Positions 1-64,000 of a stretch of DNA of 64,000 nucleotides are shown piece after piece. The number at the start of each line of letters is the position of its first letter. Position 1 is the first letter of the stretch. The notes beneath the pieces are model-generated. The model was not told the origin of the DNA. It worked only from the letters and a program-made list of their open reading frames with translations, and searched no databases. The translations under genes were made by a program, and so were the position numbers. Location: NCBI GenBank assembly GCA_963834385.1, contig CAWIBO010000003.1:96001-160000 (forward strand), read 5' to 3'. The DNA comes from an uncultured Verrucomicrobiae bacterium (GTDB taxonomy: Bacteria > Verrucomicrobiota > Verrucomicrobiia > Chthoniobacterales > UBA10450).

Positions 1-667
1 TTCACGCGCCCGAGCCGGGCCGACCAGTAGGGCACTAGGGCGCAGTGGGTCGAGCCGGTCACGGGATCTTCCGGAATGCCCGCCGCCGGGGCAAAATAGC
101 GGGAGACGAAGTCGCAGTCGTCGCCCGGGTGCGGTCGCGATCAGACCCTGGGCATCGAGCTTTGCCGTCAGCGCCAGGTCGGGCCGAAGCTCGGCAATCT
201 CGCGCGTGTTGGCGAACACTGCCAGGTAGTCGCGTCCATGGTGAAGTTCGCGCGGGCCGCGCGCCCAATGCGGCCACGACAGCTTCGCTGACCGGCACCG
301 CTGTTGTGGGCGTGGCGGGAAAATCGAGCACCAGGAGATCGTTTGCGCGGCTTACGGTCAGTTCGCCGCTGCGCGTATGAAACCGGAGAAGCGGTTCCGG
401 CCGGCCGAGATGGTGGAAAAGCACATGACCGGAGGCGAGGGTGGCGTGTCCGCAGAGATCGACCTCAACGGTTGGCGTCATCCAGCGCAGGTCGAAATGG
501 CCGCCCCGATCAATCAGGAACGCGGTCTCGGCGAGATTGTTCTCGTGAGCAATTGCCTGCATGACGGCGTCCGGGAGCCAGGCGCCGTCGAGCAGACAGA
601 CGCCCGCGGGGTTGCCGGTGAACGGCCGGTCGGTGAAGGCAGCGACCTCGTAATAAGGTATGAGCAT
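1..667 (-). CDS. PhzF family isomerase (3' end runs off the window; internal frameshifts)
   Basis: Motifs AFT..PFTGNPAGVC, NLAETAF, EVDLCGHATLAS. The C-terminal SRYFAPAAGIPEDPVTGSTHCAL is in another frame at about 120-30. Confidence 0.9.
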
Positions 668-759
668 GGCGTTGCTCACTGGAGCAGTCGCACCGGGGAA
701 GGGTCAAGCCGCCGCGGTTTTCCTCTTGTCAGCGGCGGCGGGTGACTTATGACTTCGGG

Positions 760-990
760 ATGGACGAGAAACTTTCGCCGGCGCCGGGGCGGCGCACCTT
801 TTCCGCCGAGGCGGTCATCGGCTGGGGCATCACCATGGCATCGACCGGGATCCTTTTTCTGCTCCTGGGCTGGGCACAATCAATGCGCCAGGTGCCGGAT
901 GCGGCGCTTGTCCTGGCCATCATTGGCGCGGTCTTCTTTGTGGTGGGCCTGATCATCACGCTGGCGGGGCGGAGTCGGGGACGACGCTAG
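760..990 (+). CDS. Small hypothetical membrane protein (2 TM)
   Basis: ORF with two hydrophobic segments and a basic C-terminus; ATG at 760. Confidence 0.6.
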   Translation: MDEKLSPAPGRRTFSAEAVIGWGITMASTGILFLLLGWAQSMRQVPDAALVLAIIGAVFFVVGLIITLAGRSRGRR

Positions 991-1076
991 GCGTTCCCCC
1001 GACGCCTTCTTCTCTTCCTTTCTTTTTTTCTTGTCCGTTGGCCCGGTCCCGCCGCAGGCTGGTGGCGGAGGACCTT

Positions 1077-1799
1077 ATGAAATCAATACTTCGCGCCCTG
1101 ACCTGTTTGCTCTTTCTCAGCTTCGCCTGCCTGGTGCCGGCGGCTCCGCCCGTGACCGCGGCGGATGTCGGTGATACAGGATCGTTCGGCCGCGCCTCAA
1201 AATACATGGGCGTGGCCAGCGGGTTTGTTCGACTGCTGAATGATTGCACGGTGGCGCCCGGTTCGCCGCCGGACGACGTCTGCATCGATATCACCCCCGC
1301 CCCGGGGTCGACTGCAATCAACGCGACGAATATCTGCCGGGTCCGGCTGCCGAAGAAGGCGACGAAGTCGATCGTCTACCCGATCATCACGATCTTTCAT
1401 ACCTATCAACTCCGGAACGATACCGGCGTCGATCAGCCTAACGCCCTCTTCAATTACTTTGTGGCCATGACGATCGAGAGCGACGCGCTACTTGATCCTT
1501 CCTACATCGATCCGTCACTGGAACGCCCGGAACGGGACGGTATACCGTCGATTTTTGGTCGGTATCGCGACGATCGCACCTGGCGGATCAATGAACGGAG
1601 CCGGCAGCAGCAGAATTATACCCGGTCCGGAAACGCAGGCATCAACAAGGAGTCGCTGATCGCCCAGGGAATTCCGGTCGCGGTGGTGAATGCGCTGTTT
1701 CGACGGCCCGATGGTGATCAGTCTCGATGTGAGCGGCAGCGCGCCCGCTTTCTCACGGACGGCAGTATCACGGGCAACCTGCGGCTCTTCGGGGATTAG
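1077..1799 (+). CDS. Hypothetical secreted protein (probable local frameshifts)
   Basis: GGAGGA RBS and signal peptide MKSILRALTCLLFLSFACLVPA; no recognised domain. Confidence 0.6.
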   Translation: MKSILRALTCLLFLSFACLVPAAPPVTAADVGDTGSFGRASKYMGVASGFVRLLNDCTVAPGSPPDDVCIDITPAPGSTAINATNICRVRLPKKATKSIVYPIITIFHTYQLRNDTGVDQPNALFNYFVAMTIESDALLDPSYIDPSLERPERDGIPSIFGRYRDDRTWRINERSRQQQNYTRSGNAGINKESLIAQGIPVAVVNALFRRPDGDQSRCERQRARFLTDGSITGNLRLFGD

Positions 1800-1905
1800 A
1801 GGCACGGCCACCTGCTGAAGTTTTCGCGGGGACGGCGGCTGTTTACCCACGGCTCCCGCCGGCGATGCTGTTTGACCCCGACCCGTGGAACCGGTAAATA
1901 GGACC

Positions 1906-4304
1906 GTGTTCCGTCCCTCGCTCCCCGCGGCGATCGTGCTGGTCGCGTTCCATCCTCTTCTGGCCCAGCAACCTGAAGAGCCGCCACGGCAGGCGCAAAA
2001 AACAGCGCCCAGCTTGCTCCTGCGGAGGGATCCACCGCGTCGGGCATGACCCGTCCCACGGCTACGCCCGTGCCCGGTCGGCCTCCCGGAATGGCGGGGA
2101 ACCAGGACACGGTCACGCTGCAGTATCCGAACAGCGATGTGCAGGACGTGCTCCACCTTTACGGCCAGCTCACCGGGAAGAACCTCGTCATGGACAATTT
2201 CGTCCAGGGCAAGGTGAACATTTTCATCAGCAAACCGGTGCCAAAGGACGAGGCCATCCGGATCATCGAGATGAACCTGCTCATGAATGGCTATTCGCTC
2301 GTGCCGGCCGAGGGCGACATCGTCAAGGTCATCGGCACCGGCAAGAACCCGCGCACCGCCGGCGTGCCCATCATTTCCGAGGAATCGGAGATCCCGGCGG
2401 GGGACAAGGTGATCAGTTATCTCTTCAAGCTGCGTTATGCCGATCCGCAGGAACTGCAACAGGTGCTCGGGCAGTATCTTTCGCCGCCGCAGCCCTACAC
2501 CTCGCTCCTCGCCCTGCCGAAGTCGTCGGCGGTCCTGGTCACGGAAAACTCCAGCGTGGTCCGCCGGCTGGCCAACATCATCAACCAGGTCGACATCCCG
2601 CCCGCGGAAGTCGTGAGCGAGTTCATCCGGCTCGACCGGGCGGACGCGGCCAAGGTGGTGGAGTTGCTCGAGAGCATCTTTGAACAGCAGGGCCAGCCCG
2701 GCACGACGAGCGCGCCCGGCACCCGCGGCGTGCGTCAGGTGGCCGCCGGGCCCCAGCAGCCGGTGCCGCCCGAGGCGGAAGTGGTCGGCCCGGGATTCAC
2801 CGCGCTCTCCGAGGATTCGGTGGTCGTCGGCAAGATCAAGATCGCGGCCGATGTGCGGACAAACCGGATTCACGTCATCACGCGGCCGATCAACATGCCG
2901 TTTGTGCGCAAGCTGATTTCCGAGCTGGACGCGAATGTGGAGTTCGCCAAACCGGTCACGCGTTCGCTGCGCTACATCTCGGCGGGGGATGTTCTCCCGG
3001 TGCTGGTGCAGGCGCTGACCGAGCCGGGACAGGACCAGCAGCAGGGCGCTGCGCCGGCGCCGGGCGGTCAGCCGGGGCAGAATCAGCAGCAATTACGGAA
3101 TACGGCTTCCACGGCCGGCAACCTCGGTGGAACCAGCAGCCTCGGTGGCCAGGGCGGCGGCATTGACGTCTCCGAGGAACTCTCCACGCAGCCCGTCGAC
3201 ACCGCGCCGCAGGCGGTCACGGTGGGCAACACCAAGATCATCGCCGACCAGCGCTCCAACTCCATCATCGTCCTGGGCAACCGCGAGGTGGTTGTGAAAG
3301 TGGAGAAGATTCTCGACGAGATGGACGTGAAGGCGCCGCAGGTGGCGCTGAGCACCGTCATCGGCGAACTGACCCTCGATGCGGGCGAGGAATTTGGGGT
3401 CGACTGGTTCCTGAAATACAAAAACAAGGTCGCCGGCGTGTCACGGAACACGGATGCGCCCCTGCCTTTCCCCTCCGTGGCCCCCAGCGCTTCACCCGGC
3501 ACCTCCGGCGGCATCCTCGACCCGGGCGGATTGGTGAACTTCGGTTCCATCCTGCAGGCGGCCTCCGCCGCCGGCGGCACCAGCGTTTATGTGGCCGCGG
3601 GCAACTATCTCTCCGCCGTGGTGCGCGCGATGGAATCCACCGGGCGGTTCAAGGTTCTTTCGCGCCCCATGGTTTTCACGAGTAACAACAAGAAGGCCAT
3701 CATCGCCTCCGGACGCGAGATCCCGGTCCCGGTGAATACGCTCTCCAACGCCGTGAACGTCAGCGGCATCGCGCAGTCGACCAACATCCAATACAAGCGC
3801 GTCGCCCTGCAGCTTGAAGTTGTTCCCCTGATCAATTCGGAGAAGGAGGTTTCGCTCGATATCCTGCAGAAGGTCGACAACATCGCCGGAAGCACGATCA
3901 TCGACGGTAACGCCATCCCGAACGTGGCCACGCGTTACATCCGAACCCATGTTTCCGCGCCAAACAATTGCACCATCGTCCTTGGCGGTTTGGTCATCGA
4001 TTCGACCGATAAGAATTACAGCGGCATCCCGGTTCTGAGCCGGATTCCGCTCATCGGGTCCCTCTTCCGGACCAACACGAAGACGAAATCGCGGCAGGAA
4101 TTGATCGTGATGATGCGCCCGGAAGTGACCATGACCAAGCTTGACCAGCATCTGCTCAAGCAGAAGGCCACGGAGAAGACGCACTTTGGACCGGAACTCG
4201 ATGAGACCGACTGCCCCGATTGCACGGAGGAGGAACGGGAGCAGATGCGCCAGGACAAGCTGATCATGGAACCCGATCTGCCGCCGTTGACGGACGCCCG
4301 ATGA
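1906..4304 (+). CDS. gspD: Type II secretion secretin GspD (frameshift near 2010-2045 separates the signal peptide)
   Basis: N-domain repeats (LRYADPQEL, ADVRTNRI, ADQRSNSIIV) and secretin C-domain (VLGGL...GIPVLSRIPLIGSLFR...ELIV). A signal-peptide-like MFRPSLPAAIVLVAFHPLLAQ starts at GTG 1906. Confidence 0.88.
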
Positions 4305-4717
4305 ATCTCTCCCCTTTCTCCTGCGCGCGCACCGGCCTGGCTGGACTGGCCCTCGTGCTTCTCGCGGCTTCCGCCGAGGCTGGGTTTCCTTTCCAATCGG
4401 CCGATCCGCTGGCGCAACGCGATGAATGGGGCCTGCTCCACCAGACCCGCGACCTGAACGAGGTCGATTATCTGCCACGCCGGTATCAGCCGCGTTTCAT
4501 CTACAACCTGACGGGGCGCAATTCGCTCACCCGTAATCGCGCCTACGTCGGCGCACTCCAGGATGCGCTCCGTCGCCGGGGCCTTTATTGCGGCCCGATC
4601 GACGGCCTCTTTTCCCAGGAGGTCAGCGACGCCATCGCCCGGTTCCAGAAAAACTCCTCGATGCGCGTAACCGGCAGCCTGACCGTGCCGGTGCGGCGCG
4701 CGCTTTACCTGCCGTGA
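4301..4717 (+). CDS. Secreted protein with C-terminal peptidoglycan-binding (PG_binding_1-like) domain
   Basis: Signal peptide; motif LQDALRRRGLYCGPIDGLF...AIARFQ...VTG. Confidence 0.8.
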   Translation: MNLSPFSCARTGLAGLALVLLAASAEAGFPFQSADPLAQRDEWGLLHQTRDLNEVDYLPRRYQPRFIYNLTGRNSLTRNRAYVGALQDALRRRGLYCGPIDGLFSQEVSDAIARFQKNSSMRVTGSLTVPVRRALYLP

Positions 4718-6462
4718 GCGGCACGCCCAGCCAGTCGCTCATCAAGCTTCTCCTGGAGAGCGGCGTCTCTTCGCAGGAGGAAGCGACGGAGCTGGCCCGC
4801 AATCTCAACGGCGGCTCCTGGACTTCGCAGGTGCTCGACTCCGGCAAGGTCGACGAACAGCGTTTCCTGCAGGCCATCGGCGCTTATTTCCGCGTGCCGG
4901 TCCTGGCCATTGACGCCAAGAAGATTGATCGCCAGACGCTTTCCATCCTGCCGAGCCGATTCGTCTTTCAGCACCACATTCTTCCCCTCGAGGTCAGGGA
5001 AAACGCCGTGGTCCTCGCCACCTACGACCTGTTTAACTCCGTCGCGCGCCAGCTCGCCTCGCAGCTTTTGAAAAAGCCGGCGGAATGGGTCCTCGTCCCC
5101 CGGGCGCAGATCCTGCGCGCGATGAAAACGCTTTACGGCGTCGGGGCCGAGACTTTCGACGAGATTCTCAAGACCAACCGCTCGTTCGAGGCCGACCAGG
5201 ATATCGAATTAAGCACCGATCTGAATGCCGACGATCCCGAGGCTTCGGTGGTCAAGTTCGTCAACCAGATCATCCGGGAGGCCATCGTGGAGCGGGCCAC
5301 GGATATCCACGTCGAGCCGCTGGAAGGGGACCTGCGGATTCGTTATCGCATTGACGGCATCCTGCACGAGGTGGCGGTGCCGCCGCAGCTTCGGCTGCTC
5401 CAGGCCGCCATCATCTCCCGCCTCAAGGTCATGGCGCACATGGACATCGCCGAGCGTCGCCTCCCGCAGGATGGCCGGATCAACCTGCAATCCAGCGGCC
5501 AGAACATCGACGTGCGCGTTTCCACCATTCCCACGGTCAACGGCGAATCGATCAGCCTCCGTCTCCTCAGCCGCGATCAGCAGCAGGAACAGTTCGGTTT
5601 TGAACGGCTCGACCTCAGCAAAAAACACGCGCGCATCGTCCAGTCGCTCCTGTCGCAGCCCAACGGGATCGTTCTGGTCACCGGCCCGACCGGGTCCGGC
5701 AAATCGACCTCGCTCTATTGTTTCCTCAGCAGCATCAATTCGGTGCAGCGTCGCATCATCACGATCGAGGAACCGGTCGAATACCGGCTTCCCGGCGTCT
5801 CCCAGATCGACGTCAAACCGGAGATCGATCTCACCTTTGCCAAGGGCCTGCGGCATATCCTTCGCCAGGATCCGAACGTCATCATGGTGGGCGAGATTCG
5901 TGATTTCGAGACGGCCGAGATCGCCATCCGCGCGGCCATGACCGGTCACCTTGTCTTCAGCACCCTGCACACCAACGATGCCGTCGGTGGCATCACCCGT
6001 CTGCTCGACATGGGGGTGGAACAGTTCCTTCTCGCCTCGACCGTGCGCGCTTTCCTGGCCCAGCGGCTCGTGCGCACCATCTGTCCCGATTGCGCCGAGA
6101 AAGTGGAGTATCCGCGCGATTACCTCGCCGAGATCGGGTTTCCCCTGGCCGAAATGGGGACGGTTTTTCAGCGCGGCGCCGGCTGCGACAACTGCCGGCA
6201 GACCGGTTACCAGGGACGCCTGGCCATTTTTGAGATCTGCGTCATCAACGACGCCATGCGACGGATGATCGTGGAAAAACGGGATGGCAGCGAGCTGAAG
6301 CAATGCGCCATCGCCCAGGGAATGGAAACCCTCCGGCAGGATGGATGGCGGCATGTCGCCGGCGGCCGCACCACCATCGAGGAAGTGGTCCGGGTGACGC
6401 AGAATGATGAGTTGATGACCGAGACCACGGAGACGGCCGAGCCCGCCATTTCCGAGCGGTAA
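4714..6462 (+). CDS. gspE: GspE/PulE/PilB family secretion ATPase
   Basis: ATDIHVEP, ERRLPQDGRI, Walker A GPTGSGKST, LRQDPNVIMVGEIRD, TGHLVFSTLHTN and CxxC...CxxC. Confidence 0.92.
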   Translation: MSGTPSQSLIKLLLESGVSSQEEATELARNLNGGSWTSQVLDSGKVDEQRFLQAIGAYFRVPVLAIDAKKIDRQTLSILPSRFVFQHHILPLEVRENAVVLATYDLFNSVARQLASQLLKKPAEWVLVPRAQILRAMKTLYGVGAETFDEILKTNRSFEADQDIELSTDLNADDPEASVVKFVNQIIREAIVERATDIHVEPLEGDLRIRYRIDGILHEVAVPPQLRLLQAAIISRLKVMAHMDIAERRLPQDGRINLQSSGQNIDVRVSTIPTVNGESISLRLLSRDQQQEQFGFERLDLSKKHARIVQSLLSQPNGIVLVTGPTGSGKSTSLYCFLSSINSVQRRIITIEEPVEYRLPGVSQIDVKPEIDLTFAKGLRHILRQDPNVIMVGEIRDFETAEIAIRAAMTGHLVFSTLHTNDAVGGITRLLDMGVEQFLLASTVRAFLAQRLVRTICPDCAEKVEYPRDYLAEIGFPLAEMGTVFQRGAGCDNCRQTGYQGRLAIFEICVINDAMRRMIVEKRDGSELKQCAIAQGMETLRQDGWRHVAGGRTTIEEVVRVTQNDELMTETTETAEPAISER

Positions 6463-6472
6463 CGAATCCTTC

Positions 6473-6817
6473 AGCGCGGCGAGGGCTGCCCCGTCCTTTT
6501 TTAGGACAGGATTAACAGGATTTTGCAGGATTGGGGGAAGGAGGTGTGCGGTCTCTCGGAGGCTTGTCTTTAAGATCCTGTCTTCTGGATCCTGTCTTTG
6601 GCGGCTCTGTCGCTCTCAGGCTCGACGGAGTCTCGCCCTACGGTGGGTGGTAGCGCGGCGAGGGTGTGCAGCGTCTTTTTAGATTAACAGGATTTTGCAG
6701 GATTGGGGGAAGGAGGTTGCGTCTCTCGGAGGCTTGTCTTTATCCTGTAATCCTGTCCTCTGGATCCTGTCTTTGGCGGCTCTGTCGCTCTCAGGCTCGA
6801 CGGAGTCTCGCCCTACC
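6473..6817. repeat. Tandem duplication (2 x ~170 bp) of a composite ACAGGAT palindrome plus REP arm
   Basis: Units 6473-6641 and 6652-6816 are near-identical and each ends in GGCTCGACGGAGTCTCGCCCTAC. Confidence 0.85.
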
Positions 6818-6835
6818 GGAGAATGCGCCGCGGGC

Positions 6836-7496
6836 TCAGCCGCGCAGGGCGGTAATGGCCGCGGCGTAATCGTTCGTTCTTGAAGATGGAGGTGCCGGCT
6901 ACGAGGACGTCCGCGCCGGCGGCGCGACAGATTGCCGCCGTCTCGGCGGTGATCCCGCCATCCACCTCCAGATGGAGCCCCGGTTTGTGTTTCTCCCGCC
7001 AGGCGTGGGCCCGTTTCACTTTCTCCATCATCTCGGGACGAAACGACTGCCCGCCGAACCCCGGGTGCACGGTCATGATCAGCAGCAGATCGAGCTGCGG
7101 CAGATGGGGCTCCAGCGCCTCAAACGGCGTGGCCGGGTTCAGCGTCAGGCCGGCCCGGCAACCGGCGGCCTTGATCGCCTCCAGTGTTTTCGCGACGTCG
7201 TGCTCCGCCTCCGGTTCCACGTGCACCGTGATCCCGTCCGCACCGGCCTTCAGGAAACGCGGCAGGAAATGGTCGGGGCGGGTGATCATGAGATGCACGT
7301 CCAGCGGGAGCCGGGTCAACTGGCGCACGGTCGCGACCAGGGCAGGTCCAAACGAGATGTTGTCCACGAAATGGCCGTCCATGATGTCGAGATGCATCCA
7401 GTCCGCCCCGGCCTTTTCCACCGCGGCCACCTCGTCGGCCAGCCGGGAAAAATCGGACGCGAGCAGGGAAGGGGCGATGAGGACTTGGTGGGGCAC
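6836..7496 (-). CDS. rpe: Ribulose-phosphate 3-epimerase (1-base frameshift near 6872)
   Basis: IAPSLLASDF, HLDIMDGHFVDN, DVHLM, MTVHPGFGGQ, EVDGG. The true C-terminus DYAAAITALRG* ends at 6836. Confidence 0.95.
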
Positions 7497-7750
7497 GGCG
7501 CAGCCTAGGCGGGGAAGTTGGGGCGAGGCAACGCCGAAGCGCTTCGGCCGCTGGCGCGGAATATTTTCAGCCGGCGCAAGTTATTCACAACCTTTCCCTT
7601 GACGGAGTTCCCCGGTATTTCTACATACTAGCGCGTTCTCAGGCGGTAAAAAAATCGCGCTTGCCGGAAGCGGTGGGCGTGGAGCGAGGCCCCACCGCGC
7701 ATTTACGCTGCCCGAAACGCGCGCGATCGGTCTAACTCAATCTCCCTCTC

Positions 7751-8788
7751 ATGTTCAACGGACTCTTCGGCTGGCTCTCGAGCGATATCGGCATCGATCT
7801 GGGCACGGCCAACACCCTCGTCTACGTCAAGGACCAGGGAATCGTCCTGCGCGAGCCGTCCGTCGTGGCCGTCCAGGCCGGCACCAACAAGGTCCTGGCC
7901 GTCGGCGACGAGGCCAAGCGCATGCTCGGGCGAACCCCGGCCAACATCGTGGCCGTGCGCCCGCTGAAGGATGGGGTGATCGCCGATTTCGAGGTGACGG
8001 AGGCGATGCTGCGGCATTTCATTTCCAAGGTGCACAACCGGAGAGTCCGGGCCCGTCCGCGCGTGGTCATCGCGGTCCCATCCGGCATCACCGAAGTGGA
8101 GAAACGCGCGGTGCGCGAATCGGCCACGCACGCCGGCGCCCGTGAAGTTTACCTGATCGAGGAACCGATGGCGGCGGCCATCGGCGTGGGTCTGCCCGTG
8201 CAGGATCCGGCGGGGAACATGATCATCGACATCGGGGGCGGCACCACCGAGGTGGCGCTGATCTCGCTTTCCGGCATCGTTTTCAGCCGGAGCGTGCGGG
8301 TGGCGGGCGACGAACTGGACGAGGCCATCGTGCAGTATATGAAACGCGCCTATAACCTCATGGTGGGCGAGCGCACGGCCGAGGAGATCAAGATCAAGAT
8401 CGGTTCGGCCTATCCGACCGAGAAGGAGACCAGCGTGGAGGTGAAGGGGCGCGACCTGGTCGCGGGCCTGCCCAAGACGCTCATGATCACCTCGCAGGAA
8501 GTGCGCGAGGCGCTTCTCGAGCCGATCTCGACCATTGTCGACTCGGTTCGCATCACCCTGGAGCGGTGTCCGCCGGAGCTTTCCGCCGATCTGGTCGATC
8601 GCGGCCTGGTCCTGGCGGGCGGCGGCGCGCTTCTGCGCGGATTCGATAAACTTTTGAGCGAGGAGACCGGTTTGCCTGTCCACGTTGCCGAAGACCCGCT
8701 CAGCGCGGTGGCCGAAGGAACCGGCAAATGCCTCAATGAAATCAAATTTTTGCGTCAGGTGGCCGCGACCGATCGGGCGTGGCGCTGA
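7751..8788 (+). CDS. mreB: Rod shape-determining protein MreB
   Basis: [33 protein letters not shown]. Confidence 0.98.
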
Positions 8789-8852
8789 TATCGCCCCACC
8801 GTTCACGGTTTGGGCTGCCGGCGGCCTCGCCGGGGTCGCGACACGGTAGAAG

Positions 8853-9656
8853 ATGAACCGCACGAGCATTGTCGCCCTCCTGGTCTTCGCCGCGGTGGTG
8901 GGCTATTTCCTCACCTTCAGTCCGGCCACGACGCAAAAGGTCCAGGCCGCCGTTTACGGACTGCTTTCGCCCTTCCTCAAGACCGGGTCGAGCCTGGAAC
9001 GGCAGATCACCCAGGTGAAGACCGGCCTCAAGTCCCTCGAGGAACTGGAGAAGGAGAATTCGCAGCTCCGGGTCGACAACCGCGCTCTCCGCGCCAGCAA
9101 CGAGGCGCTCCGGGACGTCGAGAGCGAGGTCAACCGCCTGCGCAAGGCCCTGAACTACCGCGAACGCTCGCTCTTCAAGCTGATCCCGGCCCAGGTCGTG
9201 ACCCGGGACGCCTCCAGCTGGTGGCGCACCATCACCATCAACCGCGGGCGCGAAGACGGGATCGAGCCCGACATGCCGGTGCTGACGGACGAGGGGCTCG
9301 TCGGCAAGACCACCACCATCAGCGACTCCATCTCGGTCGTGCTTCTGGTTTCGGATGAAAACTGCCGGGTCGCCGCCACCGTCGAAGGAACACGCGAGCA
9401 GGGCATCGTCAGCGGCGAGCGTGTGGTCACCAGCCTGAACCCAATCCTCCTGCTCAATTTTCTCTCCAAACAGGCGGAACTGAAGCCGGGCCAGAAAGTC
9501 TACACCAGCGGCGTCGGCGGCGTTTTCCCCTCGGGCCTGCTGGTCGGCTCCGTCCTGAATTACCGGGTGCGTGAGCTCGACGGCCAGGCCCGGGTCACCC
9601 CCGCGGTGGACATGGCCCGGCTCGAGGATGTCTTCGTTGTGATCGGCCGGAAATGA
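8853..9656 (+). CDS. mreC: Rod shape-determining protein MreC
   Basis: N-terminal TM and coiled coil, GLVGK, TSGVGGVFPSGLLVG; follows mreB. Confidence 0.93.
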   Translation: MNRTSIVALLVFAAVVGYFLTFSPATTQKVQAAVYGLLSPFLKTGSSLERQITQVKTGLKSLEELEKENSQLRVDNRALRASNEALRDVESEVNRLRKALNYRERSLFKLIPAQVVTRDASSWWRTITINRGREDGIEPDMPVLTDEGLVGKTTTISDSISVVLLVSDENCRVAATVEGTREQGIVSGERVVTSLNPILLLNFLSKQAELKPGQKVYTSGVGGVFPSGLLVGSVLNYRVRELDGQARVTPAVDMARLEDVFVVIGRK

Positions 9657-10195
9657 TCTTCTTTCTTCTTCTCGTCCTTGGCACCGTCCTGGCGCAGATC
9701 ACGCAGCTTTTCCTGCCGCCGCTCGATTGGATGTACGGGGCGCGCATTGTCCTGGTCCCGATCATTGTTTTCTACGGGGCCATGGCGCTGCCGTTTCCCC
9801 TCATGCTGGTCCTGGCCTTCCTCGCCGGCCTTCTCCAGGACGTCATGACCGTGCAGGTCATCGGCGACAAGGTTGAAATCGCCTTTGGATGGTCGATACT
9901 CCTTTACGGCGTTCTTGCTGGGATCATGCACGGCCTGCGGCCGCTGTTTATACGCGGGCGGTGGGAGGTGCATTGCCTCCTCAGCGGCGTCGGCACCTCG
10001 GCGATCCTTCTTGTGCAATACCTAATGATCAGTTTCCGGCGGGGATCGCTCGATTTTACCCGGGAAGTGTGGTGGCAGATCGGCGGGCCCGGCCTGCTCG
10101 CTCTGCTCATCGCCCCGGTCGCCTTCTGGCTGCTCCACTGGGTCGCCCGCGCCACTTCGCCCTCCTACCTGCCTGACGGGGAGGTCTATCGATGA
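9653..10195 (+). CDS. mreD: MreD-like membrane protein
   Basis: Polytopic hydrophobic protein with GLLQD motif, located between mreC and mrdA with ATGA overlaps. Confidence 0.75.
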   Translation: MIFFLLLVLGTVLAQITQLFLPPLDWMYGARIVLVPIIVFYGAMALPFPLMLVLAFLAGLLQDVMTVQVIGDKVEIAFGWSILLYGVLAGIMHGLRPLFIRGRWEVHCLLSGVGTSAILLVQYLMISFRRGSLDFTREVWWQIGGPGLLALLIAPVAFWLLHWVARATSPSYLPDGEVYR

Positions 10196-12474
10196 ACCGG
10201 CGTCGTCTCAGCCCGCGCCTCCGCCTCCAGCTCGTCGCCTTCCTCATGCTCCTCGGCATGGGCGCGATCGTCTTCAAGCTCTGGCTCGTCCAGGTCGCCC
10301 ATGGCCCGGAATGGACCGCAAAAATCCGCGGCAGCTCCGAGGTCACCGTCCGCATCCCGTCGGTTCGCGGGGAGATTCGCGACCGCGATGGCGTGGCCCT
10401 CGTGCAAAATCGCGCCAGCTACGAGGTCGATTTTTATCTGCCGGAAATGGTCAAGGGCTACCGGCAGCGGGTGGGGCGTCCGCCGTTGACCGAGTATCGC
10501 GGCAGGGTCAACGGCATGCCGAAAGACCTGAAGGAGCCGGATATCGTCAAGATCGTGAACGAGGGGATCGTCCCCCGACTCGATGAGCTCGATCTGGCCC
10601 GGGATTACAACGCGAACCGCCTCCAGAAGCATTACCGGACCAACACGGAAGTGCCGTTCTCCTACATGAAGGACATCGACTTCGCCACCATGGCGAAGTT
10701 TTCCGAGCATGACGTCGGCCTGCCCGGGGTGGACATCGCGATCAAGCCCGTGCGCTCCTACGTTTACGGTTCCCTCGCGGCGCATCTGCTCGGTTATGTC
10801 GGGGCCCCGGACGAGACCAACAAGGAGGAGGCCCGGAAGTTCAGCTTTTACCAGGCGGACGTGGAGGGGAAAACCAACATCGAGAAGACCATGGACGAGT
10901 ATCTCCGGGGCAAACCGGGGGTGCGTTACATGCGGCGCAATGCCAAGGGCACCATCGATGGCGTGCTGCGCGAGGAACCGCCCCAGGCTGGCGCCAATGT
11001 CGTCCTCACGATCAACGCCCGGCTGCAGATGATCACGGAAGAGGCCCTGCGCGCGGCCGGCCGCGCCGCCGCGGTCGTGATCGACCCGAGCAATGGCGAG
11101 ATCCTTGCCATGGCCTCGGTCCCCTCCTTCGACCCGAACACTTTCATCCCCAGCATCAAGGCCAAGGACTGGGAGATCCTCCGGAAGAACGAGGCCAATC
11201 CGCTGATCAACCGTGCCGTCAGTGGTTTTCCCCCCGGGTCCACTTTCAAGCTGGTGACCGCGCTGGCCGGGTTGCGGAAAAACCTGGCGGACGCCCGTTA
11301 CAGCTGCGGCGGGGGCGTCTCCTACGGCGACCATTATTTCCGCTGCTGGGTCTCGGAGAAAGGCTACACCCACGGGACCATCGGCCTGGCCGACGCGATC
11401 AAGGTCTCGTGTAACTCCTACTTTTATCAGCTCGGCAACGCCGCCGGCATCAATGCCATCGTCGAGACCGGCACCACCCTTAACCTCGGGGAAGCGACCG
11501 GGATCGAAATCACCGGCGAGCAACCGGGCGTTCTGCCCGGGCCCGACTGGATGCGCATCCATTACCCGAATGAACGCTGGACCTCCGCCTATACCGCCAA
11601 CGTTTCCATCGGCCAGGGCTACGATCTGGTCAGCCCACTGCAGCTCGCGATGGTTTACGCCACCGTGGCCAACGGCGGCGTCTCCTACTATCCGCGGCTG
11701 ATCAAGGATGTGGTCGACGCCGAGGGCCGGTCCCTGGTCAATTCTTCCGGCCGCCTCGTCATCCCGCGTGAACCAAGGGTGCATGGCGACCTGCGAACCG
11801 ATTTCACCCCGGCTCAGATCGAGCTGGCCCGCCGTGGCCTTTGGAAAGTGGTCAACGAAGCGGGCGGAACCGGCGGGAAGGCACGGCTGGAGAACATCGA
11901 GGTCGCGGGCAAAACCGGCTCGGCCCAGGCCATGACCGACGGCAAGAGCGATACCATTGCCTGGTTCGCCTGCTTCGCTCCGTATAACAACCCTCGCTAC
12001 ACCATTGCCGTCATGGTGCAGGGCGGCAAAGGCGGTGGCGCCGTGGCTGCGCCCATCGCCAACCGCATCCTGGAGCGCGCCCTGGCCATGGAGGAGGGCC
12101 GCTTCGAGCAGAAGGTCGCCTGGGTGGAGCCGGCCCAGAAAGCCGATCCTTTTGCCTTCATCGAGGCCATCGATTTCGCTTCAACCGGCCCCAACGTCCC
12201 CGGGGCGGATGGCGGCGACCCAGCCACCAGCCAGACCGCCAACGTCCAGCTCGCAGCTGAAGGCGCCAGCCCCGATGTCGAACCGGAGGCCGATGCCCGC
12301 GGCCAGGTCGCCTCGCGCCCCGTCCGGGCCGCGCGCGCCACCGCCGTGCGCCGCCCGGCCGCGCCTCCGCAGCAAACCCGCAAACCCAACTTTTTCGATC
12401 GCCTTTTCGGCCGGCGCCCCCAGCCGACTCCGCCGCCCCGCCCGGTTCGGCGCCAGCAGCAGCCGCGCCGCTAA
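10192..12474 (+). CDS. mrdA: Penicillin-binding protein 2
   Basis: RGEIRDRDG, SxxK (GSTFK), SCN and KTG motifs. Confidence 0.92.
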   Translation: MNRRRLSPRLRLQLVAFLMLLGMGAIVFKLWLVQVAHGPEWTAKIRGSSEVTVRIPSVRGEIRDRDGVALVQNRASYEVDFYLPEMVKGYRQRVGRPPLTEYRGRVNGMPKDLKEPDIVKIVNEGIVPRLDELDLARDYNANRLQKHYRTNTEVPFSYMKDIDFATMAKFSEHDVGLPGVDIAIKPVRSYVYGSLAAHLLGYVGAPDETNKEEARKFSFYQADVEGKTNIEKTMDEYLRGKPGVRYMRRNAKGTIDGVLREEPPQAGANVVLTINARLQMITEEALRAAGRAAAVVIDPSNGEILAMASVPSFDPNTFIPSIKAKDWEILRKNEANPLINRAVSGFPPGSTFKLVTALAGLRKNLADARYSCGGGVSYGDHYFRCWVSEKGYTHGTIGLADAIKVSCNSYFYQLGNAAGINAIVETGTTLNLGEATGIEITGEQPGVLPGPDWMRIHYPNERWTSAYTANVSIGQGYDLVSPLQLAMVYATVANGGVSYYPRLIKDVVDAEGRSLVNSSGRLVIPREPRVHGDLRTDFTPAQIELARRGLWKVVNEAGGTGGKARLENIEVAGKTGSAQAMTDGKSDTIAWFACFAPYNNPRYTIAVMVQGGKGGGAVAAPIANRILERALAMEEGRFEQKVAWVEPAQKADPFAFIEAIDFASTGPNVPGADGGDPATSQTANVQLAAEGASPDVEPEADARGQVASRPVRAARATAVRRPAAPPQQTRKPNFFDRLFGRRPQPTPPPRPVRRQQQPRR

Positions 12475-12541
12475 ATCATGATCGCCCGCTCCACTCTGCC
12501 GCCATCCTCACGGGACCGGCTCGCCCTCATCCCATTTCAAT

Positions 12542-14116
12542 ATGATAGACAAAGTGAAAAAAATTCTCGGACTGTCGCCTCGCAAAACCGGCAACAAACT
12601 CGTGGTCAGCGTCGAAAAACTCGAGCGGCGCGTGGCCCTGCTGGAGAACGGTCGGCTCGAGGAATATAGCGTCGAGCGCGACACTTCGCGCAACATCGTC
12701 GGGAGCGTCTTCAAGGGGAAGGTGCGCAACATCGAGATGGGCCTGAAGGCGATGTTCGTCGACATCGGGTTCGAAAAAAACGCCTTTCTGCATTTCTGGG
12801 ATGCCCTCCCGGCCGCGCTCGACAGCGGCATCGAGGAGATCGACCGGCCCGACCGCCGCAAGCCCAAGAAGCGGATCACCGCCAAGGACATCCCCAGCAT
12901 CTATCCGGTCGGGTCGGAGGTGATTGTGCAGGTGACCAAGGGGCCCATCGGCACCAAGGGCCCGCGCGTCACCACCAATCTCAGCTTCGCCGGCCGTTAC
13001 CTGGTCCTGATGCCCTTCAGCGACCGCAGCGGCATCTCGCGCAAGATCGAGGACCCCAAGGAGCGCGAGCGGCTGCGCAAGATCCTGCGCCAGCTCGAGA
13101 TCCCGGACGGCTTTGGCGTCATCATCCGGACGGTGGGCGAGGGACAGCGGGCTCGTTACTTTGTGCGCGATCTCGGGTTCCTCATCGAGCAATGGGCCCA
13201 GGTCGAGCAGATGATCAAGGATAACCCCGCGCCCTGCCGGGTCTTCGAGGAGCCCGATCTGGTTGAGCGCACGGTGCGCGACTTCCTCACGGACGAGATT
13301 GACGAGGTCCTGTGCGACGACAAGGAGGCGACCGAGCGCATGGCAGACATCGTCGGCCAGATCTCGCGCCGCGCCCGCGGGCGGGTGCGCCATTACGAGG
13401 GCGCGACGCCGATTTTCGAGATGTTCGGGGTGCAAAAGCAGATCGACGATGCCTTCCACCGCCAGGTCTGGCTGAAATGCGGCGGCTACATCGTGATCGA
13501 TGAAACCGAGGCGCTGGTGGCGGTGGACGTGAACACCGGGCGGAACAAGGGCGGGCGCGACGTCGAGAAGACGATCCTCCAGACCAACCTCGAGGCGGCC
13601 GACGAAATCGCCCGGCAACTCCGGCTCCGCAACATTGGCGGCCTGATCATCGGCGATTTCATCGACATGAAGAACCGGCGCGACCAGCAGACGGTTTACA
13701 ACCTGATGAAGGAGCGCCTGAAACGGGACAAGGCCCGCACCCATGTGCTGCCACTTTCACCGCTGGGGCTCATGGAAATGACGCGGCAGCGCGCCCAGGA
13801 AAGCCTGAGCGACTCGATCTACGAGAACTGCCCCTATTGCCAGGGGCGGGGCGTGGTCAAGACGTCGATGACCACCAGCGTGGAGCTGCATCGCGAGCTC
13901 AACAGTGTGATGCGCAAACACCAGGACACCGTCCACGAGATCCGGGTGATCGTGAATCCCGATGTGCTGAAACGGTTGAAGGAGGAGGACGAGGAGATGC
14001 TGATCGACCTCGAGCGCCGTTACGCCGGCCGTCTTCTCTTCCGGGGCGATCCCAGCTATCACCACGAAAAATTCACCATCACCGACGCCTCCTCCGGCGC
14101 CGAGTTGAAATCCTGA
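12542..14116 (+). CDS. rng: Ribonuclease G (Rne/Rng family)
   Basis: S1 domain, VQVTKGPIGTKGPRVTT, DVNTG, EIARQLRLRNIGGLIIGDFIDM, CPYCQGRG. Confidence 0.92.
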   Translation: MIDKVKKILGLSPRKTGNKLVVSVEKLERRVALLENGRLEEYSVERDTSRNIVGSVFKGKVRNIEMGLKAMFVDIGFEKNAFLHFWDALPAALDSGIEEIDRPDRRKPKKRITAKDIPSIYPVGSEVIVQVTKGPIGTKGPRVTTNLSFAGRYLVLMPFSDRSGISRKIEDPKERERLRKILRQLEIPDGFGVIIRTVGEGQRARYFVRDLGFLIEQWAQVEQMIKDNPAPCRVFEEPDLVERTVRDFLTDEIDEVLCDDKEATERMADIVGQISRRARGRVRHYEGATPIFEMFGVQKQIDDAFHRQVWLKCGGYIVIDETEALVAVDVNTGRNKGGRDVEKTILQTNLEAADEIARQLRLRNIGGLIIGDFIDMKNRRDQQTVYNLMKERLKRDKARTHVLPLSPLGLMEMTRQRAQESLSDSIYENCPYCQGRGVVKTSMTTSVELHRELNSVMRKHQDTVHEIRVIVNPDVLKRLKEEDEEMLIDLERRYAGRLLFRGDPSYHHEKFTITDASSGAELKS

Positions 14117-14496
14117 CGCTTTCCGCCCGGGTCATCCGCCGCCTGCCCCTTGCGAAGTTTTTGGGAGAGGCCGGCCCCGGCGGCTCCCTCCGAACCAGCG
14201 ATTTCAGCTGGCATTTTATGACCCGGGAGGACTCGATTTTCGGCAGGGCCCGAAGCGGCCTGACCTTGCGCCCTTTAGCGTCCCGGCAGGGACGCGGAAG
14301 CGACCGGGGCCGGGCGCCGAAAAGGGCCTTTCCGGCCCCTTGCATTTCGTTGTTGCCCTTTCCCTGTTCGCCGTTTTAGTCTGCGGGCGAACGGTCAACC
14401 GGAAGGCCCCTTTTCCCCTCGTAGAGAAACAATCGGGGAAAATGGTTTTTTTTGTTGACTACCTTGGTCAATTCACCTATTCGCTCAGCCAACCTT

Positions 14497-15193
14497 ATGA
14501 AAAAACTTACCTTAACCTTGTGTGGGCTCGTGGCCCTCATGACGGCTGCCTACGCTGGCTCGGAGGCCTACTCCGGCAAAGAAATGAAGCAGACCGTTCC
14601 TCCGCCCTGCCCTGAATTCTATCAGGACTACGAGTTTAACCTCGGCGTCTGGGGCGCCGTTGGCTTCGCCGGACATGATCATCCTGATCATGCGCTCGTC
14701 GGTCACCTCGCTGGTGGCGGCGGCATTGACGCGAAGTATTTCTTCCGTCGTTACTTCGGCGTCGGCCTCCAGGGTTTCGGCCTCTTCAACTTCGAAGATC
14801 GGCACGATTACACTGCGACCGAGAACAACCTCGCGAATCAGTTCCGCACAGGACCTCGACCGTTCCGCCAATGATTTCGCTGGTGCGGTCTCCGCGACCT
14901 TCACGCTGCGTTATCCTTTCCCCTGCCATCAGTTCTCGCCTTTCGTCGTTACCGGCGTCGGCGCTTACTTCGGGCAGGACGCCAAGGACAACATCGACTT
15001 CGATGAAGACGATAACGAATTCGAGTTTTCGCGTGGCGATAACGACGCGCACATCGGCACCCACGTTGGTGGCGGTGTTGAGTGGCGCTTCACCCCGAGC
15101 TTCTCGGCCATCAGCGACTTCACCTGGCATTGGGTCGAAGGTCACGACAACAACTTCGGCATGTTCAAGGCCGGCCTGAACTTCGCGTTCTAA
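14497..15193 (+). CDS. Outer-membrane beta-barrel protein (frameshift near 14860)
   Basis: Signal peptide, alternating beta strands and C-terminal aromatic signature KAGLNFAF; split over two ORFs. Confidence 0.8.
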
Positions 15194-15215
15194 GAACCGA
15201 ACAGGATAAAGCTTC

Positions 15216-15257
15216 AAACGCCGGGAACACTGCATGTGTTCCCGGCGTTTTGCTTTT
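15216..15257 (+). terminator. Rho-independent terminator
   Basis: AAACGCCGGGAACAC-tgcat-GTGTTCCCGGCGTTT followed by TGCTTTT. Confidence 0.85.
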
Positions 15258-15928
15258 CAGGCTAGGAAGGAGCTGATCTCCCCCAGCGGCTTCCGCGTGA
15301 TCGCGGGCACCCGGGCGTCGCGCGCCGGATATCCCACCACCAGGAGCAGGAACGGCTTTTCGTAGGCCGGACGCCCCAGGATCCGGTTCAGGAACGCCAT
15401 CGGGCTCGGCGTGTGGGTCAGCGAGGCCAGGCCGGCCTGGTGCAGCGCGCTGATCAAAATGCCCGTGGCAATGCCGACCGACTCGGTCGCGTAGTAATGC
15501 TTCATGGTCGTGCCGTCCGGCAGTCGCCGGTGCGGCTGTGAAAAAATGGCAATGAGCCACGGGGCAATCTCCAGGAACGGCTTGCGCCAGTCGGTCCCGA
15601 TCGGGGCCAGCGCTTCCAGCCAGGCCGCCGGGGCGCGATGAGTGTAAAATTCGCGTTCTTCCTCCTCGGCCGCCTGCCGGATCTCCTTTTTGCGCGCCGG
15701 GTCGCTCACCGCGACGAAGTGCCAGGGCTGGAGATTGGCGCCCGCTGGGCGCGCTGCCGGCCGCGGCCAGGCAGTGTTCAATGATCTCCCGCGGCACCGG
15801 GTCAGCGGAAAAATCGCGGACGGTGCGGCGCTGGCGCCATCATTTCGTGAAAGCCGCGCGCACGCTCGAGTACTTCCGACGCGGGGCGATACGTCAAAGG
15901 AGGAAAGGGGAACGGATTCGACGGCCAT
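15257..15928 (-). CDS. Iodotyrosine deiodinase-like nitroreductase (frameshifts in 5' part)
   Basis: [58 protein letters not shown]. Confidence 0.85.
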
Positions 15929-16000
15929 GCCGCATCCTAACGGCCGGGCTTGGCCTCTCCAAGGATTTGCGGGCGCGCGTGACCGGACACACTGTTAGGC

Positions 16001-17110
16001 ATGTCGTTCGCCGACGTTTTGCACAAGGCGCCGCCCCCGGAAAGGGTGCGCCGATTCGAGAGCCTGCTTTCTCCCATGGAGGATGCCGCGCTCGATCGCC
16101 TCGCGCACCGGGCCACGCTCCTGACCCGCCAGAATTTCGGCCGGGCCATGCGGCTCTTTGCCCCGCTTTATCTTTCCAACGAATGCATCAACAACTGCGC
16201 CTATTGCGGTTTCTCCCGCGATAATCCCATCCTGCGGGTGACTCTCGGGCTCGACCAGGTCGCGGCGGAAGCCAGATACCTCGCCGCCGAGGGGTTCCGC
16301 CATATCCTCCTCGTGACCGGTGAACATCCGAAGTTTGCCGGGAAATCCTACCTGGCTGACTGCATCCGCCGGCTCGCCCCCGATTTTGCCTCCATTTCGA
16401 TCGAGGTGGGGCCCATGGAGACCAGTGAATACGAGGCGGTGGTGCGGGCCGGGGCGGAAGGCCTGGTGGTTTACCAGGAAACCTACGACCGGACGGTTTA
16501 TGACGAGGTCCACACCGCGGGACCCAAGCGCGACTTCAACTGGCGCCTGGAATGTCCGGAGCGCGGTTATGCCGCCGGCTTTCGTCGGCTTGGCGTGGGC
16601 GCTCTTCTCGGCCTGGCCCCCTGGCGGCAGGAGGCCATGGCGCTGGCCTGGCATGTCGATTACCTCCTCCGGCACTGCTGGAAGGCCCAGATCACCGTCA
16701 GTCTTCCCCGGTTGCGTCCCGCCGCCGGTGGCTACGCCCCCGCGCACTCGCTGGGCGACCGCGAACTGGCCCAGCTGATCTGCGCTTTTCGAGTCACATT
16801 CCCGCAGGTCGGGATCGTTCTGAGCACGCGGGAGCCGGCTCCGCTGCGCGATGCCCTGGCGCCACTCGGGATCACCATGATGAGCGCCGGCAGTCACACC
16901 GAGCCCGGCGGTTACACGCACCAGGGCGCGGACGACCTTCACCTGACGGTCCGCGGCCGGATTGTCCCGCCGGAATCCCCGGCCGGGAATGCCACGAGCC
17001 AGTTTGAGATCAGCGACGCCCGTTCCGCCGCGGAGGTGGCGGCGGCCCTGCAGGCGAGCGGTCTGGAGCCGGTCTGGAAGGATTGGGACATTGCCCTGAC
17101 CGGTTCATGA
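16001..17110 (+). CDS. thiH: 2-iminoacetate synthase ThiH (radical SAM)
   Basis: LFAPLYLSNECINNCAYCGF, YQETY, LSTRE, SAGSHTEPGGY, QFEISD. Confidence 0.95.
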   Translation: MSFADVLHKAPPPERVRRFESLLSPMEDAALDRLAHRATLLTRQNFGRAMRLFAPLYLSNECINNCAYCGFSRDNPILRVTLGLDQVAAEARYLAAEGFRHILLVTGEHPKFAGKSYLADCIRRLAPDFASISIEVGPMETSEYEAVVRAGAEGLVVYQETYDRTVYDEVHTAGPKRDFNWRLECPERGYAAGFRRLGVGALLGLAPWRQEAMALAWHVDYLLRHCWKAQITVSLPRLRPAAGGYAPAHSLGDRELAQLICAFRVTFPQVGIVLSTREPAPLRDALAPLGITMMSAGSHTEPGGYTHQGADDLHLTVRGRIVPPESPAGNATSQFEISDARSAAEVAAALQASGLEPVWKDWDIALTGS

Positions 17111-17307
17111 CGGTGACGTTAAACGGGGCAGCCACGGAGACCGAGGGGGCCGCGACCATCAGCGAACTCGTCCGACGGTTGCAGCTCCCGCCGGCCGCCA
17201 TCCTCGTGGAACACAACGGGGTGGCCTTACGGCCGCGCGAATGGGACGGCACGAGCCTGGCCGAGGGTGACCGGATCGAAATGATCCGGGTGGTGGCCGG
17301 TGGCTGA
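17107..17307 (+). CDS. thiS: Sulfur carrier protein ThiS
   Basis: 66 aa, VEHNG, GDRIE, C-terminal VAGG. Confidence 0.93.
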   Translation: MTVTLNGAATETEGAATISELVRRLQLPPAAILVEHNGVALRPREWDGTSLAEGDRIEMIRVVAGG

Positions 17308-17313
17308 GGAAAG

Positions 17314-18708
17314 TCAGGGCGCCGGCTGGACCACCACGCGCATGCCGTCCGTTTGCGTGATGACCACCCGCGCCTCGGCCGGGATAAAATCGCCGCTCGA
17401 GACGACGTCCACAATCTGGTCATCAAACCGGGCTTTGCCGCTGGGCCGGAGGGTGGTGAGGGCAACGCCTTCCATGCCGGAGCGAACATGCACCCCAATG
17501 GCCACATCGCTCCCGGCCCCAATGGAGGGCCCGGTCGGGATCTCGCTCATGAGCGCGAACCGGCGATAAAGGCTGGTGCGCGGGAGATAGCGCGCCAGCA
17601 GAAACATGGAGGCGGCGGCGGCGATCAGCGCGAGCATGAGGTTGCGCAGCGGAATCTCGAGCATGTTGCCGGTCGGCCACCAGTCCTGGCTCGGGTAGCG
17701 GTCCACCATGGCCATAAGGAGCGACCCGAGGACAAGGAGCACGCCGATGATGCCGAAAACGATGCTGGAGCTGGCAAAAAGGAAGATTTCCAGCGCGATA
17801 AAGATCAGGCCAAGGACAAAGAGGGCGACCGTTTCCCACCCGGCCAGGCCGGCCAGGTAATGGCCGAGGAAAAACAGCACGAAACAGACGGCCGAAATGA
17901 TGCCGAAAACGCTGATGCCGGGAATCTTGAACTCAAGGTAGGCGCCGATGATTCCGACCAGCAGAAGGACCGGGGCGAGCGCGGTGATCCAGAGCGCCAG
18001 CTGCTCGAACCCGCTCGGGCTCCAGCGCACGATTTCCCCTTTCAGCCCCGCCTTCTTCACCACCTCTTCGATGGAGTCCGCGATGCCGGCCGCCAGGACC
18101 GGTTTGCCGCCCAGGACCTGCGCCGCCTCCTGCGCGCTGAGGGTCAGGACCGTGCCTTTTTCGTGCACCACTTTGTCGCCGATCCGCACCTCTTTCTCCT
18201 TGTTCATGAAGGCTTCGCCCACGTCGGGGTTGTGCCCCTTGCTCGTGGCCGACGCGCGGATCAGGGCGGACCAGTAGGAGATCGTTTTTTCCTTGGCCGT
18301 GGCCGGCAAATCCTCGCCTGTGGATAGAATCGGCGCGGCTGCCCCGATGGCGCTGACCGGCGCCATGTAAATCTTGTCGGTGGCGAGCGCGATAATGGCC
18401 CCGGCGGAGCCGGCATTGGTGTTGATGTAACTGTAGGTCGGGATCTTGAGCTGGCCGAGCACTCCGGTCAGCTTCTCCGCGCTGTCGAGGCGGCCGCCGT
18501 AGGTGTCGAGATCGAGGATGACCGCGCTGGCCGAGGCGGCTTCCGCAGCCTTTGTCGCCCGGCGCAGCAGCAGGACCTGCGCGGGCGCGATCTCGCCTTT
18601 GAGGGGGATGACGACGATGTCGCCCTTTTCGATCTCCTCCTGCGCGTCCAAAGCGGGGACCAACGCGGCGGCGAGGAGCGCGAGGAGACACAGGGAGATT
18701 TTTTTCAT
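17314..18708 (-). CDS. NfeD family membrane-bound serine protease (ClpP class)
   Basis: Signal peptide, LDTYGG, AGSAGAIIALA, TM bundle and C-terminal LRPSGKA OB-fold. Confidence 0.88.
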   Translation of the reverse strand: MKKISLCLLALLAAALVPALDAQEEIEKGDIVVIPLKGEIAPAQVLLLRRATKAAEAASASAVILDLDTYGGRLDSAEKLTGVLGQLKIPTYSYINTNAGSAGAIIALATDKIYMAPVSAIGAAAPILSTGEDLPATAKEKTISYWSALIRASATSKGHNPDVGEAFMNKEKEVRIGDKVVHEKGTVLTLSAQEAAQVLGGKPVLAAGIADSIEEVVKKAGLKGEIVRWSPSGFEQLALWITALAPVLLLVGIIGAYLEFKIPGISVFGIISAVCFVLFFLGHYLAGLAGWETVALFVLGLIFIALEIFLFASSSIVFGIIGVLLVLGSLLMAMVDRYPSQDWWPTGNMLEIPLRNLMLALIAAAASMFLLARYLPRTSLYRRFALMSEIPTGPSIGAGSDVAIGVHVRSGMEGVALTTLRPSGKARFDDQIVDVVSSGDFIPAEARVVITQTDGMRVVVQPAP

Positions 18709-18781
18709 CGTTGGAAGCGGGGAGACGCTGCGGTACCTTGGCACCCCCCGCGGTCTTATCGAGGAAAAAAGTGGCTTAAAA

Positions 18782-20596
18782 ATGGGCAGCATACCCGAGG
18801 AAACCATCGAGCAGGTTGCCGCCGCCAACGATATCGCGGACGTGATCGGCTCCTACTTTCCGCTGAAACGCGCGGGCGCCAATTTCAAGGCGCTCTGCCC
18901 CTTTCATCAGGAGAAGACCCCCTCCTTCCATGTCAGTCCGGCGCGCCAGACCTTTCACTGTTTCGGCTGCGGCGTCGGCGGCTCCGTTTTTCGCTTCGTC
19001 ATGGAATACGAGCACATCGATTTCCCGGCGGCGGTGCGACGCCTCGGCGCCCGCGCGGGCATCCCGATCGTTGAGGAACGGTTCTCCACCGCGGAGGGCG
19101 ACCGCCAGCATGAGACGCGCGCCCTGCTCCTGCGGCTCCATGCCGAGGCCGCAGAATGGTTTCATCATCATCTCATGAAGGCGGAGGCCGGCGCGGCGGC
19201 CCGCCAGTACCTGAAAGGGCGCGGGATCGACGGCCGGGTCGCCAAAGCCTGGCAGCTCGGGTTTGCCCCCGATTCCTGGGAGGCCTTTCTCAAGTGGGCG
19301 CGCGAGAAGGGGTATCGCCGCGAACATCTCCGGCAGAGCGGCCTGGTGAAGCTGCGCGATGAGGACCGCCCCGAAGGCGAGCTCTACGATCGCTTTCGCG
19401 GCCGGATCATGTTCCCCATTTGCAACGACATCGGCGAGGTGGTCGCCTTCAGCGGACGGGTCCTCGAGAAGGAAGCGGAAGGCGCGAAATACCTGAACTC
19501 GCCTGAAACCCCGCTTTTCCGGAAGGGGAATATCCTTTTCGGGCTGCACCGAACGAAGCGCGGATTGATTGAGGCGGGGTGCGCCATCGTCTGCGAAGGC
19601 CAGCTGGACCTGATTTCGCTCTTTGAAGCCGGCTTCACCAACGTGGTCGCGCCGCAGGGCACTGCCTTCACCGAAGCGCAGGCCCGCGTTCTGAAGCGCT
19701 ACGTGAACGAGGTTGTCCTTTGTTTCGATTCCGACAGCGCCGGGCAAAAGGCGGCCGAACGCTCGCTCGACGCGCTGTTGCAGAACGATCTCGTCATTCG
19801 CGTGGCCACGATGCCTCCAGGGGAGGACCCGGATTCACTCGTCCGGAACAAGGGGCGCGACGCCTTTGCCGAACGGATCAGCGCGGCGCGTGATTTTTTC
19901 GAGCATTGGATCGAACGCGAAACCGAGGGCGAGAACACCCATTCGCTGGTCGCCCGGACCAAACTGGCCCGGCGCCTTGCCGAAATGGTCGGCCGGATCC
20001 AGGACACCTTTTTGCGCGGCGAAGTGGCGGGCCGGGCCAGCGCGCAGCTCGGGCTGCCCTTGCGCGAGTTTGAAAAACTTGTCCCGCGCGACAACACGCG
20101 TCGTGCAGAGCGTGCGGACCGGGCCGAGCCGGCCGAGCCGGCGCCGGCTCCCTCCCATGAGATTGCCATGATCTGCCTGCTGGCTTTGCGTCACCGCGAG
20201 GCCCGGGATTTTCTCCTCGCGCAGGACTGGCGGGAGCTGCTGGCGCAAACGCCCGGCTCGGAACTGTTGCAGCGCATCCTCGAAGGCTCCTTTGATCCCG
20301 CCGAGCCGAGTTCACTCAACGTCTTCATGGCCGGCCTTCCGCCCGCGGAGGAATCGATCATGGCCGGCTGGCTTCTGCGGCCGATGCCGACCAACCCGCT
20401 CGCGGTGGCCGAGGGATGGTGGCGGGGCCTCCAGCAAAGCGCCCTCCGGCGCCAGCTCCAGGTGGCCGAGCACCGGATGAAACTTCCGCAGCTTACCCCC
20501 GGCGAGGTGGTCAATTTGCAGAAACAAATCCTTGACCTGCAAAAGCAGCTCCGCGAGCTTGCGCAGCTTTCGTCCCCCCGCATTGTCGACCATTGA
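18782..20596 (+). CDS. dnaG: DNA primase
   Basis: CPFHQEKTPSF...CFGC zinc finger, DRFRGRIMFP, KYLNSPET, toprim FDSDSAG. Confidence 0.97.
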   Translation: MGSIPEETIEQVAAANDIADVIGSYFPLKRAGANFKALCPFHQEKTPSFHVSPARQTFHCFGCGVGGSVFRFVMEYEHIDFPAAVRRLGARAGIPIVEERFSTAEGDRQHETRALLLRLHAEAAEWFHHHLMKAEAGAAARQYLKGRGIDGRVAKAWQLGFAPDSWEAFLKWAREKGYRREHLRQSGLVKLRDEDRPEGELYDRFRGRIMFPICNDIGEVVAFSGRVLEKEAEGAKYLNSPETPLFRKGNILFGLHRTKRGLIEAGCAIVCEGQLDLISLFEAGFTNVVAPQGTAFTEAQARVLKRYVNEVVLCFDSDSAGQKAAERSLDALLQNDLVIRVATMPPGEDPDSLVRNKGRDAFAERISAARDFFEHWIERETEGENTHSLVARTKLARRLAEMVGRIQDTFLRGEVAGRASAQLGLPLREFEKLVPRDNTRRAERADRAEPAEPAPAPSHEIAMICLLALRHREARDFLLAQDWRELLAQTPGSELLQRILEGSFDPAEPSSLNVFMAGLPPAEESIMAGWLLRPMPTNPLAVAEGWWRGLQQSALRRQLQVAEHRMKLPQLTPGEVVNLQKQILDLQKQLRELAQLSSPRIVDH

Positions 20597-20659
20597 AGTC
20601 GCCGGGGATGCGGGCGAAATCACGGGCGCAAAGCCTACTCGAAACCTCGACAGCACCCC

Positions 20660-22531
<1,872 letters not shown>

Positions 22532-22577
22532 AAATTCCTGCAACTTTCCGCGGGACCGGCTGTTTAATCACCGTCCA

Positions 22578-22928
22578 ATGAAACGTGATGATGATCAGGC
22601 GCTCTGGGATCTCCTGGGTCGCGCCACCCCCCCGCCGGTTTCCCCTTTCTTCTCCCGTAACGTCCTGCGGCAGATCAGGCTGGCAGAGCCGGAGCGCCCT
22701 GCTTTTCTTCGGCTTTTCTGGCGTCGCGTGCTCCCGGCTGCCGCCGTCGTGCTGGTCGCCGCCAGCCTCCTCCTTTTTCGGTCTTCCTCCCCGGAGGAAC
22801 AGGTCGATCCCGAATTGGTGGCCGAAATCTCGGAGATCGGGGCCCAGAATTTCGACGCCTTTTTCGAGCTCGACGACATCCTCCTGGCCGACGAGGGCAG
22901 TTTCTGGTCGGACGACGCCGTGCTCTGA
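22578..22928 (+). CDS. Hypothetical single-TM protein (anti-sigma-like architecture)
   Basis: Short cytoplasmic N-terminus, one TM and an acidic C-terminus. Confidence 0.6.
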   Translation: MKRDDDQALWDLLGRATPPPVSPFFSRNVLRQIRLAEPERPAFLRLFWRRVLPAAAVVLVAASLLLFRSSSPEEQVDPELVAEISEIGAQNFDAFFELDDILLADEGSFWSDDAVL

Positions 22929-22968
22929 GGCGGTTTGACGCCCGCGGGGCCGGGCGGTAGATGGTCGG

Positions 22969-23526
22969 GTGCCATCGCAGGGAACGAGCCGGCTCGTGCT
23001 CATCGCCACCAGTCTGGCGGACGATTCGCGCTCGCAAATTGTCGCGCGGGAAGCCCTGGCCCTTGCTGGAAAAAACGAAGGGCACGAGGCTTCGCTGGTC
23101 GATCTCCGGCGCCTTTCGCTCCCGTTCTGCGGGCCGGAGGCAAGCTGGAGCGACACCGCCGTGGCGGACCTGCGCCAGGAGCTGTCGGCGGCCACCCATC
23201 TGATTTTCGCGGTCCCGATCTACAATTACGATGTCAACGCCGCGGCCAAGAACGTCGTCGAGCTGATGGGGGGCGACGTCTTCGCAGGCAAAACGGTCGG
23301 GTTCATCTGCTGCGCGGGCGGCCGGGGGTCTTACATGTCCATTCTCTCGTTCGCCAATTCCCTCATGCTCGACTTCCGCTGCTGGATCGTGCCGCGCTTC
23401 GTCTATGTGACGGGTGAGGACTTCAAGGGGGACGAACTGGCCAATCCCGAGGTCCGCGAACGTCTGCAACTGCTCCTGCAGGAGGCGCTGACCGGTCCCG
23501 GTGGCCCGGTCAGGAAGAAACGCTGA
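22969..23526 (+). CDS. NAD(P)H-dependent FMN reductase
   Basis: Flavodoxin-like: SRS, PIYNYDVNAAAKN, AGG. Confidence 0.85.
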   Translation: MPSQGTSRLVLIATSLADDSRSQIVAREALALAGKNEGHEASLVDLRRLSLPFCGPEASWSDTAVADLRQELSAATHLIFAVPIYNYDVNAAAKNVVELMGGDVFAGKTVGFICCAGGRGSYMSILSFANSLMLDFRCWIVPRFVYVTGEDFKGDELANPEVRERLQLLLQEALTGPGGPVRKKR

Positions 23527-24556
23527 CCTCGCCGGCCCCGGGCCACTCGGCGGTCACGCAAACGTCGGAGCCGATCCGCTCGAAATCCGGCGCCACCAGT
23601 CGCACCCCCTCCGCCGTCGTCGCCGCCCCGCGTCCGCCGAAGGCCAGCACAGGGCCCCCGGTCAAAAGCGGCGCGAGATAGATCCGGACCCGGTCGGCCA
23701 GCTTCTCCTCCAGGGCCTGGCTCAGGATCTCGCCGCCACCCTCGATCAGGACACTGGTGATTTCGCGGCGGCCCAGCTCGGAAAGCGCGGCCCGCAGGGT
23801 CAATCCCCGCAGGACGATCGTCCGCTCCCGGTGAGAGTCGGTCAAAAGGCGGGCTGCCGGGGGCAGTTTGCCGGAGCGGGTCAGGACCACCCGCCACGGC
23901 TGGCGACCTGCGGTCGCCAGGGTCAGGCGCGGATCATCTTTTCGGACGGTGCCCGCCCCGACCAGGATGGCATCAAATCTCCCCCGCTCCCGGCGGGCTT
24001 GCCGGCGGGCTGCCGCGCCGGTCAGCCAGCGCGATTCCCCCGGAGCGCGCGTCAGCCGTCCATCCAGGCTCATCCCGCATTTTAAAGTGACGTGCGGCAG
24101 GCCAGTCCGGATCCATTTGTTAAACCCGGGGTTGAGCGCCGTGGCGTCGTCGGCCAGCACCCCGTCTCTCACCTCCAGCCCGCCGGCTTCGAGCAGGGCG
24201 CGGGCGCGGCCGGAGTGACGGGGATTTGGATCGGTCCCGGCAAAAACCACGCGTTGCACCCCGGCGGCAATGATCGTTCCCGTGCAGGGCGGAGTCCGGC
24301 CGGTACTGCTGCACGGCTCCAGCGTGACATAGAGGGTCGCATCGGCGGGAAGCCGGCCTTTCGCGCGGGCCAGACAGGCCGCTTCGGCATGGGGCGTTCC
24401 CGGGCCGCCATGAAAGGCGCGGGCAAGAATTTTACCCTTTGAGACGAGAACGGCGCCGACGGCAGGATTGGGGCTGGTCAAGCCGGTCCCTTTGCGAGCC
24501 TCGGCCAGCGCGGCGCGCATGAAACGGATGTCCGGGTCAGCGTCTTTTTGTCTCAT
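23510..24556 (-). CDS. ribD: Riboflavin biosynthesis deaminase/reductase RibD
   Basis: TSPNPAVGAV, HAE, TLEPC...TPPC, SLDG, IEGG. Confidence 0.95.
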   Translation of the reverse strand: MRQKDADPDIRFMRAALAEARKGTGLTSPNPAVGAVLVSKGKILARAFHGGPGTPHAEAACLARAKGRLPADATLYVTLEPCSSTGRTPPCTGTIIAAGVQRVVFAGTDPNPRHSGRARALLEAGGLEVRDGVLADDATALNPGFNKWIRTGLPHVTLKCGMSLDGRLTRAPGESRWLTGAAARRQARRERGRFDAILVGAGTVRKDDPRLTLATAGRQPWRVVLTRSGKLPPAARLLTDSHRERTIVLRGLTLRAALSELGRREITSVLIEGGGEILSQALEEKLADRVRIYLAPLLTGGPVLAFGGRGAATTAEGVRLVAPDFERIGSDVCVTAEWPGAGEVSVSS

Positions 24557-24688
24557 GGGTTCAAGGTGAACCAAGTTACTAGGTGCGACAGAAATTCACA
24601 GTTTGGGAAGGAGAAAAATGGGACACTGAAGTGGTTAATGATCTCGAAAAGAGGGAGTTGTGAATCTCAACGGGTGCCGGTGCATTCA

Positions 24689-24704
24689 TGGCATTCGTGA
24701 CGCT
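24689..24704 (+). promoter_or_regulatory. Putative sigma54 (-24/-12) promoter
   Basis: TGGCATTCGTGACGCT fits GG-N10-GC, about 46 bp upstream of the Hsp20 start, in an AT-richer region. Confidence 0.55.
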
Positions 24705-24750
24705 TAACAAATGGCAGCAGTAACCCATTAACGAAAGGAGTTCTTACATC

Positions 24751-25218
24751 ATGAGTTTAATCCGTTACCAGACACCAGAGTTGGGCAACTGGCGAGCCGT
24801 GGACCAGTGGTCGCAGTTGCGTGATGAGATCAACAGTCTCTTTGAAGGGCCGCTGTGGGCCGGTTATGCGCGCACGCCCCAGCTTTTCAACGGCTGGACC
24901 CCTGCGCTCGACCTCTACCAGGACAACGACAACGTCGTCGCCATGGTGGAGCTCCCGGGCCTGCGCAAGGAGGACATCGAGATTTCGCTGCACGACGGCA
25001 CCCTGACCATCAGCGGGGAGCGCAAGAGCGAGCCGAGGGAAGGCGAGAAGCCGGAGAAGACCGAACGCTTCGTGGGCCGGTTTCGCCGCAGCGTCACGCT
25101 GCCGAGCCGCATCGATGCGGACAAGGTCAACGCCGGTTACAAGGATGGCATTCTGACCGTGACCATGCCGAAGGCGGAGGAAGCGAAGCCGAAGCGGATC
25201 GCGGTGAACGTCGACTGA
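24751..25218 (+). CDS. Hsp20/alpha-crystallin small heat shock protein
   Basis: ELPG, LTISGER, GRFRRSVTLP, AGYKDGILTVTMPK; AAGGAG RBS. Confidence 0.95.
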   Translation: MSLIRYQTPELGNWRAVDQWSQLRDEINSLFEGPLWAGYARTPQLFNGWTPALDLYQDNDNVVAMVELPGLRKEDIEISLHDGTLTISGERKSEPREGEKPEKTERFVGRFRRSVTLPSRIDADKVNAGYKDGILTVTMPKAEEAKPKRIAVNVD

Positions 25219-25269
25219 GAAACAACGGGCGGGGCTGCGGCCCCTCCCGGCAACTTTAAGGAGGAAACG

Positions 25270-25641
25270 ATGGAAACAATGGTTCGAGAAAATCAAAACG
25301 GCACCACGGCGCGCCCGGAACGCTTTGTCACGCCCCGGGCGACCCTGCGGGAGACCGGGGAGGGCTACACCCTCGAGGTGGAGATGCCGGGGGTGACCCG
25401 GGAAGGCCTCGAGGTCTCCGCCGAGAACAATGAGCTGACGATCACCGGTCGCCGCTCCCTGCCGAAAGTGGAGGGAACGCTGCTGCATCGCGAATCGCGC
25501 CCGGAAAACTTCCGGCGCGTGTTCGAGATCGATCCTTCGATCGACCTCGGTCGGATTGGCGCCCGGCTGGACCAGGGGATTCTGACCCTGTCGCTGCCGA
25601 AGGCGGAGCACGTCAAACCGCGCAAGATCTCGGTGGAATAA
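25270..25641 (+). CDS. Hsp20/alpha-crystallin small heat shock protein
   Basis: EMPGV, LTITG, FRRVF, GILTLSLPKAE. Confidence 0.93.
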   Translation: METMVRENQNGTTARPERFVTPRATLRETGEGYTLEVEMPGVTREGLEVSAENNELTITGRRSLPKVEGTLLHRESRPENFRRVFEIDPSIDLGRIGARLDQGILTLSLPKAEHVKPRKISVE

Positions 25642-25663
25642 CCGGAAAATCAGTCTCAGCCGG

Positions 25664-25701
25664 GAAGCCGCGGGTCGAAGGACTCGCGGCTTCTTTGTTT
25701 T
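25664..25701 (+). terminator. Rho-independent terminator
   Basis: GAAGCCGCGGGTC-gaag-GACTCGCGGCTTC followed by TTTGTTTT. Confidence 0.85.
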
Positions 25702-25763
25702 CCATCGGGAAACGCTTTTAAGCTTGGCGGAGAGGGCCGAAGGGGGGTTACCTTACCGCGACC

Positions 25764-26802
25764 ATGGCCACGAAAACCGAAGAAAAATCGAGCGCGGACA
25801 AGGTGACCGCGGCCCGGAACAAGAATCTCGACCTTGCCCTCCAGCAAATCGCAAAGGATTACGGCGACGGCGCCATCATGCGCCTGGGGGATAGCAACAT
25901 TGTCGAAATCGATGTCATTCCCACAGGCAACATTTTGATCGACCGGGCCCTTGGCGTGGGCGGCTTTCCCCGAGGCCGGGTAGTGGAGGTCTACGGACCG
26001 GAATCATCCGGAAAGACCACGCTCACCCTGACGGTGATCGCGCAGGCGCAAAAGCGGGGTGGCCTTGCCGCCTTTGTTGATGTGGAACACGCCCTCGACC
26101 CGCAATACGCGCGGCGCCTGGGGGTGAACATGGACGACCTCCTCGTTTCCCAGCCCAGCTCGGGCGAGGAAGCGCTTCGCATCGTGGAAACTTTGGTCCG
26201 CTCCAATGCCCTCGACGTCATCGTGCTCGACTCCGTGGCCGCCCTCGTGACCAAGCAGGAACTCGAAGGGGAGATCGGCGATTCCACCGTCGGCGCCCAG
26301 GCCCGTCTGATGAGCGCGGCCATGCGCAAGCTGACCTCGCTCATCTCCAAGGCCCGCACCTGCTGCATTTTCACCAACCAGATCCGCGAAAAGATTGGCG
26401 TCATGTTCGGCAACCCCGAGACCACCCCCGGCGGCAAGGCGCTCAAATTCTACGCCAGCGTCCGGGTGGATATCCGCCGCATCGGCGCGATCAAGCAGAC
26501 CGACGGCGTGGTCACCGGGAACCGCACCCGCGTGAAGGTGGTGAAGAACAAGGTCGCGCCCCCGTTCACCGAGGCAGAGTTCGATATCATGTATAACGAG
26601 GGCATTTCCTCGACTGGCGCCCTGATCGATCTCGCCCTGGAAAAACAGATCATCGAGAAGCGCGGTTCCTGGCTCAGCTACAAGGGAACGCAGTTGGCGC
26701 AGGGTCGCGACGCGGCCAAGGAAGCGCTCAAGGCGGATGCCGGCCCTCTACGAGGAGATCGAAACCGCGGTCAAGGCGAAGCTCGACGAGGAAAAAGAAT
26801 AA
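25764..26802 (+). CDS. recA: Recombinase RecA (1-base frameshift near 26742)
   Basis: [39 protein letters not shown]. The true C-terminus [18 protein letters not shown] is in a shifted frame. Confidence 0.97.
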
Positions 26803-26809
26803 CGCCCAC

Positions 26810-27460
26810 CTATTGGAAGACGATTTCGGTCTCGAACTGACCCGCCGGCTGCCGGTGCAGCTCGAGAAATTTCGGCGCGATCTTCTCGGGATCAAAACGG
26901 GTCCCGGGTTTTACGAACCCGCCGATGGTGACGGTGGCGACATGAATTCCTTGGGGGGCAAGTTCGCGCGCCAGGACAAAAGCGAGGTTGCGGAGAGCGG
27001 CCTTGCCGATCCCCACGGAGGCGAACTGCGGCATCGGTTCGAGCGCCAGAATGCCGCCGGTGAAAAGAATGGTGCCGCGCCCCGCCTTTTTCATCCCTTC
27101 GAGAACGCAGCGGGTTGAGACCAGCGCACCGACCAGGCTGAGACGCAGATCCTCTTCGAGTTGTTCGGGGGAAAGCGCGCTAGCGGGCGCTTTGCGAAAG
27201 GCAAAGGCGTTGTAAACCAGAACCTCCGGCGCGCCCAGCTCGGCCTCGATCTGCCCGAAAACCGGGACCAGCTCGTCAGCCTTTGAGGCATCGGCCGCGA
27301 AGAAGCGCGCGCCGTTATCCTCCAGCTCCTTCAGTTGCTCTTCTTTGCCCGTGCGAGAACGCGCGACCAGCCCAAGCTGAAAACCCTCCCCGGCGAAGAC
27401 GCGGGCGATCGCATGGCCGTTCCCCGGTCCAAATCCGATAACTGCGCAGACTTTGCTCAT
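26810..27460 (-). CDS. SDR family oxidoreductase
   Basis: Rossmann [27 protein letters not shown]. Confidence 0.88.
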
Positions 27461-27567
27461 CTCTCCCATGGTTCGTCCGGGAAAGGCAGGCGGATGAGCC
27501 AAACTGGCCTGAAAGCCCGGATTGGCCCGGCGCTTTACCCCGGCCCTGCGCCGCGTAATCTTCGCGC

Positions 27568-30500
27568 GTGATGACCAGCGCGCAGATCCGGCAAAGCTTC
27601 CTCGATTTCTTTCGCGAGAAGCAGCACACCATTGTGCCCTCCTCCTCGCTCCTCCCGGATTCGCCCAACCTTCTTTTCACCAACGCCGGGATGAACCAGT
27701 TCGTCCCGATCTTTTTGGGGCAGCAATCCGCGCCCTGGTCGCCGCCGCGCACGGCCGATACGCAGAAGTGCATCCGGGCCGGCGGCAAACACAACGATCT
27801 CGATGATGTCGGGCTCGATACGTATCACCACACGTTCTTCGAGATGCTGGGGAACTGGAGCTTTGGCGATTACTTCAAGAAGGAGGCCATCGAATGGGCC
27901 TGGGAACTGGTGGTGGAGAATTGGAAACTGCCGCCGGCGCGCCTTTACGCGACGGTTTACCGGCCGGGCCCGGGCGATCCCGCGGAGTTCGATCAGGAGG
28001 CGCACGATCACTGGGCGCGTTTGTTTAAGAAGGCGGGGCTCGATCCCGCGGTGCAGATCGTGGACGGCAACAAGAAGGACAACTTTTGGATGATGGGCGA
28101 GACCGGCCCGTGCGGACCGTGCAGCGAGCTGCACATCGACCTGACGCCGGACGGCGACACGAAAGGTGCGCTCGTGAACATGGGCGACGCCCGCTGCATC
28201 GAGATCTGGAACCTCGTCTTCATCCAGTTCAACGCCAACGCCGATGGCACATTCGTTCCGCTGCCCGCACGCCACGTCGATACCGGGATGGGTTTCGAAC
28301 GCGTCACCGCCATGATCCAGGGGACGAAAAATTTCACCGATTTCAGCGGCATCATCTCAAATTACGAGACCGATGTCTTCCGCCCGATCTTCGACGAGAT
28401 CGAAAAGCAGAGCGGCAAACGGTATAGGAGCACATTGCCCGTCCCGGGTAGGGTGGGCGTCCCGCCCGCCGGTTCAGGCGTCCCGCCTGAACGAACTTTC
28501 GCACCTGAACAAAGGACCGCGCCCCAGGCGCAAAAGACCGGGCTGCAAGATGCAGCCCTCGGCGGGCAGGATGCCCACCCTACCCGGGACAATGCCCGCG
28601 CCACGTCAGATCAGCTCGCCACCGACATCGCGTTTCGGGTTATCGCCGATCATATCCGCACCCTCAGCTTTGCCATCGCCGACGGCATCCAGCCCGGGAA
28701 CGAAGGCCGCGGCTATGTCCTGCGCCGCATCCTGCAGGCGCGCCGTCCGCTACGGCCGCACCCTCGGCTTCCACGAGCCCTTTTTCTCCAAATTGGTCGG
28801 CGTGCTCGTCCGCAGCCTGGGCGATGTCTTCCCCGAGCTGCGCGAGAAGCAGGTCACAATCGAGGAAACATTGAAACGCGAGGAAGAGTCGTTCAACAGA
28901 ACCCTCGACCGCGGCATCGAACTCTTCGAGCGCGAAGCCGCGCGCCTCTCGGGTAGGGTGGGCGTCCCGCCCGCCGGTTCAGGCGTCTCGCCTGAACAAA
29001 CTTCCGAACCCACCAAAGGCGCCACCTACACCCGTCGCCGTCGTCTCCCTCATTTCGAGCAACCATGGGCCCTCTACGCCTTGACCATTTCGACCGCCAA
29101 CCGCCGCAAACTGCCGCCGGAGTCGCGCACCATCGTCCTGGACGCCCTGCGCCATTTCGACGAATCGCGCTATACGCTTATCGCCGCCTGCGTCATGCCC
29201 GACCACATCCACGCTCTTCTCCAGCCGTGGCCAAAAGAACAGAACGAGCAGGGCGAAACGGTTTTCTGGTCGCTCAGCGAGCTGATGCACTCGCTCAAAT
29301 CATTCACGGCCAAGGAGATCAATAAGGCCGAAGGCACAACAGGCCCGGTCTGGGAGCAGGAACGGTTTGATCGCTATGTGCGTGGCGACCGGGACCTGGA
29401 GGAGAAGTTTCAGTATATCGTGACCAATCCTGAGCGGGAGGGGCTCGGGACGGACTATCCCTGGGTTTGGACTCGGGAAGATCGTTCAGGCAGGATGCCT
29501 GAACCGGCGGGCGGGACGCCCACCCTACCCGGGAGTGGAGAATCCGCCGCTCATGTCATCTCCGGTGAGTTCGCTTTCCGGCTTTACGACGAACAGGGAT
29601 TTCCGCTCGATCTCACGGAGTTGATGGCGCGCGAACGCGGTCTCACCGTTGACACCGCCGGTTTCGAGAAGCTGATGGAGGAACAGCGAACGCGGGCGCG
29701 CGCGGCGCAAAAGAAGACAACGATCGAGTTGGCGGAAGGCAGCGAAGCGGACGCACGCACCAACTTTCTCGGTTACGAGCACGACCATACCGGCGCCGAC
29801 GTGGAAGCCGTGACCCCGGCCAAGGGAAAGACTGCCGTTATTCTGAACAACACCGTTTGCTACGCGGAGATGGGCGGACAGGTCGGCGACACCGGGGAGC
29901 TGGCCGCGGGCGAGAAACGCTGGCGCATCCTCGATACCCGCAAGGCCGGCCACGCCTGGGTCCATCTCGTGGACAACGCCGACGCCCTCGCCCCGGGCGC
30001 GCACGTCACCGTGCGCTACGACGCCACCCGGCGGCGCGCCATTGAACGGCATCACACCGTGACCCATCTGCTGCACTGGGCGCTGCATGAGATCGTCTCG
30101 CGCGAAGCCGTGCAAAAGGGCAGCTATGTGGGCCCGGAAAAGCTCACCTTTGATTTCTCGAGCGCGCCCCTGAGCAAAGACCAGGTGGCCGCGGTGGAAA
30201 AAAGGGTCAACGAACGGATCGCGGAAAACGCCCCGGTTTCGTGGACGGAGATTCCCTACGCCGAGGCCAGGAAGCGCGAGCGATATCCAGCAATTTTTCG
30301 GCGACAAATACGGCGAAAAAGTCCGGGTGGTGCAGATCGGCGGCAAGGCGGGAGAATTGAACGGCTACTCGATGGAACTCTGCGGCGGCACCCATGTGCG
30401 CGCCACGGGCGAGCTGGGCTGGTTCAAGATCACTGGTGAAGCCGCCATCGCCGCCGGTATCCGGCGCATCGAGGCTGTCGCGGGCACGGCCGTGGCCGAC

Positions 30501-31070
30501 TGGGCCCGGACGGAAAGTGCCCGTCAGGACGAGCGTTTCTCCGGTTTGCTGCGCAAGAAAAATGAGCTGCCGCCGTTGCCGGAGATCCGGCAATGGGATC
30601 AACCGGCGACGTTACTGGAAGAGATCGAGGCCCGGGCGACGCATTTGCGCCGACTCGAAGGCGAGGTGCACGACTGGGAAAAACAGCAGGCCAAGGCGGC
30701 CGAATCCGCGTTGCAACAGCGCGCCGCTGCGGTCGCGGAGGAGCTGGCCGGGAGCCTGGCCGGGGCGACGTCGTGCGTGGCCCATGTGCCGGAGGCTGAA
30801 GGCAACCTGCTCCAGGCCGTGGCTGACCTTCTCAAGACCCGGGTGCCGGGCCCGGTGGTCCTGGCCGGCTCGCACGACGGCCGGGTGCACCTGGTGGCGA
30901 ACGTGCCGAAGGGCGTGACCCCCGGGGCCAATCAGATCATTCAGGAGATGGCGCCGTTGGTGGGGGGCAAAGGGGGCGGCCGCCCGGAAAACGCCCGGGG
31001 CTCAGGGAAAGACGTTAGCCGGATCGACGAGGCCCTGGCAAAGGCGCGGCTGCTGCTCGGGCTCGCCTAA
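27568..31070 (+). CDS. alaS: Alanine--tRNA ligase with two in-frame REP-derived insertions (1-base frameshifts near 28736 and 30277)
   Basis: [73 protein letters not shown], spread over three successive frames. Confidence 0.96.
28441..28590. repeat. Non-autonomous GTAG-REP doublet (REPIN-like) inside alaS
   Basis: 31 bp inverted repeat (28441-28471 vs 28560-28590, 2 differences) with internal hairpins at 28472-28492 and 28540-28558. Confidence 0.88.
28950..29531 (+). mobile_element. REP-flanked RAYT (TnpA-REP, HUH/Y1 transposase) element in frame inside alaS
   Basis: 48 bp inverted repeats (28950-28997 vs 29484-29531, 3 differences). Encodes RRRLPH, MPDHIH (HUH, 29204-29212), [21 protein letters not shown] and YIVTNP (Tyr at 29414). 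Confidence 0.9.
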
Positions 31071-32291
31071 TCGGGCAACGCGAGGGTGACAAGGAAGGTG
31101 GCGAGCAAGGCGGCCAGCAGGACAAAAAGATAGACGATGCCGCCGAGGAGGAATTTCACCGTGGTGAGCAGCCAGCCCTGGCGGTAGACGGTGCGGATGG
31201 AGCGGAAAATCTGGGCGACAAAAGCGAGCCAAAGGAAAAAGACGATCCATTCGCCCAGGCCCGCGAAACCGGCCCGGTTGAACCCGAGCTGGAGCAGAAT
31301 GATCGCGACTGTGCCGAGATAGGCGAAGGCGTGGACGATGAGGGCGTAAATGAGGTGATCGACATAATAGATCTTCCGAAAGAGATAGAGTCCCTTCAGG
31401 ACGAGAGCGAAGAGCGGGATGCAGGCGAGCATCATGTAAGGGAGGTTGTTCAACACGGACATCAGAAAGAGCTGCAATTGTCCTCCCTGAGGGCCCAACC
31501 TTTCGCGGCCGCGTTTTTCCAGCCATTTTTCGAAATCGGTCCGGGGCGGCCGCTCGCTCGAGCCGAAGTGAAGAGTGGGTTCGCCGCTTTCACGGGCCAG
31601 CGCCGTGCGAAGCTGGCGGCGGCTTTCCGGCGAGAGCTTTTCCATGGCCGTCTCGATTCGGGCTTTGACCTCAGGCGAGATGGTTTTGTCGGTGACAATC
31701 GGCGCCGGTGAATCTGCGGCTGGGGAGGGTGATGCCGCCGCCGGGGTCCCGGCGGTGACCGGCGGCCGGGCTTGCCCGCTCCAGTTTCAGCAGGTTCTTG
31801 AGCCTTTCCCGGTCGGATTCGGTCAGTTCGGAGCGGTCGAGCTCGGCGGCGATCTCCGCCCGCATTTGGTCTGTCAGGCCGACCCCCTGAATGTTGGCCG
31901 ATTTCGCCCAGTAGGTGACGGCGAAGAAAAAGAGAATGCTTGCGACCAGGTAGAGGCGGAGGGGATGGAAATAGCGCTGGCGCATGCCGGCAATGAAATT
32001 GCGGCAGAGCAGGCCCGGGTTGACGAAAAGGAGGGCGGCGGTGCGGGTGAACTTCGAGTCCCAGTTCAGGAAGGCCTCGGCCACGTCGGCCATGAGATGA
32101 CGCAGCGAGCGGTGATAATCGATCGCTGCCTGGCCGCAATGGGCGCAATATTGGCCGGTCACCGGACTTCCGCAGTTCTGGCACTGGACGAGCCGGACTC
32201 CTCGGCGTTTGCGCTCTTTCCGGCGCGGCGGTTCACTCTCCGCCGCCGCGACGGCATCAGCGAAAACAAACTGGGCCGGCTCGTCGTCCAT
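31067..32291 (-). CDS. DUF3667-like membrane protein (frameshift near 31700)
   Basis: CQNCG...[19 protein letters not shown]-terminal TM helices with [10 protein letters not shown]. Confidence 0.8.
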
Positions 32292-32293
32292 GG

Positions 32294-33025
32294 CTATTTC
32301 ACGGCCGCCCAGACCCGATGGACGTCGTCGTGGTCTTCCAGGGTCTGGAGAAACTCGTGCACTTGGGTCCGTTCGTCCGCGGCGAGGTCGGGGTATGTCT
32401 TGGCAAGGTAGCCGAGTTCGCTTGTTACCACCGTCCACGCATGACCGGCCAGCCACTGCGAGACGGCATGGAGATCGGTCGGCGCGGTGATGAACCGCGC
32501 TCCCGTGGCGCCCTCCGGGATGTCGTCGTTCTCCTCGTGACGGAGCGGTTCCACCTCCTGCGCGCCGGCCTCGATCGCGGCCGCCTCGATATCGGCGCCG
32601 GCGTCGGCATGATGGGCTTCCACCAGTCCCGCGTGATCGAAGAGAAATTTGTTGCTGCCCGGGTTTCCAAGCTGGCCACGCTTGAAGAGGACACGGATTT
32701 CCGGGGCCGTCCGGTTCTTGTTGTCGGTCAGGACTTCGACGATGACGGGCACCTTGGCGGGCGCGTAGCCCTCGAAGACAATATGCTCCATGGCGAGCGT
32801 TTCAGTTCCGATACCCGCGCCTTTTTTGACGGCTCGCTCGATGACATCGCGGGAGACGCTGGCTTTCCTGGCTTTCTCCATGGCGGCAAAGAGCCGGGCG
32901 TTGCCGTTGGGATCGGCGCCGCCCAACTTGGCGGCAACCATGATTTCCTTGACCAGTTTGCCGGTGATCTGGCCCTTTTTCAGCCCGGCAACCTCCCGTT
33001 TTGCGTGCAACCATTGGCGACCCAT
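32294..33025 (-). CDS. yebC: YebC/PmpR family protein
   Basis: GGADPNGNARL, IERAVKK, FEGYAP, LTDNKNRT, LEDHDDVHRV. Confidence 0.93.
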   Translation of the reverse strand: MGRQWLHAKREVAGLKKGQITGKLVKEIMVAAKLGGADPNGNARLFAAMEKARKASVSRDVIERAVKKGAGIGTETLAMEHIVFEGYAPAKVPVIVEVLTDNKNRTAPEIRVLFKRGQLGNPGSNKFLFDHAGLVEAHHADAGADIEAAAIEAGAQEVEPLRHEENDDIPEGATGARFITAPTDLHAVSQWLAGHAWTVVTSELGYLAKTYPDLAADERTQVHEFLQTLEDHDDVHRVWAAVK

Positions 33026-33145
33026 GCGCCCGGTGTAACATGAGCGCGTCGACCTCACAAGGCTGACGCCCGCTGCGAGCGTCGCGTCCGCACTTTTTCC
33101 TAGGCCGCGCCGCGCGCAACCGGTAGCGTCCTTCCGAAGCACGGC

Positions 33146-34771
33146 GTGGCCTCGAAATTTCTAAAAACGAAAAGCCCGGAGCTGTTGATCCGGGAATCCG
33201 AAGCCCCGGAGCGGCAGATGAAGCGCTCCCTGACGGCCTTCGATCTCACCTGCCTTGGGATCGGCGCCATCATCGGCGCCGGGATTTTTGCCCTGGCTGG
33301 AACGGCGGCGGCGGGTGAATCCGCCCGGGTGGGCGAATCGCTGATCAAAACGCCGGTGCTCAATTTCCTGATTTCGTGGATCGGCGGAAGCGACCTTGTT
33401 TTTGGGCGGCCTGCGGCCGGCCCGGCGGTGGCTCTTTCCTTTGTGGTGGCGGCGCTGGCCTGCGGGTTCGCCGCGCTCTGCTACAGCGAACTGGCCTCGA
33501 TGATTCCGGTTTCCGGATCGGCCTACACCTATTCCTACGCCACCCTCGGCGAAGTGGTCGCGTGGATCATCGGCTGGGATCTGATTCTGGAATACGCGGT
33601 CGGGAACATGGCCGTGGCGGTCGGGTGGTCGGGCTATTTTGTGCAGCTGGTGGGCAATCTTCCCTTTGGCCTGGACATGAAATTCCCGCTCTGGCTCGTG
33701 ACCGATCATACCACCGCCGCCACCATTATCGCGAAGGGCGGCGCGGCCCTGGGCGACTATTCTTCGGTAGCCCTGCCGGTGATTGCAGGCATCCCCATCG
33801 CGATCAATCTGCCGGCCATCCTCGTGGTCGCCGCGGTGACCACCCTGCTGGTTTACGGCATCCGGGAGAGCGCCAAGGTCAACACCACGATCGTGATCGT
33901 GAAGGTGGCGGTGGTCGTCTTCGTCATCGCGCTGGGCGCGTTCATGGTGGACCCGGAAAACTGGCGTCCGTTCATGCCGAGCGGTTTCGCCGGGGTCATG
34001 AGCGGCGCGGCCATTGTCTTTTTCGCTTTCATTGGCTTCGACGCCGTCTCCACCACGGCGGAGGAGACAAGAAATCCGCGGCGCGATCTGCCCATCGGGA
34101 TGATCGCGAGCCTGATCATCTGCACGATTCTGTATGTCCTCATGGCGGGGGTGCTCACCGGGATGAAAAAATACACCGCCTACCTGGGCGATTCCGCCGC
34201 GGTGGCGAGCGCTTTTGCCAGCAAACCGTGGGCGCAGGCGATCATCAGCGCCGGGGCGCTGGCCGGCCTCACCTCGGTCCTGCTGGTTTTCCAGCTCGGC
34301 CAGCCCCGCATTTTCATGGCCATGTCGCGGGATGGTCTCCTTCCTCCCTATTTCTCGCGTTTGCATCCGCGGTTCCGTACCCCGCACGTCACCACCATCT
34401 GGACCGGGATCGTGGTGGGCGGGGTGGCCATGGTCACCGACATCGGTTCGCTGGCCGATCTGACCAATATCGGCACGCTCTTTGCCTTTGCCCTGGTGTG
34501 CGCCGGCGTCCTCGTCCTGCGTCGGACCGATCGGACCCGCCCGCGTCCGTTCCGGGTGCCGCTGGTCCCGCTCGTTCCGCTCCTCGGCATCCTGTTTTGC
34601 GTGGCTTTGATGCTCAGCCTGCCGATTGAAACCTGGATCCGTTTCCTGGTCTGGCTCGGGGCCGGTCTCCTGATCTATTTTGTCTACAGTTTCCGGCACA
34701 GCCGTCTGCAGCGCGGGATCGATACGGGTGACACCGAGGCGATCGTGCCGCCGGTGATCAAGCCGAAGTAA
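33146..34771 (+). CDS. Amino acid permease (APC family)
   Basis: LGIGAIIGAGIF, YSELASMIPVSGSAY, FFAFIGFD, AMSRDGLLP. Confidence 0.93.
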   Translation: MASKFLKTKSPELLIRESEAPERQMKRSLTAFDLTCLGIGAIIGAGIFALAGTAAAGESARVGESLIKTPVLNFLISWIGGSDLVFGRPAAGPAVALSFVVAALACGFAALCYSELASMIPVSGSAYTYSYATLGEVVAWIIGWDLILEYAVGNMAVAVGWSGYFVQLVGNLPFGLDMKFPLWLVTDHTTAATIIAKGGAALGDYSSVALPVIAGIPIAINLPAILVVAAVTTLLVYGIRESAKVNTTIVIVKVAVVVFVIALGAFMVDPENWRPFMPSGFAGVMSGAAIVFFAFIGFDAVSTTAEETRNPRRDLPIGMIASLIICTILYVLMAGVLTGMKKYTAYLGDSAAVASAFASKPWAQAIISAGALAGLTSVLLVFQLGQPRIFMAMSRDGLLPPYFSRLHPRFRTPHVTTIWTGIVVGGVAMVTDIGSLADLTNIGTLFAFALVCAGVLVLRRTDRTRPRPFRVPLVPLVPLLGILFCVALMLSLPIETWIRFLVWLGAGLLIYFVYSFRHSRLQRGIDTGDTEAIVPPVIKPK

Positions 34772-34777
34772 CCGGCG

Positions 34778-36583
34778 TCAAAAAGTCACCCGGTAAAAGA
34801 GCGCGTTGAGGCCGAGGACAACCGCGGACACGGCCACGCCCACGAGGAGTTTTCCGGCAACGGCAAGCCAGCCGCGGCGGACGGCGGGAATTTCCGCGGG
34901 CGATTTTTCGCGCCCGAGCAGCCACCAGGCGACCGCGGTGATGGAGGTCACGACGGCGAGGTAAAGGGCGACGATGCCCCAGGCCAGGCCGCTGAACTGC
35001 GAAAAGGGCAGGGGTTCCACGCCGACGAAGCGCAACCGGGCAAACAGGACACAAAGAAGGCCGTTGAGCGCGAGGAGAGGCAGGGCAAAGAGCGCGCCGC
35101 GGAAGCGAAGCTCGCGCCAGAACCAGACCCAGCCGAAAAGAGCGAGCGCATGGTAAGGGACCATGATGTGCAGACTGAAAATGGCGGGAATCCGGTAGAG
35201 CACCCCGATGAACAAGGTGGGGGCGAGATAAAGGGTCAGGGCGATGAGGCCGGCGCGCGGGCGACGCAGCGCGAGCAAAACGCCGGCAAGCACAAACGGC
35301 AGGGTGATGGCGCCGGCGGTGGCCGGCACGGTGCGCAGCTCGGTTTGAAAAAGCAGGGAGGAAACGCGGGTGAGCAGGCTGTGGTCGAGTTGCCACTGGC
35401 GCCAGAAATGCGCCGGATAAAGGCTGATCGCGATGTTGCGCCCGGGCAGGCGGCCGAGGCTTTCCGCGGTGTGCCGGGCGTGGAAACGCCGCGCCAATTC
35501 CGGGCGGGGCACGGTTTCCGCCTCCTTCATCGAGGTATCGTAAAGGTAAAAGGCGAAGAGACTTTGCCGCGCCTCGACCGCGCGCGTCAGGGCGAACCAG
35601 CCGCCGATGAACAGGGCGCAGACGGTGGCGAAGATGAGCACGTGCCGCCAGGGAGTGCGGCCGCCGGCGAGAGGGAAAAAGGCGCGCCCGATCTGCAAGG
35701 CGCCGAAACCCAGGAGGAAAGGCAGGACCGAGGAGTGAAGATGAAACGCGGCGGCGCAAAGAATTGCCTGCAAGACCGGGGCGCGTCCCTGGAGGAAAAG
35801 AGCGAAGGCAAGCAGGATGGGGTAGGTGGAGCCGAACTTCATCCACCCACCGAAATTCGTGAGGAGAAAGAGGCCGCTCAGCGCGGTGGTGGCCGTGGCC
35901 AGGAGCGCGCCGGCGGAGCCGGCGAGGCGCCGGAAAAGGAGGGCCACCCCGAAGAGGTAAAGATTGTTCACCAGCCAGCAAAAGCAGTGATAAAAGCGCA
36001 GCGAACCCGCGGGGTATTGCCAGGCGTTTTCGGTCAGCGGCAACTGGAAGAGCTTGAAAAAGAAGAGCGCGGCGTAACCGGCCAGATGGGGCCGGTCGAA
36101 AAGATCGCTCGTGCCATAGAAGGGTGATTCGGGGTAGGTGCGTTTTTCCGCGGCAAACAAGGCCTGGTGCCAGGAGAACATCTGGTCGGGCGGCGAAACT
36201 CCCGTGGCATGGTAGATCGTCCAGATCTCATCGCTCCCCGGGCGCATGAGCTGCCAGAGGTTCAAGAGCAGAAACTGCATGATGAAGAGGCCGGCAAAGG
36301 CCAGTCCCGTGAAGAGGAGCAATGAGTCCGGCCGGATTCGACCGCGCGCGGGGTCCAGGAGGGCGCGGACCGCCAGCCCCGCCACCAGGAGGAGGGCGGC
36401 GGGAATCAGGAGATCATGGGTATGACTGGCGACAAACGCCACCGCGGCCACGGCCACCAAACCGAGGGCAGGGGCAAAATAGAGGCGGTCTTCCGCCGCG
36501 ACCGCGCCGGGCGCGACCCAGCGCAGCAGAATCCATCCGAAAAGCCAGATGAGGCAGATTGAAAAAAGCGCGAGCAGTTCCAC
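34778..36583 (-). CDS. Hypothetical polytopic membrane protein (start uncertain, could extend to 36649)
   Basis: Long ORF with more than 10 hydrophobic segments and extracytoplasmic loops. Confidence 0.65.
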   Translation of the reverse strand: MELLALFSICLIWLFGWILLRWVAPGAVAAEDRLYFAPALGLVAVAAVAFVASHTHDLLIPAALLLVAGLAVRALLDPARGRIRPDSLLLFTGLAFAGLFIMQFLLLNLWQLMRPGSDEIWTIYHATGVSPPDQMFSWHQALFAAEKRTYPESPFYGTSDLFDRPHLAGYAALFFFKLFQLPLTENAWQYPAGSLRFYHCFCWLVNNLYLFGVALLFRRLAGSAGALLATATTALSGLFLLTNFGGWMKFGSTYPILLAFALFLQGRAPVLQAILCAAAFHLHSSVLPFLLGFGALQIGRAFFPLAGGRTPWRHVLIFATVCALFIGGWFALTRAVEARQSLFAFYLYDTSMKEAETVPRPELARRFHARHTAESLGRLPGRNIAISLYPAHFWRQWQLDHSLLTRVSSLLFQTELRTVPATAGAITLPFVLAGVLLALRRPRAGLIALTLYLAPTLFIGVLYRIPAIFSLHIMVPYHALALFGWVWFWRELRFRGALFALPLLALNGLLCVLFARLRFVGVEPLPFSQFSGLAWGIVALYLAVVTSITAVAWWLLGREKSPAEIPAVRRGWLAVAGKLLVGVAVSAVVLGLNALFYRVTF

Positions 36584-36676
36584 CGGGATTCCGCCCGCCC
36601 GGTGAGCGCGCGAGGTTTCAGTCTGGCCTCGGGAGAAGGCCGAGAGCAAGAGCGAAGGGGGCCGCCAGGTACGCGC

Positions 36677-36714
36677 AAAAAAGAAACGGCCTCACCGTGT
36701 TCCGGTGAGGCCGT
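36677..36714 (-). terminator. Rho-independent terminator
   Basis: Minus strand ACGGCCTCACCG-gaaca-CGGTGAGGCCGT followed by TTCTTTTTT. Confidence 0.8.
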
Positions 36715-36750
36715 GCTTAAATGCCTGTCTTACGAGGCGGAGCCGGGGGC

Positions 36751-37203
36751 TTAGGCGGCTTTTTGGAACGACGCTTTGTCGTCCACATCGAGCCACTGGA
36801 AAAGGGTGGTCGAGGCCGGGTCAAGGCCGAGGGGTTTGGTTTGTTCCTCAAACCATTCCCGCTTCTCCGGGTTATCGTAGGGGTTATAGGAGATTTTCTC
36901 GGCGCACCATTGTTCCTTCTCAGCCTCGGTCTTTGAGGCGCCATGCTGGTCGAGCCACTGGGCCAGTTCGTCGTCCGTGGCCCCTTTTTCCACCTCCGTC
37001 TTGAAATCGGCCCCCTGCACGCCTTTCCATTCGAAGAGCATCTGGTCCAGCGGGCAATCAAAGTGATATTCGCCGATGTTGCCGCCAATGAGGGCACGGC
37101 ACTTGTCGATGGTGCGCCCGAGGATGACGTAGCCGCCGATCCTGGTGTGCGGGCTGCGCGGCGCTTCCCTGGTCAAATCTTTCCCGATAACAGCTCTGTT
37201 CAT
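36751..37203 (-). CDS. DUF5069-like protein
   Basis: DLTREAPRSP, LGRTIDKCRA, GEYHFDCPLD. Confidence 0.75.
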   Translation of the reverse strand: MNRAVIGKDLTREAPRSPHTRIGGYVILGRTIDKCRALIGGNIGEYHFDCPLDQMLFEWKGVQGADFKTEVEKGATDDELAQWLDQHGASKTEAEKEQWCAEKISYNPYDNPEKREWFEEQTKPLGLDPASTTLFQWLDVDDKASFQKAA

Positions 37204-37291
37204 GCGCAGAGGCTAGGTCTTCCCGGGGAGGGCGCAAGTAACGTTGCCGCAACAATGCACCCAAGGAGAGGGGCGCCTGCGAATCCCTTGT

Positions 37292-37750
37292 ATGGCACAA
37301 GCAAAAGAAACTGTTTCAACGATTAACAGCCTGATCGCGACCCTGAAAGACGGGCAGGAAGGCTTCAAACAGGCGGCGGACGCCGTCAACGACAGCTCAC
37401 TCAAGTCTCTCTTCACCGAGTATTCCACCCAGCGCGCGAAGTTCGCCGGGGAACTGCAAAGCGAAGTGAGCGGTCTGGGCGAGGGCAAGCCCGAGACCGA
37501 GAGCAGCACCGCGGGCGCGATGCATCGCGCCTGGATCGACCTCAAGGCGGCCATCACCTCGCAGGATGAGCATGCCATCCTGGCGGAGTGTGAGCGGGGC
37601 GAGGATGTCGCCGTGTCGGAATATAAAAAGGCGATGGAGGCGGATCTCGTCAGCCCGCTGCGCGAGACCGTTTCGCGCCAGTATGGCGAGGTGAAAAATG
37701 CGCACGACCGCGTGCGCAACCTGCGCGACAGCCGCAAGGCGTCGGCCTAA
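37292..37750 (+). CDS. PA2169/DUF2383 ferritin-like four-helix bundle protein
   Basis: LIATLKDGQEGF, GAMHRAWIDLK, ECERGED. Confidence 0.88.
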   Translation: MAQAKETVSTINSLIATLKDGQEGFKQAADAVNDSSLKSLFTEYSTQRAKFAGELQSEVSGLGEGKPETESSTAGAMHRAWIDLKAAITSQDEHAILAECERGEDVAVSEYKKAMEADLVSPLRETVSRQYGEVKNAHDRVRNLRDSRKASA

Positions 37751-37836
37751 AGTCGCCGGTTCTTCCGCATCGCCCCGGGTCAGCTTGCTGGCCCGGGGCG
37801 AATTGCATTGTGGGCCGGATTCTCCGACCCTTTGGG

Positions 37837-38244
37837 ATGGTCAAAGTTTCCGTTCGCTACACCGGCGACCTGCATTGTTCCGCCACGCACGGTCCCTCCG
37901 GGGACGAGGTCGCGACCGACGCGCCGGTTGATAACAAGGGGAAGGGGCAGGCCTTTTCCCCGACCGACCTGGTCGCGACCGCCCTCGGCACCTGCATGCT
38001 CACGACCATGGCGATCGTGGGCGAAAAACACGGGGTGGACCTGGCGGGGACGACCGCCAGCGTGACGAAGGAGATGACCGACGCGCCGCGTCGCATCGGG
38101 CGACTGGTCGCGGAGATTCGTCTGCCCTTGCCCGAAAACCATCCGCAAAGAGACGTGCTCGAGCAGGCCGCCCTGAACTGTCCGGTCCACCGCAGCCTGG
38201 CCGCGGAGATGGAGCGGCCGACCCGGTTTTTCTGGGAAGGCTGA
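37837..38244 (+). CDS. OsmC family protein
   Basis: TDAPVDNKGKG..FSPTDL, LGTC, CPVHRSL. Confidence 0.9.
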   Translation: MVKVSVRYTGDLHCSATHGPSGDEVATDAPVDNKGKGQAFSPTDLVATALGTCMLTTMAIVGEKHGVDLAGTTASVTKEMTDAPRRIGRLVAEIRLPLPENHPQRDVLEQAALNCPVHRSLAAEMERPTRFFWEG

Positions 38245-39290
38245 TTACTGGCCGAGCACCCAGGCGAAAATGAGCGGCGCGCAGATGGTGGCGTCGCTTT
38301 CGACCACGAACTTCGGGGTGGAGGCGGCCAGTTTGCCCCAGGTGATCTTCTCGTTCGGCACGGCGCCCGAGTAGCTCCCGTAACTGGTGGTGGAATCGCT
38401 GATCTGGCAGAAGTAACCCCAGAGAGGGACCCCGGTGCGTCCGAGGTCCTGGTGCAGCATCGGGACAACGCAAATCGGGAAATCGCCGGCAATGCCGCCG
38501 CCGATCTGGAAAAAGCCGATCGAGCCCTCGCCGTTGCGCAGTTTCTTCGCGCTCTTCGTGTAGCGCTCCGCCAGGGAGGTCATGTACTCGATGCCCGTGC
38601 GGACGGTGTGAACGTTTTTAACGTCGCCGCGCATGACCGCCGCGGCGTACATGTTGCCGAGGGTGGCGTCTTCCCAGCCGGGCACAATGATGGGCAGATT
38701 TTTTTCGCTGGCCGCCATGACCCACGAATTCTTGGGGTCGATCTGGTAACTTTTTTTCAGTTTTCCGCTGCGCAGGATTTTGTAGGCGAACTCATGCGGG
38801 AAATAACGCTCGCCGGCGCGGTCGGCCGCGACCCACTCCGCCAGGACCGCCTTTTCGATCCGCCGCATCGCTTCCATCTCGGGGATGCAGGTGTCGGTGA
38901 CCCGGTTCATGTGGCGGGAAAGAAGGCGCTGTTCGTCCTGCGGGGTGAGTTCGCGGTAGTGCGGCACCCGTTCGTAATGGTCGTGCGCCACGAGGTTGAA
39001 GATGTCCTCCTCGAGGTTGGCGCCGGTGCAGACGATGAGGTGCACCTTGTCGCGCCGGATCATCTCGGCCAGGGAAATTCCGAGCTCGGCGGTGGACATG
39101 GCGCCGGCGAGGGTCACGAGCATTTTGCCGCCGGCGGCCAGGTGGGCCTCGTAGCCCTTGGCGGCGTCGAGGAGCGAGGCGGCGTTAAAGTGGCGGTAAT
39201 TCTGCGCGATAAACTGCGAGACGGGCCCCTTTTTCGCGGCCAGGGCGGCGTTGGTTTCTTCCGGGCTTTTCGAGCTCGTCTGGATTTCAT
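38245..39290 (-). CDS. Deoxyhypusine synthase-like protein (frameshift near 39225)
   Basis: NYRHFNAA, LAGAMSTAELG, TGANLEED, IGGGIAGDF, GSYSGAVPNEKITWGK, ESDATI. Confidence 0.9.
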
Positions 39291-40243
39291 TGCGGGGAAC
39301 CTTTCGTGTGGTCCGGGTAGAGCCATTTCATGTAATCGGCCACGCCCTGCTCGAGGGGATAGCGCGGCTCGTATCCGAGGGCGGACCGCACCCTCGAGAG
39401 GTCGGCCTGGGTGAAGTTCTGGTAATGCGCGTGGGGATTATCGATGAAGTCGGGTTGCAGGCTGGTCCCGAGGCAGCGGTTCAGGATGTCGACCAGCTCG
39501 GCAAAGGAGCGTGACTGTCCGCTCCCAAGATTGAAGATGCCGCTCGCGCCGGCCTCGAGCCCGAGGATGCTGCCGGCGACGATGTCCTTCACGTAAACGA
39601 AATCGCGGCGTTGCTCGCCGAACTTGAAAATCCGGGGGCGCTGGCCCGCGATCATTTGGCGTGAGAGATGGAAGATCATGCTGGCCGGCACGCCCTTGTG
39701 GGCCTCGCGCGGACCGTAGACGTTGAAATAACGCAGGCCGATGATGCGCCAGTCGGCCACTTCCGCGGCGGCCCGGCGGGCGAGGTTATCCATGATCGCC
39801 TTGGAAAAAGCGTAAACGTTCGCGGGGGCGGCCTCGCTCCCTTCCGCGCTCGGCTCGCTCGTATTGCCGTAGGTGGAGGCGGAGGAGGCGAAAATGACGC
39901 GGGTGCGGTGGGGACGGGCAAAGGCCAGGAGCCGGCGGAAGCTTTCCACGTTGTCGTGCACCTGCTCGAACTGGTCGTGGTTGGTCGTGTCCGTGATCGA
40001 GGCGAGATGAAAGATGGCGTCGAAGCGTTCGGTCTGGAAATGGGCGTTCCAGTCGAAATGGGCGAGGTCGGCGGCGACGAAATCGCCGCGGTAACCGGCA
40101 AGATTCTTGAAATCGCCCGAGCGGAAATCGTCGATCACGGTCAGGCGCGTCTCCGGGAATTTTTCCTGGAGGGCGAGGACGAGGTTCGATCCGACGAAGC
40201 CGGCCCCGCCGGTTACGAGCAGGTGGGAGGGGGCGGAATGCAT
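39287..40243 (-). CDS. hldD: ADP-L-glycero-D-manno-heptose 6-epimerase
   Basis: VTGGAGFVGSN, ASSASTYG, PANVYAFSK, LRYFNVYGPREAHKG, YQNFTQAD. Confidence 0.88.
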   Translation of the reverse strand: MHSAPSHLLVTGGAGFVGSNLVLALQEKFPETRLTVIDDFRSGDFKNLAGYRGDFVAADLAHFDWNAHFQTERFDAIFHLASITDTTNHDQFEQVHDNVESFRRLLAFARPHRTRVIFASSASTYGNTSEPSAEGSEAAPANVYAFSKAIMDNLARRAAAEVADWRIIGLRYFNVYGPREAHKGVPASMIFHLSRQMIAGQRPRIFKFGEQRRDFVYVKDIVAGSILGLEAGASGIFNLGSGQSRSFAELVDILNRCLGTSLQPDFIDNPHAHYQNFTQADLSRVRSALGYEPRYPLEQGVADYMKWLYPDHTKGSPQ

Positions 40244-40309
40244 CCCGGCGATTATTCGCCTTGAGCAGGCAAGCGCAAGCGGCTAGTTGTCGCTCCAGTT
40301 CTTTGCGAG

Positions 40310-40490
40310 TCTTGGATAGTGGATCGGCGCGAGAAATCCCGTGTGAACCGGGAGCAGTTGCGCTGCTGTAACTGGATACGACTTCCCAGAGGCCAGTCCC
40401 CGGAGAACCGGGGGTGAAGGCGGGAAGAAGGTGCGGTGCGACAGGGGTCGCGCCCGTGAGGCCAGGAGCCAGAATATTCGTCCGTTCCAC
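40310..40490 (+). ncRNA. Cobalamin riboswitch (variant; boundaries approximate)
   Basis: AGAAATCCCGTGTGAACCGGGA...GCTGCTGTAAC, GCCAGT...GAAGGC and a B12-box-like GAGCCAGAATA, upstream of a TonB-dependent receptor. Confidence 0.75.
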
Positions 40491-40606
40491 CTCATTCGCG
40501 GCTGCGGGTGCAGACGCGGAAAACTTCTTCGCAAAAAAGAAGAATGAGAGCAGTGGACCGCCGCAGCCCGGCCTTCCTCCGCTTCTCAACCACGGAGGAA
40601 AATCGA

Positions 40607-42518
40607 ATGTTCAGTTCAAGGAATGGCCCGGCGCGTCCGGGTCGTGTGTCGGTCCTGGCGGCGGCGTTGATGGTTTATGCCGGGAGCGCCCTGGCCCAGG
40701 TGGCGACATCGCCACGGCTGGCCGTGGGCGGAGGAAGAGGCGGAGATCGTGATCACGGCCACCCGGCTCGAGGTGGCGGAGGAAAACTCGCCCGCCAGCA
40801 TCAGCGTGATCCGCTCCGAGAATCTCGAGCGGCGGCAGGTCATCCGCGTGGCCGAGGCGCTGCGGCAGGTGCCGGGACTTTCCGTGGTGCAAACGGGGGC
40901 GCCCGGGCAGCTCACCTCCGTTTTTACCCGGGGTCTGCGCAGCGAACACACGCAGGTGCTGCTCGACGGCATTCCCCTCAACCAGGGCCTGGCCGGGCTC
41001 TTCAATTTTGCCGATCTGGCCGTGGATAATATCGACCGGATCGAGGTGGTGCGCGGCCCGCAAAGTCCGCTCTACGGCCCCCGCGCCCTGGCCGGCGCGA
41101 TCCAGGTCTTTACCCGGCGCGGCGACGGAAAACCGCGCGCCACGATCACCGCGGAAGGCGGTTCGTTTGGCACTTTCCGCGAATCCATCGGGAGCGAAGG
41201 CAGCTTCGGCGACTTCGATTATTCCATCGGGGCCAGCCGGTTCGACTCCGATTTCGAGCGTCGCAACAGCGAGTATCGCCGGAGCAACGCGCTCGCCAGC
41301 CTCGGCTGGTCGCCCGATCCACGCTTCCGGCTGGGCACTCTCCTGGCCTATTCCCTGGCGGATGCCGGAAGCCCCAACTCGATTTTTTCGCCGCGGCCCC
41401 TCGACAATCTGCTCACGGAACGCTGGCTGGTCGCGCCCCGCATAGATTTCACGCCGGTGGAATGGTGGCGGCACCAGTTGATCGTCAGCTACGACCACGA
41501 ACGGCAGGTGAACGACCCGAACGACGACGGGTTCGTCGGGCCGACCCGCGCCCTCTTCCGGCGTTTGACGATTGATTACCAGAACGATGTCAGCCCGGCG
41601 CGGTGGCTGACGCTCACGACTGGCTACTTTTTCAGTTCGGTCGAGGCCGGACAGGAGCGGCCGTTTGTCTCGCAGCTGTTCGGTCCGCAGCCGACCTTCA
41701 TCAGCGACGAGACCCGCCAGCATGGCCTCCTGGCCCAGGTCACGGTGACGCCATGGGAAGAGTTGATCCTGACGGCGGGTGGCCGTTTCGATCACTTCAA
41801 CCAGTTCGGCGGAGTCTGGACATGGCGCGTCGCGGGCAGCTACCGGATCGCAGCAAGTGACACGGTCCTGCATGCCAGCGCGGGGACCGGTTTCAGTCCG
41901 CCCAGCAGTCAGGACAAAATTTTCGGAAACAATTTCGATCTGGATCCGGAACGGGGGCGCGGCTGGGACGCCGGGGTGCGCCAGAAATTCTGGGAGGGTC
42001 GGATCGCACTGGGTGCGACCTGGTTCGAAAACCGGCTGACGAACCTGATCGGTTTCAGCGGCCTCTTTGAAACGCTGAACCTCGGAGCGGCCCGGACGCG
42101 CGGGCTTGAGTTCGAAGCCGTGGTCGAGCCGTTTCCGGAGCTGAGTTTCCGGGCGAGCTATACCTTCCTCGAAGCGATCAAGACCTCCGCCGCGGACATC
42201 GCCCAGCCGGAGGGGGCGCGTCTGCCGCGGCGTCCCCGGCATGAGGGATACTTTTCCGCGAGCTACCGATGGTTTGGGAAGCTGCGCACGACCGTGGAAA
42301 CGAAGGTGGTCAGCGCGCGGGAGGAACTGAGCTTTGGCGGTCCGAATTTCGATATCGAGGATTACGCCGTGATCAACCTGGCGGCGGAATACCCGCTGAC
42401 GCCGGACGTTGTCCTTTACGGCCGGGTGGAGAACCTGACCGACGAGCAGTATGCGGAGGTGTTCGGCTTTCCCGCGCTGGGGCGCGGCGCCTACGCGGGC
42501 GTGAGGGTGAACTTCTGA
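40607..42518 (+). CDS. TonB-dependent receptor, BtuB-like (frameshift near 40725)
   Basis: Signal peptide, TonB box EIVITATR, plug (RGL..EHTQVLLDG, IDRIEVVRGPQS.LYG), C-terminal GVRVNF. Confidence 0.9.
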
Positions 42519-42570
42519 GGCCGGGGCGCGCAGACTTGAAGGCGCCGTTGGTTTGCCGTACTTCGACGGG

Positions 42571-43842
42571 GTGACGAACGAGCTTCTTTACGCGGTCCTG
42601 GCCGGCGCGGGGGCGGGGCTTGGCGTCGTCCTGCTCGGTTTCATTTTCATCCGGCAGAGCCGGAAGGAACTGGTGCAGCGCCTGGAAAGCCTGCGGGAAT
42701 CGCAGGAGCGGGATGAGCGCGTTTTTCGCGAGGAGTTTGCGCGCAATCGGGAGGAGGCGGCCACCTCCGCGCGGTCGCAGCGGGAGGAACTGACGGCGGC
42801 GCTGCAGGTGTTTGGCGAAACCTTTTCCACCCAGACAGGCAAGTTGATCGACTCGAACGCACAACGCCTGGAGCTGCTGCGGGACAAGGTGGACACGCGC
42901 CTGAAGGAATTGCAGCAGGACAACGCGCAGCAGATCGACAAGATGCGGGCGACGGTGGACGAAAAACTTCAGGGCACGCTGGAGCGACGCCTGGGGGAAT
43001 CGTTCAAGCTGGTGAGCGAAAGGCTGGAGCAGGTGCACCATGGCCTGGGCGCGATGCAGCAACTGGCCAGCGACGTTGGCGGGCTGCAGCGGGTGTTGAC
43101 CAATGTGAAATCCCGCGGCGGCTGGGGCGAAGTGCAACTGGGGACACTCCTGGAACAGGTCCTGACCGCCGAACAGTTCGCGCGCAACGTCAAAACGCGT
43201 GAGGGCAGCGGCGAGATGGTCGATTTCGCGGTCCGGCTGCCCGGCGACGAGAACGGGGCGCCGGTCTGGCTGCCGATCGACGCAAAATTTCCGACCGAAG
43301 ATTACCAGCGCCTGATCGCGGCCCAGGAATCGGCCGACCTGGCCGCGACCGAGGAGGCGATGAAAAATCTCGAGCTGGCGCTGCGCAAAAGCGCGCGGGA
43401 TATCTGCTCGAAATACATCAACCCGCCGCGGACGACCGATTTCGCGATCATGTTTCTTCCCACGGAAGGTCTGTACGCGGAGGCGATCCGCCGCGTGGGT
43501 TTGGTTGAGCAGGTCCAGCGCGATTGCCGGGTCATCTTTGCCGGACCGACGACGCTGGCAGCCCTGCTGAACAGTTTGCAGATGGGGTTCCGGACGCTGG
43601 CGATCCAGAAACGGTCGAGCGAAGTCTGGAGCCTGCTCTCCTCCGTGAAGACGGAGTTCGGCAAGTTCGGCGGCGTGCTCGATGGCGTGAAAAAGAAGCT
43701 GCAGGAAGCGTCGAACAAGATCGACGAAGTCGACCAGCGTTCGCGCGTCTTAAGGAAAAAGCTGAGCAACGTCGAAGAGTCGCCAAGCCATCCCGAGCCG
43801 CTCCTGCCGGAGCTCCTCCCGCCTGAGGAAGAGGAGGAATAA
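42571..43842 (+). CDS. rmuC: DNA recombination protein RmuC
   Basis: KSRGGWGEVQL, LPIDAKFP, SKYINPPRTTDFAIMFLPTEGLYAE, GPTTL. Confidence 0.95.
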   Translation: MTNELLYAVLAGAGAGLGVVLLGFIFIRQSRKELVQRLESLRESQERDERVFREEFARNREEAATSARSQREELTAALQVFGETFSTQTGKLIDSNAQRLELLRDKVDTRLKELQQDNAQQIDKMRATVDEKLQGTLERRLGESFKLVSERLEQVHHGLGAMQQLASDVGGLQRVLTNVKSRGGWGEVQLGTLLEQVLTAEQFARNVKTREGSGEMVDFAVRLPGDENGAPVWLPIDAKFPTEDYQRLIAAQESADLAATEEAMKNLELALRKSARDICSKYINPPRTTDFAIMFLPTEGLYAEAIRRVGLVEQVQRDCRVIFAGPTTLAALLNSLQMGFRTLAIQKRSSEVWSLLSSVKTEFGKFGGVLDGVKKKLQEASNKIDEVDQRSRVLRKKLSNVEESPSHPEPLLPELLPPEEEEE

Positions 43843-43858
43843 GGCGGGCTGGGAGGGC

Positions 43859-44074
43859 GTGAATCGTGAATGGTGAATCGTGAATGGTGTGCGGGTCGGC
43901 TTCTTCGGTAGGGCGACGCTCTGCGGAGCCTGGGAGCACGCGCCGCCAGCTGTGAAACGAGGGCTAACTCCCGGCTCTTCGTCTTCCTCTGCTCTTTCTC
44001 GGTGCCCTCTGCGGTCTCTGTGGTAAGTCTCCTGGTTCGCCTGCTCCCAGGCTCGACGGAGTCTCGCCCCACCG
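43859..44074. repeat. Composite intergenic repeat: 7-mer tandem, GTAG-REP doublet and internal 9-mer tandem
   Basis: (GTGAATS)x4 at 43859-43886; 33 bp imperfect inverted repeat 43906-43938 / 44042-44074; 9-mers at 43998-44024. Confidence 0.8.
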
Positions 44075-44103
44075 GGTGGTCTGGACGCGGGCGAAAATGT
44101 CCT

Positions 44104-45873
44104 CTACAGGACTTCAGGCCACTTGGCCTCGTCCTTGAGCATGATCTCGCGGAGAAGACGGATGGGGGGCATCCCCTGGTCGAGCATGGTGTCGTGAAAC
44201 TTCTGGAGGGAGAACTTGTCGCCCTCCTGCGCCTTGTAATCGTCGCGCAGCTTGAGGATCTGCAGTTTGCCGAGGGTGTAATTGAGGTAACCGGGATCAT
44301 AGGTGCCGCGCATGGCCTCAGCCCGGGCCGGTTTTTCCTCATAATAACTGTTCTCCATGAAGAAACGCGTGGCCTCGTCCACGGTCATGTTCTCCGTGTG
44401 CATCTTCACGGAAACGCAGAGCCGGCAGAGCCGGAGGAGCGCTTCCATGGCCTGGGCCATGCGGTATTTGGCCGCGCGCGCCTCATCCTGCCCGGGCGCG
44501 CCGTCCGCGGCGGGGCTGCGGCCGAAGCCTTCGTCGAGCATCATCTTCTCGGTGTAATGGGCCCAGCCCTCGATGAAGGCGTAGCTGCCGAAGATTTTCT
44601 CGAGCCGGTTGGCGGAGGAAGCGTTGAGGCGAAGGAACTGGGTGTAATGGCCGGGGTAGGCCTCGTGGATGGAGACCACGTCGGTGGTGTAATAGTTGAA
44701 CTGGCTCAGCCACTCTTCCTGCTGGTTCTCCGGCCAGTCCGGCTCCACCGGGGTCACATAATAGTAAGCCTCCTTGGCCTTGCGCTCGAAAGGCCCGGGC
44801 GTGTCCATCGAGGCCGTGCTCGTGGCGCGCTGATACTGCGGGGTTTCTTTCACCTTCACCCGGACCTCGGAGGGAATGGTGACCAGCTTGTTTTCCACGA
44901 CGAACTTGCGGATGGCCTCGAGATTGTTCGCCGTGTCCGGGATCAGCCCGGCGGCGGTCGGGTGTTCCTTCTGAATCAGCCTGGCCACATCCTGCGGGGG
45001 GAGGGTGGGATCAATTTTGCGAGCCGCCTCCGCAAAGGCGTCCTGTTCCTTTTTTAATTCGCGCAGGCCGATCTCGAGCACGCGGGCCGGCGGCAGGTCG
45101 ACGAACTCGGTTTCCGCGAGGAGCCGGCGATATTTTTCCTCGCCCAGGGCGTAGGAGGCGGTGGCCTTGGGCAGCTTTTGTTTTTCCAGCCAGGCGGCGT
45201 AATCGGTCAGGGCCATGGCGGCTTTGCGGTTGGTCTCGGCGAAGAGGGTGCGCAGCTTGTCGTCCTTGATCTCGGCCACGGCGGAAACGAGGTCTTTGCG
45301 CAGGAAATCGGCGGAACCGCGCGCGATCTGGATGGCCAGCTCGACGTGGGGCCGGGGAAGTTCCTGGGCGAGGTTGGTGCGCGCGGCAATCATGACGTTG
45401 GGCGCCTGCGCCAGGATGGAAACGATGTTGCGGACGCGGTCCTCCAGCGGACCGAAATTGCGCGCGATGTAGATGTTGACGTCAATGGCGCCGGCGTAGG
45501 TCATCGGGTTCATCTCGTAAACCCGCATGTCCTCGATGCGGAAAAGTTCGCGGCTGATGGCGGACTGGAGGATGCGCAGGTCGATGCCGTTGCGAGGGGT
45601 GAGTTTGCCCAGCTCGAATTTTTGCAGGCGGTCATCAAAACGCCCGAGCCGGTGCAGTTCGGCCTCGACCCCGAGGGCGGTGTAATCCGCAATCTTGCCG
45701 TCATACTCATGATAGCCGAGGGCCACGGCCTCGAGCGGGCGCGCCTTCAGGTAACCGCTGATGAATTCCTCCGCGACCCGGGCGAAATCGGCGTCGTCGT
45801 TCTGGGCCAGCGCCGGCGTGAGAGTCATGAGGAGAAAGCCAAGGAAGAACGGAAGGAGGCGCAAGGGAATCAT
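44104..45873 (-). CDS. DUF885 family secreted protein (putative metallopeptidase)
   Basis: Signal peptide, HEAYPGHY, EGWAHYTE, YLNYTLGK, FHD. Confidence 0.88.
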   Translation of the reverse strand: MIPLRLLPFFLGFLLMTLTPALAQNDDADFARVAEEFISGYLKARPLEAVALGYHEYDGKIADYTALGVEAELHRLGRFDDRLQKFELGKLTPRNGIDLRILQSAISRELFRIEDMRVYEMNPMTYAGAIDVNIYIARNFGPLEDRVRNIVSILAQAPNVMIAARTNLAQELPRPHVELAIQIARGSADFLRKDLVSAVAEIKDDKLRTLFAETNRKAAMALTDYAAWLEKQKLPKATASYALGEEKYRRLLAETEFVDLPPARVLEIGLRELKKEQDAFAEAARKIDPTLPPQDVARLIQKEHPTAAGLIPDTANNLEAIRKFVVENKLVTIPSEVRVKVKETPQYQRATSTASMDTPGPFERKAKEAYYYVTPVEPDWPENQQEEWLSQFNYYTTDVVSIHEAYPGHYTQFLRLNASSANRLEKIFGSYAFIEGWAHYTEKMMLDEGFGRSPAADGAPGQDEARAAKYRMAQAMEALLRLCRLCVSVKMHTENMTVDEATRFFMENSYYEEKPARAEAMRGTYDPGYLNYTLGKLQILKLRDDYKAQEGDKFSLQKFHDTMLDQGMPPIRLLREIMLKDEAKWPEVL

Positions 45874-45954
45874 GGGTGGTTGGGGGCAAACGTTAGCGGG
45901 CTGTTTGGCCGTTGCCAAAGATTTCCGGCTACGCGAGAATGCTGGACGCTGCGC

Positions 45955-47283
45955 ATGAAGAAACTCGTTTTCCTCGCGATCATCGGCGCGGGGCTGACGC
46001 TCGGCTTCGCAGCCGAGCCGGATGCTTTTGGCCAGGTGCGCGAGCTGCCGGTCGGGGAAGCTTCCCCGGCACCGGTCGATGAGGAGACGGGTTACGCGCA
46101 GATCGCGGTCTTTGCGCGGGCCCTGCAAATCCTGCGCCAGGATTATGTCGACGAGGGCAAGACAGGTTACCGCGACCTCGTGACGGCGGCCCTGAAAGGA
46201 ATGCTTTCCTCCCTCGATTCGCACAGCGCCTACATGGAGCCGGACGATTTCCAGGACATGCAGGACGACACCCGGAGCCGGTTCAACGGGCTGGGGGTGG
46301 AGGTTTCCATGAAGAACAACGTCCTCACGGTGATTGCGCCCATGGAGGGAACGCCGGCGGCCAAGGCGGGCATTCTTGCGGGCGACCAGATCCTCAAGAT
46401 TAACGGGCGTTCCACCGAGAAGATGCAGATGCAGGACGCGGTCACGGCCCTGCGCGGCGAGGCCGGGCAGAAGGCAACTCTGACCATCCTGCGGCCTTCG
46501 ACCAAGGAACTGAAGGACTACGTCCTGGAACGCGTGGAGATCAAGGTGGCCAGCATCAAGGGCGCGCGGCTGCTCGATCAAGAGCTGACCGGTCCTTACA
46601 AGATCGGTTATGTGCGGCTGGTGCAGTTCAACGAGCCGACGGCGGAGGACCTGAGCCGGGCGTTGGACGAGCTGGAGAAGCAGGGCATGCAGGCTTTTGT
46701 TCTCGATCTCCGCAACAATCCCGGCGGTCTTCTGACCAGCGCGGTGGATGTCTGCGCGCAGTTTCTGCCTCCGCAGACCAAGGTGGTTTCCACGCAGGGG
46801 CGGGTCGCCTCGCAGCAGAACGAGTATGCCACTCCGCGGTCCGCGAAGGCACGCGCCCGGTTTCCCATGGCGGTCCTGGTCAACCAAGGCAGCGCCAGCG
46901 CGGCGGAGATTGTCTCCGGGGCCCTTAAAGACCTGAAACGGGCCATCGTCGTGGGCGAAACCACCTTCGGCAAAGGCTCGGTCCAGAACGTCATGCAGCT
47001 CCCGGACGGTTCGGCTCTTCGCTTCACCACCGCGAAATACTACACCCCGGGCGAGCAGGTCATTCAGGGACATGGCGTCGCCCCGAATATCAGTGTGCCG
47101 ATGAATGCGGAACAGGAACGGGCGCTCATGACGGCCCGGAACGCCGACCACCTCAAGCCGGAGCAGGAAACGGAGATCATCAAAAACAAGGATCCGCAGC
47201 TGATGCGCGCGATCGATTCGCTCCGCGGGGTCATGGTTTACGCGGGCCAGCCGGCGCCGAAAGTGGATCCGACCCGGCGCTGA
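45955..47283 (+). CDS. Carboxyl-terminal processing protease (S41A)
   Basis: PDZ domain, LDLRNNPGGLL, SASAAEI, TFGKGSVQ, YYTP. Confidence 0.93.
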   Translation: MKKLVFLAIIGAGLTLGFAAEPDAFGQVRELPVGEASPAPVDEETGYAQIAVFARALQILRQDYVDEGKTGYRDLVTAALKGMLSSLDSHSAYMEPDDFQDMQDDTRSRFNGLGVEVSMKNNVLTVIAPMEGTPAAKAGILAGDQILKINGRSTEKMQMQDAVTALRGEAGQKATLTILRPSTKELKDYVLERVEIKVASIKGARLLDQELTGPYKIGYVRLVQFNEPTAEDLSRALDELEKQGMQAFVLDLRNNPGGLLTSAVDVCAQFLPPQTKVVSTQGRVASQQNEYATPRSAKARARFPMAVLVNQGSASAAEIVSGALKDLKRAIVVGETTFGKGSVQNVMQLPDGSALRFTTAKYYTPGEQVIQGHGVAPNISVPMNAEQERALMTARNADHLKPEQETEIIKNKDPQLMRAIDSLRGVMVYAGQPAPKVDPTRR

Positions 47284-47332
47284 AACGGCTGCGGCGTGGC
47301 CCGGCACCCGGCGCCGTTTACGCACCGATATC

Positions 47333-48349
47333 TTGAAGACCATCCTCGCGCTCGAAACGTCCTGTGACGAAACCGCCGTGGCCGTGCTCCGCGGGAGAGA
47401 CCTGCTGGCCTCGGAAGTTTCCTCACAGGTCGACCTGCACGAACCGTATGGCGGCGTGGTTCCCGAGGTGGCTTCGCGCAATCATCTTCGGCAGGCGCCG
47501 CGGCTCCTGCAGCGCGCCCTCGAGCGCGCGGGGACGGACCCGGCCGGGATCGATGCCTTCGCAGCCACCAGCGGCCCCGGCCTGGCCAGTTCGCTTATGA
47601 TCGGCGCCTCGATCGCAAAGGGCCTGGCCCTGGCGACGGCGCGGCCGTATCTCGCGATCAATCACCTCGAGGGACATTTGCTCTCGCCCTTTTTCGGCGA
47701 GGAAAACATCGAGCGACATGTCGGCCTCGTGGTCAGCGGCGGACACACCCTGCTGGTGGAAGTCCGGGGGGTGAACGATTACCGCCTGCTAGGGCGAACG
47801 CAGGATGACGCGGCCGGCGAGGCCTTCGACAAGGTCGCCAAGATGCTGGGCCTGGGTTACCCGGGCGGACCGGCCATTGAAGCCACCGCGCGCGGGGGCG
47901 ACCCGGCCCGATATGCGCTGCCCCGGAGCATGGCGGGCTCGGGCGACCACGACTTCAGCTTCAGCGGGTTAAAAACGGCGGTGCGTTATCTTCTGCCCGG
48001 GGCGTTGGGCACGGCCGAGGGAACAGATCGCGACCGAATCGTGCGCGACATCTGCGCCTCGTTCCAGGCGGCGGTGGTCTCGGTCCTGACGCGCAAAGCC
48101 GTGCGCGCCGCGCAGGCCGCAGGCGTGGCGCAAGTGGCGGTCAGCGGGGGCGTCAGTGGCAACGGCGAGCTCCGCCGTCAGCTCAAGCAGGCGTGTGACC
48201 AGGCCGGGCTTCGCCTGCGAACCGCCGAACCCGGTTTGTGCACGGACAACGCGGCCATGATCGCTTTCGCAGCCTCGCTGCGGCTCGCGCACGGGCTCGT
48301 TTCGGAAGTGACGGAGGAAATCGATCCCAACCTTCGCGTGGCCGCCTGA
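47333..48349 (+). CDS. tsaD: tRNA N6-adenosine threonylcarbamoyltransferase TsaD
   Basis: ETSCDET, GGVVPEVASRNH, HLEGH, SGGHT, DDAAGEAFDK, CTDNAAMI. Confidence 0.96.
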   Translation: MKTILALETSCDETAVAVLRGRDLLASEVSSQVDLHEPYGGVVPEVASRNHLRQAPRLLQRALERAGTDPAGIDAFAATSGPGLASSLMIGASIAKGLALATARPYLAINHLEGHLLSPFFGEENIERHVGLVVSGGHTLLVEVRGVNDYRLLGRTQDDAAGEAFDKVAKMLGLGYPGGPAIEATARGGDPARYALPRSMAGSGDHDFSFSGLKTAVRYLLPGALGTAEGTDRDRIVRDICASFQAAVVSVLTRKAVRAAQAAGVAQVAVSGGVSGNGELRRQLKQACDQAGLRLRTAEPGLCTDNAAMIAFAASLRLAHGLVSEVTEEIDPNLRVAA

Positions 48350-48361
48350 TGCCGCGGCACC

Positions 48362-49243
48362 CTAGTATTCGCGGTCGAGGAGATAATCGGCCAGTTCACG
48401 CAAACGAACCGCCCGGGTCCCCAGCGCAGCAAGTGACTTGTGCGCCGATCGGGTCAGCCGCTGTGCCTCGCGCCGCGAAGCCTCCAGGCCGATGACGGCG
48501 GGATAAGTCGCCTTTTGCGCGGTCAGATCCTTGCCCGCGCTTTTCCCCAGCTTTTCCGAGGTCTGGGTCACGTCCAGGACGTCGTCGATGACCTGAAAGG
48601 CGAGGCCGAGTGCGCGCCCGAAGCCGGTGATGGCCCGGAGCTGCGCGGCGGTGGCGTTGGCACTCATGGCCCCGAGGCGAACGGAGGCGCTGAGAAGCGC
48701 GGCGGTTTTGTTCTCGTGAATGTAGCGGAGCTGGCGCCGGTCGATTTTTTTCCCTTCCGCCTCGAGGTCGGCCACCTGGCCGGCAATCAGGCGCCGGCTT
48801 CCGGCGGCCACGGCCAGTTCGCGAAGGATGAGGGCCAGCGGATAACGGCGGGGTGGTTTCACGCGGGCGACGATCTCAAAGGCCACCGTGAGGAGGGCGT
48901 CGCCGGCGAGAATGGCGATGCCCTCGCCGAAGACCTTGTGGCAGGTGGGGCGTCCCCGGCGGAAATCGTCGTTGTCCATGCTCGGCAGGTCGTCGTGCAC
49001 CAACGAATAGGTGTGGATGCATTCGACTGCGCCGGCCAGGGGGAGGGCGGCGGTGATCTTCCCGCCGCAGGCCTCCGCGGCCGCGAGGCAAAGGATGGGG
49101 CGGAGACGCTTGCCGCCGGCGAAAAGGCTGTAGCGCATGGCCCGATGGATGGTGGCCGGCTTTTCCGTCTCGCGCGGGAGGAAACCTTGCAGGGCGCGGT
49201 CGACCCGGGTCTGGCGCTCCCGGAGGTAAGCCTTGAGTTCCAT
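48362..49243 (-). CDS. ispA: Farnesyl/geranylgeranyl diphosphate synthase
   Basis: GGKRLRP, HDDLPSMDNDDFRRG, FQVIDDVLD, GKSAGKD. Confidence 0.93.
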   Translation of the reverse strand: MELKAYLRERQTRVDRALQGFLPRETEKPATIHRAMRYSLFAGGKRLRPILCLAAAEACGGKITAALPLAGAVECIHTYSLVHDDLPSMDNDDFRRGRPTCHKVFGEGIAILAGDALLTVAFEIVARVKPPRRYPLALILRELAVAAGSRRLIAGQVADLEAEGKKIDRRQLRYIHENKTAALLSASVRLGAMSANATAAQLRAITGFGRALGLAFQVIDDVLDVTQTSEKLGKSAGKDLTAQKATYPAVIGLEASRREAQRLTRSAHKSLAALGTRAVRLRELADYLLDREY

Positions 49244-49328
49244 GGCGGGGCGAATGTGGGAATTCCGGGGCCGGGAGGCAACCGCAAAAATTCCCGGACG
49301 CCTGTTGTTATCTATGTAACAATACAGC

Positions 49329-49598
49329 ATGACAACAAAGAAAGAGAGCCTGCGCCCCCGGGTCCGGCGCGTCCAGGTCGGCGCGCGCATGGAGAAAAAT
49401 CTCGTCAAGGTCCTCAAGGGCCTGGCCGAATACCTCGATCTCACCCTGGGCGATCTCCTCGAGGGCATCACCCTGCACGCCCTCGAGGGAAAGGCGCCCT
49501 TCAGCCCCGCCACCCTCGCCCAGGTGAAAAAGTTGCGGAGCGTCTACGGCCTCACCCTGCACGCCGCCGACAGTCATCGCCTCGAGGAGGAGCCGTGA
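49329..49598 (+). CDS. Small hypothetical protein, ribbon-helix-helix-like
   Basis: RVQVGARM strand followed by two helices (LVKVLKGLAEYLDLTLGDLLEGI). Confidence 0.65.
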   Translation: MTTKKESLRPRVRRVQVGARMEKNLVKVLKGLAEYLDLTLGDLLEGITLHALEGKAPFSPATLAQVKKLRSVYGLTLHAADSHRLEEEP

Positions 49599-49999
49599 AG
49601 CGCCCCCGGGAGGCCGCCGACGAGGTCACGGCCGCTTTCCTGCGCGGCCAGGCCACGGCGGACCGATTTGATCATGTGGCCCATCTCCGGGCCGCCTTTT
49701 TCCTGCTCCAGATCCGTCCCTTCCCCGAGGCGCTGGCGCTCTTTTCACGCAATCTCCGGCGGCTGGCGCGCAGGGCGGGTCGTCCCGGGCTCTATCACGA
49801 GACGATGACCGTGGCGTTTTTCTCTCTCCTGGCAGAGCGCGTGGCGCGGCAGGAGCCCCGGGACTTCGCGACTTTCCTGGCGGCCAATCCCGATCTCACC
49901 GGCCGGCGTTGCCTCGAGAGATGGTATGATGCCGGGACCCTGGCTTCGCCGGAAGCGCGACGCACTTTTCTCCTCCCGCGGCCGGCCGCGCACGTTTGA
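49595..49999 (+). CDS. Conserved hypothetical protein
   Basis: GTGA overlap and GAGGAG RBS; motifs FDHVAHLR, YHETMTVAF, SPEARRTFLLP. Confidence 0.7.
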   Translation: MKRPREAADEVTAAFLRGQATADRFDHVAHLRAAFFLLQIRPFPEALALFSRNLRRLARRAGRPGLYHETMTVAFFSLLAERVARQEPRDFATFLAANPDLTGRRCLERWYDAGTLASPEARRTFLLPRPAAHV

Positions 50000-50091
50000 T
50001 TTCGGTGCGGGCCGGGCCCGGGCGCGAATTTCTTTTCGCTCGCATACCGCCGTTTTATGGCGCAGAAACGTCATGAAAGCGGGAGATGCAC

Positions 50092-51045
50092 ATGATGAGA
50101 ATCTTTTCACAAATGATGGCGGGCGCGGCGACACTGCTGCTCCTGGTGGCGCCGGTGGAAACAGCCAACGCCCAGAAGAAGAAGAGCGGTGACCCGGGCG
50201 GGCACCTGGCCAAGGCCGAGGAGCTGGCCAAGGGCGGGCAATTCGACCAGGCGATTGCCGAGATGACGCAGGCGATCGAGAAGCGGCCGACCGCGACCAA
50301 TTACAATAACAGGGGCAACATTTACCGCGCGGCCGCCACGACGCAGAACGACCCGGCAAAGTTCCAGCTGGCCGTCGCCGATTACACCAAGGCGATCGAG
50401 AAAGCGCCGGGAGAGATGCAGGGCTATTTCGAGCGGGGCCAGACTCTGACCATGCAAAAGGATTACGCCGGGGCGCTGCCCGACCTGGACAAGGCGGTGG
50501 AACTCGGGCCGAAGGCGGCGGCGCCTCACAAAGTCCGCGGAATGACCTATCTCAACCTGCAGGATTACCAGAAGGCGGAGCCGGACCTGAACAAGGCCAT
50601 TGAGCTGAAAGCGGACGACCCGGTGAGCTACGAACGGCGGGCGTTGATCCACCGGAACAATCGCAATTGGGACGCGGCCCTGGCCGATTACAACAAGAGC
50701 ATCGAGCTGGCGCCGGAGAATGCGGAAACCCTGGTGAGACGGGGCTACACCTACAGCCTGATGGGCCGCTATCAGGAGGCGGTCAACGATTACAAGGCCG
50801 CTTTGGCGATTCGCCCCGGCGATTTCGAGACCGAAGAACGCCTGCGTTATGCGCAGGGCATGATGGCCCCGCGCACGCAGGCGCCGGCCCAGCAGCAACC
50901 ACAGCAGGCGGCGGCGCAGGCCACCCCGGAAGTGGAGAAGAAGGGGGGCTTCCCGGTGGGATTGGTGGTCGGGGTGGCCGTGGCTTTGGTGGCGGGGTTC
51001 CTGGTCTTCATGCGCGTGAAAACGCAGCGGGCCAGCGTCGACTAG
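50092..51045 (+). CDS. Tetratricopeptide repeat protein (signal peptide, C-terminal TM)
   Basis: Repeated RG...A.ADY.KAIEL.P units. Confidence 0.9.
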   Translation: MMRIFSQMMAGAATLLLLVAPVETANAQKKKSGDPGGHLAKAEELAKGGQFDQAIAEMTQAIEKRPTATNYNNRGNIYRAAATTQNDPAKFQLAVADYTKAIEKAPGEMQGYFERGQTLTMQKDYAGALPDLDKAVELGPKAAAPHKVRGMTYLNLQDYQKAEPDLNKAIELKADDPVSYERRALIHRNNRNWDAALADYNKSIELAPENAETLVRRGYTYSLMGRYQEAVNDYKAALAIRPGDFETEERLRYAQGMMAPRTQAPAQQQPQQAAAQATPEVEKKGGFPVGLVVGVAVALVAGFLVFMRVKTQRASVD

Positions 51046-51153
51046 GAGAGGCTGAAGAGCGCGGTTCGGAAGAGCCGGGCCGGGGCTGGCGGTGCCGGTT
51101 TTTGCCGGGGGAAGAAGCGCGAGGCGGCCTGGGCCGAAACGGAAGAAATTTCT

Positions 51154-51181
51154 TTGACACCCGAAACGCGGCTGCTAGCTT
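51154..51181 (+). promoter_or_regulatory. Putative sigma70 promoter of the tRNA-Thr/tuf operon
   Basis: TTGACA-N16-TAGCTT with an extended TG. Confidence 0.55.
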
Positions 51182-51317
51182 GCCGACGCTTTTTGCGAGA
51201 GGGGAAAGTCCCAAGGTCGTTCAAATTGCAGAATTTGCGGCGGCTCTGGGATTTTTGATTCTCTGGCGACAAGCAACCGGTTGTTCCGCCCCAAGCGGGA
51301 TGAGCAGAAAATGAGCG

Positions 51318-51393
<76 letters not shown>

Positions 51394-51464
51394 GAGCGGG
51401 TCCGGAAACCGGGAGCAAACCCACACGAAGACGCAGTTTAGTTTAAACCGAAAGAAAAACCGAA

Positions 51465-52649
<1,185 letters not shown>

Positions 52650-52674
52650 ATTGTCCTCAGCAGTCGCAACTTAG

Positions 52675-52747
52675 ACGCCAGTAGCTCAATTGGTAGAGTA
52701 GCGGTCTCCAAAACCGTCGGTTGGGGGTTCGAGTCCCTCCTGGCGTG
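52675..52747 (+). tRNA. tRNA-Trp(CCA)
   Basis: ACGCCAG/CTGGCGT acceptor stem, anticodon CCA, TTCGAGT T-loop; the 3' CCA is not encoded. Confidence 0.95.
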
Positions 52748-52791
52748 ATTTTGCGAGGCTGCTGAAAAAGAGCGAAACCGTTGCCTGAACC

Positions 52792-53007
52792 ATGATCACC
52801 CGGACCAAAAACTTCTTCAACGAAGTCAAAGTGGAGCTGCAAAAAGCCTCGTGGCCGTGGGATCCGAAGGAGAAGGGCACCAAGCGCTACAAGGAGCTGA
52901 CCGATTCGACCATCGTGGTCATCATCGCGATGCTTCTGCTGGGCGGCTACGTTTCGCTCTTCGATTTCGTCATCGTGAACTTCGTCCACTTCTTTACCCG
53001 CCTCTAA
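52792..53007 (+). CDS. secE: Preprotein translocase subunit SecE
   Basis: EVKVELQKASWP, single TM; lies between tRNA-Trp and nusG. Confidence 0.92.
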   Translation: MITRTKNFFNEVKVELQKASWPWDPKEKGTKRYKELTDSTIVVIIAMLLLGGYVSLFDFVIVNFVHFFTRL

Positions 53008-53011
53008 TTCG

Positions 53012-53578
53012 ATGCCGCAAACGCTTGCAGCCAAGGATCAGTGGTTCGTCGTGCACGTGCTCTCCGGCCAGGAGAACAAGGTGCGCGATAACCTGGAAAA
53101 ACGCGTCCAGCAGGAGGAAATGGGCGATGTGGTCTTCGAGGTCCTCGTCCCGACCGAGCGCGTCTCCGAGATCAAGAAAGGGAAAAAGAGCGAGACCACC
53201 CGCAAATTCTTTCCCGGTTACCTGATCGTGAACATGCACCTGCTCGACGAGAACAACCAGCTCATCGGGCGCACCTGGTATTTCATCCGGGAAACGCCGG
53301 GCGTGATCGGATTTGCCGGGACCAAGGACCGTCCCATCCCCATGCGCCCCTCCGAGGTGGAGAGCATGCTCGCGCAGATGCGCGAGCGCGAGGAAAAGGT
53401 CAAGCCGAAGGTCAGCTTCGAAGTCGGCGAAACGGTCAAGGTGGCCGATGGACCTTTCCAGAACCAGAACGGCATCGTGGAAGAGATCGATCCCGAGCGC
53501 GGCAAGCTCCGCGTTTCCGTCACCATTTTCGGCCGGGCCACACCGGTCGAACTCGAATACTGGCAGGTCGAAGCGTAG
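53012..53578 (+). CDS. nusG: Transcription termination/antitermination factor NusG
   Basis: WFVVHVLSGQE, KFFPGY, KOW motif DGPF, IFGRATPVEL. Confidence 0.97.
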   Translation: MPQTLAAKDQWFVVHVLSGQENKVRDNLEKRVQQEEMGDVVFEVLVPTERVSEIKKGKKSETTRKFFPGYLIVNMHLLDENNQLIGRTWYFIRETPGVIGFAGTKDRPIPMRPSEVESMLAQMREREEKVKPKVSFEVGETVKVADGPFQNQNGIVEEIDPERGKLRVSVTIFGRATPVELEYWQVEA

Positions 53579-53626
53579 GCTAGGCCGCCGTCAGGATTCA
53601 TTTCTCAACCCTCAACTTTCCGAAAA

Positions 53627-54052
53627 ATGGCTAAAGAAATCGTTGCTCACATCAAATTGCAGATCCCGGCGGGTCAGGCGAACCCGGCCCCGCCCGTTGG
53701 CACCGCCCTCGGGCCGCGCGGCGTCAACATCATGGCCTTCTGCAAGGAATTTAATGCCGCCACCCAGAAACAGGCGGGCGACATCCTCCCGGTCGTCATC
53801 ACCGTCTTCAAGGACAAGAGCTTTACCTTCATCACCAAGAGCCCGCCTGCGGCCATCCTCTTGAAAAAGGCGGCCAACATCGCCGCCGGTTCCAAGGAGC
53901 CGAACAAGACCAAGGTGGGCAAGGTCACGCGCAAGCAGGTCATGGAGATCGTGAAGACGAAGGGCAAGGACCTGAATTCGCGGAACGACGAGGCCGGCTA
54001 CAAGATCATTGCCGGCACCGCCCGCCAGATGGGGCTCGAGATCGTCGATTAG
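53627..54052 (+). CDS. rplK: 50S ribosomal protein L11
   Basis: [34 protein letters not shown]. Confidence 0.98.
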
Positions 54053-54117
54053 CCGGTCCCGGCACCCACCCGCGTCGCGCCCTTGCGCGACGGTCTTAAT
54101 TCCATTAAGCGGAGCGG

Positions 54118-55416
54118 ATGCTCCTTCGATTTTTCGCAAGCGTCGCGGCGGCCGGGCTGATCTGCGCAGCCCAGGCAGCCGATCCCGTCATCGCCCTTAA
54201 AGCGGCCCGGCTTTTCGACGGAAAGGGCAAGGCCCTGCTGCCGAACGGCGTGGTCCTGGTGCAGGGCACAAAGATCCTCGACGCGGGAAGCAACCTTTCG
54301 ATTCCGGAAGGCGCCCGCGTGATCGACCTCGGAGACGCCACCCTTTCCCCCGGATTCATGGATGCGCACACGCACCTGACTCTGGATTATGCGCGCCCTT
54401 ACGACGAGGTGATGCTGCACGGGTTCAAGAGCAACGCCGCCCGGATCGCGCTCGAGTCGATTCCGCGGGCCCGGGCCACCCTTGAAGCCGGTTTCACCAC
54501 CGTGCGGGACGTTGGCGCGCCTGATTTCGTCGATGTCGCCCTGCGCGACGCCATTGCCGCCGGGACGGTCATCGGGCCGCGCATGCTGGTGGCCACCGCC
54601 GGTATCGGGACCACCGGCGGTCACTTCGATAACAGCAACGGGTTGCGCGACGGTCTTTTCGGGAAGCAGCCCGATTACACCGATGGCATCACCGACGGGC
54701 CCGAAGGAATGCGGAAGGCGGTCCGTTACCAGGTCAAGAACGGGGCGGACGTGATCAAGGCGGCCGTCTCGGGCGGCGTGCTTTCGCTCGCCAATGAAGT
54801 GGACGTGCGCCAGATGACACCGGAGGAAACGGCCGCGCTGGTCGATGAAACCCATCGCCTGCGCAAGACCATTGCGGTCCACAGCCATGGCGACGAAGCG
54901 GCCCGCGAGGCAATCGCGGCCGGGGTGGACTCGATCGAGCACGCCTCCTTTCTCAAGCCCGAGACCCTTGCGATGATGAAAAGCAAGGGCACCTACCTTG
55001 TTCCCACCCTGATGGCGACCGAGTGGATCGTCGCCAAGATCGAAAACTATCCCCCGGCCCTGCAGGAGAAGGCGCGGTCGGCCGACGAGGCGCGCTCGCA
55101 GATGTTTCGTGACGCCGTTAAAGCCGGGGTGCGCATCGCCTTCGGGACGGATGCGGCCGTCTTTCCGCACGGTCAGAATGCAAAGGAATTCAAGCTCATG
55201 GTCGACCTGGGGATGGCGCCGATCGATGCTCTTCGCTCCGCCACTTCCGTAACGGCGGATCTTTTCAAGATCGCTGACAAAACCGGGACCCTTGAGAAGG
55301 GAAAGCTGGCCGACGTGGTGGCGATGCCAGGCGATCCGACCCAGGATATCACGGCGACCGAACGCATTTCCTTTGTGATGAAGGAAGGCCGCATCATCAA
55401 GGGCGCAACTCCGTAA
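54118..55416 (+). CDS. Secreted amidohydrolase (Xaa-Pro dipeptidase-like)
   Basis: PGFMDAHTH, GFTTVRDVG, GADVIK, HSHG, SIEH, FGTDA, GKLAD. Confidence 0.9.
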   Translation: MLLRFFASVAAAGLICAAQAADPVIALKAARLFDGKGKALLPNGVVLVQGTKILDAGSNLSIPEGARVIDLGDATLSPGFMDAHTHLTLDYARPYDEVMLHGFKSNAARIALESIPRARATLEAGFTTVRDVGAPDFVDVALRDAIAAGTVIGPRMLVATAGIGTTGGHFDNSNGLRDGLFGKQPDYTDGITDGPEGMRKAVRYQVKNGADVIKAAVSGGVLSLANEVDVRQMTPEETAALVDETHRLRKTIAVHSHGDEAAREAIAAGVDSIEHASFLKPETLAMMKSKGTYLVPTLMATEWIVAKIENYPPALQEKARSADEARSQMFRDAVKAGVRIAFGTDAAVFPHGQNAKEFKLMVDLGMAPIDALRSATSVTADLFKIADKTGTLEKGKLADVVAMPGDPTQDITATERISFVMKEGRIIKGATP

Positions 55417-55453
55417 CCGCGCCCGGTCTCCGGAAGACGGACGGGGAACGCGG

Positions 55454-55798
55454 TTAGGCGAAGTCCGGGTTCGGTTTCAGCCAGGCGGCGTCCGGGGCGA
55501 GATCCCTGGCGCGCGCGGCGTTGTAAACACAAAGCAAATCCTCCACCGCATAATGCAGGGCGTCCCCTTCGCCTCCGGTCTCGAGGTCGTCCGGGGCATC
55601 CTTGTCGGGGGCCGGCAGGCCCGGGACCTCGAGGATATGGCTGCAGCGGGCAATGATCCGGCCGGAATGGACCGGCTGGAACAGGCGCACCGTGATCTCC
55701 TGTTCCAGGTCGCGCAGGTGGAACTTGAACTCCGAAAGGAAAATCAGGGGCTGCCGGACGGCAGGGTCAGTCAGGGCTTCACCACGGCTCCAGCTCAT
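55454..55798 (-). CDS. Hypothetical protein
   Basis: ORF with plausible composition filling the gap between two genes; no recognised domain. Confidence 0.5.
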   Translation of the reverse strand: MSWSRGEALTDPAVRQPLIFLSEFKFHLRDLEQEITVRLFQPVHSGRIIARCSHILEVPGLPAPDKDAPDDLETGGEGDALHYAVEDLLCVYNAARARDLAPDAAWLKPNPDFA

Positions 55799-55873
55799 AG
55801 GGAACGAAGGTAGCGAAACCAAGCGGAGGCCGACAAGGAGAACCTCAGCCGAGATTTTTCGTTTTGTGCCGGA

Positions 55874-56680
55874 TCAGAGCATCGGGCGCACCGCCAGCTT
55901 CACCGAATCACCCGAGCCGCCGATGTAATAAAGGGCGACGCCGCCGGCACCGTAAACGGGGTAGAGCGCATACGGCACACCCTCGATCCGCACCGGATTC
56001 TGATGGTCGATGGCCAGAGTGCGCCCGACGGCGTGAGTCACCACCGCGGTGTAACCCAGCTCCGGGGCGGGAAAGGTGAGGCTTTCGTCAAGATAAGGCG
56101 CAAAGCGGCGGGTCGGCATCCGCACGGTGCGGTAGTTGAGGGAATCCAGCGTGTAGGGGCTGAGGTAGGTGGCCACGTCCGTCTGGCTGCTGATGGTGTC
56201 GATCAGGCGCGGCTCGATGATGTCTTCGCCGGCCTGGCGGAACCGGAGGAAAACGAACTCGTAATCGGGTCCGCCCCATTGGCCGAGGTTGAAGGGCTGG
56301 CCGTAGGAGGCGTTGAAAATGTGCAGGCGGGGCCTGGCGGCTGCGGGGCGTTGTTCGCCGCCGCCACGGGAGGCCGGTTTGGGCTGGCTGGCACGGGCGG
56401 CTTCAAAATTCCGCGCGGCTTTTTCATCGAGGAGGAGACTGGAATTCCGCAGTTCCTGGAGAAGGGCGGGGGAGGCGCCCTGTTTCCGCAGCGTATCTTC
56501 CTGGTCGCGGCTGAGTTTGCGCACCAATTTACGGCCGGAAACTTCCTGGACGATGGCGGCGTCGCGATCGCCGCCGCGGACCATGAGCGAAAGCTCCTGG
56601 AAATCAACGGGGCGGGCGAACGCGGGGAGACACGCCATACCTGTTATACTCACTATTAGGAGAAGCATTTTTGGGGTCAT
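55874..56680 (-). CDS. Hypothetical secreted protein
   Basis: Signal peptide MTPKMLLLIVSITGMACLPAFA; no recognised domain. Confidence 0.65.
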   Translation of the reverse strand: MTPKMLLLIVSITGMACLPAFARPVDFQELSLMVRGGDRDAAIVQEVSGRKLVRKLSRDQEDTLRKQGASPALLQELRNSSLLLDEKAARNFEAARASQPKPASRGGGEQRPAAARPRLHIFNASYGQPFNLGQWGGPDYEFVFLRFRQAGEDIIEPRLIDTISSQTDVATYLSPYTLDSLNYRTVRMPTRRFAPYLDESLTFPAPELGYTAVVTHAVGRTLAIDHQNPVRIEGVPYALYPVYGAGGVALYYIGGSGDSVKLAVRPML

Positions 56681-56820
56681 GTTATAAATCAAGCGGCCCC
56701 GGGCCGGCCGTGGCAAGATGATTCGGCGGTCTCCCGGTGAAAAGCGCGGGGGATCCGCTTGACAGGGTGGTTTTCCTCGCGTAAATGCGCCCTCCCGCTC
56801 CTCCCAAGGAGCATCCTTTA

Positions 56821-56850
56821 TCAGGAGAGCCTGAGGCTCGCTTGGACTGA
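56821..56850 (+). promoter_or_regulatory. Putative L1-binding autoregulatory RNA element
   Basis: TCAG-GA-GAGCC-tga-GGCTC-GCTTGGA-CTGA forms two stems with an asymmetric internal loop, 7 nt before the rplA ATG. Confidence 0.55.
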
Positions 56851-56857
56851 CCAAATT

Positions 56858-57559
56858 ATGCAAAACAATCGCAGCAAACGTTATCGCGCGTCCGCCGAGA
56901 TGGTGGACCGCAACAAGGCCTACAGCCTGAACGACGCCGTTTCGACGCTGAAAAAGCTCCCGGCGCCCAAGTTCGACCAGACCGTCACCCTGGCCTTTCG
57001 GCTGGGCGTCGATCCCAAGCAATCGGACCAGATGGTCCGCGGCACCTGCCCGCTCCCGCATGGCAGCGGCAAACAGGTGCGCGTGCTCGTCTTTGCCGAG
57101 GGGCAGGCGGCGAACGCGGCCCGTGAAGCCGGGGCCGAGCATGTCGGTTTCATGGACATGGTGAAAAAGTGCCAGGAAGGCTTCCAGGATTTCGACGTGG
57201 CCATTGCCACCCCCGCGGCCATGGCCGAGGTGCGCAAGCTGGGCAAGGTCCTGGGCCCGCGCGGCCTGATGCCGAACCCGAAGACCGGCACGGTGACGGA
57301 CGACACGGCCAAGGCGGTGGGTGAGGTGAAAGCGGGACGAGTCGAGTTCAAGCTGGACAAGAACGGCAACGTGGCGGTGCCGGTCGGCAAATTTTCATTC
57401 GGGGAAGAGCAACTGCTGGAGAACGGCACGGCCGTGATCGAGGCAGTGGTGCGGGCGCGCCCGGCCACGGCCAAGGGGCGCTTTGTGGAGGGGTTGACCC
57501 TCAGCGCCACCATGTCGCCCGGGTTACGGGTCGATCCCTCCCCTTACCTGACTTTTTAA
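56858..57559 (+). CDS. rplA: 50S ribosomal protein L1
   Basis: KFDQTV, LGVDPK, LPHGSGK, LGPRGLMPNPKTGTV. Confidence 0.98.
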   Translation: MQNNRSKRYRASAEMVDRNKAYSLNDAVSTLKKLPAPKFDQTVTLAFRLGVDPKQSDQMVRGTCPLPHGSGKQVRVLVFAEGQAANAAREAGAEHVGFMDMVKKCQEGFQDFDVAIATPAAMAEVRKLGKVLGPRGLMPNPKTGTVTDDTAKAVGEVKAGRVEFKLDKNGNVAVPVGKFSFGEEQLLENGTAVIEAVVRARPATAKGRFVEGLTLSATMSPGLRVDPSPYLTF

Positions 57560-57569
57560 GGAGAATCCC

Positions 57570-58106
57570 ATGAGACCCGAAAAAACAAGCATCGTCGCGG
57601 ATTTGGTGGAAAAGCTGAACAGCACGCCTTTCCTGCTCGTGGCCGATTACCAGCGCATGAAAGTGGACCAGTTCAGCGAACTGCGGAACCGGCTTGCCCC
57701 CGCCGGCGCGGAGCTGCGCGTGGTCAAGAACAGCTTCCTTCGCCGCGCCCTGGCCGACTCCGGGCTGCCGGAGATTTCCGACCAGCTGACCGGCCAGACG
57801 GCCGTGGTCATGGGGCAAAAAGACGTGGCCCCGGTGGCCAAGGTGCTCAAGGCTTTTTCGGCCGAGTTCAAGGTGGGCGCTCTGAAGATCGGCATCATCG
57901 ACAATGCGATTCTTTCCACGAGCGAGGTGGAGGCGCTGGCTGACCTGCCGCCGCTGCCGATGCTGCAGGCGCAGCTGCTGGGCCTGCTGCTCTCGCCGAT
58001 GACGCAACTGGCGCGGGTGCTGAACGAGCCGGGCGCTTCGCTGGCCCGCCTGCTTCAGGCCAAGGTGGACAAGGAAGGTGGAGCGCCGTCGGAGGCGGCC
58101 GCCTAG
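57570..58106 (+). CDS. rplJ: 50S ribosomal protein L10
   Basis: LRNRL, VVKN, LTGQTA, LADLP; expected gene position. Confidence 0.95.
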   Translation: MRPEKTSIVADLVEKLNSTPFLLVADYQRMKVDQFSELRNRLAPAGAELRVVKNSFLRRALADSGLPEISDQLTGQTAVVMGQKDVAPVAKVLKAFSAEFKVGALKIGIIDNAILSTSEVEALADLPPLPMLQAQLLGLLLSPMTQLARVLNEPGASLARLLQAKVDKEGGAPSEAAA

Positions 58107-58226
58107 AGAGAAAAATTTGCCGGTCCGGAAAAGGACGGCGGAACAACAACAACAACTAGCCGACCCGGTGGCTGCCGGGTTCAATTTTTCGGAGGCTTCC
58201 GAAAGCGGCGAAACGAGGAAAACACA

Positions 58227-58613
58227 ATGGCAGATACAAATACAATCGTGGAGCAACTCAGCGGCCTGACCGTTCTTGAGATTGCCGGTCTGGTAAAACA
58301 GCTGGAAGAAAAATGGGGCGTGAGCGCAGCGGCTCCCGTGGCCATGGCGGCGCCTGCCGCCGGCGGCGGTGGTGCGGCAGCTCCGGCGGCCGAAGAGAAG
58401 ACCACCTTCGAGGTGATCCTGAAGGAAATGGGCTCCAACAAGATTGGCGTCATCAAGGAAGTGCGCGGCGCGGTCCCGGGTCTCGGCCTGGCCGAGGCGA
58501 AGGCACTGGTCGAGGGCGCTCCCAAGTCGATCAAGGAAGGTGTGACCAAGGAAGAAGCCGAAGAGATCAAGAAAAAGATCGAAGCGGCCGGCGCCAAGGT
58601 CGAAATCAAGTAG
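58227..58613 (+). CDS. rplL: 50S ribosomal protein L7/L12
   Basis: [38 protein letters not shown]. Confidence 0.98.
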
Positions 58614-58789
58614 AGCCTTCTCCGCCCCTTGCGGGCGGGAAAGCATGGCCTCGACGGGGGCGATCCAGGCGAAAAAGGCTTGCCTGGACGCCCCCGGCGT
58701 GCCAAAAGTCTTTTTCGTTAGAAATCGTTATTTTTAACAAGGCGCACGACGGACATTTTCGACAGAGGCAACAAATCGAGGGTGGTCAA

Positions 58790-58818
58790 TTGACACCCTG
58801 CCGATTTGCTGCCATTTT
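58790..58818 (+). promoter_or_regulatory. Putative sigma70 promoter of rpoBC
   Basis: TTGACA-N17-CATTTT with an extended TG. Confidence 0.4.
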
Positions 58819-58920
58819 TGCGCCCCTCGCAAACCGGCAAATGCCGTAATTCGTTCCCCGAACAATCGCGCCGCTCCCTGGGTCAGGCGGCGCGCAAGTG
58901 TTCACCTTAGATGCACAGTT

Positions 58921-62730
<3,810 letters not shown>

Positions 62731-62760
62731 GTTTTTGGAAGTAAACAAAGAGAGATTTAA

Positions 62761-64000
<1,240 letters not shown>

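Follow-up and report, generated by a model that had tools for sequence, protein, structure and literature searches.

The stretch of DNA analyzed here (64 kb, referred to below as the window) contains a plus-strand alanyl-tRNA synthetase gene, alaS, that is distributed over three reading frames. Piece 1 (28734 being its last position and 27568 its first; frame 1) encodes the aminoacylation domain with an insert in it (Pfam tRNA-synt_2c, E = 2.4e-115, in two stretches; NCBIfam TIGR00344 positions 1 to 304). Piece 2 (28736 to 30280, frame 2) matches tRNA-synt_2c, again in two stretches, as well as Y1_Tnp, and covers TIGR00344 positions 377 to 631; it contains an element with a RAYT transposase. 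Piece 3 (30282 to 31070, frame 0) carries the tRNA_SAD and DHHA1 domains of Pfam and covers TIGR00344 positions 637 to 846. Against TIGR00344, the three pieces score 369, 254, and 116 bits, each alone below the cutoff of 457 bits, and the window copy, being divided among three frames, has no full-length single-frame match to this alaS equivalog model. The first frame break (28735 to 28736) falls between ...RRIL and RRAVRYG..., as found by three-frame translation and alignment to six relatives, and the second (30278 to 30281) follows ...ARKR, as found by three-frame translation and alignment to relatives. In these alignments, each break amounts to one surplus base, no residue is missing, and the corrected frames contain no stops over ~1,160 codons.

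The insert in piece 1 is a palindrome of 150 bp (28441 to 28590, plus strand) that we identify as a REP doublet, or REPIN-type palindrome, from its inverted arms, its fold, and its conservation within a family. Its arms (28441 to 28471 and 28560 to 28590) are 31 nt each, 94% complementary, and 88 nt apart. The reading frame enters the insert after ...GKRYRSTLP, runs through 50 codons (VPGRVGV...DAHPTRD) without a stop, and then resumes in the host sequence; the encoded peptide, ~48 to 50 residues, is rich in Pro, Gly, and Ala. The initial annotation had described a 150-bp palindrome at this place that adds about 50 amino acids, and its statement that the frame stays unbroken is correct for the insert itself. 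It had missed, however, that alaS is broken ~145 bp farther downstream and occupies three frames. The absence of stops is weak evidence when taken alone, because the composition of the insert leaves it open in three of its six frames. The hexamer TGCCCG flanks the insert on both sides (28436 to 28441 and 28593 to 28598), as the target-site duplication of a classical MITE would, but this may be due to chance.

Folded as single-stranded DNA, the insert region reaches -66.9 kcal/mol (z = -10.6), a value equaled by none of 200 shuffled sequences. Each arm, in which a G+C-rich hairpin follows a GTAG tag, also folds by itself. The left arm (28448 to 28492, plus strand) consists of a GTAG tag at 28448 to 28451, a first hairpin with an 8-bp stem at 28452 to 28470, and a second hairpin with a 9-bp stem at 28472 to 28492; the fold of 28441 to 28495 has an energy of -18.6 kcal/mol, which none of 200 shuffled versions reached. 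On the minus strand, the right arm (28540 to 28583) has the same layout, with the tag at 28580 to 28583, hairpin 1 at 28561 to 28579, and hairpin 2 at 28540 to 28558 (-17.6 kcal/mol for 28536 to 28590, matched by 1 of 200 shuffles). In both arms, GTAG directly precedes the 8-bp hairpin, and the sequence of hairpin 2 differs between them. The arms have 0 and 2 mismatches to the family core, respectively, and the two mismatches of the right arm pair with each other, so that its hairpin 1 is an A-T variant of the G-C pair that closes the stem. This pair covaries across the family: it is GC in 136, AT in 30, and something else in 2 of 168 arms. The family-wide conserved portion of the insert spans ~28445 to 28586, and conservation across 200 family arms begins at CGGGTAGGG.

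Piece 2 holds the second element, which lies 360 bp downstream of the insert (28946 to 29535, plus strand) and was delimited by its arms and by profile matches. It has inverted arms of 60 nt that are 90% complementary, is in frame with alaS, and encodes a RAYT transposase core at ~29012 to 29476. The core scores 26.5 bits against Pfam Y1_Tnp (cutoff, 23) and 79.5 bits against NCBIfam REP_Tyr_transpos, just below the cutoff of 80. Its alignment includes the strings PDHIHALL and FQYIVTNP, which we take to be the HUH and tyrosine motifs. The left arms of the two elements are 90% identical over 69 nt, a similarity that extends past the repeat, and the two arms share one codon phase with respect to their elements, as the initial annotation had noted. 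A scan with the 20-mer GGTAGGGTGGGCGTCCCGCC (≤3 mismatches) found four occurrences in the window, with 0.01 expected by chance, and every one of them corresponds to an arm of one of the two alaS elements. No further family copy was found in the window by a looser 26-mer scan (≤7 mismatches), in agreement with the earlier remark that no other copy is present; the 64 kb scanned thus contain two elements of this GTAG-REP family, with four arms. The common arms and GTAG hairpins support the assignment, also proposed in the initial annotation, of the 150-bp insert as a non-autonomous member of the family of the RAYT element. Like a REPIN, the insert is an inverted pair of REPs forming a long hairpin, its hairpins are GTAG tagged, and a cognate RAYT has the same arms; unlike a REPIN, which is extragenic, it occupies a gene, alaS, and is part of its reading frame. 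It also resembles the known coding palindromes in being in frame and stop-free in a known gene and in belonging to a repeat family found at other loci, both genic and extragenic.

A motif scan for the family found at least 115 loci, nearly all of them in Chthoniobacterales. Among the 115 loci listed, we counted at least 84 paired elements of 95 to 219 bp, two longer pairs that include a RAYT (560 and 593 bp), and at least 37 solo arms. The whole insert, spacer included, was matched across these loci in 24 alignments of ≥120 nt, mostly one per locus, at 70 to 81% identity. Several family loci can occur in one related MAG, e.g., four from isolate BP_744 among the matches listed. For 80 loci, wide flanks were available, and these hold 56 paired elements. 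The initial annotation had suggested counting the genic in-frame copies: 12 of the 56 are in frame within Pfam-recognized genes, 7 lie just upstream or at the start of recognized genes, and 37 could not be placed relative to recognized genes. The hosts of the 12 are ValRS, LeuRS, ThrRS (twice), MutS, AcrB (twice), an MmeI-type enzyme, DUF7133 (twice), DUF58, and ThuA. All 12 copies are stop-free and keep the host frame, and 10 are entered in the GRVGV frame, as in the window insert. Among 30 further flanking ORFs, no recognized gene was broken out of frame by a family element. GRVGV-type peptides were also present in carbamoyl-phosphate synthase (two proteins), N6 methylases (two), a DUF7133 protein, and a class II synthetase. 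None of the 115 loci listed has a family element inside alaS; at one (L089), an element lies just upstream of alaS. A motif search of the fetched loci for a second GTAG palindrome gave no match.

Human AlaRS residues 2 to 282 align before the insert and residues 284 to 325 after it, which supports its placement in a short interhelix loop of the AlaRS aminoacylation domain. An AlphaFold model of a 389-amino-acid N-terminal piece, built with 36 aligned relatives, was too poor to show whether the loop is at the surface (mean pLDDT, 43.6), because the aligned relatives are too alike (78 to 90% identity). The 120 AlaRS relatives listed are all uninterrupted proteins of 758 to 1,211 amino acids, and 19 of them carry an insert of the GRVGV type at the same loop. 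With the window included, 102 of 121 aligned AlaRS have more than 23 residues at this position. Sister pairs that are 94.5%, 95.5%, and 93.2% identical over 880 core columns are nevertheless unlike in loop content, and the 94.5% pair differs by presence or absence of the insert. On the AlaRS tree, the GRVGV type is scattered, requiring 17 changes for 20 sequences. The content of the loop is therefore variable among close relatives across the order and does not reflect a one-off event. For another loop peptide, GSAxV, all 20 hits among 473 candidates are in AlaRS; it could be a long-standing insert that has diverged at its original site rather than a second mobile family, and this possibility weakens the case for repeated insertion. 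In the fetched loci, which were selected for the GRVGV family, motifs of the other loop types gave two hits (GQALRLP), one hit (the right end of GSAxV), and none (the other four).

We consider it probable that the insert is a non-autonomous REP doublet, cognate to the nearby RAYT, that is read through in a tolerant and variable loop of AlaRS, with the breaks in alaS most likely being local sequence errors. An alternative is that the window alaS is a dead gene: the frameshifts would be real, a working alaS would lie elsewhere, and the element would be tolerated in a pseudogene where frame is irrelevant. The two +1 breaks are what such a gene would show, and the deposited protein set contains only a 574-amino-acid alaS fragment (P0121), so the breaks are in the deposited sequence. 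The breaks are clustered, too, at ~28735 and ~30278 in alaS and at ~26739 in recA, 2 kb upstream, where there is a third single extra base; the DUF3667 gene possibly has a further break (~31650 to 31800). The rest of the window is clean, in that ~45 other genes have full Pfam domain coverage and look whole (the frameshift search relied on a window-wide Pfam coverage scan, as a GC3 phase plot was too noisy). That a core gene is hit in the same way as alaS is more easily explained by a poor stretch of sequence than by two core genes having been lost, and alaS has no damage beyond one base per break, with an open corrected frame and a core that is 73 to 79% identical to its relatives. The extra bases in alaS and recA are thus probably a local sequence-quality problem and not a sign of gene death. 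The initial annotation had said that a true pseudogene would make frame conservation coincidental. The window copy does have two frameshifts, but 19 intact AlaRS of other organisms carry the same insert in frame, so the conservation of frame is no coincidence, and we regard a dead gene as unlikely.

Less likely still, in our estimate, is an origin of the loop filling as an old, vertically inherited AlaRS expansion that happens to resemble the repeat, or as a single ancient insertion that now evolves as protein and is no longer mobile. Either history would account for the long loop in most of the aligned AlaRS and for the confinement of the GSAxV type to AlaRS. The window insert itself argues otherwise: its arms keep the family core, with the only two mismatches compensated, the entire element with its spacer resembles elements at unrelated loci, and the same peptide occurs in unrelated proteins. 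Neither history agrees with the scatter of the insert on the AlaRS tree or with its presence in only one of two 94.5%-identical sisters. Most improbable of the readings we considered is removal of the element before or during translation, whether it is cut out of the DNA in some of the cells, taken out of the RNA by processing, or bypassed by the ribosome, such that the protein lacks it. A hairpin as strong as this one (-66.9 kcal/mol as DNA) could in principle act in RNA, but removal would free the element from constraints on frame and stops, yet every one of the 12 genic copies keeps both, and no out-of-frame disruption of a recognized gene turned up. An Rfam scan of the region (27400 to 31200) gave no match at E ≤ 1. 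Inteins are defined by a nucleophile and by His-Asn junction residues; the junctions here, VPGR at the start and NAR after the insert, are not of this kind.

If the insert is a read-through REP doublet, its history might run as follows. The element would travel as folded single-stranded DNA, which the RAYT would cleave and rejoin at the GTAG hairpin. Because the insert is stop-free and restores the frame, the ribosome would read ~48 to 50 extra AlaRS residues; the sequence thus predicts that the insert is translated into the AlaRS protein. Copies that disrupt an essential gene would not persist, and the genic survivors would be in-frame copies in tolerant loops. Turnover at the loop could arise if a resident REP offers the RAYT a site for exchange or, alternatively, if homologous recombination shifts alleles between strains. 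The initial annotation had proposed a local, RAYT-driven hop within the gene. This step is not needed, since 16 of the 20 AlaRS with the GRVGV insert type (window included) have no RAYT in alaS.

REPs consist of a conserved motif followed by a hairpin and are recognized by a transposase on single-stranded DNA (Bertels and Rainey 2011, PMC3116915; Corneloup et al. 2021, PMC8266576), and their spread is described as still poorly understood (PMC8266576). As in the REPIN-RAYT systems of Pseudomonas and Escherichia coli, to the extent covered in the available parts of these two papers, the alaS elements combine a REP doublet that forms one long hairpin with an HUH/Y1 transposase flanked by the same REPs; there, however, the REPINs and the RAYT lie outside genes, whereas here both are read through in an essential gene (PMC3116915, PMC8266576). 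The view in the initial annotation that REPs are typically extragenic overlooks the intragenic GTAG-tagged REPs reported in 2013 from Opitutus terrae and other bacteria (Di Nocera et al., PMC3733652). Those REPs, too, are tagged hairpins, single or as inverted dimers, in frame in known proteins of a verrucomicrobium, and so the window insert adds to an already known kind, as far as the accessible portions of that paper describe it. The encoded peptides are alike (GTGVPPV...GRDARAT in O. terrae and GRVGVPPAG... in the window insert), and an acriflavin-resistance (AcrB-type) host is common to the O. terrae REPs and the Chthoniobacterales family (PMC3733652). In contrast, the window insert belongs to a different repeat family and a different order (Chthoniobacterales), and its dimer is longer, at ~50 residues versus 20 to 30 for most inserts described in the same source. 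Its host list, in the parts available, does not include alaS, and the words "alanyl" and "transposase" each occur zero times in its supplements; those parts likewise contain no in-frame RAYT inside a host gene and no variation of a single loop among close relatives, both of which are found in the AlaRS family. Rickettsia palindromic elements (RPEs) are palindromes of ~150 bp that lie in frame in many unrelated genes and add peptide segments (PMC3733652, PMC10969869). Going by the descriptions there, the window insert is like them in size and in its in-frame genic insertion, but the accessible text names no transposase for RPEs, whereas the window insert has a cognate RAYT in the same gene.

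With the insert described here, alaS and an uncultured soil order join the genes and organisms known to carry in-frame REP palindromes, and the view that protein sequence can originate from selfish repeats gains support. The AlaRS loop offers a natural allele series (no insert, the window insert, and several others) in nearly identical hosts, and this series could show how an essential enzyme tolerates foreign sequence and how REP doublets are gained and lost. The turnover at this loop, together with the in-frame nesting of RAYT transposases within housekeeping genes, is possibly new.

Such nesting is not confined to alaS. Among the best 150 cluster representatives related to the window RAYT, 51 are ≥330 amino acids long, and in 45 of these 51 a Pfam host family was also found: AlaRS in 17, valyl-type class I synthetases in 6, PurH in 5, RecG in 4, and PriA, DnaK, BirA, and others in the remainder. 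Many of the 45 are partial proteins in which the host is visible on one side only; where positions were compared (P0128, P0141, P0182, and P0243), the transposase has host domains both before and after it. The two alaS loops hold several lineages of arms and RAYTs, and turnover of their content outpaces divergence of the host protein. We put forward tentatively, rating it somewhat below an even chance, that these proteins represent an undescribed way of life for REPIN-RAYT systems, in which the transposase and its miniature partners would live in frame inside essential housekeeping genes, the essential gene would serve as a refuge from deletion, and the cell would produce the transposase as a domain within the host enzyme. 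Inteins also find refuge from deletion in essential genes, but the refuge proposed here would involve no splicing. The in-frame RAYT in alaS accordingly raises the question of whether the transposase is made and active as part of a host enzyme. Across the 17 RAYT-bearing AlaRS sequences, RAYT divergence correlates weakly with host divergence (Mantel r = 0.16, reached by 115 of 2,000 permutations), which gives no clear answer as to vertical descent or repeated insertion. In the same 17 proteins, RAYT arms of the GRVGV type occur only alongside a loop insert of the GRVGV type (3 of 3; Fisher P = 0.006, uncorrected for relatedness).

The alaS gene (27568-31070, plus strand), identified by Pfam and NCBIfam matches to alanine-tRNA ligase, contains a 150-bp palindromic insert at 28441-28590. 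An inverted-repeat search returned arms of 31 nt that are 94% complementary and separated by an 88-nt spacer, and folding of the insert as single-stranded DNA gave -66.9 kcal/mol (z = -10.6), a value equaled by none of 200 shuffles. Read in the alaS frame, the insert comprises 50 codons without a stop, preceded by ...GKRYRSTLP and followed by resumption of the alanyl-tRNA synthetase (AlaRS) sequence; 64% of its residues are Pro, Gly, Ala, Ser, Thr, or Gln. These properties bear out the in-frame palindrome proposed in the initial annotation. Each arm consists of a GTAG tag, an 8-bp hairpin, and a second hairpin of 8 or 9 bp, which is the architecture published for GTAG-type REPs (PMC3733652). 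The insert is thus a REP doublet, with two GTAG-type REP units in inverted order.

The same gene harbors a second element at 28946-29535 (plus strand), which has 60-nt arms and encodes a Y1/RAYT transposase in frame within alaS. This transposase scored above the cutoff for Pfam Y1_Tnp and reached 79.5 bits for NCBIfam REP_Tyr_transpos (cutoff, 80). The left arms of the insert and the RAYT element are 90% identical over 69 nt, confirming their suspected kinship, and the cognate RAYT of the insert is located in alaS itself. Four copies of the core 20-mer are present in the 64-kb window (0.01 expected), all within these two elements, and a looser motif scan of the window found no copy beyond their arms, in agreement with the initial annotation.

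The insert preserves the reading frame, as initially described; alaS as a whole, however, is not one open frame, and two breaks had been overlooked. The gene is split over frame 1 (to ~28734), frame 2 (to ~30280), and frame 0 (to 31070), and alignment with relatives showed that each break (~28735 and ~30278) reflects exactly one extra base with zero residues lost. A like single-extra-base break lies near position 26739 in recA, 2 kb upstream of alaS. None of these three extra bases falls within a homopolymer run. Just downstream of alaS, a GC3 phase shift in a DUF3667 gene (minus strand, ~31650-31800) suggests that this gene may also be frame-broken. Pfam domains are fully covered in about 45 other genes of the window, among them a 1,330-aa RpoB. 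Because single extra bases cluster within 5 kb and hit two core genes that are both otherwise undamaged, a stretch of poor sequence appears to fit better than gene death. The public protein set contains alaS of the window as a 574-aa fragment (P0121), indicating that the frame breaks are present in the deposited record.

A motif scan of representative genomes, with two positions left free, identified at least 115 loci, nearly all in metagenome-assembled genomes (MAGs) of Chthoniobacterales or other Verrucomicrobiota. Three matches (L042, L064, and L072) were in MAGs labeled Bryobacteraceae, Phycisphaerales, and Rhodoferax; these could be explained by incorrect binning of contigs or by movement of the repeat between organisms. 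Among the matches listed were 84 paired elements, most of 95 to 219 bp, and 37 arms that stood alone, many of them at the ends of contigs; two paired elements, of 560 and 593 bp, contain a RAYT. The right arm of the window insert has two mismatches to the core that pair with each other, converting G-C to A-T. In the paired elements listed (84 elements, 168 arms), this pair was GC in 136, AT in 30, and other in 2; its being GC or AT in nearly all arms indicates that the hairpin is under constraint in the family.

We then considered placement relative to genes for the 56 paired elements with wide flanks among the matches listed. Twelve lie in frame within recognized genes, encoding ValRS, LeuRS, ThrRS (two), MutS, AcrB (two), an MmeI-type enzyme, DUF7133 proteins (two), a DUF58 protein, and ThuA. 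For 10 of these elements, the frame of entry is GRVGV, matching that of the window insert, whose peptide is of the type GRVGV...DAHPTRD, and both ThrRS hosts (L013 and L020) contain a whole RAYT in frame. Another seven elements lie at or shortly before the start of recognized genes, and 37 had no placement relative to recognized genes. No out-of-frame disruption of a recognized gene was found among 30 further flanking open reading frames. The window insert peptide also occurs in carbamoyl-phosphate synthase, N6 methylases, a DUF7133 protein, and a class II synthetase. Collectively, these data show that the insert belongs to a multicopy GTAG-REP family whose genic copies keep the frame and lack stops. 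In another Chthoniobacterales genome, a family element (L089:182-320) lies ~140 bp upstream of the alaS start, outside the gene.

To compare the loop among AlaRS orthologs, we aligned the window protein with its best 120 relatives (121 sequences), which are all uninterrupted (758 to 1,211 aa) and share 74 to 85% identity with the N-terminal piece and 73 to 79%, in the core, with the whole protein. The loop has a short form of 21 to 23 residues in 19 of the 121 and the GRVGV...DAHPTRD insert in 20, window included; the others carry different fillings, several of which also open with a GTAG-like reading. On a tree of 117 sequences (880 core columns, insert columns removed), loop type required 59 changes versus a shuffled mean of 76.3. 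Loop type is thus not random on the tree, and 59 changes is far from a single origin per type. Sister proteins differ in loop content at core identities of 94.5% (P0004, GRVGV; P0120, none), 95.5% (P0027, GSAxV; P0070, GQALRLP), and 93.2% (P0063, GRLGETPA; P0079, GQALRLP), indicating that the loop changes much faster than the enzyme. All 20 matches to the GSAxV-type peptide were in AlaRS and none in other proteins; this filling may descend from an old insertion and have diverged in situ, which counts against repeated insertion by several families. Human cytoplasmic AlaRS aligned with the N-terminal piece over residues 2-298 and 348-389, and human chain residues 282 and 284 flank the gap occupied by the insert. 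The insert therefore enlarges a very short loop that immediately precedes a helix. An AlphaFold model of the N-terminal piece (mean pLDDT, 43.6) was too poor for placing the insert.

The RAYT loop (site ~28945, after ...FEREAARL) is also variable. Among the 121 aligned AlaRS, about half are empty at this site, 17 besides the window carry a RAYT, and the remainder contain unrelated sequence that exceeds the insert-less form by up to ~100 residues. The site is occupied by arms and RAYTs of at least three lineages, and RAYT distances track host AlaRS distances weakly. One nested RAYT (in P0110) has DYVH in place of the DH[VI]H of the others, which we take to be the HUH motif, and this copy may be inactive.

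All three AlaRS containing a RAYT with GRVGV arms also carry the GRVGV loop insert (Fisher p = 0.006, relatedness not corrected for). Sixteen of the 20 GRVGV-type AlaRS, window included, have no RAYT within alaS, so a hop from an adjoining RAYT is not required. The initial interpretation is partly supported: the family and frame assignments stand and a cognate RAYT lies in alaS, but local insertion from that element is not needed. Assignment of the insert to the family of the RAYT, as a REP doublet lying in frame within a variable AlaRS loop, is well supported. The RAYT would mobilize the insert as folded single-stranded DNA; for TnpAREP, a single-strand movement model has been proposed, and the enzyme processes its REPs in vitro (PMC8266576). 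In essential genes, survival would be limited to copies in tolerant loops and in frame, and the surviving copies are predicted from sequence to be translated as a flexible loop. Loop variability could be due to the RAYT acting on a resident REP or to interstrain recombination.

Rickettsia is known to have palindromic repeats in frame (PMC3733652, PMC10969869), and published lists of in-frame GTAG REPs, single and dimeric, cover many bacteria, foremost Opitutus terrae, which accounts for 70 rows of supplementary file 3 (PMC3733652). The O. terrae REP peptides, e.g., GTGVPPV...GRDARAT, closely resemble the insert peptide. The host here, alaS, is absent from the O. terrae list, and the word "transposase" has no occurrence in the supplements (PMC3733652). 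The insert itself is thus of a known kind and of modest novelty. A literature search, which most subscription journals fell outside, found no report of REPs in Chthoniobacter, nor of a synthetase or essential gene containing an in-frame RAYT or transposase.

Among the best 150 cluster representatives related to the window RAYT, 51 are at least 330 aa long, and Pfam also detected a host family in 45 of these (among P0128-P0269). The hosts are AlaRS (17), valyl-type class I synthetases (6), PurH (5), RecG (4), DNA methylases (2), DUF1156 proteins (2), and single cases of PriA, DnaK, BirA, shikimate kinase, Ham1, a glycyl-radical enzyme, and three others. Host domains flank the transposase on both sides in P0128, P0141, P0182, and P0243, for which positions were compared; many of the 45 are partial, with the host visible on one side only. 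A REP/RAYT system specialized for an in-frame existence within essential genes, possibly new, is plausible but unproven.

The window has one further inverted-repeat pair (43906-44074), of a different sequence family; none of the loci listed above matched a composed 24-base motif of this pair. The pair is extragenic, being located between the RmuC and DUF885 genes. The 37-nt arms, one carrying GTAG and the other GTGG, are 81% complementary, and the fold of the pair as a whole is unremarkable (z = -1.2).
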